DNA of 64,000 nt from the NCBI GenBank assembly GCA_965197745.1, contig CBDANS010000007.1, positions 1,856,001 to 1,920,000 of the forward strand. The letters run 5' to 3'. The notes under the pieces are model-generated. The model made no database searches and was not told the DNA's origin. It saw nothing but the letters and a program-made list of their open reading frames with translations. The position numbers and the translations under genes were made by a program. Below, piece by piece: positions 1 to 64,000 of this stretch. The number at the start of each line of letters is the position of its first letter. Within the stretch, counting starts at the first letter, position 1. The DNA comes from Opitutales bacterium (lineage in GTDB: Bacteria; Verrucomicrobiota; Verrucomicrobiia; Opitutales; PNEW01).

Positions 1-1
1 T

Positions 2-913
2 TCTTTTCCTTTATGGGATTGGGTAAGCGGTCGCACCAGTGTTTTTAGCTCGGTCGGACTACTGCCATCAGCTTTGCTCGGCATAAAGATAAGTGAATTA
101 CTGGAAGCCGCCGCGGCCATGGATGTTCTTACTCGCACCCGAGACCCATTAAAAAATCCTGCTGCTCTCCTTGCACTCATGTGGTATTACGCCAGCGACG
201 GCAAGGGATCCAAGGACATGGTCATTTTACCTTACAAAGATCGACTCATCCTGTTCTCCAGATACCTGCAACAGCTGATTATGGAATCGCTCGGTAAAGA
301 AACTGATCTTAAAGGGAATGCAGTCAACCAGGGTATTTCTGTATATGGCAATAAAGGCTCGACTGATCAGCATGCCTTTGTCCAACAGTTGCGTGATGGC
401 ATTGACAATTTTTTTGTTACTTTCATTGAAGTCCTTAAAGACAGACAGCATTCTTCTCGGGAAATTGAAAAGGGGGTCACCTCAGGAGATTATTTGCAGG
501 GGGCATTCCTTGGGACACGTTCAGCTCTGCATGAAAAGGGGCGTCAATCCATCTCCATAACGATTAATGAAGTTAGTCCTTTTACCTTAGGATTACTCAT
601 CGCGTTATATGAGCGCGCGGTTGGATTGTATGCAGGAATGATTGGGATCAATGCCTATGATCAACCCGGTGTAGAAGCCGGGAAAAAAGCTGCGGCTCTT
701 TACCTGAAAATAAATAAGGCAATATTAGAATACCTCAAAACCCATCCCGATAATTCTTATACTCCGGAAGAACTGGCCTTGGAATTAGCCCTTGAAAGCG
801 ATTCTGAAATAATCTTCAAATTATTGGAGCATTTAGCCGCTAATCCTGAAAAATGTATTATAAAAGATAAATCGGCCGATTTATTTAGTGCCCGCTATCG
901 ATTTAATCCCTAG
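2..913 (+). CDS. pgi: Glucose-6-phosphate isomerase, 5'-truncated by the window edge
   Basis: Frame open from base 2 ([12 protein letters not shown]); motifs [34 protein letters not shown]. Confidence 0.95.
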
Positions 914-984
914 TTGCATATTGCCATAAATCATGTAATGATCTAATGGATAATCATTTAAATATCTTTACTCCCACCATTAAA

Positions 985-1140
985 ATGAAAAAAGAACAGC
1001 TGATAATACTCATTAGTATATTCATCGCAGCGGTAGTTACTCTCTCCGGTTGCGCCAAAGTAAACGAGGATGACTCTTCCATACCATGGAGTCGCCCGGC
1101 GGACTGGGAAAATAGAGCACCTGGTATGCCGGGGATGTGA
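985..1140 (+). CDS. Small lipoprotein
   Basis: MKK + hydrophobic stretch + lipobox LSGC, followed by SIPWSRPADWE; start may instead be 946. Confidence 0.7.
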   Translation: MKKEQLIILISIFIAAVVTLSGCAKVNEDDSSIPWSRPADWENRAPGMPGM

Positions 1141-1176
1141 AATGGGTGATTCATCTTTATAAAATCACTTTATCTT

Positions 1177-1890
1177 ATGCAGCCGCGGAAATCCGCCTGT
1201 GCCGAACCTGGTCGGCTCTATGTTTTAGCAACACCAATTGGCAATCTTGGTGATATATCTGCTAGAGCAGTCGCTATTCTTGGCACTTGTGACATTATCG
1301 CAGCGGAAAACATACAAAGAACGAAACGGCTCCTCGATCATCTAAAGATAGGTACTAAAATACTTCCATATCATGAGCATAATGAAATTCGTCAGGCTTT
1401 CAATATTGCCACCCTCATCGAATCGGGGAACGCCATAGCGCTCGTTTCCGATTCAGGGACACCAACCGTTAGCGATCCTGGTTTCCGACTCGTCCGGGAA
1501 TGTCGACGCCGCACTATTGATGTCATTCCCCTACCTGGACCTTCAGCGCATATAGCAGCACTCTCTGCTTCGGGATTACCGAGCGACGGATTTCTCTTTG
1601 TAGGATTTCTGCCTTCTAAATCAGCCGCGCGGCAAAAATTTTTCAAAGAGTTCTGTGATTTTGATTTCACCCTTATCCTCTATGAATCCTGTCATCGAAT
1701 TACTAAATGCATGAATGATTTAATTGAAGTGCTAGGCCCTGAACGAACTGTCTGTGTATCTCGAGAGTTAACTAAAATTCACGAATCTTTTTACATTGGA
1801 CCTGCCGATCATGTCCGCGAACTGCTTAATAAAAACAGTCTTAAAGGAGAGTTTGTAGTGGTGGTCGCAAAAAAGGGATTCCAAATATAA
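1177..1890 (+). CDS. rsmI: 16S rRNA C1402 2'-O-methyltransferase
   Basis: LATPIGNLGDIS, VSDSGTPTVSDPG, RELTKIHE. Confidence 0.95.
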   Translation: MQPRKSACAEPGRLYVLATPIGNLGDISARAVAILGTCDIIAAENIQRTKRLLDHLKIGTKILPYHEHNEIRQAFNIATLIESGNAIALVSDSGTPTVSDPGFRLVRECRRRTIDVIPLPGPSAHIAALSASGLPSDGFLFVGFLPSKSAARQKFFKEFCDFDFTLILYESCHRITKCMNDLIEVLGPERTVCVSRELTKIHESFYIGPADHVRELLNKNSLKGEFVVVVAKKGFQI

Positions 1891-1894
1891 TCGA

Positions 1895-2847
1895 TTGTTG
1901 GTGAACAGTAAATCACCTGTAGTTGCGGTAATTGATATAGGCAGTAATACCATTAAGCTCCTGGTGGCAGGTAACGGAAATCCGCTTCATGTCATCGCCG
2001 AGGAGTCAAGTTATACGCGTATCATTAAAGGGGTAGACAGTATAAACCCACGACTGCCTGAGGAGAATATAGAGGAAAGTTGCCATAGCATCAAGAGCCT
2101 GGTTCAACATGCGTACAAGTATTCACCTCAGCGTATTGTCGTCGCCGCCACGAGTGCGGTGAGAGACGCTGACAACGGGGATATATTGAGCAGAGGTGTC
2201 TTTAAGAGCACCGGCTACAAATTGCAGGTGCTTAGTGGGGTGGAAGAAGCATTAGCCATTAGTCGTGGCGTGGCTCTAGATCCTGGACTCGCTGGAATTA
2301 AGAGATATTACCTCATCGACCTTGGTGGGGGCAGCCTCGAGCTAATTGATTATTCTTTCGACTCCATTAATCAACTGGCAAGCCTTCCTCTTGGAGCCGT
2401 TCGTTTGAAGGATGATATACTCAAAAATGTTAATACCGTTTTAGATGAAGAAGCAGTCAAAACTATTCAGCAATCTGTAATTGAAGTGATTCACTCAAGT
2501 GGATTTAAGTTCCTGCAGATTGGACAGCCGCTTGTTGTCACCAGCGGTTCCTTAAGGGTAGCTAAGAATCTGATCAGCAGGCAATCTCCGGAAATCCCCT
2601 CTGATTCGACCGAGATCCCCTCTGGACGCTTCGAGAATTATATCATAACTTATCAAAGCTCAGCCTTCCAGAGCGCCTGGCCCTGCCTGGTATGAGTGCA
2701 TCCCACGCAGATATTCTCCCTGTCGCACTCATCATTATTCTGCTAATCGCTGATCAATCCGGCACCGATAAGATTATTCATTCCTCTTACAATCTGCGTT
2801 ATGGCTTAGCCGCTCAGTTGCTCGCGGAAATGAGTCAAAATGGATAG
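1895..2847 (+). pseudogene. ppx: Ppx/GppA-family phosphatase, frameshifted near 2625
   Basis: IDIGSNTIK, ATSAVRDA, DLGGGSLE; the family-like C-terminus (HADILP..SSYNLRYGL) continues in another frame to TAG 2845-2847. Confidence 0.8.
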
Positions 2848-3780
2848 GAAATCAGAGGGGATAGGTGCCTTTAGTTCAAGTTTCTGCTCAGTAATGGGAT
2901 GGCGTAGTGAAAGACGGTGTGCGTGGAGAAGAAACCGTTGAATAGGCGGAGTTGTTGTTGTTTCCGCCTTAGAACCATAGAGATGATCCCCTAAAACGGG
3001 GTGGCCAATATGGGCAAGATGAACCCTGATCTGGTGCGTGCGACCCGTGTGAATGCGAATCTTAAGAAGTGCGTATTGCCCGCCATATGTCTCCTGGCAT
3101 TTCCAATCACTGTGGGCAAAACGTCCATTAAGGGTAACCGCCATTTTAATTCTATTTACAGGGTGCCTGCCTATCGGTTCTTTAATGGTTCCTGAACTCA
3201 TTGTGGGGACACCACTTACTAAGGCCAGGTAATCTTTTTTCAGGGTGCGTTCCTCAAACATTTTGCTGAGACCGAGAAAAGCGGTGTCCGATTTCGCGAC
3301 GACGATTATACCTGAAGTATCCTTGTCGAGACGATGAACTATACCGGGCCGTTCCACCCCCCCTATGCCGCTTAAAGACTCGCGGCAATGGTGTAACATA
3401 GCATGTACGAGAGTAGGTTCAGTTATCCCGCACCCGGGGTGAACGACCAACCCCGCAATTTTATTAACGGCTACGATATGTTCATCTTCAAAAATAATCT
3501 CGAGGGGAAGAGCTATAGGCTTAAGATCGACAGGTTGCGTTGCTGGCAGGGTATAATAAATTGTGTCTCCCGCCGAGAGCCGCTGGCTTTTGATTATTAC
3601 TTCATTATCGAGCCAGACGAGACCCGATTCGAAAAACCGCTGGATCTGACTGCGACTGAGTTCCGGACAGTGATGGTGCAATACTTTATCTGCACGAACA
3701 CGGTTAAAAGTTGAGGGTACTTCAAAATAGTTATCCTCACCCGTTAACTTGGATTGTTTGCTCAAGCTAAATATCCTCAA
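2806..3780 (-). CDS. rluD: RluA/RluD-family pseudouridine synthase
   Basis: S4-like N-terminus, RPGIVHRLDKDTSG, TGRTHQIRVH. Confidence 0.9.
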   Translation of the reverse strand: MRIFSLSKQSKLTGEDNYFEVPSTFNRVRADKVLHHHCPELSRSQIQRFFESGLVWLDNEVIIKSQRLSAGDTIYYTLPATQPVDLKPIALPLEIIFEDEHIVAVNKIAGLVVHPGCGITEPTLVHAMLHHCRESLSGIGGVERPGIVHRLDKDTSGIIVVAKSDTAFLGLSKMFEERTLKKDYLALVSGVPTMSSGTIKEPIGRHPVNRIKMAVTLNGRFAHSDWKCQETYGGQYALLKIRIHTGRTHQIRVHLAHIGHPVLGDHLYGSKAETTTTPPIQRFLLHAHRLSLRHPITEQKLELKAPIPSDFLSILTHFREQLSG

Positions 3781-4768
3781 TGATAAGGTCGAGTTGTTTT
3801 AAATAAAGAAGCTTTTCATCCTCAGGGATAAGAGCAATCTCAAATCCGTTGCGCGCCAACTGCGCTAATTCTTTATTTTTAAAACCCAACTCCATAGCTA
3901 ATGCCGCATATTCCTCTTCCAAATGATTGCCAAAAGAAAGCGGATCATCAGTATTCAAAGTACAGCGCACACCCGCGTCGTAAAGCATGCGAATGGGGTG
4001 ATCTTTCATGGAATGAACAACATTAAGCTTAACATTGCTTATGGGACAGACATCGAAAGTGATTTCCTTATCGACAACCATGGATAGCAAATTTGGATCT
4101 TCAACCGCGCGCACCCCGTGTTCAATACGAACAACACCCAAAGATTCGATTGCGTCTTTTACATAGTCTGGACCACCAAACTCTCCGGCATGAGCTTTGG
4201 TGAACTTTCCCCTGTCCCGAGCACGTGACCAGAGATCTCTCGCCCAATCCTCGATGGGGAGTAGTTCCGTGCCATGTAGATCAATCCCGTCTAATCCCTC
4301 CCAGTCCAGACAATCATTTAATACCGGAATCATTTTTTCGGTATATTGGTTACGCAGAATGCCCATAAATATTCTTACTTCCAATCCCTGAGGGACCGCG
4401 TCTCTTATCGCAGCTATAATTTCCGGACCCGGAATATTCAAAAACTCGATAATTCCGGCATGGAAACTCGTCTCGACATACTTAACATTTTGTTCGAGAT
4501 GTTTTCCGAAAATCATTTTGGCTGCTTCATTATATCTTTGGGGAGTAGTGTACCACTGTAGAGCCATGGCAATCAAATCGTCTGAGAATTCACTATAGCT
4601 TTGGAATTTGAAATCATCATTCCACGACCTGGGGAGGTCTTTAAACTGATTCGGATCGAGATTCTGGAGCAATGAGTAAGGCAAAGCTCCTTCTATGTGC
4701 AGATGAGTTTCCGTCTTAGGCAAATTCCGAATAAAGGCAGCAAGACGGGTATCGGGCTGATAGGGCAT
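3767..4768 (-). CDS. add: Adenosine/adenine deaminase family
   Basis: PKTETHLHIEG, AHAGE, RIEHG, CPISN, NTDDP. Confidence 0.85.
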   Translation of the reverse strand: MPYQPDTRLAAFIRNLPKTETHLHIEGALPYSLLQNLDPNQFKDLPRSWNDDFKFQSYSEFSDDLIAMALQWYTTPQRYNEAAKMIFGKHLEQNVKYVETSFHAGIIEFLNIPGPEIIAAIRDAVPQGLEVRIFMGILRNQYTEKMIPVLNDCLDWEGLDGIDLHGTELLPIEDWARDLWSRARDRGKFTKAHAGEFGGPDYVKDAIESLGVVRIEHGVRAVEDPNLLSMVVDKEITFDVCPISNVKLNVVHSMKDHPIRMLYDAGVRCTLNTDDPLSFGNHLEEEYAALAMELGFKNKELAQLARNGFEIALIPEDEKLLYLKQLDLIIEDI

Positions 4769-4836
4769 TTTAGACTCTTAGAGTGGCGCACGATCAATGA
4801 GCATTACCTTATCTCCGATTGAAACTCTAAATAAAC

Positions 4837-5955
4837 TTATTTCTTACCCAGAAGATAATCCGGGTTTAACTTCTGAAGAACCTTTGGAATAAAAAGGCCA
4901 TCCTTTCTTATAAGTTTACGATCAAAATAAATTTCCCCTCCCCCATAATCGGGACGCTGAATACAAACAAGATCCCAATGGACTTGCGAGCGATTTCCAT
5001 TATTCGCTTCCTCATATGCCTGACCGGGAGTGAGGTGAAAAGATCCGGCAATCTTTTCATCAAAAAGTATGTCACGCATGGGTTCGAGGATATGCGGATT
5101 AAAACCAATGGCAAATTCACCGATATAACGCGCTCCCTGATCCGAGTCTAAAATCTCGTTAAGTTTCCCCTCATTGCCGCTAGCCGTGGCTTTAACGATA
5201 CGGCCTTTTTTGAAAATAAAGCGGACATTTTCAAAAGAATTACCCTGGTATACGGTGGCAGCATTATAAGTGATTTGCCCCTCTACACTTGTCTTAAGAG
5301 GACAGGAAAACACCTCTCCATCCGGTATATTATGAGACCCCCCACAAGTCACAGAAGACAACCCTTTTAAGGAGAACCGCAGGTCGGTCCCGGGCCCTTT
5401 TATTTCAACTCTATCGGTCTTATCCATGAGACGTTTGAGCGCCGACATACCTGGTATCATGCGGGAATAGTCAAGGGTGCAGACACGAAAATAAAAGTCC
5501 TCGAATGATTTTGTGCTTTGCAAAGCTTGTTGCGCCATGGCCGGAGTGGGCCAACGCAAAACCACCCATTTTGTCTTTTTCACCCGCCAGTCGAGAACCG
5601 GTTTCGACAGACTGATAGCGAGATTCATTTTTTCTGCGGGTACATCTGAAAATTCAAAAATATTGTTTGCGCCGCGAAGGGCAATATAAGCATCCATTTG
5701 TTTCATTCGCTGCAATTCATTTTTACAGGCAATAGTATATTGTTCGCTCACCCCTTCTCGATAAATTTCTCTGCTAATAGGGGCATGGTGTATTTGCACA
5801 AAAGGAATCGCTCCTCTTTTTCTAGCTGCCTCAATAATGGCGATGACCATCTCATCAGGAACATCATAGGCATCGATGAGAACTTTTTCGCCCTTATCTA
5901 ATTTAGTGGAAAACCCGGTTAAAACTTTAGCCAGCTGATTATACCGTGGATCCAT
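4837..5955 (-). CDS. M29 family aminopeptidase (AmpS/PepS-like)
   Basis: [34 protein letters not shown]. Confidence 0.9.
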
Positions 5956-6018
5956 GCAAATTCTCCTTCATATATATCGCTTCACTATAAGAGGACATTT
6001 ATGAAGCGCCTACAACTG

Positions 6019-6804
6019 CTAGTTAAGTTTCTCATCAATGCAGTCCCTAACTTCTTCGATACTGCCATGAGCATCGATAAAGTGATAAGGAAATACATTC
6101 TGAAGCGCCTTTAAAGGTTTATTAGTGGTTTGTTTAAAGGTGCGATATCGATGGCGTGCCGTTGTTTCACTGAGGTCGGTTATTCGGGGCTCCTGCAATG
6201 TACCTGCTCCCAATTTCTCAATCTTCTTATTATGATCCAGCATCTGTTTCCCCCGATTCAACTGTCTTTGTACACTTGTTGCCTCGTTTACATAGAGGAC
6301 GATAATATGGAAATCAGGAATGGGGAAATTACTTTCATCTGGTGATCCAAGATGCATATTGTGCAACTCCATCAACCGTCGATGCAGGTCCTTCAGGCAC
6401 TCCGCTTGAACCATGCTCCGGGGAAACCCGTCAACGAGCGCACCCGCTTTGTATTTTGGATTGATGAGTTTTCGCAAGAGGAGCTTAAACGTTTCGTTAT
6501 CACCCACCAGAATACCGGCATTTATCAGTCGCTTGGACTTAGTGCTTCGAAATAGAGAACTGGTGACGATGGGCGGTGCCGTCAGGTTTGATATCTGCAT
6601 GATGGCGTCGGTCTGTGTGCCTTTGCCTGCACCCGGTGCGCCATTTAGCCAGCATATTTTTTTCGGGAAACAAAGTTTACCTTCTCCCTTTTCGTTTTTA
6701 AGCTCCGCCCATGCGAGATCGAGAATCTTCCGTGCCTCAAGAATATCACTATCCGGACTGTTCGTTTTTTCGGGTTTCGTTTTTGTTGGGGTAATATCAG
6801 GCAT
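6019..6804 (-). CDS. Adenylate kinase-like nucleoside monophosphate kinase
   Basis: P-loop GAPGAGKGT, VDGFPRS. Confidence 0.8.
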   Translation of the reverse strand: MPDITPTKTKPEKTNSPDSDILEARKILDLAWAELKNEKGEGKLCFPKKICWLNGAPGAGKGTQTDAIMQISNLTAPPIVTSSLFRSTKSKRLINAGILVGDNETFKLLLRKLINPKYKAGALVDGFPRSMVQAECLKDLHRRLMELHNMHLGSPDESNFPIPDFHIIVLYVNEATSVQRQLNRGKQMLDHNKKIEKLGAGTLQEPRITDLSETTARHRYRTFKQTTNKPLKALQNVFPYHFIDAHGSIEEVRDCIDEKLN

Positions 6805-6894
6805 GGGGTGGCTGCAGAAAATCCAGGTCAGCTGGGTGTTTTATTGTGATTTAGGTTATTAAATAATTCGTTAGATGTTGTTGCAATCATAATA

Positions 6895-8115
6895 TCATTG
6901 AGGAAAGGGAGATCTTGTCGCGGGCATATCTTTTTTTGGAAAACATATTCTGGATACCGCTTCATCAAAATCACTTACCCCGCTGAGGATATCAATTTTT
7001 AACTTCAAGTAATAAAATGGAACGGGGGGCTCGTGTGTTTTGGGGATGCGGACCGCATCTTTTTCGGTGGTCACCACCATATCAAGTTTGGCCTTCTTCA
7101 CACGATCGAAAAAATGCTTCAGTTCAGATGATGAAAACCAGTGGTGATCGAGGAATCGTCGATTGTATTGAATCTCGGCTCCATTTTTCTCTAAAAATTT
7201 TTCAAAACTCTCAGGATCGGCAATGCCACTGAAGGAACCAATCTTTTTACCTTGTAGTGTTGAAAGCTCACGCTTTGCATCACCATTAACCTCTTGCAGG
7301 TACTGCGGGTGGTGCGCACATTCAATTATTTCTGTATCCGGCTTATACTGGCGAATAATATTTTCGAGTATTGAATCATTTTGACCATCGGACTTGGTGA
7401 CAAAAACATAAGATGCCCGTTTAATGTGTTTAATGGGCTCACGCAGAATGCCGCGTGGGAGTAATTGATGATTACCGAATGGGTTGGTTTTATCGATGAG
7501 AAGGAGGTTAAGTTGTTCTTTTAGCGCAAGGTATTGAAACCCATCATCGAGGATAAGGGTATCGGCACCAAAATGTTTAATTGCAAAAAATCCTGCTTTA
7601 ACTCTATTTTTATCCACAATGACGAGAACACCGGGGAGATTTTTAGCCAACATATAAGGTTCATCACCAGCCATTTTCGCATCGAGGAGAACAGTGCGCC
7701 CATCACTTACAATCTTTGGCGGCGGCGGTTCGCCATGGGAAATCATTCGCCACCACTTTTTTAGCACGGCTTCGTTTTTACTTTTATATCCACGACTGAG
7801 AATAGCAACAGTGCGTCCCCGTTCAGCCAGGCTGCGGGCAAAAATTTCAACCACCGGTGTTTTACCGGTGCCCCCAACAGTAAGATTGCCCACGACAATA
7901 ACGAGACAACCAAGATGTTGGTCATGCATGATGCGGTTTTTATAGAGAAGCAACCGGAACTGGACGAGAACACTAAATACTTTGGATAATCCCGTTAACA
8001 CGAGTTTATACGCGTTTATGTAAAGTCCTTCGCGACGACCATAGATGACATCAATCGTAAACTTCTCAAAATTCTCGAAACCGTTTTCCAGATATTCCTT
8101 AAAATGCTTAAGCAT
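6895..8115 (-). CDS. lpxK: Tetraacyldisaccharide 4'-kinase
   Basis: [35 protein letters not shown]. Confidence 0.95.
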
Positions 8116-8374
8116 AGCGTTAATCCCGCAAATATGTGTTACTCAAAAAAATCGTTACGAGCCATTGGATGGATTTCCCAGTGTATGATATTATCTATAA
8201 GTGGCTTATCCACTGGTAGTTGAGAGTTTATCTTAACCTTTGTACCCGAAGATATTGTCATCAAAGTAATACATAAAGAGCCTTGACGAATTAAAAAATG
8301 CGCATTTTTCATATCCAGCCAACAAAAATGCAAATTAATTTACTCAGATCTAAAATCCATCGATCACATAACAG

Positions 8375-9451
8375 TTGAGTTACAAACTTTTTATTCCTGG
8401 TCCAGTTGAGGTATCGCCCAAGACATTCAAGGCGATGTCCACGCCTGTCATTGGCCATCGAAGTCCAGATTTTATCGCACTTTATGAGGCGATCCAGCCC
8501 AGGTTGCAGCAGCTTTTTTACACTCAGGATCCAGTGTTTCTCAGCACCAGCAGTGCCTGGGGCGTAATGGAAGGTTCAATCAGGAATCTTACAGCTAAAA
8601 AAGTTCTTAACTGTATGTGTGGAGCCTTCTCCGACAAATGGTACGATGTTGCTGGACGCTGCGGGAAAAATGCGGTCGCTCTTCAATTTGAATGGGGCCA
8701 TCCTGTTGACCCAGAAGCTGTTCACCGGGAACTGTCAAAGGGGCAGTATGATACTATTACAATTGTCCACAATGAAACATCAACTGGCACGATGAGTCCT
8801 ATTGCGGAAATTATGGCAGTGGTAAGAGAGTTTCCCGAGGTAATCTCCATTGTCGACACCGTTAGTTCATTTTCGGCTTTACCCATTAAAAAAGATGAAC
8901 TCGGCATCGATGTCATGCTGACCGGCTCCCAGAAAGCGCTCGCTTTACCTCCGGGGCTATCCTTATGCAGCGTTTCTCAGCGTGCACTCAATCGAAGCGA
9001 AAAACAAAATAATCGCGGCTATTATTTTGATTTTTTGGAATTTCTAAAAAATCACGAAAAAGGGATGACCCCTTCAACACCCAATATCCCGCTGATTTAT
9101 GCATTGCGCTCAAAACTGGGTGATATTTTTGAAGAGGGCGTAGAAAACCGATACGACCGCCATGAGCAACTCAATAGTATGGTTCATGCATGGGTCGAAA
9201 AGAACGGGTTTCAATTGTTTCCCGAAAAATGTTTCGCCTCCAAAACACTTAGCTGCGTGCAGAACAATCGAAATATCGACCTCGTCAAACTCAATGAAAA
9301 TTTAAAGAATCGTTTCAAATGTGTTATAGATGGAGGTTACGGTAAGATCAAAGGTAAGACCTTCCGCATTTCTAATATGGGAGATGAAACTGAATCAACA
9401 ATTTCCACACTCCTTGATAATATAACTGCAGTAATTTCCACTCTGGATTAA
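8375..9451 (+). CDS. Class V PLP aminotransferase (serine-pyruvate/alanine-glyoxylate type)
   Basis: FIPGP, VHNETSTG, GSQKALALPPG, FRISNMG. Confidence 0.9.
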   Translation: MSYKLFIPGPVEVSPKTFKAMSTPVIGHRSPDFIALYEAIQPRLQQLFYTQDPVFLSTSSAWGVMEGSIRNLTAKKVLNCMCGAFSDKWYDVAGRCGKNAVALQFEWGHPVDPEAVHRELSKGQYDTITIVHNETSTGTMSPIAEIMAVVREFPEVISIVDTVSSFSALPIKKDELGIDVMLTGSQKALALPPGLSLCSVSQRALNRSEKQNNRGYYFDFLEFLKNHEKGMTPSTPNIPLIYALRSKLGDIFEEGVENRYDRHEQLNSMVHAWVEKNGFQLFPEKCFASKTLSCVQNNRNIDLVKLNENLKNRFKCVIDGGYGKIKGKTFRISNMGDETESTISTLLDNITAVISTLD

Positions 9452-9495
9452 CCCCATACATAAAGAGATAAATAAGCCCCTGTAAACTTAGATAG

Positions 9496-11970
9496 ATGAA
9501 AACCTTCATTATTACCGAAAAACCAAGTGTTACCCGAGATATTGCATCTGCTCTGGGCAATCTGAAGAAAATAGGCAATTGGTATGAAAACGATGAATAT
9601 ATTATTCACTCTGCATCCGGACATCTTGTTGAACTTTTTATGCCTGAAGATATTGATAAAAAATTAGGATTCTGGAGACTTGGCGCCCTCCCTATTATCC
9701 CCCAGAAATTTGAACTTAAGCCCATCGAGAGATCCAAAGCAAAGTTTAATGAACTGAAAAAACTCATGGGGAGAAAAGAAGTCGATCTTATCGTGAACGC
9801 CTGTGATGCCGGCCGCGAAGGAGAATTGATTTTCACCTATATTTATGAATTAGCAAAATCGAAAAAACCAATTAAACGACTGTGGATGCAATCCATGACC
9901 CGCGACGGTATCCGCAAAGCATTTTCTTTACTACGAAACAACGAACAAATGAAACCTCTTGAGGACGCTGCCCGCTGTCGATCAGAAGCAGATTGGATGA
10001 TTGGTATCAATGGCACGCGCGCATTTACAACGAGAATGTATGGTTCACGACGTGGCCAGGTTGCCACCGTGGGCCGCGTCCAGACCCCCACCCTGGCCAT
10101 GGTCCATACTCGAGAATTAGCGATACGAAATTTCATTTCACGCCCTTACTGGCAGATTATCGGTGAATTTTCCGTCGCTGAGGGAAACTATACTGGAGTC
10201 TATCAACAACAGGATTTTAAAAAATCTGATGATAAAAATGATCGGATCGATCGTCTCTGGGATAAAGCATCGGCTGATCAAATCGTCTCTCAGGTAATGG
10301 GTATTAAAGATGCGCCTGCTAATGATAAGAAAAAACGGACTAAGCAATACGCACCTCTACTTTACGATTTAACCACTCTTCAACGAGAGGCTAATAACCG
10401 ATTTGGGCTCTCTGCACGCCACACATTGCAAACGGCACAAGCGCTTTACGAAAAACATAAGCTTATTACCTATCCCAGAACCGATTCGCATGCCCTACCT
10501 GAAGATTATCTATCTACGTGTAAGGGAATCATGAGCAATTTAATTAATCTAAAAGCATTTGCTCAACGGGTGCTGGATAACGGCTGGATTCATCCCAATA
10601 AGAGAATATTTAATAATGCACGAATCAGTGATCATTTCGCCATTATACCAACGGGCCAGAGTAGCGCTAATTTAAAAGCTGATGAAGAAAAAATATTCGA
10701 CATGATCTGCCGCCGTTTCATCGCTGTTTTCTACCCTCCCGCTCAATATGATGTGACTACTAGAAATACTGAAGTTGCTGAACATAACTTCAAAACTGAA
10801 GGAAGAGTATTAGTTGAACCGGGTTGGCTGGAGGTTTACGAAAGAACGACTGTCGATAAAGAGATTCTTCCCGCCCTGAGCAGCAGTGATGGCACCCCAT
10901 CTAGCGCTAAAGTAATTTCAATTGAAATAAAAAATGAAGCGACTACACCACCCCCACGGTATACTGAGGCTACCCTGCTTTCGGCTATGGAAGGCGCAGG
11001 AAAATTAGTTGATGAAGAAGAGCTGGCCGAAGCACTCAAAGAGAAGGGTCTCGGCACTCCTGCCACGCGCGCTCAGATTATTGAGCATCTTATTAAAGAA
11101 AAGTATTTAGTCCGGGAGGGACGCGAACTGCTCCCTACGGGGAAGACTGAAAACCTCATTGAATTTCTTGAAGCCGTTAAAGTAGATGCGCTCACCAGCC
11201 CCGCTATGACTGGGGAGTGGGAACATAAACTGCATTTGATTGAAACCGGAGAGCTAACCCGTGGGGATTTTATGAACGGCATCATTCAAATGACTACGGA
11301 AATAGTTGATCGGACTAAAAATTTTAAAGAATCGGATGAGGATGCACGGGTGAGTGATATCACCGCGCCCTCTGACGGCAAACCGATGCTTGAAACGCTC
11401 CGCAATTATAAATCTCAAGACGGCAAGTACATTGTTTACAAGATTATCGGCAACCGGAAGTTTAACGAAGAAGAAATTCACGCCCTTGTTACGCAACGAA
11501 AATTAGGGCCCATTGATGGATTCCGTTCCAAGGCAGGAAAACCCTTTTCTGCTATGCTTCAACTGGATGAAAACAATAAGGTAAATTTTATTTTTGAAAA
11601 CCAGAGAAATCAGGATGGGAATGAAAATGCACAAGGCGAATCAGCTGATATATCGAAATTTCCGATTGTCGGGAAATGCCCGGTTGATGGTTCTCCCATA
11701 CATGAAACGCCTAATGCTTATGTAAGCGCTAACTATTATGACAAAGAGAAGAAGAGCAATTTTCGTGTCAGCCGCGTCCTTCTGGGACGCACCATTCCAC
11801 GCGAACAATTCGTTAAACTTCTTGAAAACGGGAAGACCGATCTATTAGATAAATTTCGCTCGAAACGGACAAAAAGATTTTTTTCCGCCTACTTGATTTT
11901 AAAGAAAAACGGCCAGATAGGTTTTGAATTTGAGAAGAAAAAATCAGCAAGCAAAAAAGATGCGCCTTGA
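9496..11970 (+). CDS. topB: DNA topoisomerase III
   Basis: TEKPS, CDAGREGELI, GRVQTPTL, ITYPRTDS, GLGTPATRA; C-terminal GFRSKAGKPFSA-type repeats. Confidence 0.93.
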   Translation: MKTFIITEKPSVTRDIASALGNLKKIGNWYENDEYIIHSASGHLVELFMPEDIDKKLGFWRLGALPIIPQKFELKPIERSKAKFNELKKLMGRKEVDLIVNACDAGREGELIFTYIYELAKSKKPIKRLWMQSMTRDGIRKAFSLLRNNEQMKPLEDAARCRSEADWMIGINGTRAFTTRMYGSRRGQVATVGRVQTPTLAMVHTRELAIRNFISRPYWQIIGEFSVAEGNYTGVYQQQDFKKSDDKNDRIDRLWDKASADQIVSQVMGIKDAPANDKKKRTKQYAPLLYDLTTLQREANNRFGLSARHTLQTAQALYEKHKLITYPRTDSHALPEDYLSTCKGIMSNLINLKAFAQRVLDNGWIHPNKRIFNNARISDHFAIIPTGQSSANLKADEEKIFDMICRRFIAVFYPPAQYDVTTRNTEVAEHNFKTEGRVLVEPGWLEVYERTTVDKEILPALSSSDGTPSSAKVISIEIKNEATTPPPRYTEATLLSAMEGAGKLVDEEELAEALKEKGLGTPATRAQIIEHLIKEKYLVREGRELLPTGKTENLIEFLEAVKVDALTSPAMTGEWEHKLHLIETGELTRGDFMNGIIQMTTEIVDRTKNFKESDEDARVSDITAPSDGKPMLETLRNYKSQDGKYIVYKIIGNRKFNEEEIHALVTQRKLGPIDGFRSKAGKPFSAMLQLDENNKVNFIFENQRNQDGNENAQGESADISKFPIVGKCPVDGSPIHETPNAYVSANYYDKEKKSNFRVSRVLLGRTIPREQFVKLLENGKTDLLDKFRSKRTKRFFSAYLILKKNGQIGFEFEKKKSASKKDAP

Positions 11971-12046
11971 TTTTAATATTTAATACCCTTTAATTCGACG
12001 AATTTCTTATCGCCTTTAGACGCATAACATCAAAGAGGAGTGACCA

Positions 12047-13081
12047 TTGCCAGTTGCCACGCCAAACCAGTACGCTAAGATTCTTGATGCAGCTCAAGAG
12101 GAAGGATACGCTTATCCAGCCATAAATTGTACATCCCTGATCAGCATAAATGCAGCTTTAAAAGGGTTCTCGGATGCCAAATCGGATGGATTAATCCAAT
12201 TCTCCACGGGTGCAGGTCAGTTTGCTTCGGGCTTGAATCTTAAAGATTCGGTTCACGGTGTCATTGTCCTCGCAGAGGCCGTACATAAGTTAGCGGAAAA
12301 ACATAATATTCTGGTCGCTTTGCATACGGACCATTGCCAACCGGATAAAGCGGAGGGATTTCTTAAGCCTCTTATTGAGGTCACAGCGGAACGTCGCAAA
12401 AACGGACTTAATAATCTATTACAAAGTCATATGCTGGATGCCTCAGCACTGCCCCTTGAAGATAACATGGCTATTTCCAGGGAATACCTGAAACGCTGCG
12501 CGGAAAATGAAATCATACTCGAAGTCGAAGCGGGTGTGGTTGGAGGTGAAGAAGACGGAGCATCCGGCAGTAAAGATACACCCGATGAGAAATTATATAC
12601 AACACCCGAAGACATGCTATACGTCCACGAAGCTTTAGACGGAATCGGACGCTACATGTTCGCCGCGACATTTGGTAATGTTCATGGACATTATAAACCC
12701 GGAGCTGTAAAGCTGAGTCCTGATATACTTAAGAAAGGACAGGAAGCGGTCATTAAAAAATACGGTGAAGCATCTGAATTCGATCTGGTTTTTCATGGTG
12801 GATCAGGTTCCCCTCTTGAGCAAATCCGAGAGACACTTGATTACGGTGTGATTAAAATGAATATTGACACTGACACTCAATACACTTTTACGCGTGCTAT
12901 TGCCGATCACATGTTCAAGCACTATGATGGTGTCATCATGGCCGATGGTGAAATAGGCGATAAAAAATATTATGACACACGCTCCTACTTAAAAAAGGCT
13001 GAAGAGGCCATGTCACAGCGAGTGTCACAAGGGTGTAGTGATTTACGCTCAAAGGGGAAAAGCCTTTTCGGCAAAGTATAA
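12047..13081 (+). CDS. fbaA: Class II fructose-bisphosphate aldolase
   Basis: HTDHC, GGEEDG, FGNVHG, VFHGGSG, KMNIDTD; AGGAG Shine-Dalgarno before a TTG start. Confidence 0.95.
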   Translation: MPVATPNQYAKILDAAQEEGYAYPAINCTSLISINAALKGFSDAKSDGLIQFSTGAGQFASGLNLKDSVHGVIVLAEAVHKLAEKHNILVALHTDHCQPDKAEGFLKPLIEVTAERRKNGLNNLLQSHMLDASALPLEDNMAISREYLKRCAENEIILEVEAGVVGGEEDGASGSKDTPDEKLYTTPEDMLYVHEALDGIGRYMFAATFGNVHGHYKPGAVKLSPDILKKGQEAVIKKYGEASEFDLVFHGGSGSPLEQIRETLDYGVIKMNIDTDTQYTFTRAIADHMFKHYDGVIMADGEIGDKKYYDTRSYLKKAEEAMSQRVSQGCSDLRSKGKSLFGKV

Positions 13082-13126
13082 AAAGCGAGAAATCGCTAAA
13101 CTGGTATTGTCATAAATCCAACACCT

Positions 13127-13954
13127 TCAAGGTAACCAGGGATATTTGCGAAAATCCGGTTTTTCCTTATTGAGATACGCTCGATGCCCTTCGTTCCCTT
13201 CCTCCGATAAATAGTAGAGTAAAGTGGCATTTCCCGCAAGTTCCTGTAGCCCCGCCTGGCCATCACAATCAGCGTTAAAAGCTGCTTTGAGGCAGCGTAT
13301 GGCAAGAGGGCTTTTTTCCAGAATTTCACGGGCCCACTGCACGCCTTCTACCTCAAGTTTTTCGAGGGCAACCACTTTATTCACTAATCCCATGGCCAGG
13401 GCTTCTTCGGCACTGTATTGGTGGCATAAATACCAGATTTCGCGCGCTTTCTTCTGGCCGACAATACGTGCCAGATAGCTTGAGCCGAAACCACCGTCAA
13501 AACTACCAACAACCGGTCCACTTTGTCCGAAGATTGCATTATCAGCAGCGATAGTCAGATCGCACACTACTTGTAAGACCTGTCCCCCTCCGATGGCATA
13601 ACCTGCAACAAGGGCGATGACGACTTTTGGCATAGTTCGTATTAACCTTTGTAAATCCAGCACATTCAAGCGAGGTTCACCCCCCTCGGTAAGATAACCC
13701 GCTTTGCCTCGGATACTCTGATCGCCTCCCGAAGAAAAAGCGTATTTACCGTCGGTATGGGGTCCTGCTCCCGTCAGAAGAATAACCCCGATACGACTGT
13801 CTTCTCGAGCATTGGAAAAGGCATCGATCATTTCGGTAACCGTTTTCGGACGAAAGGCGTTACGCTTTTCCGGTCGGTTGATTGTAACACGGGCAATACC
13901 ATCTGTTTTTTCGTAGATGATATCTTCGTATTCCCGTACTTTATCCCATGCCAT
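13127..13954 (-). CDS. menB: 1,4-dihydroxy-2-naphthoyl-CoA synthase
   Basis: [34 protein letters not shown]. Confidence 0.95.
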
Positions 13955-13978
13955 TTTCAATGATACGATTATCGTAAT

Positions 13979-15778
13979 TCACAATTTGATCTGTTTCGCT
14001 ACAATTTCGCTTAATTCACTCAGGTATCGCGTATCTTTTTTCCGATTGGTAATGACTTCTAAAATTCGTAATCCCGAGGATGGTAATTTTCTTAACTTAT
14101 CCCTTAATTGATCAAGGTTTTTAACTCTGAAATGTGAGACCTTATAAACCTCAGCTAATTTTTTGAAGTTTATATCCTGCGGGGTTGCAAAATACTCTTC
14201 GAAGGGCGGGTTAAACTTTGCAATCGGCAATTGTTCAAATATGCCACCTCCGCTGTTATTTATTAATACTATGGTTAAATGACCCTTAAATTGTGAATTA
14301 GTGAGAAATCCATTGGTATCATGGAGAAGAGCAAGATCTCCGGTTAAAAGGACCGCTTTCTTATTAGCGTGAGCAATACCCAACGCCGTTGAAAGAGTAC
14401 CGTCTATACCATTCGCTCCCCGGTTGAAAAAAGGTTGAACCTGACGATTGTTCGCAGTCCAAAAATACTCCACGTCGCGCACCGGCATGCTGTTCGCGAT
14501 AAAAAGCGGTGTCCCCCGGGGCATTATTTTTGACATCACCCAGGCTATTTTCCCTTCAAAAGGAAATTTACACTTTTTTAATTCTTTGTTTAATATACGT
14601 GAAATTTTTTTCTCCGCAGCAATCCAGTTGTTACAGAATCCCGTGGACCGTGGAGAGCGATCCTGCAGGGTTTGCGCCAATGCAGCTACCGACATGCGCA
14701 GCGGTGTCGCATCTCTATGGAGAGCGTCAACATTATCATAACTTTGATCAAGGACCCATGTCCTTGCATTAAATTTCTCCAACCACGATCGCAATATTTT
14801 ACTCGAGGGCAATGGTCCAATACTTAGAACGGTACTGGGTCGAAGCCCATGTCTTAAATCAGGATGAGATAATGTATAATGGTAGTGAGTAATTAGATAA
14901 GGATTTGAATTTGCATAATTACGCAATGGAGATAATCCATCGGCGAGAGTTGGCCACCCCAACCGCTTTGCGATTATACCTATATCAGACGAAAATTTTT
15001 CCGGATTTTCGGGTTGATTGGGACCAACAATTATTAAGCCCTGACGAAACGATTCCATTTTCTCCGAAATCCCATTTTCCAGTGTAGGATTAATCGTCAT
15101 TTTGCTATCGCACAAAGGCTCAATATTATTAATCAGAGACAAAAGATCCAGTTCATGGGGAAATGCCAGAGGCCCCTCTTCTTCTATTGGGGCTAGCGGT
15201 TCGCGAAAGGGGAAATTTAAATGGACCGGACCTGGTGTCGGAAATCGGCAGCGTTCCCAGCAATGAACGAGGGTTTGACGCAAATATTTTAACCTGGCTG
15301 TTTCGAGAGAGGGTGTGGAGAGTTCTATCTGTATATTAGGATACGTGCCAAATATTTTTTGCTGATCGATGCTTTGTCCGGAATGACAGTGGCGCAATTC
15401 CGGTGGCCGATCAGCAGTCATCACAATAAGCGGTATTTGCGATTCGCGCGCTTCAATAATAGCAGGATAAAAATTAGCTGCGGCAGTTCCTGAAGTACAA
15501 ACCACGGCAACGGGTCGATGTATTTTTCGGGCCAGACCAAGAGCAAAAAAGGAGGCCGATCGCTCATCAAGGACAGGTAGGGTTTCAATATCACGATGAC
15601 GAGAGAAAGCAAAAGTCAAAGGGGCTGAGCGCGAACCTGGAGCGATAACGGCATGGCGTAAACCAAGGCGGGCTAGGACCTCCACGCACAATGCGCCCCA
15701 AATCGAATTCGTATTCGCATAACTAAACTGATCAAAAATAATTTTATTTGAAATCTTACCGCTGTCTTGAATAGCCAT
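13979..15778 (-). CDS. menD: SEPHCHC synthase
   Basis: PGSRSAPL, DERSASF, TADRP, NRGANGIDG, GDLALLHD. Confidence 0.95.
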   Translation of the reverse strand: MAIQDSGKISNKIIFDQFSYANTNSIWGALCVEVLARLGLRHAVIAPGSRSAPLTFAFSRHRDIETLPVLDERSASFFALGLARKIHRPVAVVCTSGTAAANFYPAIIEARESQIPLIVMTADRPPELRHCHSGQSIDQQKIFGTYPNIQIELSTPSLETARLKYLRQTLVHCWERCRFPTPGPVHLNFPFREPLAPIEEEGPLAFPHELDLLSLINNIEPLCDSKMTINPTLENGISEKMESFRQGLIIVGPNQPENPEKFSSDIGIIAKRLGWPTLADGLSPLRNYANSNPYLITHYHYTLSHPDLRHGLRPSTVLSIGPLPSSKILRSWLEKFNARTWVLDQSYDNVDALHRDATPLRMSVAALAQTLQDRSPRSTGFCNNWIAAEKKISRILNKELKKCKFPFEGKIAWVMSKIMPRGTPLFIANSMPVRDVEYFWTANNRQVQPFFNRGANGIDGTLSTALGIAHANKKAVLLTGDLALLHDTNGFLTNSQFKGHLTIVLINNSGGGIFEQLPIAKFNPPFEEYFATPQDINFKKLAEVYKVSHFRVKNLDQLRDKLRKLPSSGLRILEVITNRKKDTRYLSELSEIVAKQIKL

Positions 15779-15808
15779 ACCTTCAATATGATGGAGAGGG
15801 TCTAATAA

Positions 15809-17391
15809 TTAAATGATAGTATCAAGAAGGGCTTGAAGTTTTAAATCGGTCTCTTTTTTCTCCAAAGCGGGATCCGATCCCTCGACAATACCATTTCCTG
15901 CGTATAATCTGGCATGGGAACCATTAATAAGTGCGGAGCGTATTGCTACTACCATTTCGCCATCTCCCCTGGCATTAAACCAACCTACAACACCGGCATA
16001 GAGACCCCGTTCGAAGGCCTCGAGGCCTTTGATCTCCTCGATAACCTTGTCACGTGGTGTTCCCCCTACAGCTGGGGTAGGATGTAAAATGCCCAGAATA
16101 TCCATAAAATGGCGGTCCCCTGGAATTTCACTGTATATGGGCGAGCGACACCGGCATAGAGACCCCGTTCGAAGGCCTCGAGGCCTTTGATCTCCTCGAT
16201 AACCTTGTCACGTGGTGTTCCCCCTACAGCTGGGGTAGGATGTAAAATGCCCAGAATATCCATAAAATGGCGGTCCCCTGGAATTTCACTGTATATGGGC
16301 GAGCGAAGGTGCTGAACATTAGATAGTTGAAGAAGAACCGGTAATGCGGCTGCCTGGGCTTCGATCCCTATCTCCTGAAGGCGCCGGGTTATAGCGTCAA
16401 TGACCAGTCGATGTTCACGCAAGTCTTTGTCGCTGTTCAGCAGGGCTCGCGCGTAGACAGCATCATCACTGGCTGAACTACCTCGAGGGGCCGAACCGGC
16501 AATTGCTTCCATCTTTAACTCACGCCCCTCAATTTTTAAAAGCCGTTCTGGAGACGCTCCGATAAAACTCTGTCGTTTACCATTGGCTATTGAAAACGAG
16601 TAACATCCAGGATAGATACTGCGAAGCTTATTAAGCGAACCCAATGGATCGAAAGGGGTATTTTTATTTAAATCCAAAGCACGGGCTAAGACAATTTTTT
16701 CATATCGGCTTTCCGCTATTTTACCGAGTGCGGTGCGTACCGATTCTTCATAATAATTTACACCGCCCACTTCCCCGATTTCAGGCACGGCATCGGCTTC
16801 GGATTCTGGCTCAATTTTATCGCTGCCATAGCTGAATGAAGAGAATCTCTGATGTGCCTTCCAAACCTTGTTTGTCAATACCTCCAGATCTGTATCTTCA
16901 TTAACAAAAACATTGGCTACAGCCCCATAGGTTCCGCCACACCGTGAAACTTGCCAGCGAGGAACAAATACTGTGGCAGGTGGAAAATACTCCACTGATT
17001 CAGGTTCATTATAGAAAGTGAAGGCACAAAAAAAATGAAGCCCACTGAACGGGATATTGAGATCACCGGTTACGATAGCGTTATCAAGGATTGATTTACT
17101 AAACCTCTTTACTTCTTTGAATCTATCAGGACCCTCAAAACTGGCAGAGACAATAGCTTCCGCTCCCGCAACAGCCTCGTCCAAGGCCCGGTTCTCCATA
17201 TAAAAGTGGAGCTCATACTCTTCATAAATCGATTCTAAAACTGCCAGTGGATCGATATGCTTAACCTCGATTGAAATACTCGCTATTTTAAAATGATCGT
17301 CCTTCGCCGCTTCTTCTTTGCAGTTTTGAAGAAAAGAAAATAATGCCTCTCGATTGCGAGAGCTTACAGGTGGTGGAGCAACAACATTCAC
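15809..17391 (-). pseudogene. menF: Isochorismate synthase, frameshifted by a 158-bp tandem duplication
   Basis: KIVLAR, GASPERL, HPTPAVGG (twice), VAIRSA, YAGNGIV; split into ORFs 16066-17391 and 15809-16105. Confidence 0.85.
15991..16306. repeat. Exact 158-bp tandem duplication (15991-16148 / 16149-16306)
   Basis: Both copies run CACCGGCATAGAGACC...GGGCGAGCGA. Confidence 0.95.
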
Positions 17392-17435
17392 GAGTTCGAT
17401 TACTTCAATTTTAAATATGAAGGTATTGCCAATAT

Positions 17436-18965
17436 TTATGGTGAACGGGGGAAGAGTATCGTTTTTTCACCAAAAGTATTGCCCTCAAGTCTTGATGACC
17501 ACTTCAGTTCCAGATCCCATGTAGCAATTTCAGGTAGCCCTAAAAGCCCATAAATTTTCGCCGAGACATCAGGGGTCACGGGGGCCAGGGCTGCCGCGGC
17601 CAGTCGCACGCTTTCAGCCATCGTGGCAAGTGTGGATTCCAGTTTTTTGCGATCACCGGGAGCATCGGACTTGGCCAGTGCCCAGGGCGCACGGATCTCT
17701 GTGTAACGATTTATCGCTCTGATAAAATTAAACGTTCTATCGAGTGCACTGTGAAACTGCAATTCCTCAAACCCCTGAATTATCTCATCGCCCGTTTTTT
17801 GCCAAAGGGTATGAAGCTCCTTTTCGGGTTCTTCCTTGACGCAAACTGCGGGGATACGACTCTCACAATAACGCGCCCCCATGTTTAAGAGACGGCTTAC
17901 AAGATTTCCGAGATCGTTGGCAAGGTCACTATTGTAACGAGTTACAAAGTGCTCATGAGAGAAATCACTATCCTGCCCCACGTTCATTTCACGGGTAACG
18001 AAATAGCGAAATGCATCGGGTCCATATTCTTCAATGAGTGAAAGGGGATCAATAATCTCACCTGCGCTTTTTGACATTTTTCTCCCAGAAAAATTCCAAA
18101 AGCCATGAACGACGAGTGCTTGGGGGAGCTCAATTCCACAAGCATGAAGCATAATGGGCCAATAAATAGCATGCGCAGGCAGTATTACATCCTTGCCAAT
18201 AACATGCATGTTTACTGGCCAATATTCATTAAAATGATCCGTGTCGTATTTTACGGCTGTAATGTAATTAATTAGGGCATCGAACCACACATAGGTGACA
18301 AAACCAGAGTCAAAGGGTAATGGTATACCCCAGGAAAGCCGATCAACGGGACGGGATATGCACAGATCATTGAGCGGGTCTTTGAGGAATTCAAGAACCT
18401 GCTTTTGGCGGAACTGCGGAAAAATGAAATCATCATGACTCTCAATAAATTCGATTAGCCAATCCTGATACTGGCTCAATTTGAAGAAATAATTAGTCTC
18501 ACCAATTTTCGTAATTTCACCAAATTCTTCGGGCCAGGATCCATTTTCATCGCGCTCTTTTTCCTGAAGAAACTGTTCCTGTTTCACGCTATAGTATCCT
18601 TTATAATCGGCTTTGTATATTTCTTCTTTGTCAAAAAGTTTCTGGAGAATAGATTGAACAACTTTTTTGTGGCGGTCTTCCGTGGTTCGAATATAATCGC
18701 TATTAGAGATGAGGAGTTGCGTGCAGAGGTGATTAAATTGCGCGGCTATGTCATCACACAACTCAATAGGCTTCACCCCCAGTTTATTGGCACTTTGCTG
18801 AACTTTTTGCCCATGTTCATCAAGCCCGGTTAAAAAATGAACTTCATCCCCAATAACTCGACGATAGCGGGCGATTACATCAGCCAATGTCTTTTCATAG
18901 GCATGCCCAAGGTGAGGTGCCCCATTCGCGTAATCTATAGCCGTGGTGATATAAAACTTTTTCAT
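17436..18965 (-). CDS. metG: Methionyl-tRNA synthetase (short form)
   Basis: YITTAIDY, HLGH, YVWFDAL, KMSKS. Confidence 0.95.
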   Translation of the reverse strand: MKKFYITTAIDYANGAPHLGHAYEKTLADVIARYRRVIGDEVHFLTGLDEHGQKVQQSANKLGVKPIELCDDIAAQFNHLCTQLLISNSDYIRTTEDRHKKVVQSILQKLFDKEEIYKADYKGYYSVKQEQFLQEKERDENGSWPEEFGEITKIGETNYFFKLSQYQDWLIEFIESHDDFIFPQFRQKQVLEFLKDPLNDLCISRPVDRLSWGIPLPFDSGFVTYVWFDALINYITAVKYDTDHFNEYWPVNMHVIGKDVILPAHAIYWPIMLHACGIELPQALVVHGFWNFSGRKMSKSAGEIIDPLSLIEEYGPDAFRYFVTREMNVGQDSDFSHEHFVTRYNSDLANDLGNLVSRLLNMGARYCESRIPAVCVKEEPEKELHTLWQKTGDEIIQGFEELQFHSALDRTFNFIRAINRYTEIRAPWALAKSDAPGDRKKLESTLATMAESVRLAAAALAPVTPDVSAKIYGLLGLPEIATWDLELKWSSRLEGNTFGEKTILFPRSP

Positions 18966-19383
18966 CCTTTTACCCTTTGATAAGGTCGGTTGCTACTGTT
19001 GATAAAAATATTAGGGAGCGCAAGTTTTCCCATGGCCCTACTTGCGGCTTTAAAGTTTAAGCACTGTTGGGAATCTTCTCCAACAATGAGATCATTTAAA
19101 TTGATCTAACAATGTTTTTAAAAGGGAAACAGAGAATGGCATTTCTCTCATCTGGTGTCTCAGAACGATTTCCCGACCTACCGTCAATCAAAATGCCTCA
19201 ACGCAGAGTTAAATTATGATGCGACTGATAAAGTAAATAAGAAAATAGGGGCAACATTATGCCATTTATATTGTCTTAATATAATAAGCAGAATTACAGG
19301 ATCTAAGTTATTGATGGCGGGTTTAAGACTTACAGAACGGCATCATTTAAACTGGATAGAGAAAAGCGTGCATCTTGAATAGA

Positions 19384-19412
19384 TTGACATTAGTTATACA
19401 ATCAATAATAAT
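19384..19412 (+). promoter_or_regulatory. Putative sigma70 promoter for the oxidoreductase operon
   Basis: TTGACA-17 nt-AATAAT. Confidence 0.45.
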
Positions 19413-19423
19413 TAAATTAACTA

Positions 19424-21271
19424 ATGCCTGATCGTTCTCCAAGAGAATCCTCGCGCGATAAAAGAACATCAAATCTGCGCAAAGAAACGATAAATGACGC
19501 GGTTATCAGGTTAGCTGGCAATTCACAGGATGGAATACAATCAGTGGGTGGTTTCCTGGCACGATTGGCGGGGAGGAATGCACAGGATGTTATGACTTAC
19601 ATGACCATCCCCTCGACGATATCAGGTGGACCATCGATTTATCAGGTGAGGATAGGGTCTGGAGAAATTCTTTCAGCCGGCGATGAAGCTGATTTTCTCG
19701 TCGCATTTTATCAACATAGTTATGAAGAGCATATTGAGTATCTGCGCGAAGGTGGTGTTCTAATATACGACACTGAGCACGTTAAACCGGATATATCAGA
19801 TAAACGCTTTGTTCCTGTCGGTATACCTATCACCGGCCTCACTATTGAAGCAGTAGGTGGCACATCGAAAGACAAGGGCAAAAATATATTTATTCTGGGG
19901 CTACTCGCCAATATTTTTACACTCGATGTCGAAAAACTACACGGACTGATAACAGAAAGAATAGGCGGTAAGGGGAAAAAAATACTGCGCAATGCACTGC
20001 TTGCATTTGACTCCGGTTATGCTTATCCCGTCGACAATGTTCTCGACCGTTATTATACTTTTATACCAGCCGAGAATGATAACAATAACTCACAGGTCAC
20101 GATGGATGGCAATCAAGCGCTCGCCTATGGACTGATAGCAGCAGGTGTTCGATATGGCGCGGGATACCCCATTACACCCTGGTCACCGGTAATGGAAACA
20201 TTGCGCTCAGAACTTCCAAAATATGGAGGAACTTTTGTCCAGGCCGAGGATGAAATTGCGGCTATTTCCATAGCGCTGGGTTTTTCTTACAGTGGTCACC
20301 TTGCAGTCACCGGTAGTTCCGGCCCCGGAATTTCACTCAAAATGGAAGGACTCGGTTGGGCGGTTATGGCGGAAATGCCCCTTATTGTCGTCAATATTCA
20401 ACGGGGAGGTCCTAGCACGGGGCTACCAACCAACGTCGAGCAAAGTGACCTCATGCAAGCCATCTATGGAAGTCATGGAGATACACCACGCGTGGTGATA
20501 GCACCGCGCGATGTTGAAGATTGTTTTTACACCGCCCTGGAAGCCGCGAAAATTGCCAGTGAATACAGTACCCCGGTAATAATTCTTTCTGATCTCGCTT
20601 TAGCGACAAGAATCGAAGCATTTGATGATCCTCATTTAGAAGACCTTGTTATTGAGCCCAAACTCGATCTCTCCCCTCATTCCGGTGAGTACCATCCCTA
20701 CGCTATAAATCGTATAACCAGGCATATTGTGCCCGGCACCCGTATTGAAGAAGGAAGCTATCCGGTAGTAACCGGCCTCGAGCATGACGAATCGGGTCAC
20801 CCCACAGCCAACCCACAATTGCATATGAAAATGACGGCTAAGCGTCGTGAAAAAATAAAACGTCTTGCCGCAACACTACCCCAACCTGAAGTATTTGGCG
20901 ATGAATCCGGCGATATCCTCTTCGTCGGTTGGGGTTCTACCTGGGGGCCTATTCACGAAGCAACAGTAGAAGCACGCGAACAGGGTGAAAAAACAGGCCA
21001 TATACATCTGAGGCATCTTCACCCTTTACCCAATAACCTGGAAATCATCTTCAGCCGGTATCGTCAGATATTCATTGTAGAATCTAACGATGTCGGACTC
21101 TACGGCTACGGCCAGTTGGCAAGCCTGTTACGCGCCCGTTATTGTAATCCGGCAATACGGAGTATATCCAAGACTGATGGCCTTATCTTTAAAGTTCGCG
21201 AAATACTCAGGGGGAAAAATGAATTACGCAGTGAACAAGCGGCTTCTTTCTCATCATTCCCCGAATATTAG
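19424..21271 (+). CDS. 2-oxoacid:ferredoxin oxidoreductase alpha (fused gamma-alpha) subunit
   Basis: GYPITP, QAEDEIAA, QRGGPSTGLPT, GWGSTWG. Confidence 0.92.
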   Translation: MPDRSPRESSRDKRTSNLRKETINDAVIRLAGNSQDGIQSVGGFLARLAGRNAQDVMTYMTIPSTISGGPSIYQVRIGSGEILSAGDEADFLVAFYQHSYEEHIEYLREGGVLIYDTEHVKPDISDKRFVPVGIPITGLTIEAVGGTSKDKGKNIFILGLLANIFTLDVEKLHGLITERIGGKGKKILRNALLAFDSGYAYPVDNVLDRYYTFIPAENDNNNSQVTMDGNQALAYGLIAAGVRYGAGYPITPWSPVMETLRSELPKYGGTFVQAEDEIAAISIALGFSYSGHLAVTGSSGPGISLKMEGLGWAVMAEMPLIVVNIQRGGPSTGLPTNVEQSDLMQAIYGSHGDTPRVVIAPRDVEDCFYTALEAAKIASEYSTPVIILSDLALATRIEAFDDPHLEDLVIEPKLDLSPHSGEYHPYAINRITRHIVPGTRIEEGSYPVVTGLEHDESGHPTANPQLHMKMTAKRREKIKRLAATLPQPEVFGDESGDILFVGWGSTWGPIHEATVEAREQGEKTGHIHLRHLHPLPNNLEIIFSRYRQIFIVESNDVGLYGYGQLASLLRARYCNPAIRSISKTDGLIFKVREILRGKNELRSEQAASFSSFPEY

Positions 21272-21277
21272 CATTAT

Positions 21278-22237
21278 TTGATCTCTAAAATACCGTGCAA
21301 ATCTATGATTGAAAAAAATCCAAGTAAAGCTTCGCCGGAAAAACTAACGAAACGTGCACTGCAATCAGACCACCCCACGTGGTGCCCCGGATGTGGAGAT
21401 TTCGCGGTATTAGCCGCTTTTTACAAAGTGTTAGAGAAACTTCAGCTTCCTCATGAAAATATTGTTACGCTTGCCGGTATCGGTTGTTCATCGCGGTTCC
21501 CCTATTTTGTAAACACCCACGGAGGCCATTACATTCACGGCCGTGCCGTTCCATTTGCCACCGGGGTCAGTCTCGGTCGATCTGACCTGCATATTTTTGT
21601 TTTTGGGGGAGACGGAGATGGATTTTCCATGGGGGGTAATCACCTCGATCACGCTGCGCGTAAAAACATTAATATGACCTATATAATTATGGATAATTTT
21701 GTTTACGGATTGACGAAAAAACAAACCTCCCCGACTTCCCCTCTCGGTTTCAAATCTACGACAGATCCATTTGGCTCTTTTGATGCTCCCATCAATCCAA
21801 TGAAAAAGTTGGTGTCCAGCGGTGCCACTTTCATCGCCCGCTCCCACGCAACTCAAGTGAAACACATGATGGAAATGTATGAACGTTCAATCGCCCACAA
21901 TGGATTTTCTGTTATCGAAATTCTCTCCGAATGCACCGAATTTTTTCCCGGTGCATTTGATGCTGGGATACCCCGCAAAGGAGGTGAATTCAAGTTGATA
22001 GATGAAAAAAAACATGACGGAACACCGCAAGATGAAGAGCGACATGAGTTGACGGATGAGAATGCCGCTTATCGATTGGCAGACATAGAATGGCCGGGTG
22101 TATTTGGCGTATTTTACGAATGCAAACGCTCGACGAAAAATGAAATGGAAAATACGCTTGTCGTAAAAAGTCGCCAGAAAACAGGTGATGTCAGCGCGCT
22201 AGAACTTCTCCGATCGACTTTTAAGCGTATGAAATAA
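21278..22237 (+). CDS. 2-oxoacid:ferredoxin oxidoreductase beta subunit
   Basis: WCPGCGD, GIGCSSR, GGDGD, DNFVYGLTK. Confidence 0.92.
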   Translation: MISKIPCKSMIEKNPSKASPEKLTKRALQSDHPTWCPGCGDFAVLAAFYKVLEKLQLPHENIVTLAGIGCSSRFPYFVNTHGGHYIHGRAVPFATGVSLGRSDLHIFVFGGDGDGFSMGGNHLDHAARKNINMTYIIMDNFVYGLTKKQTSPTSPLGFKSTTDPFGSFDAPINPMKKLVSSGATFIARSHATQVKHMMEMYERSIAHNGFSVIEILSECTEFFPGAFDAGIPRKGGEFKLIDEKKHDGTPQDEERHELTDENAAYRLADIEWPGVFGVFYECKRSTKNEMENTLVVKSRQKTGDVSALELLRSTFKRMK

Positions 22238-22305
22238 AATACGTTGACTTGCTGTATTCATTTATTATTCGAATATTTCTTTCGAATAATAATACCCTAA
22301 AAGTT

Positions 22306-23304
22306 ATGGCAGGAAAAATTAATACGATCATTGTAGGTACCGGTGGAATGGCCGGCCATCACTTAAAAAAGATGCTTGATCTGAGTCGGACAACCAAGAT
22401 CCAGGCATTTGTGGAGATCAGCGAAGCATCTCGGGAAAAGACCCGGACGATTTATGATGAACGCGGACTTAAGTGTCCCGCCTTTTATAATTCGATACAA
22501 TCGCTCTTGAAAAATGAGCCTAAACCACGTGCGGCTTTTATTGTCACCCCACACAAATTTCACCTTGAAAACACCCGCGACTGCCTTAATGCCGGAATGG
22601 ATGTGCTGCTTGAAAAACCCATGGTGATGAATACCAGTGAAGCAAAACGCCTTATTCAAGTACGCAATAAGACTGGCCGAATATTGGTTGTAGCATTTCC
22701 CGGAAGCCTATCACCCGCAGTGAAAAAAGCAAAGAAGATGCTTAAACAAGGAATTATCGGGGAAGTCAGAGGTGTCAGCGCTTATGTCCACCAAAGGTGG
22801 AAAAGTGCAACCATCGGGACTTGGCGCCAAAAGCCAGAAATTTCCGGTGGCGGATTCTTATTTGATACGGGTTCTCACATGATCAATACGATGGTTGATT
22901 TAATGAATGAACCGATCAGCGAAGTAACGGCTGTATTGGATAATTGCGGTGCTCCGGTTGAAATAAACAGTGCCATCATTGGCCGTTTTCGGAGTGGACA
23001 GTTTTTTTCATTATCAGGGATTGGAGATTCCATAAACTGTTTCGGAGCGATTCGAATTATTGGCACTAAGGGCATTCTTGTAACAGGTATATGGGGCGAA
23101 TATTTGAAGCTGTTAAAACAAGGCAAAAGTGAATACGCCCCCGTGCCCTACCCCAACTCGACCGGTGTTTGGCAGCAGTTTGTCCAGGTTCTACATGGAA
23201 AAATCGAAAATCCCTGCCCGCCTGAAGTAGGTCTGCGGTTTTCGCAACTCATGGATATGATTCGAAAGAGCGCTGAAACCGGTAAAAGGACTGTCCGTAA
23301 TTAA
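22306..23304 (+). CDS. Gfo/Idh/MocA oxidoreductase
   Basis: VGTGGMA, LLEKPM, GGGFLFDTGSH. Confidence 0.88.
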   Translation: MAGKINTIIVGTGGMAGHHLKKMLDLSRTTKIQAFVEISEASREKTRTIYDERGLKCPAFYNSIQSLLKNEPKPRAAFIVTPHKFHLENTRDCLNAGMDVLLEKPMVMNTSEAKRLIQVRNKTGRILVVAFPGSLSPAVKKAKKMLKQGIIGEVRGVSAYVHQRWKSATIGTWRQKPEISGGGFLFDTGSHMINTMVDLMNEPISEVTAVLDNCGAPVEINSAIIGRFRSGQFFSLSGIGDSINCFGAIRIIGTKGILVTGIWGEYLKLLKQGKSEYAPVPYPNSTGVWQQFVQVLHGKIENPCPPEVGLRFSQLMDMIRKSAETGKRTVRN

Positions 23305-23948
23305 TCTAAATTGAAGCCCGGAACAAGAGGAGCGGTACAGATAAAAAGAAGGATTAAAAATATTGTTCCCCCTAAAAACCTGAGTTTATTCATGGAATGG
23401 ACCGATATTTCTTCAGGCACGCGTTTACCAAACAAGGCCGCCAATACCGTGAAGTAAAGCCACCACGCCATGGATCCCAGCCCGACACCCAGGGCTAGCA
23501 ATACGGCATATTCAGTCGGGCGTTCGCGCAGATGGAGACTGACCGCGATAAGTAATGAGCTATAGCCAATTAACCGCATGGGCATAGCCAGGGCGAGGCC
23601 AAATGTTGTCCATAGCACTCTGAATGCACCAGTGAGTGGTCCGTCATATTGAATAGTTTTAAAGCGGGGCGATTGATAAATAGTTAAACTCATATAGCCT
23701 AATACAAATGCTGCGCCCAATCGGAATAACCAATCAAATCCAGACGAGTACCTGGCCAACCACCATACGATAAGGGCAGCGAGGACCGACCATATTACTT
23801 GCGCCAGCGAGATTCCCAGTCCGGCCGCCATACCTGTCAACCAGCCGCGGCTTATTGTCATTTGCACACACCAGACAGCACCCGACACCATCGTAACAGA
23901 AAAGACAAATCCGAGAACGAAACCGATAATAGGAAAAAATAAATTCAT
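23301..23948 (-). CDS. LysE-family membrane exporter
   Basis: About 6 hydrophobic helices; RGWLTGMAAGLG and GVGLGSMAWW patterns. Confidence 0.7.
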   Translation of the reverse strand: MNLFFPIIGFVLGFVFSVTMVSGAVWCVQMTISRGWLTGMAAGLGISLAQVIWSVLAALIVWWLARYSSGFDWLFRLGAAFVLGYMSLTIYQSPRFKTIQYDGPLTGAFRVLWTTFGLALAMPMRLIGYSSLLIAVSLHLRERPTEYAVLLALGVGLGSMAWWLYFTVLAALFGKRVPEEISVHSMNKLRFLGGTIFLILLFICTAPLVPGFNLD

Positions 23949-25562
23949 ACTTTAATTCAAAAGTATCGCCAGCTATAAGAGTGACAGGGGATCAAAACTT
24001 AAAAGGCGCTAATTCATCTACACGATTGACAGGAGGAATAAGTGAAAACGCCTGCCGCCTTTTCCTTGTGAGTCGGGAATGGTTACACCATCCAGCCGGT
24101 ACAGATTGAGTTTGTTGCGTAAGGTACGAACGTTCACCTTTAATAATTTCGCGGCATGGGTTCGGTTTCCTCGAGTTACTTTCAGCGCGCGCAATATTTG
24201 TGCCTTCTCAATTTCTACCAGGGAGACTACTTCGTCTGCTCTCGCTGTGGATCTCACCCTTTCCAACTCTTTAATACGGGCTGAGACAGAGTATAAATGA
24301 TCATTGTCTTCAAGGGCAACCTGATCACTATGTCGTGAAGAATTTAGACCAAATGATACTGCATCGAGGGTGCCACCATTTCCTGACATGATAACCGCTC
24401 GCTCAACAGCATTCTGCAATTCTCGCACATTGCCGAGCCAATCTTGTTCCTGTAAATAATCCATTGCTTCAGGCGATATCCCGCTGATTTTCACCCCATG
24501 CTTGGGAGCGGCCGCTTAGCAAAATACGTCGCTAATTGAATAATATCTGATCTACGCTCCCTGAGGGGAGGATTGTTAATAGGGAAAACATTTAACCGGT
24601 AAAATAGATCCTGGCGAAATTCTCCTTTTTCAACACATTGCACAAGATTGCGATTAGTCGTGGCTAGAACACGAACATCCACCTTGATCGTTTTATTGCC
24701 ACCAACACGTTCAAATTCGCGTTCTTGCAATACACGGAGAAGTTTAGCCTGCAGAACGGGTGATATCTCACTGACTTCATCGAGCAGAATGGATCCGCCA
24801 TTAGCCAGTTCAAATCGACCCTCCCGACGCGCCATAGCACCGGTGAAGGCTCCTTTCTCATGGCCAAAAAATTCACTCTCTATAAGGGAATCTGAAATAG
24901 ATGCACAATTCACCTTGGTAAATGCTTTCCCGTCGCGGGAGCTGCCCTTATGAATTTCATTTGCTACGAGTTCTTTACCGGTCCCACTTTCACCTTGAAT
25001 GAGTACCGTGGCTTCTGTGGGTGCTACTTTTTTGATGAGTCTCCGCAGATTTTTAATAGCCGGACTGCTCCCGAGAATCCCGGTATCGTGGTCAACACCC
25101 TGACTGTAAAAACGGTTCAAGCTGAGAATATGACTATAATCCTCCGCTTTATTAATGATAATATCAATCTGGCTGTGATTGGACCCCGTTTTTCGTACCA
25201 ATTATTAAGTGAGAGAGTTCCCGGGTATTAATGGTTTTAGGATTGATGTATATGAGAGATCTTGGCGAAGTGAGGGCGTAGCCCGAACGCGGCCAAGATC
25301 TGAAAGGAATGTGACAAACTCTTGTGGGCTTTTAAAGCCTAAACGACTGTGGGGATGATCATGGTTATAGGTCTGGCGCCATTGTTCGATTACAACTTGT
25401 GCTTCAGCCACGCTGAGCAACACTTCACGGTTCAAACACTCATCGCGTAAGCGGTTGTGAAACGACTCGATGAAACCGTTTTGCCAGGGACTGCCCGGAT
25501 CGATATATATCGCCTTGATCTTTTTGTCGGACAACGACTGCTGCACCTGATGAGCAATGAAT

Positions 25563-25594
25563 GGCTTCGCATGTCGTCGCTTCGCTCCTCGGAA
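25563..25594 (-). repeat. 32-nt hairpin micro-insert in the SDNGS-E-F codon of A1
   Basis: TTCCGAGGAGCGAAGCGACGACATGCGAAGCC on the coding strand. Confidence 0.9.
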
Positions 25595-25722
25595 CACTGC
25601 CGTTGTCACTACGGATATAGCTGGGAGCTCCCTCCTTTTCAATGGCCTCGCTAAGCACAGAGAGGACATCCGATGAGGGGAGTTCACGAGCGACCCGGAT
25701 ATCCAGACATTCACGCGTATAT

Positions 25723-25765
25723 GGCTTCGCTTCGCTTGAGTGTCGTCGCTTTCAGCTCCTCGGTA
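25723..25765 (-). repeat. 43-nt hairpin micro-insert in the D-E-YTR codon of A1
   Basis: TACCGAGGAGCTGAAAGCGACGACACTCAAGCGAAGCGAAGCC on the coding strand. Confidence 0.9.
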
Positions 25766-27177
25766 CATCGATCAGAGTCATCATCTTTAATGGACCGCCA
25801 TGGTCTGTGCGATCATGGACAAAGTCCCAGGACCAAAGGTGATTGCGACCGGTTGCTTTAGTAGGCGACCCCGTAGAGACCCCTTGACGGTGTCTACGCT
25901 TTTTAGGTGGCTTTACCTGCAACCCTTCTGAACGTCGTACCGCCTGAACAAACTTCCTGTTTGTTGTCCAGCCTTCCTTTACGAGCAAGGCACGGATGCG
26001 CCGGTAACCGTAGCAGGGATGTTCCCAGGACAGGGTTATAATCCGCTCGGCCAACCGCTGAGCTTTCTTACTGGCCTGCTTGGGCTGGTAGCTGAAAGTT
26101 GACCAACTGAGGCTGAGGTAGGAACAAGCCCTTCGCAACGAGCACAGCCCTCTCTCAGCCGCATCTTTTACTACTCGCTTCTTCTGCTTGGGGCTCACCA
26201 CTTTTTTGACAGCGTTTCCTCCATTACCTGATTCTTAAGCATTTGATCAGCGAGCATCTTCTTCAACTCGGTGTTTTCTTTTTCCAGCTCTTTAAATCGC
26301 TTCGCATCGGCTAGTTCCAAATTGCCATACTTTTTACCCCAGCGATAGAAGGTCTGTTCACTCACGTTGTTGCCTCGGCAGATTTCCTCTACCGTTTTTC
26401 CGGTATCGGCTTGCCGCAGTATTGCGATGATCTGTTCTGTTGTGTATCTTTTTCTTTTCATGAGGTTATCTGTTTATCCCGATAACCTCTCTCTGTTAAT
26501 GATACCATTTTTGGGGGTCACTCCAGCTGGTTGAAAATGGTTTGATAATATAATCAAAAGCACCTTCCCGCATACAATAGACAGCAGATTCAACCGAGGC
26601 GTAACCTGTCATCATGACTATCAATGGGGCATTCGGAGCTTTCGACAAGATGCGAAGCAAATCAGTACCGTCACCATCCGGTAATCTTACATCCATGAAG
26701 ACAAGGTCGAACAATTCATTTCTCAAAGTGCGTTCAGCGCTGGCAATAGTGTCCGCTGTTGCGATACTGCGTACTTTATTTGACAGTTGTTCTTCCATCG
26801 ACCTTCGAACCGCAAATTCGTCGTCGATCACTAATATTTTCTCTATGGCCATAAGCACGCCTTTTAGGGACAAAGGGTGTTTTACATTTTTTTTAACGTT
26901 AGGTCTATTGTTAGTTGATAAAAATTTTAAGGTTAATGGCGAGACGCGTATTGCCTTCAAATATCCCGGTTTAAAGCATTGGCATGATGCAATAAATAAC
27001 GTTGAAGTTCGTAAATTGTTGGTATTGTGGATAAAAAAACAAATTTTACATTTCCATAAACACTAATTTAGAAAATCAGTTATAAGGGTTGCATTACCAA
27101 AGTGAAATTTTAGATAATAAGAGACACTGCCATCGAACCGTAATTATTGAGATAACGCCCCAATAAAATACCGAGAA

Positions 27178-28068
27178 ATGACTTTAAATTACACGCTGGA
27201 AGACGTTGATACACGCTACTATAAAGTAGTGGCTATTGAGGTTCTTTCTCTGCATCAGCGTTGTTTTCCTGATGCTGATGGTTCATATATTATACCCCTC
27301 TTTGATGATATTCAGGGTATGTTTGCCGGTGAATACAAAAATTATCAGGCAATGGATACGATCTATCACGATTTGGAACATACTCTTCAAGCGACACTCT
27401 GTTGGGTGCGATTGATGGCTAATCGTCATCTTATTAATATCGAACCGGTAATTACGGCCAAAGAGTTCCAGATAGGTTTAACCGCTATCCTTTTTCATGA
27501 CATCGGTTATTTAAAAGAAAAAGGTGATAGGGACGGAACGGGTGCCAAATACACCTTTGTCCATGAACGGCGCAGTTGCGAGATCGTCGATATTTATTTA
27601 TCAGAAAATAAATGGGATAAATATGATATGTTTGCTGTTCAACATCTCATCGGATGCACGGGCCCACGAAGTATTATCAACGCGATTCCCTTTCATAGTA
27701 AAGCCGAGCGAATGATGGGAGAAGCAGTTTGTACTGCCGACTATGTTGGCCAGATGAGCGATTACAACTACGTAAAAAAATTACCTGCCCTCTTCCTCGA
27801 ATTTGAAGAATCTGATGATTTTCGCGAAGTTCCAAAAGAGGAGCGTCTATTCAAAAGCAAGGAAGAATTATTAACCGGAACTCCCTATTTTTGGGAAGAA
27901 GTGGTTGTCCAAAAATTAGAAAATGAGTGTCATGGTTTATTATATTGCCTTTCTGATCCCTACCCTGACGGGAATAATCCTTACATCAATAAGATTGAGG
28001 AAAACGTAAATCTCGTCCGGGAAATATGTGCTTCCAACGGGTCAAAGACAGTCACTGATCAGGAATAG
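27178..28068 (+). CDS. HD-superfamily metal-dependent phosphohydrolase-like protein
   Basis: YHDLEHT..LFHDIGY..HE..TADY pattern. Confidence 0.7.
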   Translation: MTLNYTLEDVDTRYYKVVAIEVLSLHQRCFPDADGSYIIPLFDDIQGMFAGEYKNYQAMDTIYHDLEHTLQATLCWVRLMANRHLINIEPVITAKEFQIGLTAILFHDIGYLKEKGDRDGTGAKYTFVHERRSCEIVDIYLSENKWDKYDMFAVQHLIGCTGPRSIINAIPFHSKAERMMGEAVCTADYVGQMSDYNYVKKLPALFLEFEESDDFREVPKEERLFKSKEELLTGTPYFWEEVVVQKLENECHGLLYCLSDPYPDGNNPYINKIEENVNLVREICASNGSKTVTDQE

Positions 28069-28107
28069 GATAGACACTGCGCTTAATGATTCTTTCACTG
28101 ATTGTGG

Positions 28108-29649
28108 ATGTTAGCTGTAGTTTCATCAGGAGCCTTGCATGGAATCAAAGCCTTGCCGGTACAGGTTGAAGTTAATTCTGGAGAGACCGGTGAACCAAAG
28201 TTAATTCTCGTAGGGCTGCCTGATGCCGCAGTTAAAGAGTCCAATGATCGAGTTGTCTCAGCACTAAGTAACAGTGGGTTTAGGGTGCCCTAAACGCGTA
28301 CCACCATTAATCTTGCTCCGGGAGATATACGTAAAGAGGGATCCACTTACGATTTACTCATAGCCCTTGGTATTCTCGCCTCCACCGGTCAACTGGTTGC
28401 ACCTGATTTAGATCAGTATGTAATCGGCGGCGAACTCAGTCTCTCGGGTGAAACACGACCGATCAAAGGCGCTTTAGCCATGACCATCCTTGCGCGGGAA
28501 CAGGGTAAAGCAGGACTCCTCCTGCCTCCAAACTCTTCGCGTGAAGCCGCTCTCGTTCAGGGAGTACCTGTTTACAGTGTAAATTCCCTTGATGAAGCCT
28601 GTGCATTTCTCTCTGGGAAGAAGCAACTACCCGTATGTGAACTCCCTATGGATATTAATAATGCGAGTGATCTTGCGAGTAGCTACGATATGGATATTTC
28701 AGAAATAAAAGGACAGCAGTCTCTTGTCCGTGCCGTGGAAGTGGCGGTATCTGGCGCTCATAATCTGCTCATGATAGGACCCCCTGGCTCCGGAAAATCC
28801 ATGGTCGCCAAACGTATCCCTACGATTATGCCCGTACCTACTCTTGAGGAATTTCTTGAAATACTCAGTGTTCACTCTGCTGCAGGGAATACCTTAGGTA
28901 GTGAAATTACTGCCTACCGGCGACCCTTCAGGAGTCCCCATCACACGATCAGCGATGTCGGACTTTTGGGCGGAGGCACTATACCCAGCCCGGGTGAAAT
29001 ATCACTGGCCCATAATGGTGTTCTCTTTCTCGATGAACTGCCCGAGTTTAAACGTTCAGCCCTTGAAGTCTTACGTCAACCGCTTGAAGACGGCGAAGTC
29101 ACCATATCACGCAGTGCAGGGAGAATCACCCTTCCCTGCTCGACCATGTTGGTAGCTGCCATGAATCCTTGCCCCTGTGGATACTTAGGCGACAGGAAGA
29201 GAGAATGCCGCTGCACGGTCACCCAGATACAACGCTATCGCGCGCGCATCAGCGGACCTCTCCTCGATCGTATTGATCTTCATATTGAAGCGCCCTCACT
29301 CCGAATTGAAGAAATGCAAAGCCAGAAGCCAGGACCGCCATCAAAAGATATACGCGAACGCATTCAAGGTTCTCGAAGCGTGCAAAACGAGCGATTCGCT
29401 AAGACTAATACCCACAGTAATGCACGCATGACTCATGCCCAGATACAAAAATTTTGTCCCATCGACGATAACCTTGGGAAACTGCTTCAACAGGCAATGG
29501 ATCAGCTCAATCTTTCGGCTCGTGCCTATGATCGCATCCTCAAGGTTTCACGCACCATCGCGGATCTCGCCGAATCGGAGAATATCGAAGCCCCTCACCT
29601 TCTCGAAGCCATTCATTATCGCGGCCTTGATCGAACCTTGTTTTATTAA
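28108..29649 (+). pseudogene. comM: ComM/YifB Mg-chelatase-like ATPase with an in-frame TAA at 28291-28293
   Basis: [51 protein letters not shown]; same frame on both sides of the stop. Confidence 0.88.
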
Positions 29650-29686
29650 TAGTGTTTCAATCGAATAAACTAGAATTTCGCTTCAA

Positions 29687-31537
29687 TTGTCCATATTAAG
29701 GAATAGCATAAGACTATTGGATATATCACTAATGAGGACACGCTTAATTAAATTGAGAAGCACTGCTCTTAGCATAATTTTAATCGTAAAATATCAATTC
29801 GCTATTCTCTTGCTCGGTGTGGGGTGCACCCAGTTACAAGAGCGTGAATTCGTTCAAACACCGATACCTGAAGATGCGGCGCAATCTGCGCTTGAACCGG
29901 GCAAACCAAGTGGAATATTTATTCGAACAGAAATAGGAGAGTTAGCCACTTTAAATCCATTAGTTGCAGAAGACCGGTCCTCAAGCGCGGCTATAGGATT
30001 AATGTCTGGGGCATTGACAGAATTTGACTGGGTAGATGAAGAAATAATACCTGGTTTGGCCAAGTCGTGGGATATATCAGAAGATCAGAAAACCTTTACC
30101 TTTCATCTTAGAAAGGGGGTACACTGGAGCAATGGCGCACCATTTTCCGCAGATGATGTTATCTTTTCATATAAGTGTTACTATGACGACCGCTTTCCTA
30201 ATCGTAGTAAATTTTATCTTACGATAAACGGAAAACCATGTGAAATTATTAAGATTGACGATTATACGGTGCAAATAACGGCACCGGAAATTTATGCTCC
30301 CTTCCTCCTTTTTGTCGCGGGTCAAGGAATTTTACCCAGACATATTTTAGAGGAATCATTTGATGATGGTACTTTGCTTAAACAATGGAGCATAAGTACA
30401 GCAAAAAACAACCCGGAGAAAATAGCATCACTGGGTCCATTTGTATTGCAATCGTACCGGCCAGGAGAACGCATCGTATTTGCCAGGAATCCCAATTATT
30501 ACAAAATCGACAAAGCTCGCGTACGCTTGCCCTATATCAAGTATTTAATTGCTAAAATGGTCAGCGACAGCAACGCAAGTACCGTAACATTTGCCCAGGG
30601 CCAAACGGATGTTGAAAGTATAGGACCCGGAGATCTAGCTTGGGTAGAACGAGCAATGAAAAAGCAGGATTTTAGAATTATAAACAGAGGACCTGCACCC
30701 TCTATTACCTTTATCTGGTTCAACTTAAACCCTGGCAAGAATGCCGATGGTAATCCCTTTGTAGAAGAATATAAGTTAGCCTGGTTTCAAAATCAGAAAT
30801 TTCGTCAAGCCGTATGTTATGGCACAAACCGCGAAGGAATTATTGAGGGGGTACTTTTCGGTCGAGGAGCCCCTTTACACTCATCCGTTACGCCAGCAAA
30901 TCGCAGGTGGCATAACCCAAATGTTCACAAGTATCCTTACAACCCTGATAAATCTAAAGAGCTACTAATTAGTGAAGGTTTCTTTTATAAAGAAAATAAT
31001 GTTCTTTATGGACCCAATGGAAACCGCGTAGCTATCACTCTGGAAACGAATAAGGATAACAATACTCGCACTGAAATAGCCACTGTTTTCAAGGAAAATA
31101 TGGCTCATTTAGGAATAGATATTAACTTACAATTTATCGACTTTAATACCCTTGTTGTAAAAATAACTGATTCTTTTGATTACGAATGTTCCCTCTTAGG
31201 ATTGGGTGGTGGAGTCAGCGATCCGGCGGCGAGCCTTGATATTTATTCCAGCGCAGGGCGTATGCACATGTGGTATCCGAGTCAGAAATCACCTGCTACT
31301 GAGTGGGAGGCCCGAATAGATAAATTGATGGGGCTTCAAGTAGGAACGCTTGATTTCAATGAGAGAAAACAATACATGGATGAAGTTCAGATGATTATGA
31401 GTGAGCAAGTCCCCTTTATATTGCTCATTAGTCCCAATGCCTATGTAGGGATTAAAAATAAGTGGCAAGGCGTGAAAGTCCCCACCATGGGTGGTGTGAT
31501 TTGGAATATTGATGAACTCTGGGCATTAGAGAAATGA
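29687..31537 (+). CDS. Peptide/nickel ABC transporter substrate-binding lipoprotein (family 5); true start probably downstream
   Basis: LGVGC lipobox, PGLAKSW, FHLRKGVHWSNG, FSADDV. Confidence 0.88.
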   Translation: MSILRNSIRLLDISLMRTRLIKLRSTALSIILIVKYQFAILLLGVGCTQLQEREFVQTPIPEDAAQSALEPGKPSGIFIRTEIGELATLNPLVAEDRSSSAAIGLMSGALTEFDWVDEEIIPGLAKSWDISEDQKTFTFHLRKGVHWSNGAPFSADDVIFSYKCYYDDRFPNRSKFYLTINGKPCEIIKIDDYTVQITAPEIYAPFLLFVAGQGILPRHILEESFDDGTLLKQWSISTAKNNPEKIASLGPFVLQSYRPGERIVFARNPNYYKIDKARVRLPYIKYLIAKMVSDSNASTVTFAQGQTDVESIGPGDLAWVERAMKKQDFRIINRGPAPSITFIWFNLNPGKNADGNPFVEEYKLAWFQNQKFRQAVCYGTNREGIIEGVLFGRGAPLHSSVTPANRRWHNPNVHKYPYNPDKSKELLISEGFFYKENNVLYGPNGNRVAITLETNKDNNTRTEIATVFKENMAHLGIDINLQFIDFNTLVVKITDSFDYECSLLGLGGGVSDPAASLDIYSSAGRMHMWYPSQKSPATEWEARIDKLMGLQVGTLDFNERKQYMDEVQMIMSEQVPFILLISPNAYVGIKNKWQGVKVPTMGGVIWNIDELWALEK

Positions 31538-32508
31538 TTTCATTTATCTTCAGAAGGCTCTTCACCCTTATTCCCCTTCTCGTCGGGATTACTTTTCTCG
31601 TCTTCCTTCTCATGAGCTTGGCGCCGGGTGATTTTTTAACGCCGATAAAAGCGCAGCGCGATATTTCGGAAGAATATATACTGGAACTGGAAAAACAGTT
31701 TGGCCTCGATAAACCCTGGTATCTTCAATATTTCCTCTGGCTGAAAAACGTTGTCACCCTTGATTTCGGCTATTCGTGGACTTACAAGGTTCCCGTTACG
31801 GAACTGCTCGGGAATCGCATCCTCGCCACTTTTTTGCTTTCTTTTACCTCGATAGCTTTTGCCTGGATTATTGCCATTCCCCTTGGGGTTTTGGCGGCAA
31901 TCCATCAGAATTCCATATTTGATCGTGTAAGCGCGAGCCTCGCCTATGCAGCTCTCTCCATCCCCGAATTTTTTCTTGCTATCGTAGCCATCTATATCGC
32001 GGCACGGACGGGCTGGTTTCCTATCGGCGGATTTACTTCGATCGAATATGAATTCATGAGTGCCCCCCGCCAATTCTTTGATATCATTGCCCATTTGATT
32101 CTTCCCTCACTAGTCATCGGAATTGGCAGTATCGCGAGTATCATGCGTATCATGCGCGCTAATTTTCTCGACGCTATTCGCGCAGAATACGTCACGACGG
32201 CGCGCGCAAAAGGTGTCCAGGAGGGTTATGTAATGTTTAAACATGTCCTACGCAATGCCATCAACCCGCTTATCAGCGCTTTCGGATTTGCTTTGTCCGC
32301 ATTGTTAAGCGGGTCCCTTCTCGTTGAAATAGTTATGAATTATCCCGGACTAGGGCAACTCATCTACCAGTCCCTGCTTCGAGAAGACCAGTTTGTGGTT
32401 CTCGCCGCCATCATGATGAGCTGCACCCTCCTTGTCTTAGGAAATCTAATAGCCGACATCTTTCTTGCGTGGTCAGACCCGCGGATTCGTCTCGAACAAA
32501 AGAGTTAA
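31534..32508 (+). CDS. Opp/Dpp ABC permease (B type)
   Basis: YVTTARAKG, KHVLRNA, YPGLG. Confidence 0.9.
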   Translation: MISFIFRRLFTLIPLLVGITFLVFLLMSLAPGDFLTPIKAQRDISEEYILELEKQFGLDKPWYLQYFLWLKNVVTLDFGYSWTYKVPVTELLGNRILATFLLSFTSIAFAWIIAIPLGVLAAIHQNSIFDRVSASLAYAALSIPEFFLAIVAIYIAARTGWFPIGGFTSIEYEFMSAPRQFFDIIAHLILPSLVIGIGSIASIMRIMRANFLDAIRAEYVTTARAKGVQEGYVMFKHVLRNAINPLISAFGFALSALLSGSLLVEIVMNYPGLGQLIYQSLLREDQFVVLAAIMMSCTLLVLGNLIADIFLAWSDPRIRLEQKS

Positions 32509-32510
32509 AG

Positions 32511-33554
32511 ATGAAACGCAGCATATTCAAAGAATTACTCAGCCGTCCCCTTGGATTAACGTGCTTTATCATACTGGGGGTACTCTATTTATGTGCGATA
32601 TTCGCGTCTTTTTTAGCGCCTTATACTACCGCAGAACAGAATCTCAATAAAACCTACCACCCACCCACGAGTATTCTTTGGAAAGAGGGAGGATGGCACG
32701 TAAAAATTTATGAGAATGTAGATCCAACCGCTGCTAAATATGAATACTCGGATGGCAATACCGCACCGATTCGTTTTTTCGCCAAGGGGTTTTCTTATAA
32801 ATTCCTGGGCCTTATTCCTGCTGATCGTCATCTGTTCCAGGTTGATGATGGAAATAAAATATACTTACTCGGGAGCGATTCTACAGGTCGTGATACCTTC
32901 TCCCGACTTCTTTTTGGTTCACGTATTTCTCTCAGCATCGGGCTCGTAGGAATTTCCATTACCATGTTCATGGGTTTCATTGTTGGTGGGCTCTCAGGCT
33001 ATTACGGGGGCAAACTGGATTTTTGCGCCATGCGCCTCGTAGAATTTCTTATGGCTATACCCGGGCTCTACCTCTTACTGGCACTGCGTTCCGCCCTGGT
33101 CCATAAGTTCGAATCAGCGGAAATGTATTTTCTCATCGTTATTATCCTCGCTATCATCGGATGGGCAGGAACCGCGCGCATCATTAGGGGACTGTCTCTC
33201 TCCATACGCAGTCGCCCCTTTGTCCTTGCCGCCGAATCCATGGGACAGTCGAGCACTAAAATACTATTCAAACACATTCTCCCAAACCTCACGAGCTACC
33301 TTCTCGTTGCCGCTACCCTGAGTATCCCCGGTTACATATTAGGTGAGGCAGCCTTGAGCTTTCTCGGTCTGGGAATACAGGAACCTTCAGCTTCCTGGGG
33401 CCTCATGCTCTCGCAAGCTCAGGAGATGAAAGTATTTATGCTGAATTTCTGGTGGCTGTTGACTCCGGGGTTCGCTATTTTTATTACAGTTATTGCCTTT
33501 AATGTCCTCGGTGATACTTTGCGCGATATCGTCGATCCAAAGATGAAAGTTTGA
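32511..33554 (+). CDS. Opp/Dpp ABC permease (C type)
   Basis: LGSDSTGRD, KHILPN, LSFLGLG, GDTLRD. Confidence 0.9.
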   Translation: MKRSIFKELLSRPLGLTCFIILGVLYLCAIFASFLAPYTTAEQNLNKTYHPPTSILWKEGGWHVKIYENVDPTAAKYEYSDGNTAPIRFFAKGFSYKFLGLIPADRHLFQVDDGNKIYLLGSDSTGRDTFSRLLFGSRISLSIGLVGISITMFMGFIVGGLSGYYGGKLDFCAMRLVEFLMAIPGLYLLLALRSALVHKFESAEMYFLIVIILAIIGWAGTARIIRGLSLSIRSRPFVLAAESMGQSSTKILFKHILPNLTSYLLVAATLSIPGYILGEAALSFLGLGIQEPSASWGLMLSQAQEMKVFMLNFWWLLTPGFAIFITVIAFNVLGDTLRDIVDPKMKV

Positions 33555-33586
33555 AATGATTATGCAGTCATTTATTAATATCAATA

Positions 33587-34435
33587 ATGGAAGAATCTGA
33601 ACAACCCCTTCTCCAAGCCAAAGACCTGGAAATAACCTTTCAAGGACGCAACGACAAGACTGAAGCCGTGCGCGGTATTTCCTTTTTCCTGAGAGACGGC
33701 AAGGTCCTTGCCATTGTCGGAGAAAGTGGCAGTGGCAAGAGCGTAACGGCCCTCTCCCTTACCCGCCTTCTTCCCGAACCGCCAACCTGCACCGTAAGCG
33801 GTGAAGTGTTGCTTTTGGGTAAAGATCTATTAACCGCTAGTAATAAAGAGATCTGCCGGGTTCGGGGAAAAGAGATCGCTTATATTTTCCAGGAACCCTC
33901 AACTTCGCTCAACCCTGTCTTTTCCATCGGCTACCAGATAGCTGAAGCGATTAAACTCCATTTACCTGAAGTTAAAAATGTTCAAAAACGGGTCATTGAC
34001 TCGTTGAAGAGGGTTGGTATTCGCGATCCGGATAAACGATACAAGGATTATCCGCACCAGCTCAGTGGCGGGATGCAACAACGTGTGATGATTGCCATGG
34101 CTCTTGCCTGTGAACCGCGAATTCTCGTAGCTGACGAGCCCACAACCGCACTCGATGTTACCATTCAAAAACAGATCATGGATCTCTTGAAAGAGCTTAA
34201 AGATTCCCTCGGCATGTCGATTATACTTATTACCCACAATTTTGGAATTATCTCCGATTTTGCCGATGATGTCATCGTCATGTTCCGTGGAAAAATTGTT
34301 GAATCCGGGCCTGTTGAAACCATTTTGGATAACCCTCAGCACCCCTACACAAAAGCGCTACTCGCGTGCATACCACATATCGGGAGAGAACAACACCGCC
34401 TCACTACTATTGATTACGCATTACTCGATGAATGA
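33587..34435 (+). CDS. Opp/Dpp ABC ATPase (D type)
   Basis: [24 protein letters not shown]. Confidence 0.92.
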
Positions 34436-34495
34436 CAGCCTCAATATTACCTCATAGCGAAGTTTAACCGATTCCATAAGATATAAAATACCTAC

Positions 34496-35317
34496 ATGGC
34501 TGAAACAAAAGAACCTGAATCATTATTGGAAGTTTATAACCTGAAAGTGCATTTCCCGGTTATGAGCGGGTTGCTCCGCCGGGTACATGATTCTATTCGT
34601 GCTGTGGACGGTGTCACTTTCAAGGTCAACCGTGGGACAACCGTTGGGCTCGTAGGTGAAAGCGGCAGCGGGAAAACAACAATTGGACGTTCACTCGTAA
34701 AACTGGCCCCGGTCACCGAAGGAAATTTTTACTATGACGGTGAAGAAATATCGTCAATGAGCGTAAAGGCCTTTTTCCCTTACAGGAAAAAAATCCAAAT
34801 GATTTTCCAGGATCCGTATAATTCTTTAAATCCACGCCTGACTATTTATCAGATAATCTCAGAACCGATGGAAATCCATTTCGCGGATTGGGATAAATCC
34901 CGCAAACGTAAACGCGTGGAGGAATTACTGGACAGGGTTGGGCTGGAACCCGCTCATATCGACCGATACCCCCACGAATTCAGCGGAGGACAAAGGCAGC
35001 GTATTGGCATCGCCCGCGCCCTTGCGGTGGAGCCAGAGTTTATTATCTGTGATGAACCGGTAAGCGCTCTTGATGTTTCGGTCCAGGCTCAAATTATTAA
35101 TTTGCTCCAGGACTTACAGGAAGAGCTAAAGCTCACTTATCTTTTTATCGCCCATGATCTCGCTGTGATTGAACACATCAGCGATTATGTTCTCGTAATG
35201 ACCGAGGGGAAAATCGTCGAACAGGCCGAAGCTAAATCAATATACCAGGCTCCCCAGGATAGTTACACTAAAAAATTACTGGCGGCCGTACCTAAACTAT
35301 CAACTCAATCAGGCTAA
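34496..35317 (+). CDS. Opp/Dpp ABC ATPase (F type)
   Basis: GESGSGKTT, FSGGQRQR, DEPVSALD. Confidence 0.92.
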   Translation: MAETKEPESLLEVYNLKVHFPVMSGLLRRVHDSIRAVDGVTFKVNRGTTVGLVGESGSGKTTIGRSLVKLAPVTEGNFYYDGEEISSMSVKAFFPYRKKIQMIFQDPYNSLNPRLTIYQIISEPMEIHFADWDKSRKRKRVEELLDRVGLEPAHIDRYPHEFSGGQRQRIGIARALAVEPEFIICDEPVSALDVSVQAQIINLLQDLQEELKLTYLFIAHDLAVIEHISDYVLVMTEGKIVEQAEAKSIYQAPQDSYTKKLLAAVPKLSTQSG

Positions 35318-35323
35318 GGGTCA

Positions 35324-36316
35324 TCACCCTCCTGTCTTTTCCTTTTCAAAACGGGCAACAATAAATCCGCCAATTAGTATTTGCAAGGGGTGGTAACACA
35401 TGAGGGGGAGCAGGATAAGCCCGAGCTCCGGTGCGCCTGGTAAATTACCTGTTGAGGATAATATCGATGTTGCCATGGGAACACCAGCGGCAAGCGTCTT
35501 CTGCGAAGCGCAAAAGAAAGCGGTTATTCCACTGGGGTAGTTGAATTTCATTAATTTGATACTGCCAAAGGCTGATACTTTAACGAAGATCAATAAAATA
35601 AAGGAAATAACAATCGATGATAGGACGATAGATACTCCCTGCTCTTGCCATACCCCGCTTTTAACAGAACCGCAAAATGCGACATAAAGCATATAAAATA
35701 TCATACCCATATTAAACCTGCCGATTGCCTTTCGGTATGCCTGGGCCATAGGCTTCAATAATGGCCGAAGACATTGACCTATAATCATGGGGAGCAGCAA
35801 TAGCATTGCGATGCGAAGAAGGAGCGGTGCCAATGGTATTGACTGTCCCGTAGCGCTTGATAAAAGCCAGGCAGACCAGGTAGGGACAATAAATACCCCT
35901 AGAATATTCGACAGCGAGGTATTGAATATGGCCCCACCCACATTGCCGCCCGCCAGGCTTGAAAATAAAACAGCGGTGGAGATGGTCGTCGGAAGCATAG
36001 CGAGAAACAAAAACCCTATGCGCAGATCGGGACCTATGTGGTGCCCCAGTAAAAGGATCAACAATTGTGCCAAAAGGGGCACGATGATAAAATTATAACC
36101 TTGGATAAAGAGATGCAGTCGCCATTCAAGAAAATCTTTTTTTAATTCTTCCGTAGGCAGTAATATTCCTTGGAGAAAAAAAATCGCGAATACGGCGACT
36201 TTAGTTGTTATTTCGCTTCTTAACAATCCACCCCGAGCTCCCACCTCAGGGAAAAGCCAGGCAGCGCCAATTGAAACTAGCAGGCCTAATAAAAATCCAT
36301 TAATGGGGAGTTTCAT
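35324..36316 (-). CDS. Bile acid:sodium symporter-like (SBF-like) transporter
   Basis: LPTTISTA, AGGNV, CASQKTLAAGVPM, YHPLQ. Confidence 0.85.
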   Translation of the reverse strand: MKLPINGFLLGLLVSIGAAWLFPEVGARGGLLRSEITTKVAVFAIFFLQGILLPTEELKKDFLEWRLHLFIQGYNFIIVPLLAQLLILLLGHHIGPDLRIGFLFLAMLPTTISTAVLFSSLAGGNVGGAIFNTSLSNILGVFIVPTWSAWLLSSATGQSIPLAPLLLRIAMLLLLPMIIGQCLRPLLKPMAQAYRKAIGRFNMGMIFYMLYVAFCGSVKSGVWQEQGVSIVLSSIVISFILLIFVKVSAFGSIKLMKFNYPSGITAFFCASQKTLAAGVPMATSILSSTGNLPGAPELGLILLPLMCYHPLQILIGGFIVARFEKEKTGG

Positions 36317-36414
36317 TTTATATAAAATTATGGGGTAACCACTCGAATGGTGGGCAAAACCAGCTATCAACATCCTTCGATTGGGAATTATTTTCTCAAT
36401 CAAAAAATGTGTTT

Positions 36415-37986
36415 TTATACCATCGCGCTATTTTTCCAGCGATCAAGCAAACTTTCAATCAGCAAGCGAAGTTTCTTTAGTTCATCGAATTGGAGAATCC
36501 AAAGGAGGCTGAAATATACTGCTATGGCCACAGGAATTAATAGACATACGGCAACAAGAGCTGCCTGTTTGCAATCGGTAATCCATAACTCGATACCCAT
36601 CCAAGCGAGGATGGTGAGAATACTCATGATTCCACCGGCCATTAAGATTTTACTAATGGCCATCCTCATATTTCCTGTCCCCAATTCCGGTGTTTTACGC
36701 ACCAGTAACCAGTATAAAATCAGGGTGGGAAAGACCGTAGAGATAACATTGGCCAGAGCTAATCCAATTACCCCTAGAGGCCACATTAAGGTTAGGCTGA
36801 ATACCAGGTTGAGTATTAAATTCAATACCGATACCCGGACCGGAGTCCGCGTGTCCTTCAAAGCGTAAAAGCCGCGAATTATCAATGTCCCTGTAGCGTA
36901 AAATGGAAGCGCTAAAGCTAAAGTTGCAACCACGGGCATGGTTTGAATCACGTCCTTTGACTCGAAGACACCCCACACAAATAAAAGATTAAGGATGGGT
37001 TCGCGCAAAATGATCAACCCCATACTGGCTGGAATGGTGATCGCGAGGATCATTTTCAACCCCTGATAGAAGGTATGGGTAAAGGCTGGTAAATTATTTT
37101 TAGCAGCGAGTTGAGAAAGCGAAGGGAATATCACCGTGGTCACGGCAATAGCAAATACGCCTAGAGGCAGTTCAAGGAAACGGTTAGCTAAATATAGAAT
37201 AGAGACCGCAGCATCATCCAACGAGAAGGCGAGAATCCTGTTTACGACAATGTTAATCTGATAGATCGCGGCCCCGGCAAGTCCGGGTAAATATAAAAAG
37301 AATAGCTCTTCCATGCGCGCTGATGATCGGGTGTCAAAGCGCGGTTTCCACCCCTCTCGATTTAAAGAAAGTGCAGGAAGGATGACTTGCAGGAGACCGC
37401 CTAAGATCACTCCACCACACAAAAAAGCAATGCGGTCGATGGGCTTATCGGCGATGAAAATACCAAAAACACCCAGTGAGATAATCATTGAAAGATTGAG
37501 CCAGACAGGAGAAAGAGCCGCTATCGTAAATCGATTTAATATATTCAAGCCGGCATGGATAAGAGCCGCGGTACAAATTAAAACCAGATAGGGCAGCAAC
37601 ACAATACCCAATCCCGCACCAAGATACCATCGCTCATCTAAACCCGTTTTCAAGCGCAGCAAGTAGAGAATGACTCCGAGAGCTATTACTACGATAAAGA
37701 GGATAAATAATACTCGCGTAAGCACTTGATTGAGGAAAATAAAAGCACCTTTTTTCTGGTTTTCTTCTAATTCCTCCGCCAACATGGGAACTAATGCTGC
37801 GTTAAGTGCCCCTTCCCCCAGGAGACGTCGGAATAAATTAGGCAAAGTGAAAGCCAGTAAAAATGCAGAATTTAAAGCCGTGGTTCCAAACGACGCAAAA
37901 ATCAAGATATCGCGGAGTAAACCTAAGACTCTCGAACCAAAAGTAGAAATAACTACGGATAAGATATTTAAAAATTTATTGGCCAT
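36415..37986 (-). CDS. murJ: Lipid II flippase
   Basis: SRVLGLLRD, PNLFRRLLGEGAL, RFLELPLGVF. Confidence 0.95.
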   Translation of the reverse strand: MANKFLNILSVVISTFGSRVLGLLRDILIFASFGTTALNSAFLLAFTLPNLFRRLLGEGALNAALVPMLAEELEENQKKGAFIFLNQVLTRVLFILFIVVIALGVILYLLRLKTGLDERWYLGAGLGIVLLPYLVLICTAALIHAGLNILNRFTIAALSPVWLNLSMIISLGVFGIFIADKPIDRIAFLCGGVILGGLLQVILPALSLNREGWKPRFDTRSSARMEELFFLYLPGLAGAAIYQINIVVNRILAFSLDDAAVSILYLANRFLELPLGVFAIAVTTVIFPSLSQLAAKNNLPAFTHTFYQGLKMILAITIPASMGLIILREPILNLLFVWGVFESKDVIQTMPVVATLALALPFYATGTLIIRGFYALKDTRTPVRVSVLNLILNLVFSLTLMWPLGVIGLALANVISTVFPTLILYWLLVRKTPELGTGNMRMAISKILMAGGIMSILTILAWMGIELWITDCKQAALVAVCLLIPVAIAVYFSLLWILQFDELKKLRLLIESLLDRWKNSAMV

Positions 37987-38163
37987 GAGAGTGGTGAACC
38001 GTATGGGGGAAATAGTTAAATCAAGGTCTGATGAAAGAAAAAAGACCAGATGCCCACAATTAAATTCTTCATATCATTATGCAGATTCACAGATCCGCAT
38101 AAAAATTCCGGCATAAATCTGACACTTCTCGACTTATACTCCAGGATATCAGACAAATCCCTT

Positions 38164-38502
38164 TTAGCGACGGCGTCTTTTTTTTACAACAATATCAACG
38201 GCCTTGTCTAATCGGGAAAAAAGAAACACCCGGTGAATAGCTGGACTTGAAATGTGTATTTTCATTGAGTTCCCGGCTTTCTGGACTTGCTTCACAATAT
38301 TTAATATCATGTTCAAGCCCATCGAGTCGATTATCCGAGCAGAGTTTAGGTCCAGTTTTAATTTTTCCCAGCTCGCCGTTTTATGCTTGGTAAAAATTTT
38401 ATTGATCTTACCGCTAAGCTCTTCGGCATTGGTGCTTAGGATGTCACCTTTTATCGTAATGGTCAACGTAAGCTTAGATTTATCTAAAGCCCCCGTGATC
38501 AT
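38164..38502 (-). CDS. STAS-domain anti-sigma factor antagonist
   Basis: LDLNSARIIDSMGL motif, 112 aa. Confidence 0.85.
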   Translation of the reverse strand: MITGALDKSKLTLTITIKGDILSTNAEELSGKINKIFTKHKTASWEKLKLDLNSARIIDSMGLNMILNIVKQVQKAGNSMKIHISSPAIHRVFLFSRLDKAVDIVVKKRRRR

Positions 38503-40073
38503 TAATCATTAATATTCAAATTGAGTTCGAAGATAAGACTGCTCCCCTCATTTTCAATGAAACATTCATCACAAAGATTATCTATGAGAGCTAATCCCAA
38601 GTGGGAACCGTCCAGCCAGTCCATGTTCTCCGCTCTTTTAGCGACATCAAAACGATGACCATGGCCGGGATCGTCGATGCGTACCCGAACTCGTCCTATT
38701 TGAGAATTCACGGTAACATGAAAAGTGCAGGTTTTTTCCGGTGATTTGTCGCATCCATAAATTAAAGCGTTCAAGATTGCTTCCCGACAACAGAGCAGTA
38801 TATCGTATATTTTATCCCCCAATTCCTCTGATAGTGAAAACTGCAGGCTGCGTCGCCATATCCCCTGAAGCCGGTCTATGTCTTTATACTCGTTCCCCGC
38901 ATACTGCTCATAAATGAGCGGTTGATATAAATTATCAGGTTCTGTCTCTTGATCGATTTGATAACGCATGACTAGAATATCATCTTGAGGTTGGCTTACG
39001 ATTCGATTGCAGACTTCTTCACTTGAGGATAATAGTTTATAGATGAGACTGAATGGATCAATCCTTAAATGATCTGCATAATCTGTTAGCCCGTCGGTAC
39101 AAATATAAAAATAGGATAAGCCATCGAAGCTTAAGGATTCGATTCCGAAGGCTTCAATGGGAAACCATCCAAGAGGGGAAAAACTCCTGATAATGCGATC
39201 GCAATGTCCATCTCGATAACAGATCCAGGGAGGAGGAAAACCGCAATTTATGATATGCACTTTTCGCGATTTATATTCCACCACCGCTGCGCAAACTGCC
39301 AATGACGCATGGACAAAATATTTTTCGGAATCAGAATCATCGTCAGTCGGAGTCCATTCTTTACCCAAAATACGATTGAATAATTGAAGGACATCTTGAA
39401 GTGATGTGTTGTGCTCCAGTAAACCACGCATCATCCCCTGAAAATAAGCAGAAACAAAAGCGGCTTGAACATCATGACCGGAGACATCACCCGCTAGAAA
39501 AAGATATCTTTCTTCGCCTATAGGAAGAACATTGATAAAATCTCCGCCCACTTCATAGAGAGGGCGGAAGTAATACTTAAAATAGGGCAAAATCTCCGGC
39601 GCACGCACCGCCTGGAAGATCTGATCCATCTTGCCCACTGCGCGTACTTCCTGATCTGTTGAGAGTAACTGCCGATTCCGGATCGTTTTCTCAACTCCCC
39701 TGGATATTGCCTCAGCTAAAGCCTGTCGGGTTACAGGTTTTTCAAGATAATCACTCGCTCCACTTCGAAGCGAATCACGGACTAAATTTTTTTCCCCTTC
39801 GGCAGTGACAATGATTGTTGATAGACTGCTGTCCCCTCTCTTCACCCAGTCAAGCAAATCGAGTCCGGATTTACCCGGCATTCGGAAATCGGTCAGGATG
39901 CAATCAAACTCCAGGATCCCTTCCGCCTCGATTACTGCTTGTGCTTCATCAACACTGGTTGCCGAAAATACATGATAATCCATTTTTTTCAGGCACATGC
40001 TGAAAAATTTCAGACCCGATAAATCATCATCAACGACCAGTATCGTAGGCTTATTGTCCTGTGGATATATCAT
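38502..40073 (-). CDS. Receiver + SpoIIE/PP2C phosphatase + RsbW-like HATPase fusion
   Basis: LVVDDD, TDFRMPG; GGDF, GDVSGH, TDGL, QDDI; EAILNALIYG, DDPGHG, LGLALI. Confidence 0.85.
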   Translation of the reverse strand: MIYPQDNKPTILVVDDDLSGLKFFSMCLKKMDYHVFSATSVDEAQAVIEAEGILEFDCILTDFRMPGKSGLDLLDWVKRGDSSLSTIIVTAEGEKNLVRDSLRSGASDYLEKPVTRQALAEAISRGVEKTIRNRQLLSTDQEVRAVGKMDQIFQAVRAPEILPYFKYYFRPLYEVGGDFINVLPIGEERYLFLAGDVSGHDVQAAFVSAYFQGMMRGLLEHNTSLQDVLQLFNRILGKEWTPTDDDSDSEKYFVHASLAVCAAVVEYKSRKVHIINCGFPPPWICYRDGHCDRIIRSFSPLGWFPIEAFGIESLSFDGLSYFYICTDGLTDYADHLRIDPFSLIYKLLSSSEEVCNRIVSQPQDDILVMRYQIDQETEPDNLYQPLIYEQYAGNEYKDIDRLQGIWRRSLQFSLSEELGDKIYDILLCCREAILNALIYGCDKSPEKTCTFHVTVNSQIGRVRVRIDDPGHGHRFDVAKRAENMDWLDGSHLGLALIDNLCDECFIENEGSSLIFELNLNIND

Positions 40074-40279
40074 CAGATCATGATAAAATTATGGCCTTTT
40101 TCCCGGGATAAAGGTATCATTTTATGGGTATCTAATTTCCGTTAACAAATACTTTATAGCGAATAATGGATTAAATAAAATCCAAAATACTAAATAATAT
40201 AATTTACCGGAATTTCACCTGTCCGGTTACGCAATTTCGATTGCTCTCTGACCGATAATCGACAATTTAAATAAAGCTA

Positions 40280-40891
40280 ATGAATAAACGCATGGAACTA
40301 TTATTAGAAAGGCATCCTTCTTTGGTATCTTGTCAGAATGAAATTCTACAGGCATATGAAATCTTGCAAGAAGTGTATTCCCATGAAGGAAAACTTCTCA
40401 TCTGTGGAAATGGGGGCAGTGCGGCAGATAGTGATCATATCGCAGGCGAACTGCTTAAAGGATTCATGCACACACGCCCGCTCGATGACTCCTGGAAAAT
40501 GAAATTAGGGACTGATCTCTCAGATAAACTGCAAGGCGCATTGCCGACAATCCCCTTAACTGGGTTTAATGCATTTCAAAGCGCTTATAACAACGATTGT
40601 GATCCTCTTTACAACTACGCCCAATTAACTTGGGCTCTCGGTCGACCTGGAGATTCATTCCTGGGTATCAGCACCTCGGGCAACTCTAAGAATATAATCT
40701 ACGCAGCCAAGGTAGCGCGGGAAAAAGAACTGAAGACTATAGGATTGACGGGTAACAGTGGAGGCGCACTCTTACATGAGGTAGAAGTTTGTATTCGCGC
40801 TCCGGAATCTGATGTTTACAAGATACAGGAATACCACATCCCCATCTATCATTGTTTATGTCTTATGCTGGAAGATTTCTTTTTTGCTTGA
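40280..40891 (+). CDS. gmhA: Phosphoheptose isomerase (SIS domain)
   Basis: CGNGGSAADSDH, ISTSGNS, IQEYH. Confidence 0.88.
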   Translation: MNKRMELLLERHPSLVSCQNEILQAYEILQEVYSHEGKLLICGNGGSAADSDHIAGELLKGFMHTRPLDDSWKMKLGTDLSDKLQGALPTIPLTGFNAFQSAYNNDCDPLYNYAQLTWALGRPGDSFLGISTSGNSKNIIYAAKVAREKELKTIGLTGNSGGALLHEVEVCIRAPESDVYKIQEYHIPIYHCLCLMLEDFFFA

Positions 40892-40904
40892 GCAAAAATG
40901 ATCA

Positions 40905-42341
40905 GTGAAGCTGCAAAAAGATCCTAAACTTCATATACCGGCGGATCTATATGATTCCTGCTGCCGTGTATTTGAATTGGTAGCTGATGCCTCCGGTCAG
41001 GCATTTCTAGTCGGAGGATGCGTGCGTGATGCATTGCTGGGGCATTCGTCAAAAGATATTGACATCGAGGTCTACGGATTGGAAGAGAAGCAATTAGTAA
41101 AGCTACTCCGGCAACATTTTCAAATTTCCGAAATTGGTAAATCATTCGGCATTTTAAAAATTCAAGGAAGTAGCATTGATATCGCCCTTCCCCGAAGAGA
41201 ATCCAAATCAGGTTCAGGTCATAAAGGTTTTAATGTTCAGGGAGACCCCGCGCTTACCCATACCCAGGCTTCATCGCGGCGGGATTTCACGATGAATGCT
41301 ATCTTGTGGGACTTTTTAAAGGGTGAGTTCATAGATCCATTCAACGGACGTAGAGACTTGCAGGACGGCATTTTACGCCATACGAGCAATCATTTTTCGG
41401 AGGATCCGCTTCGTGTCCTACGGGCTATGCAATTTGCCGCCCGTTTTAATTTAAAAGTAGCCCCGGAAACTATTGATCTATGTAAATCCATCTCTCCTGA
41501 ACACCTTTCAGCTGAACGCATTTATGAAGAGTGGAAAAAACTTATCACCAAGGGAGAGACTCCCTCATTGGGGCTTAATTTTCTTCAGGATTGCGGATGG
41601 ATACGACATTACCCGGAACTGGATGCCATGGTTGGGTGCAAACAGGATCCCGATTGGCATCCAGAAGGTGATGTCTGGACACACACCCTACATTGCATGG
41701 ATGCTTTTTCCAGGGGCCGATTGGAGGATTCCTGGGAAAATCTCATTGTTGGCTTTTCCGTTCTCTGTCATGACATGGGTAAACCGGCTACCACGAAACT
41801 AGAGTGCGGTCGAATACGATCACCCGGTCATGAGTCGGCGGGCGCATCTGTAACGCGTGTTTTTCTGGCACGAATGACCAGACAGAAGGCTCTTATTGCT
41901 GCTGTTGTACCCCTTGTTGCCAATCACTTGCGCCCTCTCGAATTCTTTCAAACACAAGCGGGAGATTCTGCCATACGCCGACTGGCTCGTAAAGTAAAGC
42001 GGATAGATCGATTAATACGAGTGGCTAAAGCTGATATGCAAGGGCGCCCTCCCAAGGAGGCACTTGATTTTCCCGCAGGGGAATGGCTTTTGAGTCGTGC
42101 TGAATTACTTGAGGTAAGCGATACTGCGCCAAAACCTATAGTCCTCGGTCGCCACCTTATTGAACTTGGATTTAACCCCGGTAGATTATTCAGCGTTATA
42201 CTTGAAGAATGCTACAATGCTCAGCTGGATAGTAAATTCAATGATCTGGAAGGGGGGAAAAAACACGCTCTATTTATTGCTGACGAATTGGATATACATA
42301 ACCCAGATAAAAACATACCCCGCAGAGATCATTCTCTATGA
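40905..42341 (+). CDS. cca: CCA-adding enzyme with HD domain
   Basis: VGGCVRD, DIDIE, RRDFTMNA, EDPLRVLR, HPEGDVWTH, HDMGK. Confidence 0.85.
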   Translation: MKLQKDPKLHIPADLYDSCCRVFELVADASGQAFLVGGCVRDALLGHSSKDIDIEVYGLEEKQLVKLLRQHFQISEIGKSFGILKIQGSSIDIALPRRESKSGSGHKGFNVQGDPALTHTQASSRRDFTMNAILWDFLKGEFIDPFNGRRDLQDGILRHTSNHFSEDPLRVLRAMQFAARFNLKVAPETIDLCKSISPEHLSAERIYEEWKKLITKGETPSLGLNFLQDCGWIRHYPELDAMVGCKQDPDWHPEGDVWTHTLHCMDAFSRGRLEDSWENLIVGFSVLCHDMGKPATTKLECGRIRSPGHESAGASVTRVFLARMTRQKALIAAVVPLVANHLRPLEFFQTQAGDSAIRRLARKVKRIDRLIRVAKADMQGRPPKEALDFPAGEWLLSRAELLEVSDTAPKPIVLGRHLIELGFNPGRLFSVILEECYNAQLDSKFNDLEGGKKHALFIADELDIHNPDKNIPRRDHSL

Positions 42342-42410
42342 TACATATTGAGCTAGTGGATAGATCTCATAGCCGCGCGCGTTTTCTCCGGGTGGTTTAA
42401 TTTAAGCCAC

Positions 42411-44108
42411 CTATTTTTCTGCCGGGTTTTCACTTTCGACAGCTTCAGAAGAAACAGCCTCTTGTCCGTCTTTTGTCTCTTTAGGTTCTCCCGATTTCAG
42501 AGACACAGAAACCTCCTCTTCCTCTTCATTCTCTCGCATTTTCGTTTCAATCTTATCACCAACTACCGTTTGTGTAACTGTCGTTGAAAGAGAACCAGGT
42601 GATACATTCGCGTCATCAGTCGTGCTCTCTATTGATTCCATTTTTTCTCTTGAAGGTTTCAATTCCATGGACTCTTCACTATCAGCCTTTATAACTTTAT
42701 CGGACTTCTGTATGGACGATTTATTCCCTTGGGGCCGTGGGGCTGGCGCATAGAGCGTTCCGTCACCATATTCTACGACATATCCCTCCGTAATCAGCCA
42801 GTGTAGATTCTGATGCATTAAATGGAGTTTCTCCTTGTTCTGGGATGATTCATCCCCTGAAGCTTGAGCAGCATTTTCTGCGTTGTCAGCAGAGCCTACA
42901 ACAGGAATTTCCTTTTTTATTTCGAGAAAGGATTCTTGCAGTTGAGAAACTTTGATCTGTGGATTTTTCTCAATAAAATCTATTAACTCTTGAACAGAAT
43001 CAGCTAAAAGCTGACCTTGTTCCCGAAACTTGCGTTTTACCGCACAGATGAAGGAGATTCCACGAGATCCTTTTTTATAGACATCTATCTTCAGACGGCG
43101 AAGGCGCCCTCGTAGATGATTAGCACTTTCAAGAGGAAAGCGACGTTGGGCTTCAAGATAATAATCTATCGATTGCTTGATATTACTTTTAGCAAGCAGC
43201 TTGGAGTAGATACTTCCCGATACACGCGCGGATGATACGATCTTCACTATACTCTTTAATTTGTTGTCTAATAAATAACGCCGCACACTTTTAGCGCTGT
43301 CAAAAATTTCGGGTGTGCTTTCATTGCTATGTGTCCCCTTTAAAATATAGCGTGTTTGCTGTGACATCTTTTTCAGCCAATCCTCGATAACTTCAGGATC
43401 TTTGACGGCTTCTATTTTTGAAACAAAAGTTTCAAAAGCAATATGCGGTAATTGAGCAGCATGATGCTGTTCTATAAGTTCCTGGTAACGGTGGTAATTG
43501 GGGGGACCTAATAATTCACCTGTAATCGAACATCGATTGACTATGGCAAAGGTGCCTTTAGGGGGTTCTACATCTACGGTTTCAATCTTAAAAAACCGGT
43601 CCAGGTATTTATCTATTGAGTAGTCAAATGCTTCTTCTTCCGATTCAAAAGGTAAATCGTCAGCCAATGCTATATAGAGACGTCTCGACTTATTATTTTC
43701 TGAAGACAGTGGTCGCACCATGGCTACAACCCGTTCGGGTTTCTCTAGAATCAGCCGCGTTATATCAAACAACTCATAGGTTTTACCAGAAGCTCGAATA
43801 GCCTTTACCAACTTCCTGAAAGCCATATCTTCAGGGTAAAAAGTGACCTCCACATTGGGCTTAAAGGGCACCCTGCTATCGATACGTTTTTCGGTGCGCT
43901 GAGGAAGGCGTGCCCGACGATCACGACGAGAACCTGCAGCCTTAACGGGGCGCGATGGTTTTTCCCTATCCCGATGAGAAATGTTTACGGTCGGGGTAAT
44001 GTTTCTCTCATCACTCCACGATGGACCAAGGCTCATGCCTTCGAGTTCGCTTAAATCTAAAGGCTGTTCCTCCCCTACGGCAGTTCCTTGCTGTGGTTTC
44101 TCATCCAT
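42411..44108 (-). CDS. Hypothetical protein with low-complexity termini
   Basis: 565-aa ORF; globular core (LLGPPNYHRY, LHWLITEGYV). Confidence 0.75.
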   Translation of the reverse strand: MDEKPQQGTAVGEEQPLDLSELEGMSLGPSWSDERNITPTVNISHRDREKPSRPVKAAGSRRDRRARLPQRTEKRIDSRVPFKPNVEVTFYPEDMAFRKLVKAIRASGKTYELFDITRLILEKPERVVAMVRPLSSENNKSRRLYIALADDLPFESEEEAFDYSIDKYLDRFFKIETVDVEPPKGTFAIVNRCSITGELLGPPNYHRYQELIEQHHAAQLPHIAFETFVSKIEAVKDPEVIEDWLKKMSQQTRYILKGTHSNESTPEIFDSAKSVRRYLLDNKLKSIVKIVSSARVSGSIYSKLLAKSNIKQSIDYYLEAQRRFPLESANHLRGRLRRLKIDVYKKGSRGISFICAVKRKFREQGQLLADSVQELIDFIEKNPQIKVSQLQESFLEIKKEIPVVGSADNAENAAQASGDESSQNKEKLHLMHQNLHWLITEGYVVEYGDGTLYAPAPRPQGNKSSIQKSDKVIKADSEESMELKPSREKMESIESTTDDANVSPGSLSTTVTQTVVGDKIETKMRENEEEEEVSVSLKSGEPKETKDGQEAVSSEAVESENPAEK

Positions 44109-44333
44109 TTATCAGTGGGGCTAATAATAAGAACCTTTAAACATCATAATATTTCACTTCAGGTCAAGCACAGTAAAAAATCGCGCCAAATAAAGCATTC
44201 CTGCACCTCTATTACTTATATATGAAAGCTAAATGAAGAATTAGATCCCTTGAAATTACTAAAACCTGAACTTGCAAATATTATGTTGATTCGTATTCCC
44301 TCAATCTTTTACAAGATTAACCGTGGGGGATAT

Positions 44334-44418
44334 GCTCAGGTGGTGGAATTGGTAGACACGTACGCTTGAGGGGCGTATGCCGAAAGGTGTAGGGGTTCGA
44401 GTCCCCTCCTGAGCACCA
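44334..44418 (+). tRNA. tRNA-Leu(GAG)
   Basis: GCTCAGG acceptor stem, TACGC-TTGAGGG-GCGTA anticodon arm, long variable arm, GTTCGAG T-loop, CCA end. Confidence 0.96.
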
Positions 44419-44477
44419 ATTTTCAACATACTCATTCTAAAAGAGTTATATATCTTAACAGATAGCGATTTCCTAAT

Positions 44478-44497
44478 TAAGAACATAGGTAAGAACA
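44478..44497 (+). promoter_or_regulatory. Putative integrase arm-type site (left)
   Basis: TAAGAACA-TAGG-TAAGAACA, matching 51305-51324. Confidence 0.65.
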
Positions 44498-45000
44498 AAT
44501 CATATGTGTTTACCTATGTCATTAACATTTTAACTAAGACTAACAAGGAGCATATCTTGGCTGTCGGGTTTTTAATTTGTTTACTCATTAACTAACCGAG
44601 AGAAACACTTTTAATAAATAGATGACCTTTAAATAGCCGTGAAATTGCTTCGATAAATTGAAATTGTACTTCACAAGAGTCCACTTAGTTTAATACTCGT
44701 ATCAACTTCGATTCTCCTATGGCCAAAATAAAGTGCTCGTACTTTCTGGTAAGTATTAATAATTCAAAAGTAAAAATTACTAAGTTAGAAAAATAATTTG
44801 TAATCCTACTACTCATAACACAGATATTCTTACCCCATTTTTCTTTGTTTCACAGAGAGGGGTTTCCTTCACCCATTGGCCCTCAGATTTATGATATAAT
44901 CCCTTTCCGAAGGCCCAAATCAAACTAAGGCAATCAATTAATCAATCGACAGTTATTGCTCTATTCGCTTGATTTTTAGACGCTTTCGAATTATAATATA

Positions 45001-45265
45001 TTGAATATGAAAGACTTACCATACAGATTTCGTGAACAAAGTTTTCGGCGATTCGAGCCTCACATCAATGACATCGTTAATTGCTTTCCTGAGCCAATTG
45101 TCATTGATCCATCTCCGCTTTCCCAGGTCACTTTTTCATGTAGGCTTCGAGACGCCATAAAGTCGCTAAGCGAAAACCGCTGGCCGACTGATATCAATAT
45201 GGAGCGGTTCGATATTATTTACCCTAACATCGTGGTTTGCGAAGGACTGGGTGAAGTTAGAGTGG
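45001..45265 (+). pseudogene. Island hypothetical ORF truncated by IS-B1
   Basis: ORF runs into the IS left end at 45266. Confidence 0.55.
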
Positions 45266-46552
45266 TGGTCGTGACCACGAAAACTGGTCCACTTGAAAAG
45301 TTAGTCTGGTCCAACTAGAAAGGACACAGACAATGAAAGGCAAAAGATACACGACCGAAGAGAAAATACGGATGCTGCGCCAGGCGGACAAAGGGAAAAC
45401 GATCCTGGAAGCATGCCGCGAGAACAACATAAGCGAACAGACCTTCCACCGCTGGAAACGTGAGTTTGGGATGATTGATGTCAACCAGGCCAAGCGGATG
45501 AAGGAGCTCTTTGAAGGAGAACGCGCGGTTAAAACGGATGCTGGCGGACAAGATGCTGGGGATAGAGATCCTGCAGGAGACCCTCGAAAAAAAACTGTAA
45601 GCCCTGGGCACAAGCGGCAAGTGGCAGAGAGACTTGTGACTCGGGGCCAGTGTTCGATGCGAGCGGGGTGCCGGTACTTTCGGCTGCACCGTTCCACCTA
45701 TGCGTATAGGGCCAAGCATCCGGATGCCTGGCTAACGAAACTAAAAGCGGCAGTAAGGCGGTTATCACGGCAATACGCGAGGTGGGGCTATCCCAAGATC
45801 ACGAAGCTGTTGAAGGACGAAGGCTGGCAGGTGGGTAAACGTCTCGTGCAAGGTCTGCGACGTGAACTGGGTCTGGCGATCCCCCCACGCAAGCCAAGAC
45901 GCCGGCGCAGGGGTGTCTGCACCGGGCTACCGACAAAGGCCGAACATCCCGACCATGTTTGGACCTGGGATTTTATCCACGATAAGACGGTTCGCGGCGG
46001 CAGTCTAAAAATGCTGACCGTGCTCGATGAGTACACCCGCGAGTGCCGGGTGATCCATGTTGATCGCCATATCAATGCGGAAACGGTGCGCGGTATCATG
46101 CAAAAACTGCTCGACCGGCATGGGCCGCCAAAATATATTCGTAGCGACAACGGTTCCGAGTTTATTGAAAGCCAATTGAGAGCCTGGCTAACTGCGATGA
46201 AAATCAAAACCCTCTATATCGAACCAGCAAGCCCTTGGCAGAACGGATACATTGAATCGTTCCATGCCCGTTTTCGCGAGGAGTGTTTAAACCGTGAACA
46301 GTTATGGACTTTGACCGAAGCCCGCGTGGTCATCGAAGATTGGCGCTGGCTTTACAATCATGTCCGACCCCACCGCAGCCTCGGCAACATCACTCCACGG
46401 CACTTCACTGAAAACCTCAATACCGAAGGCTCGGGCTCCATTCGGGCTACGCCCTCATTGCGCCCAAGCCTTGACTTCCTCTACCAACTTAACTTCAACA
46501 TTAACCTCTCCAGACTAACTCTCCCGGTGGACCAGTTTGTGTAACCCGACCA
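45266..46552 (+). mobile_element. IS3-family (IS407-like) element type B, copy B1 (no micro-insert)
   Basis: IRs TGGTCGTGACCACGAAAACTGGTCCAC / GTGGACCAGTTTGTGTAACCCGACCA; intact WTWDF, DEYTRE, SDNGSEF, NGYIESF; a +1 change at 45510-45512 fuses orfA and orfB (45333-46544). Confidence 0.95.
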
Positions 46553-46652
46553 GTATGCATATCAATTTATTGATTTTATTTTCTGAATAAAATGTAATAA
46601 TATTAATAAGTAGGTAGTCAACTCAGTCTTTATAATGATGTTTTAAATTACT

Positions 46653-47912
46653 ATGAATAAATCATTTATTTTACTGTCTCTATTTCTCTTATTGACCACT
46701 ACTACTATGATTATTGAAGCAAATGATGAAAGGTTAATGGATGAACCCTTTTTTGAGGTCAAAGATCTAATCATTGCTGAAGGAGAGGTAGCCGCCTATG
46801 GGCTTCCCCTGATCACGGTTACGGTTAAGGGAACGGTTCTCATCAGCAGTAATGCCCGCGTCGGCGACCGTCACGATATGGGCAATGTTCAATACGGGGT
46901 GCTTTTGAGAAGCACGGACAATGGCGAAACCTGGATGAAGAAAAAATTCGATGCTCTTCCTCAAGGAATTATTTCAGACCGGGTGACGGGGAAAGTAATG
47001 CTTTTCATTCCCGAAAGCGGTAAACTACTACGACCGGATGGAAAGCGGATGGATGAAAAGTGGGCGGTTGAGAATCCGCCTGAAGAGGCGAGAGAGATAT
47101 GGCAATATGAAAGTAATGATGACGGTATTAGCTGGGCGAAGGTTCAGAATATTACCCCGATGTTACAGAAGAAAAAATATACCCATATTGTGGGACCAAA
47201 CTATGCGAGTGGCCTTCAATTACAGTATGGAAAGCATAAGGGTCGATTGATTCTTCCGGGACGGACCTTTGTCAAAAATATTTTTGAATTCCAGTACAGC
47301 CGGAATACCCTTCTTTATAGTGACGATCACGGGATAACCTGGAAGGTTGGAGGGTTGAGCCAGTTGGCCATAGGTGAAGCCTGCGCCGTGGAATTGTCTG
47401 ACGGCAGCCTATATCTGAATAATCGCAACGAAGCCGGGCGCGTTTATCGCAACAAGAACAATCCGGACGCCGTTCATTTACTTAACGGGAGAAGCGCAGC
47501 CGTCCGCTGCTTTTCGATCAGCAGAGACGGTGGAGAAACATTTACTGAATTTGGTGAAATTGATGAGTTTATCCATGCTACCTGTCACGGTGGGATGGCT
47601 CGTCTTACTGACCGCAAATACGGTAACATTTTCCTGTTTTCCAATCCGGGCACGAAGATGGGGCAGGAAAAGGCGTGGGGAGAAAGGCATCACTTAACCG
47701 TGTGGGCTAGTATGGATGAAGCTAAGACCTGGGCAGTGAAAAGGGTAATTAACGAAGGACCAGCTGGTTACTCCTGTATGGCGGTGGGCAGGGACGGGAC
47801 GATCTTTGTTGCTTTCGAACGTGGCCCAGAAAATTATCGCACTAACACCGCAGTGGCCAGATTTAACCTCGCATGGTTAATGGAGAATGTGGACTTGGCC
47901 AAGGTCCAATAA
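46653..47912 (+). CDS. Secreted sialidase-like (GH33/BNR) beta-propeller
   Basis: Signal peptide; five Asp-boxes (STDNGETW, SNDDGISW, SDDHGITW, SRDGGETF, SMDEAKTW); AGYSCM. Confidence 0.88.
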   Translation: MNKSFILLSLFLLLTTTTMIIEANDERLMDEPFFEVKDLIIAEGEVAAYGLPLITVTVKGTVLISSNARVGDRHDMGNVQYGVLLRSTDNGETWMKKKFDALPQGIISDRVTGKVMLFIPESGKLLRPDGKRMDEKWAVENPPEEAREIWQYESNDDGISWAKVQNITPMLQKKKYTHIVGPNYASGLQLQYGKHKGRLILPGRTFVKNIFEFQYSRNTLLYSDDHGITWKVGGLSQLAIGEACAVELSDGSLYLNNRNEAGRVYRNKNNPDAVHLLNGRSAAVRCFSISRDGGETFTEFGEIDEFIHATCHGGMARLTDRKYGNIFLFSNPGTKMGQEKAWGERHHLTVWASMDEAKTWAVKRVINEGPAGYSCMAVGRDGTIFVAFERGPENYRTNTAVARFNLAWLMENVDLAKVQ

Positions 47913-48016
47913 AGGTGCGTGATATTTACGATTAATGGACATACCCAGCTTTTGATTAAAATTGCTTTGGGTGTAAAATAATCGATAGGGAAATGAATCA
48001 GTAAAAGGATGGCGTT

Positions 48017-48139
48017 ATGTCATATCAGATGATAGACGGTTTCCCGGTGTGGGGAGAGCCCCTAGAGAATGCTGTAGATCAAATCAGGAACTGCGCCAAG
48101 GATGCAGCGCATGTTGCACATTTTTATGGGGAGGGATGA
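48017..48139 (+). pseudogene. Probable N-terminal fragment of an RtcB-family RNA ligase
   Basis: MSYQMIDGFPVWGEPLENAVDQIRNCAKDAAHVA resembles short RtcB N-termini; stops before the DxH motif; not in the ORF track. Confidence 0.45.
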
Positions 48140-48202
48140 GAACCCGAGAAGAGGGTTATGCAAATTGTCGATTGCCGATATTCGATTGTGGATTGAATAA
48201 GA

Positions 48203-49519
48203 TGGTCGGGTTACACAAACTGGTCCACCGGGAGAGTTAGTCTGGAGAGGTTAATGTTGAAGTTAAGTTGGTAGAGGAAGTCAAGGCTTGGGCGCAATGA
48301 GGGCGTAGCCCGAATGGAGCCCGAGCCTTCGGTATTGAGGTTTTCAGTGAAGTGCCGTGGAGTGATGTTGCCGAGGCTGCGGTGGGGTCGGACATGATTG
48401 TAAAGCCAGCGCCAATCTTCGATGACCACGCGGGCTTCGGTCAAAGTCCATAACTGTTCACGGTTTAAACACTCCTCGCGAAAACGGGCATGGAACGATT
48501 CAATGTATCCGTTCTGCCAAGGGCTTGCTGGTTCGATATAGAGGGTTTTGATTTTCATCGCAGTTAGCCAGGCTCTCAATTGGCTTTCAATGAATGGCTT
48601 TGCATGTCGTCGCTTCGCTCCTCGGAACGGAACCGTTGTCGCTACGAATATATTTTGGCGGCCCATGCCGGTCGAGCAGTTTTTGCATGATACCGCGCAC
48701 CGTTTCCGCATTGATATGGCGATCAACATGGATCACCCGGCACTCGCGGGTGTACTCATCGAGCACGGTCAGCATTTTTAGACTGCCGCCGCGAACCGTC
48801 TTATCGTGGATAAAATCCCAGGTCCAAACATGGTCGGGATGTTCGGCCTTTGTCGGTAGCCCGGTGCAGACACCCCTGCGCCGGCGTCTTGGCTTGCGTG
48901 GGGGGATCGCCAGACCCAGTTCACGTCGCAGACCTTGCACGAGACGTTTACCCACCTGCCAGCCTTCGTCCTTCAACAGCTTCGTGATCTTGGGATAGCC
49001 CCACCTCGCGTATTGCCGTGATAACCGCCTTACTGCCGCTTTTAGTTTCGTTAGCCAGGCATCCGGATGCTTGGCCCTATACGCATAGGTGGAACGGTGC
49101 AGCCGAAAGTACCGGCACCCCGCTCGCATCGAACACTGGCCCCGAGTCACAAGTCTCTCTGCCACTTGCCGCTTGTGCCCAGGGCTTACAGTTTTTTTTC
49201 GAGGGTCTCCTGCAGGATCTCTATCCCCAGCATCTTGTCCGCCAGCATCCGTTTTAACCGCGCGTTCTCCTTCTCGAGCTCCTTCATCCGCTTGGCCTGG
49301 TTGACATCAATCATCCCAAACTCACGTTTCCAGCGGTGGAAGGTCTGTTCGCTTATGTTGTTCTCGCGGCATGCTTCCAGGATCGTTTTCCCTTTGTCCG
49401 CCTGGCGCAGCATCCGTATTTTCTCTTCGGTCGTGTATCTTTTGCCTTTCATTGTCTGTGTCCTTTCTAGTTGGACCAGACTAACTTTTCAAGTGGACCA
49501 GTTTTCGTGGTCACGACCA
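48203..49519 (-). mobile_element. IS3-family element type B, copy B2 (one micro-insert)
   Basis: Inverted near-identical copy of B1; orfA 49186-49452 intact; A-run slip site; 1317 bp vs 1287 bp for B1. Confidence 0.95.
48596..48627 (-). repeat. 32-nt hairpin micro-insert in the SDNGS-E-F codon of B2
   Basis: TTCCGAGGAGCGAAGCGACGACATGCAAAGCC; absent from B1 (46141-46170). Confidence 0.92.
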
Positions 49520-50158
49520 AACGCTTACGCGTCTATTTTCAGATTGGACTAGTCCAAGTCTTTGACGGGTCTTTCTGATCGAGTCAAAGCTGCAATCCAT
49601 ATCCACCAAGATGTTAAAGAATTCAAAAAGGGCATTATCATCAAATTGGCAAAGTGGCGGAATCCCTCGGTGTATAGACATGACCCAGCCCCATATCATT
49701 ATATCTTTAATACGCGTTAGCTTATATTTTTTGTAGTTCAATTCCTCACCTAACCTTACAAAAAAATCTGTATCATCTTTTTTAATAGCACGATCCAATC
49801 GAGCTTTAATAATTGGGTGGTTTAATTTTTTCGTGACTCTGCAATATGCAAATACTAAAGAATCATGATAGTTATATTGTTTATTCGTTATACGTTTAAT
49901 GTTAACCGCTTTATTTATTTTTTGAGCAAGTGCATGTTCAACAGATTCACGTATAGTTTTATCATCTACGATATAAAAATCTTCTTTAAGCCTCTTATTT
50001 ATGGAGAATTCAGATGTATTGGGGAAGGGTGCTATTTCAAGAAGAATGCCCGTTAACAGTTCCCGCTCCACATGTGTTGGTCGATGTCGAGAAAGTATTT
50101 CTATCAATAATTGTGGAGATATGGGTTCTTTATTTTTTTTCTCTGCCATAGCTTTCAC
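49511..50158 (-). CDS. Island hypothetical protein; last codons supplied by the IS-B2 end
   Basis: 215-aa ORF overlapping the integrase stop (GTGA). Confidence 0.65.
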   Translation of the reverse strand: MKAMAEKKNKEPISPQLLIEILSRHRPTHVERELLTGILLEIAPFPNTSEFSINKRLKEDFYIVDDKTIRESVEHALAQKINKAVNIKRITNKQYNYHDSLVFAYCRVTKKLNHPIIKARLDRAIKKDDTDFFVRLGEELNYKKYKLTRIKDIMIWGWVMSIHRGIPPLCQFDDNALFEFFNILVDMDCSFDSIRKTRQRLGLVQSENRRVSVWS

Positions 50159-51300
50159 ACAGTTATATCAGGCAATGAATCGAGAGCTTTCCGCTTCGCT
50201 TCATCTTCTATATGTGTATAATTCGCACTAATCATCTTGGATTCATGGCCAATGATATCCATCGCTACGGCTTCACTCACTCCCGCGTTTTTAAAAAGGC
50301 TAGTTGCTGTGTGTCGTAAACAATGGAAGCTGATCTCATTTACATTGCGCTTAGCAGATCGCCCCTTTCCGGTGGATTTTTTTGTTCTCGGCTTCGCGAG
50401 ACCCGATGCAACCAGTAACTCATAGAATTGGTTACTCAAAGTAGATATATTTATACAGCGTTTTAATGTTTCAAAAGCCCTGGGGAAAAGTGGCGCTTTC
50501 GGGTCATCACTTGAAGGCAGTAATTCAATCCATTCTTTTAATGGCTTAGCTAATGGGATAATCTGCCGCCGTCCTGTTTTATGAGCGGAAAGTCTTAGTT
50601 CATTTCGAATCAAATCAACATTATGCGAAGTGAGATTTGCCACATCACGAAGTCTTTGGCCGGTGTATAATCCCACCAAGATCATACCCCTCCATTCTTG
50701 ATCTGCCACTTCTAAAATTCTCTTCAATTCTGTTAATGTAAATGGCCTTCTTTCTATCATTTCCTCTCTTCTTTTAATAATTACAGTTTTGGCTGCCGGA
50801 TCATCAGCTATTAGCCCTTCGCGCCAAGCTGCTTTAAAGGCCACTCTGATAATCTTAAGCTTGCCGTTGGCTGTTACTGCAGTGCTCTTTTTAGCCGCAT
50901 TATCCCGAAAACTTGAAATATCAGCAGTAGTAATACTTGAGATATCTTGATCCGCCCTAGGTCCAATAAAATCTAGAAAATCGAGAACTGTCCCTTCATA
51001 CTTGGAAGTAGTAAGATCAGAGACTTCAACTTTTTTTGTTGCCAGCCATCTCTTAAAAAAATCACGTAGTGTTGAAGTCGGTAGAGATTTTCCGTTTATC
51101 TTTTCGTATATGTCCGATAAGACACGTCGGGCTTGTGCTTCTGTTAATTTTCGCCGGGCAGCATCTTCCCATTCGTCTGCAATAATTTGGGCATTCTTTC
51201 GGTTAACTTCTTTAGTGCTTCTTTTTGTTCTCCTACCATTCGGTAGGGTAAAGCATGCGTACCAATATTTACTTTTAGGATGTTGCCATACACTCGACAT
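50155..51300 (-). CDS. Tyrosine recombinase / phage-type integrase
   Basis: YTGQRLRD, K in HKTG, FHCLRHT, IIGHES..ANYTH; N-terminal arm-binding-like region. Confidence 0.95.
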   Translation of the reverse strand: MSSVWQHPKSKYWYACFTLPNGRRTKRSTKEVNRKNAQIIADEWEDAARRKLTEAQARRVLSDIYEKINGKSLPTSTLRDFFKRWLATKKVEVSDLTTSKYEGTVLDFLDFIGPRADQDISSITTADISSFRDNAAKKSTAVTANGKLKIIRVAFKAAWREGLIADDPAAKTVIIKRREEMIERRPFTLTELKRILEVADQEWRGMILVGLYTGQRLRDVANLTSHNVDLIRNELRLSAHKTGRRQIIPLAKPLKEWIELLPSSDDPKAPLFPRAFETLKRCINISTLSNQFYELLVASGLAKPRTKKSTGKGRSAKRNVNEISFHCLRHTATSLFKNAGVSEAVAMDIIGHESKMISANYTHIEDEAKRKALDSLPDITV

Positions 51301-51304
51301 AATG

Positions 51305-51324
51305 TAAGAACATAAGTAAGAACA
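51305..51324 (+). promoter_or_regulatory. Putative integrase arm-type site (right)
   Basis: TAAGAACA-TAAG-TAAGAACA immediately upstream of the integrase start. Confidence 0.65.
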
Positions 51325-51407
51325 TCATTTATGTCAAACGTGTTCAATGACATTTAAAATATTAATATTTATTAACTTATAACAGTATTTAAGATGGAGG
51401 ATTAGTC

Positions 51408-51437
51408 GTAGAGGTTCGAGTCCCCTCCTGAGCACCA
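51408..51437 (+). repeat. attR: duplicated tRNA-Leu 3' end
   Basis: GTAGAGGTTCGAGTCCCCTCCTGAGCACCA. Confidence 0.93.
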
Positions 51438-51503
51438 TAATTATTGATATGTCAATATCGGCCCCATCAGCCGGATATTCGATCCCGCCATGTTTTTCTC
51501 TCA

Positions 51504-52559
51504 TTAACTGTGTGTTCGAGACAGTACACGATTAATTTTTTTCGCTAAAAAAGGCCCTTTATAAATTAAGCCAGTGTATAATTGAATTAAGGATGCACCT
51601 GCATCTATCGTTTCTTGTGCCGAGAGAATATCATCTATCCCCCCTACCCCTATAATTGGCAGTCTCCCCTTTGTTTCGTGATTCACAAATTTAATTATTT
51701 CCAGTTTTTTCTCATGGACCGGTTTTCCGCTAAGCCCCCCTGCTTCCGTCACATCTTTAAAATTCCCGGAACGCTCGAGAGTAGTATTGGTCGCTATGAT
51801 CCCATCGATTTCGAATTCATTCGTAATTTGCAGGAGCGCATCGATCTGGCTGAAAGATAAATCAGGAGCAATTTTTAAGAGCATGGGTATACAATGCTGC
51901 CCGGTTTTCTGCGAGCGACTCAAATTGGCTTCACGTAATATTTTCAGGAGAGCTGATAGTGATTTTGTTTCCTGTAACTTGCGCAGGTCGGGAGTATTAG
52001 GACTACTGACATTGATCGTGAAGTAATCGGCGTAATCCGCGAGCAGATTAAAGGAGTTAAGGTAATCCGCCGGAGCATCTTCAAGCGGTGTCGCTAAAGA
52101 TTTTCCGATATTAATCCCCAGGGGTATTGCTTTTTTATGATGCGCACCTGCTGATCGCAATCGACGGGCAATCCTTTCAGCCCCATCATTGTTGAAACCT
52201 AGACGGTTAATGATCGCTTCCTCTTCAGGATAACGGAAAACACGCGGTCGAGGATTTCCAGGTTGTCTCTGATACGTAATGGTTCCGACTTCAACATGTC
52301 CAAATCCGAACGCACCCATAACCCGCCATATTTGAGCATTTTTATCCATACCTGCGGCTAAACCAATCAAATTAGGAAATTTTACTCCAAACAGATCGAT
52401 ATCCTCGTTCCCTGAGCTCCGATTGTATCGTTCCATCAAATGGCAGAGAAATGGGGCAAAGCTAAGCAATTTGAGCATGGAAATACTAAATTCATGGGCC
52501 TTTTCCGGTTCCCGGAGAAAGAGTATGGGCCGGATCAGTTTCTCATAAAATAACCCCAT
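51504..52559 (-). CDS. pyrD: Quinone-dependent dihydroorotate dehydrogenase
   Basis: LAAGMDK, INRLGFNN, NVSSPNTP, KIAPDL, GGLSG. Confidence 0.95.
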   Translation of the reverse strand: MGLFYEKLIRPILFLREPEKAHEFSISMLKLLSFAPFLCHLMERYNRSSGNEDIDLFGVKFPNLIGLAAGMDKNAQIWRVMGAFGFGHVEVGTITYQRQPGNPRPRVFRYPEEEAIINRLGFNNDGAERIARRLRSAGAHHKKAIPLGINIGKSLATPLEDAPADYLNSFNLLADYADYFTINVSSPNTPDLRKLQETKSLSALLKILREANLSRSQKTGQHCIPMLLKIAPDLSFSQIDALLQITNEFEIDGIIATNTTLERSGNFKDVTEAGGLSGKPVHEKKLEIIKFVNHETKGRLPIIGVGGIDDILSAQETIDAGASLIQLYTGLIYKGPFLAKKINRVLSRTHS

Positions 52560-52747
52560 TATTTAAAATTTGCGTTATCCATTCAAATAGCGCAAGCAGG
52601 GAGTATAAAACAACACAAAAAACCTTTTAAACGGGTATTGATTTTTTCAAATTTAATTCTTTATAAAAGAACCTAAATACCCCATGGGTTATTCAATAAA
52701 AGAAAATGTGGCCGATGAACGATAAGAGGAATTTTACTAAGTAGCCA

Positions 52748-53482
52748 ATGGCTAAATCGACTTCTCAACTTGAATGGTGCATCATCCGCCTGGGTGAAGA
52801 TATGAACTGGTGGGTTGATGAAATCAGCAATGCGATCCATTGGGATACCGACGGGCTATCCATAATAGACCCGAATCAGATCAACCACATCATTGATTTG
52901 TGCGAACCCTTACGCGCTTACGGATTCGATCCTGAAATTATTAATTCTACTTTTTTCAAGTTTAAAATTGAAAAGGAACTCAAGGATAAGCGGGTGCGTT
53001 TAATCCGTGTAAGGGAATCCCTTATCGAAACAGAAGAGCGAATCTTTGCCTTACCGGAAATAATGGATGAAGAAAAAGGTCCCTATGCAGATTTGCTCGA
53101 TCAGATAACAACGCTTCGCGTCAAGATGTTAAATGATCTCATCGAATTTGATGAAAGTCTAACTATTGACGAGCTGGAAGAAGAAATTCGCGAGCGTCAA
53201 ACCAGTGATTATTTTGAAGGCCGAGCCGTGCACTTTTTTAATGAAATTACCGCTATTCTCGAATATGTGCCCGAAGGATTTGAGCTGGACCATGATGAGG
53301 AACCGGTATCAAGCAAAGCTGAAGAAATCGAGGATTTTCCCGATATTGAAGCCGTTGAAGAGAAAATAGAAGAAGACGAAACAATGAAGTGGGACGAAGA
53401 ACCGGCAGAAGGAGAAGAGGCTTTAGTTGAGGAGGAAGATGTCAAAGTTAAACCACGCCGCGGCCGTCCTCGGAAAAAATAA
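52748..53482 (+). CDS. Acidic hypothetical protein ending in an AT-hook-like motif
   Basis: 244-aa E/D-rich ORF; C-terminus KPRRGRPRKK. Confidence 0.75.
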   Translation: MAKSTSQLEWCIIRLGEDMNWWVDEISNAIHWDTDGLSIIDPNQINHIIDLCEPLRAYGFDPEIINSTFFKFKIEKELKDKRVRLIRVRESLIETEERIFALPEIMDEEKGPYADLLDQITTLRVKMLNDLIEFDESLTIDELEEEIRERQTSDYFEGRAVHFFNEITAILEYVPEGFELDHDEEPVSSKAEEIEDFPDIEAVEEKIEEDETMKWDEEPAEGEEALVEEEDVKVKPRRGRPRKK

Positions 53483-53525
53483 TTTCGCTCGACGCCCTGC
53501 CCATATTTTTATTAACACGCTCCCT

Positions 53526-54116
53526 ATGAAAATCTTTATCGTTCTATTTAATCCCAGGGTTTTATTAGGGTTGATTACAGGTATAGTTTTGTGTGGTTGT
53601 AATGCCACAGTGGAGACAGCAACCACTATTCCACCGGCAAAAACTGCTAATCTGCGTCCTGGAGACAATCTCGTCATTAATCTTCAAAGCATCCCGGATC
53701 CTGTTCAAATCAATACTCAAATTGACGACCAGGGGTATATCAGCCTCCGCTATTTAGGGTTAATTGAAGCTTCAGGTTATCGAGAGTCTGAATTAGCTGA
53801 AGAAATACAAAATGCATATATTAAGGGTAAAATATATCCCTCTATTGATGTATCAATATCCGTAACCGAACGCTATGTTTACGTGGGGGGTGAAGTGGCG
53901 CGACCAGGGCGTGTAATCTGGTCACCCGATCTCTCTCTTACAAAAGCTATTCAAGCGGCTGGCGGATTTTCTATCTACGCAAGGAAAATCGGTGTTATTC
54001 TGAATCGTGAAGAGGGTTCTTATACCGTTGATGCCAAGAGTGCTGAGCGCAATCCAGTAAATGATCCCAGACTTTTCCCGGGTGATAGTATCAATGTGCC
54101 ACGTTCACCCCATTGA
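53526..54116 (+). CDS. Polysaccharide export (Wza-like/SLBB) lipoprotein
   Basis: LCGC lipobox, LRPGD, VGGEVARPG, AIQAAGGF. Confidence 0.82.
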   Translation: MKIFIVLFNPRVLLGLITGIVLCGCNATVETATTIPPAKTANLRPGDNLVINLQSIPDPVQINTQIDDQGYISLRYLGLIEASGYRESELAEEIQNAYIKGKIYPSIDVSISVTERYVYVGGEVARPGRVIWSPDLSLTKAIQAAGGFSIYARKIGVILNREEGSYTVDAKSAERNPVNDPRLFPGDSINVPRSPH

Positions 54117-54135
54117 CGCACTTACCGGATCCCAT

Positions 54136-55155
54136 TTATACCCCTTCCTTCATAGTTCTCGCAATATCCGCGGCAAAATAGGTGAAAATCATATCGGCGC
54201 CCGCGCGTTTTATTGCTATTAAAGTCTCGTCGCGGACCTTAACAAGATCCAGCCATCCCTGACGGGCTGCTGCATAAATTTGGGCGTACTCACCTGAAAC
54301 CTGATATGCGGCAACCGGTAAATCAGTGCTATCGCGCAATTCACGAATAATATCGAGATAGGGACCTGCCGGCTTAACCATCAGGATATCAGCTCCCTCT
54401 CCTTCATCCAGCAAGGTTTCTATACGCGCCTCACGGCGATTGCCAGGATTTAACTGATAAGTTTGCTTTCCTAACAGATGAGTTCCCGCTGCCTGGGCGC
54501 TACCCACAGCGTCACGAAACGGTCCGTAGAATGATGAGGCAAATTTAGCAGAATAGGCAAGAATACCGGTAGCTGAAAAACCTGAATCATCGAGCGCATT
54601 GCGGATTACCGTCACACGGCTATCCATCATATCTGAGGGAGCAACAAAATCGACACCGGCATCCGCATTGAGCACTGCCATCTCACCAAGTATTTTTAAT
54701 GTTCGGTCGTTATCGACATCGGTTTTCTCAGAATTTAAAACCCCATCGTGACCGTGATTGGTATAAGGATCGAGAGCTATATCTGTGATTACGGTTATAC
54801 CCGGTACTTTTTCCTTGATCGCCTTAACGGCACGAAGGACAAGCGTATTTTTATTTAAGGCTTCAGAACCGGTATCATTTTTTAAGGAAGGGTCGAGGAC
54901 GGGAAAGATAGCCACTCCAGGTATTCCCAAATTAAAGAGCCCTTCACATTCCTTCACCATATCGGTAATACCAAGTCGTTGTTGATGGGGCATTGACTCA
55001 ATGGCCAGCGGTTTACCATCACCATCCATGACGAAGAGTGGCATAATCAAATCATTCACGACCAAACGCGTCTCTTCAACAAGTGCACGAATCGCCGGTG
55101 TTCTCCGCAAACGTCGAGGCCGACGCGTAAACTTATATCTTTCCTCTTTTCTCAT
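54136..55155 (-). CDS. hemB: Porphobilinogen synthase
   Basis: APSDMMD, YSAKFASSFYGPFRDA, MVKP, YQVSGEY. Confidence 0.95.
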   Translation of the reverse strand: MRKEERYKFTRRPRRLRRTPAIRALVEETRLVVNDLIMPLFVMDGDGKPLAIESMPHQQRLGITDMVKECEGLFNLGIPGVAIFPVLDPSLKNDTGSEALNKNTLVLRAVKAIKEKVPGITVITDIALDPYTNHGHDGVLNSEKTDVDNDRTLKILGEMAVLNADAGVDFVAPSDMMDSRVTVIRNALDDSGFSATGILAYSAKFASSFYGPFRDAVGSAQAAGTHLLGKQTYQLNPGNRREARIETLLDEGEGADILMVKPAGPYLDIIRELRDSTDLPVAAYQVSGEYAQIYAAARQGWLDLVKVRDETLIAIKRAGADMIFTYFAADIARTMKEGV

Positions 55156-55272
55156 ATATCTATAAAAGTAATTGTATAAGAGCTGGAAGCCAGAATAAAT
55201 TGTTGAACTCAATCAACTTAACGTTTCAGTTTTACTGAAATTTTATCCCATAGCTTTATCGAATCAACCAAT

Positions 55273-56709
55273 ATGACTATAAATCTCTACGATACCATGA
55301 GCAGAAGCGTTAGACCTCTCTCCCCGGAGGACGAAATGGTGTTTCGTTTTTACTGCTGCGGGCCCACTGTATATGGACCATCACATATTGGGAATTTTCG
55401 CACTTTTCTTCTCCAGGATGTTTTACGACGCACGCTTGAAGTTTCAGGTCTGAAAACTAAGCATGTGCGAAATATTACTGACGTAGAAGATAAGACTATA
55501 CGCCAGAGTCAGATTGAGGGGTTATCACTTAAGGACTTCACTAAAAGGTGGACGGTATTATTCCAAAAGGACTGTAAAGAACTTAATATTCTGGAACCTC
55601 ATGAGGAACCCCGCGCCAGTGAACACATTCCCCAGCAAATAGAACTCATCGTTAAACTCCTTGCCAAAGGGCACGCTTATCAGGCTAGTGATGGCTCGGT
55701 TTACTTTAAAATAAGCAGTTTCCCCGATTATGGAAAACTAACCCACCTCAAACAAATAGAACTGCAAACTCAAACCGAGACCAGCGGTAATACCCTGAAT
55801 CTGGCCGACGAGTATGAACGCGAATCGGTAGCCGATTTTTCTCTTTGGAAATCCCGTAAACCAGAAGATGGTGACAACTACTGGAACAGTCCCTGGGGTG
55901 AAGGACGACCGGGATGGCATATTGAATGCTCAGCAATGAGTATGGAAATTTTGGGGGAGACCTTTGACTTACATGCAGGGGGCACTGATATCTGCTTCCC
56001 CCACCATGAAAACGAAATTGCCCAAAGTGAAGCGGCAACCGGTAAAACACCTTTTTCAAAGCACTGGTTTCACAGCGCTCAATTGCAGGTCGAAGGTCAA
56101 AAAATGAGTAAAAGTTTAGGCAACCTTTACACCACAAGTGATATTAAAGAAAAAGGGTATACTTCCATGGCCCTTCGCTATCTTCTCATTTCCGGCCACT
56201 ATCGCCAGCCCTTTAATTTTACCTTTAATGGCATGGATGCAGCAGCAAGCGCGCTCCTTAAAATGGAGAAATCTATCCAGACGTTCATTAAGAAAATTGA
56301 CATGTCTCAATCTGAATTTTCACAAATCACGGAACAGCCTGAACAAAGGAGTCGAGGGTTATTTAGAAATGCCTGGGAAGCACTGACTGATGATCTCAAC
56401 ACCTCAGCATGCCTGGGAAACTTATTCAGCGCACTTAGACAGATCGACACAAAGATTATGACCACAAGTGAACTATCATCTGAGATGGTAGCATGCGCCT
56501 CCCTCATTTACGCCCTGGGCCTTCGACTTTTTACCGAAAAGCAACAAACTCTTGTCGCACCGGTTGAAATACAAAAACTTGCTGATGAACGCTGGGCTGC
56601 TAAAGCGCTAAAGGATTTTGCCAAGGCGGACGCGCTGCGGGAAAAAATTTATGCTGAAGGCTGGCAGGTCCTTGATCGTAAAGATGCTTACGATCTAATC
56701 CCGGTTTAA
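55273..56709 (+). CDS. cysS: Cysteinyl-tRNA synthetase
   Basis: CGPTVY, HIGN, GRPGWHIECSAM, KMSKS. Confidence 0.96.
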   Translation: MTINLYDTMSRSVRPLSPEDEMVFRFYCCGPTVYGPSHIGNFRTFLLQDVLRRTLEVSGLKTKHVRNITDVEDKTIRQSQIEGLSLKDFTKRWTVLFQKDCKELNILEPHEEPRASEHIPQQIELIVKLLAKGHAYQASDGSVYFKISSFPDYGKLTHLKQIELQTQTETSGNTLNLADEYERESVADFSLWKSRKPEDGDNYWNSPWGEGRPGWHIECSAMSMEILGETFDLHAGGTDICFPHHENEIAQSEAATGKTPFSKHWFHSAQLQVEGQKMSKSLGNLYTTSDIKEKGYTSMALRYLLISGHYRQPFNFTFNGMDAAASALLKMEKSIQTFIKKIDMSQSEFSQITEQPEQRSRGLFRNAWEALTDDLNTSACLGNLFSALRQIDTKIMTTSELSSEMVACASLIYALGLRLFTEKQQTLVAPVEIQKLADERWAAKALKDFAKADALREKIYAEGWQVLDRKDAYDLIPV

Positions 56710-56832
56710 GCACCAGTTTTTATAATCATGGACTTATACCTTTTGGTATAATCTTAAAAAGAAATATATTCATGTCCTGCATTGATTCTAGTGTTGACAT
56801 TCAATAATGCTGCTAAATGTTAAGCATCAGAA

Positions 56833-56972
56833 ATGAATATCCTCGTCCAGATCGCTATCTCTACAACGACCCGAACTTTCAGGTTGGAGACTTGGTTTCG
56901 CGAGGATTAAAACTACAACTTACTTTTCAATCGCCCAACCAAGTCCGAGAGCCCCAAGCCTTGGGCTTTTTT
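56833..56972 (+). promoter_or_regulatory. Putative Thr leader peptide (56833-56910) and attenuator
   Basis: MNILVQIAISTTTRTFRLETWFRED*; alternative pairings; hairpin + T-run at 56948-56972. Confidence 0.7.
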
Positions 56973-56993
56973 ATTGATTAAACAGCAAATATT

Positions 56994-58820
56994 ATGAAGT
57001 CGATGACCCCCCTAGAGGAAATGCGACATTCCGCGGCACATATTTTGGCCGCCGCCGTAAAACGTATTTGGACCGACACCAAGTTTGATATTGGGCCACC
57101 CACGAATAGCGGATTCTATTATGATATGGATCTGGTTCATAATTTTACCGCTGAAGATCTGGAAAAGATTGAAGCTGAAATGAAGAAAATTATTAAAGAG
57201 AATCAGCCATTTGTCCGCAAGGAAGTAACACGCGAAGAAGCCCTAAAGTTTTTTCAGGATCAAGATCAACCTTATAAAATTGAACGCCTTGATGACATAG
57301 AAGAGAATGAACCGATAACTTTTTATGAGAATGGCGAATTTATCGATCTCTGTGCGGGAACGCATGTTCGCTATACCAAGCAAGTTAAAGCCTTCAAGTT
57401 ACTTTCTATTGCCGGAGCCTATTATCGGGGTGACGAAAATAATAAACAACTGCAGCGAATATATGGCACTGCCTACCCCACGAAAAAAGAACTTGATCAT
57501 TACCTGGCACAATTAGAGGAAGCCAAGAAACGCGATCACCGCAAGTTAGGAAAAGATATGAATCTTTTTCATATCGATGATAGTGTCGGTCAGGGTTTAA
57601 TCCTCTGGCAACCCAATGGGTCAATCATCAGGCAGGAGCTTCAGACATTTATCAGTGAAGAGCTTATAAAGCAAGGTTACCATCAGGTATTCACACCTCA
57701 TATAGGTAAACTTGGACTCTATCGCACTTCAGGGCATTTCCCTTACTATCAAGAAAGCCAGTATCCACCGATAATCGAAAATGAGGTAATTCAGATGATG
57801 GCTGAGGAAAACTGTTCCTGTGCGCAACTTGCTAATCGCTTAAAAGAAGGGGAAGTCGAAGGTTATCTCCTCAAACCTATGAATTGCCCCATGCATATAA
57901 AAATTTATAATGCGCAACCCCATTCTTACCGCGATTTACCCGTAAGGCTCGCTGAATTCGGCACTGTTTATCGCTGGGAACAATCAGGAGAACTGAATGG
58001 TATGGTCCGTGTCCGTGGTTTGACCCAAGACGATGGCCACATATTCTGTACCGACGATCAACTTGCCGATGAGATCAAAGCTAGTCTTGATGTCGTTAAG
58101 ATTATCCTGCAGACACTCGGAATCTTAGATTATCGTGTTCGTATCGGTTTGCGTGATCCTGATTCTTCAAAATATGCTGGCGATTCAGCGCTTTGGGACA
58201 AAGCAGAAGAGAACCTGCGCCATGCAGCCCAAACTTTAGATGTCGATTTTGAAGAAGAACGAGGAGAAGCGGCTTTTTACGGACCTAAAATTGATTTTGT
58301 GATCAAAGATGTGATTGAACGCGAATGGCAATTGGGAACAGTCCAGGTCGATTATAACCTCCCTGAGCGCTTTGATCTTAATTATATTGGTTCCGATAAT
58401 AAACCACACCGACCGGTGATGGTTCATCGCGCTCCATTTGGGTCAATGGAAAGATTTGTCGGGCTGCTGATTGAACATTTTGGAGGAAATTTTCCCACCT
58501 GGCTAGCTCCTGAACAAGTACGCATACTCCCGATCAATGACAATCTAAATAGCTACGCCGATAAAATATGCAATCTCTTAAAAGATGAAAAAGTACGAGC
58601 TACAGTCGATACTATTTCTGACAAACTGGGTGCTAAAATCCGACGATCAGAGATTGACAAGGTTCCTTATACCCTGGTTGTCGGTGCTAAAGAAGAGGAA
58701 TCAAACACGGTAACCGTCCGATCGCGAGTAAATAAAAAAAGGGAGGGCACAGTTAATCTGCAAGAATTCAATAACAGCTTAAAAGACGAAATTAGTAATA
58801 AATTATTACCGGATAAGTAA
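56994..58820 (+). CDS. thrS: Threonyl-tRNA synthetase (no N-terminal TGS domain)
   Basis: RHSAAH, DLCAGTH, RDHRKLG, KPMNCP, FYGPKID. Confidence 0.96.
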   Translation: MKSMTPLEEMRHSAAHILAAAVKRIWTDTKFDIGPPTNSGFYYDMDLVHNFTAEDLEKIEAEMKKIIKENQPFVRKEVTREEALKFFQDQDQPYKIERLDDIEENEPITFYENGEFIDLCAGTHVRYTKQVKAFKLLSIAGAYYRGDENNKQLQRIYGTAYPTKKELDHYLAQLEEAKKRDHRKLGKDMNLFHIDDSVGQGLILWQPNGSIIRQELQTFISEELIKQGYHQVFTPHIGKLGLYRTSGHFPYYQESQYPPIIENEVIQMMAEENCSCAQLANRLKEGEVEGYLLKPMNCPMHIKIYNAQPHSYRDLPVRLAEFGTVYRWEQSGELNGMVRVRGLTQDDGHIFCTDDQLADEIKASLDVVKIILQTLGILDYRVRIGLRDPDSSKYAGDSALWDKAEENLRHAAQTLDVDFEEERGEAAFYGPKIDFVIKDVIEREWQLGTVQVDYNLPERFDLNYIGSDNKPHRPVMVHRAPFGSMERFVGLLIEHFGGNFPTWLAPEQVRILPINDNLNSYADKICNLLKDEKVRATVDTISDKLGAKIRRSEIDKVPYTLVVGAKEEESNTVTVRSRVNKKREGTVNLQEFNNSLKDEISNKLLPDK

Positions 58821-58883
58821 TTTATTGAAATCTGAAAATAATTTCTGCATTTCTGCTTGGGAAATAAATTTAAACTGTTTTAT

Positions 58884-59465
58884 TTATTGGGATTTAGCGA
58901 TAACGACAATACCGGGACCATTATTAAAAGATTTTGGGTAATCTAAATAGATATTCTTTTGCTGGCCATCTGCTTTATTTTTTACCCAGGCCTTAACGGC
59001 TATTGCTTCAGCTAATCCTCCCCGGTGAGCTGTATAGTAAACGACACTGATTATCCCTTTGATGGCGATCAGTTGCCAGGCCAGTTCAAGGGCTTTGATC
59101 GTTGATTCTGGATTTGTAACGATCGATTTATTACTGCCGGGCAAGTAACCGAGGTTAAAAAATACTCCTTTTATCTTTTGGTGGTATTTACGCGGCAAAA
59201 GAGTGTGCATCTTTTCGTGTCCTGCATGGAAAAGAGTTAGACGATCGAGCATTCCGGCGTGTTGCATCAGACTGCGCGTACTGACGATAGCCTGTTTCTG
59301 AAGATCAAACCCGAAAACATGACCTTCAGCACCAACAGATTCTGCCAGGAAGCATGTGTCGTAGCCATTTCCGATTGTGGCATCAATGACAATATCGCCT
59401 GTCCCTATAAATTCCAGTGCCTTTTCATGGGATAGTTCGACTATATTCTCAAATCCGCTCATCAT
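58884..59465 (-). CDS. SAM-dependent methyltransferase (YtqB/MnmM-like)
   Basis: DATIGNGYDT, FDLQ, FNLGYLPG. Confidence 0.85.
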   Translation of the reverse strand: MMSGFENIVELSHEKALEFIGTGDIVIDATIGNGYDTCFLAESVGAEGHVFGFDLQKQAIVSTRSLMQHAGMLDRLTLFHAGHEKMHTLLPRKYHQKIKGVFFNLGYLPGSNKSIVTNPESTIKALELAWQLIAIKGIISVVYYTAHRGGLAEAIAVKAWVKNKADGQQKNIYLDYPKSFNNGPGIVVIAKSQ

Positions 59466-59527
59466 CGAAATGTCTCAGAACCAATGCAATGGTCTCTTCA
59501 TCGAGGGCCGAGCGGTTGACACTTTAT

Positions 59528-60376
59528 TTAAGGCAAATCAGTCTTGAGTGCTTCATCATCAAAAACCATTTCACCAACACGTGTAGCGGACCCGGTCATA
59601 GTAATGGCATAGTCATCACTGATGTAAATCGAGATATCACCCCCAGGCATATGCACCACAACCTCCGGGTTAATTTTATCCAGCTTACGAGCTACCGCAG
59701 CAGCGGCACTGCTGCTGCTTCCTGAAGCCAGAGTATACCCCGCTCCACGCTCCCATATTTCTATTTGTATATTACTGCGATCTAATATTTTGAGCAGTTG
59801 AACATTTGTGCGGTTGGGAAACATGGCGTGCGTCTCTAAGAGTGGCCCCAAGCGTTTTGCCATTTCTTCGGAAATTTCCGGTAAAAGCAAAACACAGTGA
59901 GGATTTCCTATTGTCGCTGCGGAAAACTGGTAATTGTCTCCCCCTATTTCTATGTTTTCTTCTATTACCTCACGCGGTTGCCCGCTGACAGGAATTTCAT
60001 TGCTATGGAAGCTTACCTTTCCCATTGCAACCGTGATTGAATTTCCCCCTTCCCGGATTTCACAAGTAACTATCCCGCCCGGTGTCGCTACCGTAAATGG
60101 TTTGTCAGAAACCCTCCCACGATCCAGTAAATAACGTGAAAAGATTCGTAACCCATTTCCGCTCTTTTCCGCTTCACTGCCATCGGGATTAAAAATTCGT
60201 AATCCGAAATCGGCCCCCTCATTTTTTTCAGGCCCAAAGAGTATGCCATCTGATCCTAAGCCAAAATTTCGATGACATATGACTTTTATCTCCTCCCTCT
60301 TCGGTGGAGTCGGTGCATCTTCTGGATCCAGCACCAGGTAATCATTACCCAGTGCATGGTATTTGTAATATCTCAT
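59528..60376 (-). CDS. dapF: Diaminopimelate epimerase family; Ser at both canonical Cys positions
   Basis: KYHALGNDY, NPDGSEAEKSGNG, GNPH, ERGAGYTLASGSS. Confidence 0.88.
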   Translation of the reverse strand: MRYYKYHALGNDYLVLDPEDAPTPPKREEIKVICHRNFGLGSDGILFGPEKNEGADFGLRIFNPDGSEAEKSGNGLRIFSRYLLDRGRVSDKPFTVATPGGIVTCEIREGGNSITVAMGKVSFHSNEIPVSGQPREVIEENIEIGGDNYQFSAATIGNPHCVLLLPEISEEMAKRLGPLLETHAMFPNRTNVQLLKILDRSNIQIEIWERGAGYTLASGSSSSAAAAVARKLDKINPEVVVHMPGGDISIYISDDYAITMTGSATRVGEMVFDDEALKTDLP

Positions 60377-60451
60377 CTAACCGTCACCCTATAATGCAGA
60401 TTTCCGCTATCGAGTGGTAGCGTATATGGGGATTCAATCCTACACGCCTTC

Positions 60452-60769
60452 TTAATTGAAGGACTTACCACAACCGCAAGTGGTCTTGGCATTGGGGTTA
60501 TGTACTTCGAATCCCTTGCCGTTGAGGCCATCGTCAAAATCTACACTGCAGTCATCGAGATGACTTATACTCTCAGTATCAACAATGAACTCGATGTTCT
60601 GACTTTTTTGCAGCACATCATCTTTCTTCCTCTCATCAAATGACATACCATACTCCAGCCCCGAACAACCACCGGCTTCTACAAAAAGGCGAAGATATTT
60701 ACTATCGTCCGCCAAATCTGTTTTCAATTGTCGGATGCGCGCAGCAGCTCTTTCAGTCAATTTAATCAT
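60452..60769 (-). CDS. HesB/IscA/ErpA Fe-S carrier
   Basis: GGCSGLEY, CGCGKSF. Confidence 0.92.
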   Translation of the reverse strand: MIKLTERAAARIRQLKTDLADDSKYLRLFVEAGGCSGLEYGMSFDERKKDDVLQKSQNIEFIVDTESISHLDDCSVDFDDGLNGKGFEVHNPNAKTTCGCGKSFN

Positions 60770-62264
60770 ACAAGTATATATAGCTAATGACTATTAACTT
60801 TTTGTCAATGAATGAAGACACTTCCTGACCTCTACCATTCGTGAAGTTAAATTCAAAGTCTAATGAATACAAATTTTCATACTATAAATAACATTAGCCT
60901 CTTGCAAATATAAATAAATAACCTTTCATAGTCTATATCGTGACACGCATAAAACACCTTCTCAATGAGATTAATTATGAACTGGTACGTCGTTTGGCTG
61001 AAGGGGGAATGGGTGAGGTTTACGAGGCACGTCAAAACGGGATTGACCATTTTTCTAAGACCGTAGCCATTAAGTTAATTCGCGAAGAGTATTCCGCGAT
61101 AAAAGAGTTTCGTAGAAATTTTGTGGGTGAGGGCAAAACTGGTAGCAGATTTAATCCATACCAGTATCGTGCAAACCTACCATCTTGGGGAAATAGAGGG
61201 GCAGTATTTTATCGTAATGGAATATGTAAACGGCATCAATCTTGAAGAATTTCATTTTAAACATATGTCACTTCGCATTCCCATCCCTATCGATATAACC
61301 GTTTTTATTGTATCACGAGTATGCCGTGGCCTCGCCTATGCGCATACTAAATGCGATAAAGAGGGAAGACTTCTCAATATTGTCCATCGCGATGTCAACC
61401 CCAAGAACATCATGCTCGCCCATGAGGGGGATGTTAAGCTCACTGACTTCGGTATCGCGAAAGCCCTCGATCTCATGTATAACGTAGAAGGTGAAGTTAT
61501 TGCTGGAGTGACCCCCAAAAATGGTATCATTAACAGAGAGAGGTTATCGGGATAAACAGATAACCTCAATGAAAAGAAAAAGATATACAACAGAACAGAT
61601 CATAGCAATACTGCGGCAGCCCGATACGGGCAAAACCGTGCAGGAAGTCTGCCACGGCAACAACCTAAGTGAACAGACCTTCTATCGCTGGGGCAAAAAG
61701 TATGGCAACTTGGAGCTGGCTGATGCGAAGCGATTTAAAGAGCTGGAAAAGGAGAATACGGAGCTGAAGAAGATGCTCGCTGATCAAATGCTCAAGCTTC
61801 GGGTGTTGGAGGAAACGCTCTCAAAAAAATGGTGAGCCCAAAGCAGAAGAAGCGAGCAGTAAAAGATGCGGCTGAGAAGGGGCTGTGCTCGTTTTAGAGG
61901 GCTTGTGCTTATCTCAGCCTCAGTTGGTCAACGTACAGCTACCGACCCAAGCAGGCCAGTAAGAAGGCTCAGCAATTGGCCGAGCGGATTTTGACCTTGT
62001 CCTGGGAACATCCCCGTTACGGTTACCGGCGCATTCGTGCCTTGCTGGTGAAAGAAGGTTGGGCGGCAAGCAGGAAATTTGTACAGGCAGTGCGACGTTC
62101 TTCGGGCTTACAGGTAAAGCCCCCGAAAAAGCGTAGACACCGTCAGGGGATCTCTACTGGGCTCCCTACTAAAGCAACCGGTCGCAATCACGTCTGGTCC
62201 TGGGACTTTGTCCATGATCGTACAGACAATGGCGGTATGCTAAAGATGATGACCTTGATCGATG

Positions 62265-62307
62265 TACCGAGGAGCTGAAAGCGACGACACTCAAGCGAAG
62301 CGAAGAC
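62265..62307 (+). repeat. 43-nt micro-insert in the D-E-YTR codon of A2
   Basis: TACCGAGGAGCTGAAAGCGACGACACTCAAGCGAAGCGAAGAC (1 difference from A1). Confidence 0.9.
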
Positions 62308-62435
62308 ATATACGCGTAAATGTTTACGCATCCGGGTAGCTCGACAGCTCACCTCAACCGATGTTCTCTCGGTACTCAGCGAAACCATCGATGAAGAGGG
62401 AGTTCCTAGCTATATCCGCAGTGACAACGGCAGTG

Positions 62436-62467
62436 TTCCGAGGAGCGAAGCGACGACATGCGAAGCC
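62436..62467 (+). repeat. 32-nt micro-insert in the SDNGS-E-F codon of A2
   Basis: Identical to the A1 insert. Confidence 0.9.
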
Positions 62468-63272
62468 ATTCATTGCTCATCAGGTGCAGCAGTGGTTGTC
62501 CGACAAAAAGATCAAGGCGATATATATCGATCCGGGCAGTCCCTGGCAAAACGGTTTCATCGAGTCGTTTCACAACCGCTTACGCGATGAGTGTTTGAAC
62601 CGTGAAGTGTTGCTCAGCGTGGCTGAAGCGCAAGTGCTAATAGAACAATGGCGTCAGACCTATAACAATGAACATCCCCACAGTCGATTAGGCTTTAAAA
62701 GCCCACAAGAGTTTGTCACATTCCTTTCCGCTCTTGGCCGCGTTCGGGCTACGCCCTCACTGCGCCAAGATCTCTCATATACATCAATCCTAAAACCATT
62801 AACACCCGGTAGTTCTCTCACTTAAAATTTGATACGAAATACGGGGTCCGATCATTGCTGGTAAAGATGAATACCTATCCCCGGAACAGGTTCGACGAGA
62901 TGTAACAGATGCCCGGGCTGATATTTTTTCATGTGGTATCGTATTAGCGGAATTGCTCCTCGATAATAATATTTTTGAAGAAGATCATCCCAAGTTGACC
63001 CGCAAGAATATCCTCAAAATGCCAATACCGGATTTTACAAAATTGCGCTCTGATATAGATCCTAAACTGAACGAAATCCTTCATAAAACTTTTCAGCGGG
63101 ACCGCAAGAAACGATACCAAAGTGCCGCTGAATTACTCACCGCCCTGGAAGTTTACCTCTATAGTGATGGTTATGGACCTACCATTGAAAAATTAGCGGA
63201 TTATTTGCGTAATTTATTTTCCGATAAAAAACCCGAGGCCTTAACCCATCAGTCGACGGGACCTTCTTCTTG

Positions 63273-63299
63273 ATATAATTTATATAATTTATATAATTT
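63273..63299 (+). repeat. (ATATAATTT)x3 upstream of rpoN
   Basis: Three exact 9-mers, each containing TATAAT. Confidence 0.85.
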
Positions 63300-63320
63300 A
63301 TATATTATATAAACCACCTG

Positions 63321-64000
63321 ATGAGCACACAAGGTCTACATCAAGTTCAAAAGCAGACACAAACGTTAGTATTGGCGCCACAATTGCGCCAGTCCCTTAA
63401 AATATTACAAGTGCCTGCTCTCGACCTGCGCAATGTAATTGTCGAAGAATTGCAGAATAATCCGGCTCTCGAGGAACTTCCGATAGAGGGTATCAGTATT
63501 GAAGAGACCAATGATCCAGGAGATAGCAATGAAAAAGACAGCTCCCGTGATGAACTGGAATTCAGTGATGATTTTACGGTACTCGATAAAATGGCGAGCG
63601 ACTGGAACGATATCTATGCCCAGGATGGAGTTAGTTTTTCTCCCGAAGCAGCAGATAGTCGTCAGCATTTCTTTGATTCTCTCACCAGTGAGACATCCCT
63701 TCAGGAACATCTAATGCGCCAGGCAGAGCTATCTGATGCACCCCAGGATGTAATAAACGCCCTCGAATACCTGGTGGGTAGCCTCGATGATCATGGTTTC
63801 CTCACTACCGCGCTCTCTGATCTTGCGCTGATGAGTGATCTTCCCCTTAACACCGTGCAGGAGGCACATAAACTTCTAAAAACCCTTGATCCACCAGGCA
63901 TTGGTAGCGCCAACCTTCAAGAATGTATCCTTACCCAACTTATGATTGAGGGCAAGGAGGAGAGCATCGCCGCAGTTATTATTAAAAGTCATTTTGAGCT
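63321..64000 (+). CDS. rpoN: RNA polymerase sigma-54, runs off the window end
   Basis: QVQKQTQTLVLAPQLRQSLKILQ, NNPALE, SLQEHL, GSLDDHGFL, DPPGIG. Confidence 0.93.
   Translation, partial: MSTQGLHQVQKQTQTLVLAPQLRQSLKILQVPALDLRNVIVEELQNNPALEELPIEGISIEETNDPGDSNEKDSSRDELEFSDDFTVLDKMASDWNDIYAQDGVSFSPEAADSRQHFFDSLTSETSLQEHLMRQAELSDAPQDVINALEYLVGSLDDHGFLTTALSDLALMSDLPLNTVQEAHKLLKTLDPPGIGSANLQECILTQLMIEGKEESIAAVIIKSHFE

Follow-up and report, generated by a model that had tools for sequence, protein, structure and literature searches.

Four IS3-family elements in the window

The window, that is, the whole 64-kb stretch of DNA analysed here, contains four IS3-family elements, which we refer to as A1, A2, B1 and B2. 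A1 (1350 nt, positions 25176-26525, minus strand) comprises orfA (26195-26461, minus strand) and an orfB broken by two short inserts, I1 and I2. A2 (1351 nt, 61504-62854, plus strand) is 89% identical to A1, with differences in 141 of 1353 aligned columns and a whole-element divergence of 140/1276. B1 (45266-46552, plus strand) represents a second IS3-family type and is without inserts, the second insertion site being empty in this copy (GGTTCCG-AG-TTT). B2 (48203-49519, minus strand) is of the same B type, has a canonical orfA and differs from B1 in little beyond the presence of I2. The B type is about as distant from the A type as two IS3 relatives can be.

All four elements carry an orfA with a helix-turn-helix (HTH) domain and an orfB with a DDE (rve) integrase core. 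Pfam searches returned HTH_Tnp_1 in orfA (E 1e-21 and 4e-20), HTH_21, rve (3e-22) and rve_3 (6e-26) in B1, and HTH_21 and rve_3 on the separate pieces of A1. The orfB frame is open in the -1 frame behind a slippery A-run (A6G or A7, then TGGTGA), and a programmed frameshift is predicted from this arrangement. The elements end in TG...CA (TGGAGTG...GATCA) and are flanked by 4-bp target duplications. For A1 this duplication is CAGC on the element strand (25172-25175 and 26526-26529), and for A2 it is TTGC (61500-61503 and 62855-62858). Both are perfect, as proposed in the original prediction along with the intact ends. Removal of A2 and one repeat in silico gives an unbroken Ser/Thr kinase frame, and removal of A1 and one repeat gives an unbroken NtrC-like regulator frame, so we regard the clean transposition scars as real.

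Several other features of the window were recorded. B1 and some near-identical copies have TTTG in place of the GAG of B2 in orfA, near position 45500; the extra base joins orfA and orfB into one 403-aa ORF that is missing the leucine-zipper part, and each of the two orfA forms was found both with and without I2. The last 30 nt of a tRNA-Leu(GAG) gene (44334-44418) are repeated at 97% identity 7 kb downstream (51408-51437), and the two repeats flank an island that contains B1 and B2 in inverted orientation. At 15990-16305 a 158-nt stretch is perfectly duplicated in tandem, and an AT-rich short tandem repeat of tatataattta units lies at 63270-63312, between the kinase gene and the start of rpoN.

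Short inserts at fixed transposase codons

In A1, I1 is a 44-nt block (25722-25765, minus strand) located at the glutamate codon of LID|E|YTREC, and the I1 of A2 (44 nt, 62265-62308, plus strand) is at the same site. I2 is a 33-nt block at the glutamate codon of SDNGS|E|F, found in A1 at 25562-25594 (minus strand), at the same site of A2 at 62436-62468 (plus strand) and in B2 at 48595-48627 (minus strand). Comparison with the insert-free B1 shows that the insert block stands, at either site, in place of the AG of a GAG codon. The two I2 copies of A1 and A2 are identical (0 of 33 nt) and their I1 copies differ at 1 of 44 nt (GAAGACA versus GAAGCCA), exactly as had been counted by hand; the I2 of B2 has one of its 33 nt different from the A copies. 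No more than one difference in these 77 insert nucleotides would arise with a probability of 5e-7 if they diverged like the segment between the inserts, 1.4e-3 if like the element as a whole and 2e-10 if like the synonymous positions of orfB. On conceptual translation the inserts are shown to break the transposase reading frame: I1 is in frame and is read as VPRS followed by a TGA stop, and I2 causes a +1 frame shift.

These inserts belong to a family of 25-44-nt sequences that start with T(A/T)CCGAG and end with CA. The core motif has 103 matches genome-wide, of which 100 are in IS3-type transposase genes (as judged by their flanks) at the same places. We defined the insert types from an alignment of 80 IS3-like copies of at least 1 kb in the source genome. 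I1 occurs in 32 of these copies and I2 in 72. I3 (37 nt, at LRD|E|CLN, -1 shift) is present in 9 copies, I4 (44 nt, at SPW|Q|NG, in frame and open) in 12, and I5 (25 nt, net +23, in opposite orientation at the slippery A-run) in 6. A sixth type, I6, is found in the orfA of copies in the sister-genus genomes G060 and G032, where it is in frame with a TGA. The net lengths added by I1 to I5 are +42, +31, +35, +42 and +23 nt. At least one insert is present in 76 of the 80 copies, and the four without any are all of the B type. Each insert type is restricted to its own site.

Empty alleles keep a proper GAG, GAA, CAG or CAA codon. At the five sites in the source genome, and at one site in a group II intron, the filled allele is without the AG or AA of the empty allele; the I6 junction of G060 and G032 gave no clean parse. 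One A2-type copy (G000:C7:836512-837859) has a 3-nt deletion exactly at the empty I4 target (CCCTGG-AACGG). The ends of the inserts are not inverted repeats, and two target bases are lost while none is duplicated; we therefore rejected the identification of the inserts as MITEs.

The family motif contains a proposed GC/GC mini-stem with a variable loop of 3-6 nt. One motif pair, scored over 373 matches from 41 genomes, was G-C in 312, A-T in 55, G.T in 6 and A.C in none; these counts support a 2-bp stem closing the loop, putatively on the strand shown, which is the coding strand in five of the six IS insert types. A larger thermodynamic hairpin found no support, as nearest-neighbour DNA and RNA folding of I1 and I2 did no better than shuffled sequences (144-194 of 200 shuffles folded at least as well). 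No guide-like complementarity was seen by eye between the variable parts of the inserts and the flanks of their targets.

Divergence and selection in the segment between the inserts

The transposase segment between I1 and I2 (25595-25721, minus strand, in A1; 62309-62435, plus strand, in A2) had been singled out because it looked selected. The reverse complement of 25595-25722 and the stretch 62308-62435, each 128 nt with the last A of I1 as the first base, differ at 26 positions without an indel. In the transposase frame, the 42 codons of the segment that we compared contain 11 synonymous differences, 9 residue changes and no stop. The estimate of about 26 differences and about 11 synonymous codon changes was thus accurate to the unit. 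By the Nei-Gojobori method these differences amount to 16.0 synonymous and 10.0 non-synonymous changes (dS 0.90, dN 0.11, omega 0.125). The segment does look selected, though the signature of purifying selection spans the whole element (omega 0.075 in orfA and 0.16 in orfB between A1 and A2). Along the two elements dS ranges from 0.12 after site 2 to as much as 0.90 between sites 1 and 2, from which we conclude that A1 and A2 are mosaics.

The dN/dS comparison was extended to 11 A-type copies taken from three genomes, which form 55 pairs that are not independent of each other. When dN was regressed on dS, the fit was dN = 0.032 + 0.082 x dS. This reads as old divergence at an omega of about 0.08 to which some 3% of recent neutral divergence would have been added, the latter being of similar order to the 1.3% divergence of the inserts. 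The test that had been proposed for the A-type copies points to recent relaxation of selection. Most likely, the selection signal in the segment is older than the inserts.

The insert family in other Opitutales genomes

The core motif was found in 41 of 301 sampled Opitutales genomes, in lineage-specific variants, while reversed-pattern controls gave 0-1 matches. In other genomes the inserts occur in IS3 transposase genes, at site 2 and at one further site, in variants different from those of the source genome (L121, L138, L123), and also beside partial copies of tRNAs, in repeats between genes, of which G038 has 64, and in domain I of a group II intron. A broader contig scan gave at least 117 stretches with the motif; as most of these were in unrelated high-GC genomes and were taken as chance matches, only Opitutales-type records were used.

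Three copies in the source genome lie directly 3' of tRNA genes, each within a 66-nt unit that has an outer stem and an inner hairpin with compensatory changes between two loci. These units (positions 2018-2200 of L001, G000:C6:353500-358500, and about 2530-2600 of L002, G000:C5) hold the element inside T-arm-like sequence, terminate in a copy of the tRNA's own 3' end and fold somewhat better than shuffles (z -1.5 to -2.3). With E values up to 1, an Rfam search of the tRNA-linked units and of 20 loci from other genomes returned no family that matches the elements; the hits there were tRNAs, a weak RtT that scored 23.7 bits where 45 is the cut-off, and domains D1-D4 of group II introns, which adjoin the motif without covering it.

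The intron hits come from group II introns with one or two elements (G270:C105:3860-4640 and G270:C82:3230-3700; L166, L151). One element lies in domain I, where it replaces AA; the second variant is in domain I in one case and downstream of D3 in the other. An intact sister intron (G270:C105) has AA and no element where the G270:C82 copy has one, so the element is a guest in the intron and not part of it, and a group II intron origin of the element was rejected. Group II intron searches gave no hits in the source genome or G060.

Probable recent acquisition of the inserts by diverged elements

A1 and A2 differ at no more than 1 of 77 insert bases, whereas dS in the flanks is 0.36-0.90. A separate comparison of flank and insert divergence was set aside, since choosing the inserts by a pattern made it circular and neighbouring inserts raised the divergence of the ungapped flanks. 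At every site the empty as well as the filled allele occurs, both among near-identical copies and in a sister genus. A-type copies show all four filled and empty combinations at sites 1 and 2, and a copy whose site 1 is empty is identical to A1 over the 30 nt on each side. In the sister-genus genome G060, 45 A-type matches have an empty site 2, and I1 and I6 were present in both of the two copies read out of about 45. In the public sequencing run X2, site 2 appears empty at a depth of 280, with the 33 nt skipped and AG in their place, and site 1 appears empty at a depth of 15.5. As this run possibly reflects a G060-like relative in the sample, we used it only to illustrate the appearance of an empty A-type site. 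No empty-site joint was found in runs X1 and X5, a result that does not show absence.

The proposed phylogeny with insert presence mapped was run as a local tree around site 1, with the insert columns excluded. On this tree I1 requires at least four gains or losses, which supports its separate acquisition. The deep A/B split measures about 0.8 changes per site to either side, yet I1, present on both sides of it, differs in only 2-5 of its 44 nt. Such differences appear in the inserts of old copies, and this decay roughly follows terminal branches. Together, these observations show the inserts to be of much more recent date than the surrounding sequence. The empty and filled alleles, the number of changes on the tree and the dN/dS intercept fit one of the two alternatives in the original prediction, namely a recent and separate entry of the inserts into the same codon positions of elements that had diverged before.

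We therefore favor, as the probable course of events, an old divergence of A1 and A2 under a functional transposase followed by late acquisition of I1 and I2 in each lineage. A1 and A2 would be two old sub-lineages of one IS3-family insertion sequence that split while the transposase was functional, and for this reason the segment between the inserts looks selected. Much later, each lineage would have acquired I1 and I2 from a family of tiny, gene-less Opitutales DNA elements, each of which overwrites AG or AA and each type of which sits at one fixed codon in the most conserved transposase motifs. New sites would be founded rarely, by a mechanism that is probably single-strand-specific. From there, an insert would reach the matching site in other IS copies; the main route would be recombination or gene conversion across the conserved codons that flank it, with transposition of the carrier IS as a further one. 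Insert-bearing A copies would be non-autonomous and multiplied by transposase supplied in trans.

Probable spread between copies and possible de novo insertion

The strict rule of one variant per site argues that the inserts pass from one IS copy to another when conserved flanks recombine or undergo gene conversion. The same route is indicated by the location of the sites in the most conserved motifs, by the mosaic dS, by the codon beside I2, which covaries with the insert state (TTT when empty, TTC when filled), and by a chimeric element. The latter, an IS copy at G000:C7:1673280-1674707, has an A-like left part and a B-like right part joined exactly at I2; judged from this junction, the shared I2 apparently served as the recombination point between diverged elements. 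Recombination was also detected among near-identical B copies, where the four-gamete test failed: 13 B copies differing at no more than four positions include all four combinations of I2 and the orfA variant. Recombination between copies therefore probably contributes to the separate entry of the inserts. Ordinary recombination with intact copies had been named, like a neutral substitution pattern joined with an intact trans-acting copy, as a finding that would refute an active mechanism; this is partly borne out, since recombination is evident and insert-free B-type copies exist, but no intact A-type copy able to act in trans was found. One point against the preferred reading is the length of the conversion tract, as a tract confined to I1 would have to be unusually short, the nearest differences being only 10-11 nt away on each side.

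Alternatively, a dedicated enzyme could write each insert de novo into every IS copy with no homologous donor, the uniformity of the inserts then reflecting saturation. The founding insertions themselves are separate events, at six IS sites and in intron and tRNA contexts. At least eight sequence contexts carry an insert, and the six with a cleanly readable empty allele share the AG/AA replacement; as separate sites share this two-base replacement, a specific insertion mechanism must exist. Writing of every copy would likewise account for the 76 of 80 filled copies and for the other variants that other genomes have at site 2 and the further site. Against this, site 1 is a perfect target in all 41 crown B copies but holds I1 in none, sites 3 and 4 are empty in all 25 A1/A2-type copies, and each site is strictly associated with one variant. 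Furthermore, no enzyme is linked to the elements. We consider de novo writing of every copy unlikely.

The candidate enzymes for the founding events were considered separately. The source genome has one Y1_Tnp (Y1 HUH) gene (C6:163380-163706), with no motif in the surrounding 3.3 kb. A link to RAYT transposases was rejected, as all 12 motif-rich genomes have Y1 genes but so do 9 of the 12 motif-free ones; these genomes were chosen by us, and the presence of Y1 does not tell the two groups apart. A reverse-transcription route was rejected because G000, G060 and G032 have no RVT_1 match. No link to an integrase was found either, with no split motif halves and no association in C7:1085000-1118000 or genome-wide. 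The two-nucleotide replacement matched no transposition chemistry that we could name, and this, together with the failure to link an enzyme to the elements, also weighs against the preferred reading. The HUH Y1 nuclease TnpA-REP works on one DNA strand, with CT or CA as the dinucleotide at which it cleaves single-stranded DNA (PMC8266576). By analogy, this cut specificity would match the replaced AG, which is CT on the other strand, and the CA ends of the inserts; the match is suggestive, but the loss of two bases does not follow from it. A bolder proposal is that an Opitutales enzyme system writes 25-44-nt cassettes at AG or AA by a new chemistry, in which two target bases are replaced on one strand, with a preference for the most conserved IS3 transposase codons. 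We offer it tentatively and hold it to be rather doubtful.

A possible ancient origin of the inserts

A second alternative is that the inserts are ancient, were present in the common ancestor of the A and B types and have been kept nearly invariant because they serve the IS, for instance as a regulatory RNA or DNA site, with the empty alleles being secondary losses. The same variant does occupy the same site in lineages that are about 50-60% identical. One base pair covaries, and loop variants are present in I1 and across genomes. However, loss of an insert could not recreate the proper codons of the empty alleles, save by conversion from another empty copy. In addition, the absence of I1 from all 41 crown B copies, the decay in dead copies that roughly tracks terminal branches, and the occurrence of the family inside an intron and next to tRNAs, places without any bearing on transposase function, all argue against this explanation, which we judge to be still less probable than the de novo writing of each copy.

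Effect of the inserts on the transposase

The remaining possibility raised in the original prediction was that the protein is still made despite the inserts. The inserts would then not be inactivating, but would be spliced from the RNA as a tiny intron, skipped or read through, giving low, self-limiting transposase levels with selection continuing. Several observations are in line with this. The insert-bearing lineages are those that multiplied, with 15 A2-type and 10 A1-type copies in the source genome and about 45 copies in G060, yet there is no intact A-type gene in the source genome. This also runs counter to the preferred late acquisition, since IS3 transposases have a reported preference for acting in cis, which is awkward for A copies driven in trans. 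Furthermore, I1, I4 and I6 are in frame, I4 being open and I1 and I6 having only a TGA of the leaky type, and IS3 elements already employ programmed frameshifting.

A second in-frame stop bears on the same question. The orfB of A2 has a TAG (61895-61897, plus strand) 21 codons after the slippery A-run, as part of a 4-nt block (TTAG versus GCGA, 61892-61897) in which A2 differs from A1. This TAG is common to A2-type copies; of 11 diverged A-type copies compared across three genomes 7 have it, and the haplotypes next to it differ. Among themselves, the TAG-bearing lineages have a dS of up to 0.43 and an omega of 0.11-0.31. If the TAG is old, such low omega values would mean function despite a stop, which again speaks for inserts that are not inactivating and counts against the late-acquisition reading.

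The sequences of the inserts point the other way. No single contiguous excision gives back the lost AG or AA, and a simple intron is thereby excluded; introns of the group I, group II and bulge-helix-bulge kinds were rejected because the AG/AA of the empty allele is missing at the junctions and the elements have no Rfam ribozyme or intron hits. The net lengths of I2, I3 and I5 would each demand a different frame shift. Programmed bypass was rejected because the take-off and landing codons are unmatched in most I1 copies and in I3: CCG and CCA could match in I2 and in 4 I1 copies, while 25 I1 copies have ACA (versus CCG) and I3 has TCA. Contigs from one RNA library retain I1, I2 and I3, which is weak evidence as DNA carry-over is possible. 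The recent relaxation indicated by the dN/dS regression and the decay of inserts in old copies also speak against continued function. We thus found no support for the claim that the protein is still made, given the TGA in I1, the +1 shift in I2, the lost AG/AA that cannot be regenerated and the TAG in A2, and we regard inserts that do not inactivate the gene as improbable, more so than ancient ones.

The suggested search for an insert-free copy that could act in trans was partly successful, in that insert-free B-type copies are present; for the A type there are only empty sites in relatives, and no intact copy. A stop-free A-type orfB was not found in the source genome, and the only intact relatives are the B-type copies, at 47% identity.

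Finally, although the inserts are short and near-identical, as an assembly or sequencing artefact such as a linker or adaptor would be, this explanation can be dismissed, since contigs of four separate public runs contain them, 41 of the 301 genomes sampled from the order have them in lineage-specific variants, and they stand at codon-exact positions and show decay in old copies.

Significance of the insert family

The element family itself is a more interesting result than the selected segment that led to it. REPs are among the least understood bacterial mobile DNAs, and the insert family offers empty and filled alleles at codon resolution, a reproducible two-base overwrite and a host range that comprises transposase genes, a self-splicing intron and tRNA-flanking sequence. 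The A elements are a natural example of a full-length IS that has lost its own transposase to a smaller parasite and yet exists in dozens of copies, which bears on how expansions of bacterial insertion sequences are driven and curbed. The inserts also explain why the IS3 transposase genes of these genomes are annotated nearly all as pseudogenes with the same lesions. If the proposal of enzyme-written cassettes were true, the family would in effect act as a hyperparasite that lives on transposons, or would serve the host in silencing jumping genes by means of a stop or frameshift cassette.

Comparison with known systems

A search of the literature with 20-nt insert strings and keywords did not find this insert family described. 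The inserts resemble R2 retroelements, which are site-specific in 28S rDNA and make a 2-bp target deletion, in that they occupy a fixed site in a conserved multi-copy gene and that two target bases are lost. Unlike R2, they are without poly-A or RT-related features, and no reverse transcriptase gene was found in the source genome or two close relatives. Translational bypass elements, such as that of T4 gene 60 and the 'byps' of Magnusiomyces mitochondria, are short (27-55 nt) repeated sequences that interrupt frames with stops or frameshifts, as the inserts do, and need matched take-off and landing codons. The inserts differ in that matched codons are missing in most I1 copies and in I3.

The Rickettsia palindromic elements (RPEs) are likewise selfish palindromic repeats inside open reading frames. 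RPEs are in frame and translated, whereas four of the six insert types stop or shift the frame. Di Nocera et al. 2013 (PMC3733652) equate RPE-4 and RPE-6 with REPs tagged by CGTC, which have no dedicated transposase, lie inside genes in some units and often have a CCA tail.

REPs and REPINs in general are gene-less repeats of 20-40 nt with a high copy number and an architecture of stem, variable loop and short unpaired tail; the inserts are similar in these respects, their stem being a proposed one. The inserts differ in having neither a GTAG tag nor an 8-9-bp stem, only a covarying stem of 2 bp being supported, and in their location, since 100 of 103 copies are inside transposase reading frames and not intergenic. 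The inserts start with T(A/T)CCGAG and have CGTC solely on the other strand, within the proposed stem. A two-nucleotide target replacement is not a described signature of REPs, and, in contrast to RAYT systems, no Y1 gene is flanked by the inserts.

The RUP element of Streptococcus pneumoniae (Oggioni and Claverys 1999) is reportedly a small non-autonomous repeat that prefers insertion sequences and was proposed to limit them. It is said to be about 107 nt long, to have inverted repeats at its ends, to duplicate a TA and probably to move by means of an IS630 transposase. The inserts described here have no inverted ends and no duplication, and sit at fixed codons. The family thus differs from both REP and RUP in its ends, in being free of inverted repeats and target duplication, in the replacement of two target bases and in its near-total residence in transposase frames.

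Follow-up and report, generated by a model that had tools for sequence, protein, structure and literature searches.

Short repeat modules inserted at conserved codons of IS3-family transposase genes in an Opitutales genome, with relatives in tRNA-linked units

The stretch of DNA analysed here (64,000 nucleotides, named the window) corresponds to positions 1856001-1920000 of contig C7 in the source genome of an Opitutales bacterium (named G000; 4.45 Mb in 7 contigs, with a 92%-complete assembly). Copies of IS3-family elements, most of them carrying short inserts within the transposase gene, are found in the window at the following positions, which are those of the window unless a contig is named.

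61504-62854, + strand: IS3-family element of type A1, 1351 bp, OrfA followed by OrfB in pieces (bounds from blastn copy limits, the ends and the TTGC target duplication)
61895-61897, + strand: TAG stop in the type A1 OrfB at a conserved Arg codon (TCG TTT TAG AGG; type A2 reads CGA)
62265-62307, + strand: 43-nt insert at site 1 (L-I-D-[E]-Y-T-R) of the type A1 copy, in frame (+42) with TGA at 62276-62278, delimited by filled/empty comparison
62436-62467, + strand: 32-nt insert at site 2 (S-D-N-G-S-[E]-F) of the type A1 copy, net +31, a frameshift; matched by model R1, built from tRNA-linked units (E 4.3e-5)
25176-26527, - strand: IS3-family element of type A2, ~90% identical to A1 (C7:1881176-1882527)
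25723-25765, - strand: 43-nt insert at site 1 of the type A2 copy, a variant with the end GAAGCC
25563-25594, - strand: 32-nt insert at site 2 of the type A2 copy
48203-49519, - strand: IS3-family element of type B1, filled, its single ORF cut after ...SDNGSVPRSEATTCKAIH
48596-48627, - strand: 32-nt insert at site 2 of the filled type B1 copy, variant GCAAAGCC
45264-46553, + strand: IS3-family element of type B1, empty, one 415-codon open frame, with the empty-site GAG at 46158-46160

Both element types belong to the IS3 family, in agreement with an earlier note on this DNA that had named an IS3-family OrfB as the host. Type A is 1351 bp long and contains OrfA and OrfB, and type B is around 1290 bp with one long frame. 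The pieces of the type A1 OrfB match the IS3 transposase model NF033516 at positions 137-240 (E 2.5e-17) and 287-368 (E 1.2e-25); because the gene is fragmented, each of them falls short of the cut-off set for the whole protein. IS3 elements have terminal inverted repeats TG...CA and generate a 3-4 bp target duplication; type A1 ends in TGGAGTGACC...GGTCCGATCA and is flanked by TTGC in the window copy and by CTCA and CTTT in two others. Around 14 copies of A1 are at least 98.4% identical to each other, and clean 4-bp duplications were identified at three of the nine copies whose flanks were inspected. No intact transposase source for type A was found in the 92%-complete G000 assembly, and four intact, empty B1 copies with the 415-codon open frame are present in this genome. 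The window A1 copy interrupts a Ser/Thr-kinase-like ORF (61121-61555 and 62953-63273), the TTGC duplication flanking the copy. A tyrosine recombinase domain match (PF00589, 61.7 bits; 50203-50739, - strand) lies ~1.2 kb from the filled B1 copy.

The five inserts described in the earlier note were recovered with the same positions and sequences, and the pattern CCGAGGAGC-N3-6-GCGACGAC finds five matches in the window against none in 100 dinucleotide shuffles. In the module, the 5' tag T(T/A)CCGAG is combined with GCGAAGC and with one or two mini-stems rich in GA. Searched with a relaxed version of the motif, the whole G000 genome yields 129 matches, distributed over site 2 (73), site 1 (32), a third OrfB site, R-L-R-D-[E]-C-L-N (14), GTCATT repeats (6), tRNA-linked positions (3) and one other place. 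The genome-wide tabulation of host gene and codon that the earlier note had proposed thus places 119 of the 129 matches at OrfB sites 1-3, and every one of these 119 lies on the OrfB sense strand. A related 43-nt insert, missed by the initial pattern, occupies a Gln codon at a fourth site (P-W-[Q]-N-G), in frame and without a stop; its 15-mer has 17 matches, 13 of them in the full P-W-[Q]-N-G context. The statement that inserts occur at only two sites therefore stands for the window, but not for the genome with its third and fourth sites. An unbiased scan for 18-70 nt indels between G000 repeats at least 85% identical returned 83 filled places, of which 80 fall at the four OrfB sites. At least one insert is present in 79 of the 95 OrfB loci of the genome, namely in 38 of the 39 loci of A-like type, the remaining one being truncated, in 39 of the 45 B-like loci and in 2 of the 11 distant loci. 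The exact motif has a narrow distribution, being found in 5 of 41 relatives and in 2 of 401 genomes sampled from the class. A 15-base pattern scan of the contigs of other genomes gave at least 118 loci among the matches listed, nearly all of them chance matches in high-GC genomes, with one relevant locus (L077).

Comparison of near-identical filled and empty copies revealed that every insert replaces one base, so that N/A/R becomes N[T...C]A (slashes mark the junctions). The four sites read as follows.

Site 1: empty GATG/AA/TAT, filled GATG[43]A TAT, net +42
Site 2: empty AGTG/AA or AG/TTC, filled G[32]A TTC, net +31
Site 3 (R-L-R-D-[E]-C-L-N): empty GATG/AG/TGT, filled G[36]A TGT, net +35
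Site 4 (P-W-[Q]-N-G): empty TGGC/A/AAAC, filled C[43]AAAC, net +42

The coding-strand placement, the G...A junction and the lack of a target duplication described earlier all hold, and no target duplication was seen between filled and empty copies at any of sites 1-4, where the inserts thus have neither the terminal inverted repeats nor the target-site duplication that mark a MITE. The coding consequences are likewise as described, with a +31 frameshift for the 32-mer and an in-frame +42 with a TGA for the 43-mer. The empty B1 site reads TCC GAG TTT, as the earlier note gave it, and the filled B1 copy differs from it by TTT to TTC adjoining the insert. The placement within Glu codons applies to sites 1-3 and is too narrow as a rule; the insert in a Gln codon and the T-loop sites described below indicate that the rule is not Glu-specific. 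The description as hairpins is weak by folding with a DNA nearest-neighbour model, in which the inserts do no better than shuffles (minimum free energies of -0.8 to -4.5 kcal/mol, z-scores of -1.2 to +1.2) and which does not score sheared G.A mini-hairpins.

One of the two readings offered earlier was a removable or bypassed micro-intron, by which the insert would leave the mRNA or the DNA, or the ribosome would hop over it, and filled IS copies would still make transposase. This reading would account for the filled state of all full-length A-like copies, given that A1 looks recently mobile, and is consistent with the sense-only orientation, with A2 and B2 being open apart from their inserts, and with inserts far better conserved than their flanks in transposases with dN/dS of 0.13-0.21. 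However, each insert replaces one base, so exact removal would leave a 1-nt deletion at every site and would not restore the codon. The net lengths of +31, +35, +42 and +42 cover all three frame classes, and among the ribosomal hopping and +1/-1 frameshift schemes that were worked by eye, each can account for one site at most. Reading the insert sequences by eye revealed neither an open frame common to the inserts nor take-off codons matched by landing codons. Besides the weak folding, the Rfam search of the IS region returned no matching family for the inserts, RtT included, and one unrelated weak match. Moreover, A1 carries the extra TAG, B1 copies that are 99.5-100% identical differ in being filled or empty, non-coding units linked to tRNA genes contain the same module, and the intact empty B1 copies could drive B-type copies in trans. 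The one-base replacement, the mixed frame classes, the lack of an Rfam match and the failure of any frame repair at more than one site led us to reject the intron or bypass reading, which we consider very improbable.

The inserts are more alike than the genes that carry them. The earlier note had reported the same insert in two different IS types, and indeed the 32-mers of A1 and B2 are identical at 32 of 32 positions, with 90-nt flanks matching at 40/90 and 55/90. Between A1 and A2, the inserts are identical or one base apart, while three OrfB segments have dS values of 0.54, 0.90 and 0.14 at dN/dS of 0.13-0.21. The low dN/dS indicates that the genes were functional during their divergence, and hence that the inserts came later or laterally. 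The 43-mer, which is adjoined by the segments with dS of 0.54 and 0.90, is also found in lineages that are B-like or more distant still and whose flanks have diverged. Judged from these sequence comparisons, the inserts appear to have arrived at homologous sites after divergence, with very short co-converted flanks such as the TTC in place of TTT beside the B1 insert. Recombinant copies joined at inserts were identified as well: a mosaic IS copy (C7:1673280-1674710) has A-like ends and a B2-like patch whose limits coincide exactly with its site-2 and site-4 inserts, and it additionally carries site-1 and site-3 inserts, and A/B chimeras joined at the 32-mer occur in G000 and in another genome, G001. 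Collectively, the identity of inserts among IS lineages with diverged flanks points to lateral spread that is selective for sites, with IS copies carrying the inserts along as hitch-hikers.

Part of this pattern might stem from a small number of untargeted chance insertions into ancestral IS copies, which were then inherited and homogenised by ordinary gene conversion. The insert variant differs from site to site, as expected if every site had a single founder, the dS of 0.14 in the 3' segment of A1 and A2 suggests conversion, and chimeric copies exist. The 43-mer, however, is alike in A1 and A2 between two strongly diverged segments and recurs in lineages with diverged flanks, and the founder sites all share the N/A/R form, the sense strand and a location in transposase genes. 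A relative at a Glu codon of another transposase domain, DUF772, and the recurrence of the core at T-loop sites in many unrelated contigs argue further against chance, and we regard this explanation as improbable.

The inserts might instead be kept by the IS elements themselves as a means of self-limitation, since truncated transposases composed of the DNA-binding part and an incomplete DDE core may inhibit transposition. The 300-codon open N-terminal frame retained by filled B-type copies and the conservation of the inserts are in line with this idea. The inhibitor is putative, though, A1 is cut much earlier by its TAG, several sites and frames are in use, and the same module is present in non-coding contexts, so that we give self-limitation only a slight chance of being correct.

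The non-coding contexts include tRNA-linked units, which enabled us to compare the module with a known repeat family. In G000, units directly after tRNA-Asn and tRNA-Gln have the layout GGCAGGAUGAGAA, hairpin, GGUUCG / core / AUCC, tRNA 3' end, and each ends in the 3' end plus CCA of the tRNA it follows, as RtT repeats do. The core is thereby placed as GGTTCG/core/ATCC, at a junction that we take to be T-loop G57/A58, and a T-loop-like 5' flank is found at 17 of 27 metagenome loci. The Rfam RtT family (RF00391) matches the units at 23.7 bits (E 0.09) and 18 bits, short of the gathering cut-off of 45 bits. A covariance model trained on nine tRNA-linked units, with no E. coli sequences and no IS inserts, recovers all five window inserts. 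The same model detects four units in the E. coli tyrT region, one of which lies in the spacer that separates the two tRNA-Tyr genes (E 2.4e-4), the other three being the downstream rtT repeats (E 0.024-0.074). Detection thus works in both directions, from Rfam RtT to the G000 units and from the tRNA-unit model to E. coli; blastn of a tRNA-linked unit against E. coli genomes gave no match. The E. coli tyrT repeats and the G000 units share the order GGAUGAGAA, small hairpin, GGUUCG, core rich in GA and containing GCGAAGC, AUCC, and then the 3' end of the adjacent tRNA, CCA included. They differ in that the G000 units score below the Rfam cut-off (23.7 vs 45 bits) and the E. coli core is longer than that of the module. 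We know of no RtT repeat inside a gene. The excerpt consulted of one recent text calls the function of RtT unknown.

Beyond IS3 elements, a 37-nt relative of the insert lies in two metagenome contigs (L198 and L221), in frame and without a stop, at a Glu codon within the transposase domain DUF772 (IS5-type), so DUF772 is a second transposase family struck by the same kind of module. A longer repeat sharing the start TACCGAGGAGC-GGAT-GCGACGAC-ACCTCAAC-GAGC... was observed in G040 (L010 and L015) and at L077, L207, L219 and L220; G040, from a different family of the same order, holds 58 copies, and tandem arrays are present in some metagenome contigs.

Small nuclease genes adjoin relatives of the module. 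In the sister genus (genome G002), a tRNA-Asn gene is followed by two tandem units, each composed of a 93-aa single-domain GIY-YIG gene and a partial tRNA-Asn copy. These partial copies carry a TCCCG..CGGGA hairpin by the anticodon loop and the insert core in the T-loop, and both core-bearing pseudo-tRNA-Asn units (2/2) stand directly behind the GIY-YIG genes. Homologues are present in 24 of 151 Opitutales genomes. Among 18 inspected homologous loci, the cassette together with a hairpin-bearing pseudo-tRNA was seen at 14 and some extra T-arm module at 9. The arrangement of GIY-YIG gene and partial tRNA looks like a tRNA-targeting cassette, in which the hairpin cognate to the nuclease is most likely TCCCG..CGGGA and not the insert core. 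The best PDB match of the small GIY-YIG protein is UPF0213 BH0048 (E 3.7e-7). In G000 there is no close copy of the G002 tRNA-Asn GIY-YIG gene, the best matches (E 3e-9) carrying stops. More broadly, small single-domain GIY-YIG genes were observed directly after tRNA-Asn, a CAT-anticodon tRNA and tRNA-Val, often in tandem, at L158/L167 (G002:C1:399196-400040), G000 C7:1845900-1846700, G000 C5:56088-56860 and L168-L182. Behind these genes comes an incomplete copy of the respective tRNA, with a TCCCG..CGGGA hairpin adjoining its anticodon loop.

Four other small GIY-YIG genes of G000 are flanked by inverted, GTCATT-tagged GTCATTGCGAGG repeats, at these positions.

C7:1542004, repeat-flanked GIY-YIG gene
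C7:1545659, repeat-flanked GIY-YIG gene
C7:483646, repeat-flanked GIY-YIG gene
C6:787949, repeat-flanked GIY-YIG gene

The inverted repeats around these genes have the centre GCGAGGAGC-NNN-GCGACG. The genome contains 166 GTCATTGCGAGG-tagged modular repeats (at most one mismatch; for example C7:1541878-1542337 and C7:1545544-1546003), none of them in the window; 86 end in plain AATCCAG, and 58 have a module of TACCGAG, a mini-hairpin and ACATCTTCC. In one of these repeats, the first 17 bases of the TACCGAG module equal the site-4 insert. Many GTCATT repeats are present in three of the five core-bearing genomes and none in the other two (G035 and G040), and two genomes have GTCATTGCGAGG repeats without the core motif (G012 with 30 copies, G015 with 23). 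No nuclease gene directly linked to insert-bearing IS copies was found, and the IS copies do not flank GIY-YIG genes.

The combination of small GIY-YIG genes and tagged repeats resembles the Ssn system (Nat Commun 2025;16:2388, PMC11893778), of which the excerpts consulted describe SsnA as a small single-domain GIY-YIG single-strand DNA nuclease with the Ssn-related motifs NTS and SRM. The likeness to the system in these excerpts lies in the short, tagged, orientation-specific repeats in tens to hundreds of copies, in the repeat-gene-repeat order around a 90-100 aa GIY-YIG gene in G000 (compare NTS-ssnA-NTS), and in the TCCCG..CGGGA hairpins by the tRNA-linked genes, which recall the NTS stem. 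Ssn-related motifs are inverted repeats of 20-50 nt that form hairpins, flank a small single-domain GIY-YIG gene (cd10448) and are cut as single-stranded DNA by their Ssn nuclease; among the sequences studied here, a GIY-YIG neighbour is seen for relatives of the insert, namely the G002 T-loop copies and the GTCATT repeats. On the other side, the published SRM pattern (PMC11893778) occurs in none of the five window inserts and none of the 166 GTCATT repeats, and its genome-wide matches are at chance level, with 12 on contig C7 against 3-11 in shuffles. The IS inserts lack a GTCAT tag and have weak predicted stems, and the Ssn paper mentions neither tRNA (0 occurrences) nor insertion into genes. 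We therefore speak of a resemblance of the module and the GIY-YIG repeats to the Ssn system, not of an established membership.

The earlier note had also suggested looking for a co-occurring HUH/RAYT or GIY-YIG gene. GIY-YIG genes do adjoin relatives of the insert, as described above, but no RAYT with flanking repeats was found. REP-like modules moved by an HUH Y1 transposase (RAYT or IS200-like) nevertheless deserve consideration, as Y1_Tnp genes are present in all five motif-bearing genomes and the bottom strand of the inserts contains GTCGTC/CGTC. Single-strand transposition of IS200/IS605 elements is strand-specific in orientation and leaves no target duplication, features that the inserts share. 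Against a role of such an enzyme, Y1_Tnp genes are common (6 of 14 control genomes), and the single such gene of G000, searched over the 1.6 kb around it, shows no inverted repeats of 14 nt or more, unlike a RAYT flanked by its REPs. Directly 5' of an IS200/IS605 element lies a fixed target of 4-5 nt. The 5' flanks of the inserts vary (ATG, GTG, CCG, GGC, TCG), so the inserts lack the fixed 5' target of an IS200/IS605-derived mini element (PATE), and the one-base replacement would stay unexplained. We consider REP/RAYT-type movement improbable, and RAYT a weaker candidate machinery than the small GIY-YIG proteins.

Repeats of the REP/BIME and REPIN kind (compare PMC3116915) are similar to the module in that they are GC-rich, very short and numerous, lack a target duplication and are probably moved in trans. 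The excerpts of another report state that IS elements target REPs (PMC1525189), the reverse of the pattern here. REPs are extragenic, whereas the module sits within transposase genes. The small dispersed repeats (SDR) of Nostoc/Anabaena, reportedly treated by Elhai et al. in 2008, are alike in being 20-45 nt modules that lie within mobile elements and within other repeats and whose filled and empty sites are clean, but belong to another sequence family and another phylum, and to our knowledge have no link to tRNA or GIY-YIG genes. Rickettsia palindromic elements are also short repeats inserted within open reading frames; they are ~100-150 bp, usually in frame and tolerated, whereas the inserts here are limited to transposase genes and in most cases disrupt the frame. 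The view of the earlier note that the inserts match no described system holds in part, because tRNA-linked repeats of the RtT type are relatives of the module, and tagged repeats of the Ssn and REP types resemble it.

The explanation we favour, with moderate confidence, is that a few founder insertions of a non-autonomous, ultra-small repeat module (32-43 nt) gave rise to the inserts. This module breaks IS3 transposase genes and would enter them site-selectively and spread by a nuclease-run process, IS hitch-hiking and conversion. This explanation agrees with the other reading of the earlier note, a site-targeted micro-element that switches transposases off, which is supported by the added stops and frameshifts, by the insert identity across lineages with diverged flanks and by the large share of filled OrfB loci. 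The usual home of the module would be a T-loop-like G/AA(T) site, both in RtT-like units linked to tRNA genes and in pseudo-tRNA copies, which lie beside genes for small single-domain GIY-YIG (Ssn-like) nucleases; the modules found within intergenic repeats with a GTCATT tag are probably its relatives. In the Opitutales lineage studied here, the module would have entered IS3 transposase genes at four short conserved S/A/R sites, where it replaces one base and breaks the reading frame. Entry into homologous sites would be a site-selective, probably single-strand-DNA process, possibly run by an Ssn-type or another hairpin-binding nuclease. The broken copies would then multiply by hitch-hiking on IS transposition driven in trans, together with short-tract conversion, and the net effect would be IS silencing.

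A broader proposal, which we offer tentatively and consider unlikely as a whole, joins the T(T/A)CCGAG module with RtT-type tRNA-linked repeats and with the small GIY-YIG cassettes linked to tRNA genes in one mobile system. An Ssn-type nuclease would paste hairpin modules into T-loop-like G/AA sites of spare tRNA copies, and in Opitutales this system, by homing to codon motifs that are short and conserved, would also have become a hyperparasite of transposase genes of the IS3 and IS5 types, or a silencer of them recruited by the host. If true, this proposal would also explain the E. coli tyrT repeats, which have long been without a mechanism, and the RtT link, if it holds, would give this classic oddity of E. 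coli a mechanistic origin. A module that homes to transposase genes would likewise be a natural silencer of insertion sequences, a parasite of a parasite. The movement of very short bacterial repeats (REP, SRM, SDR, RtT) is largely unexplained, and the locus offers dozens of clean filled/empty pairs with an odd, exact one-base rule and a strict strand rule. The small GIY-YIG genes adjoining the same module provide a concrete candidate machinery that is testable with oligonucleotides. The open-access literature that was searched held no paper on such modules within transposase genes or on tRNA-linked GIY-YIG cassettes; new here are the one-base junction rule, the non-Glu site, the apparent lateral site-selective spread, and the links to RtT-like units and GIY-YIG cassettes.

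A separate 1.35-kb element with a tyrosine integrase was observed outside the window (C7:1065044-1067412), where it cuts a B-type IS after ATC GAA TCG TT, at the catalytic I-E-S codons. It was considered as a part of the insert system and is treated as separate, as four homologous integrase copies elsewhere sit after a CCCCGTCTT hairpin.
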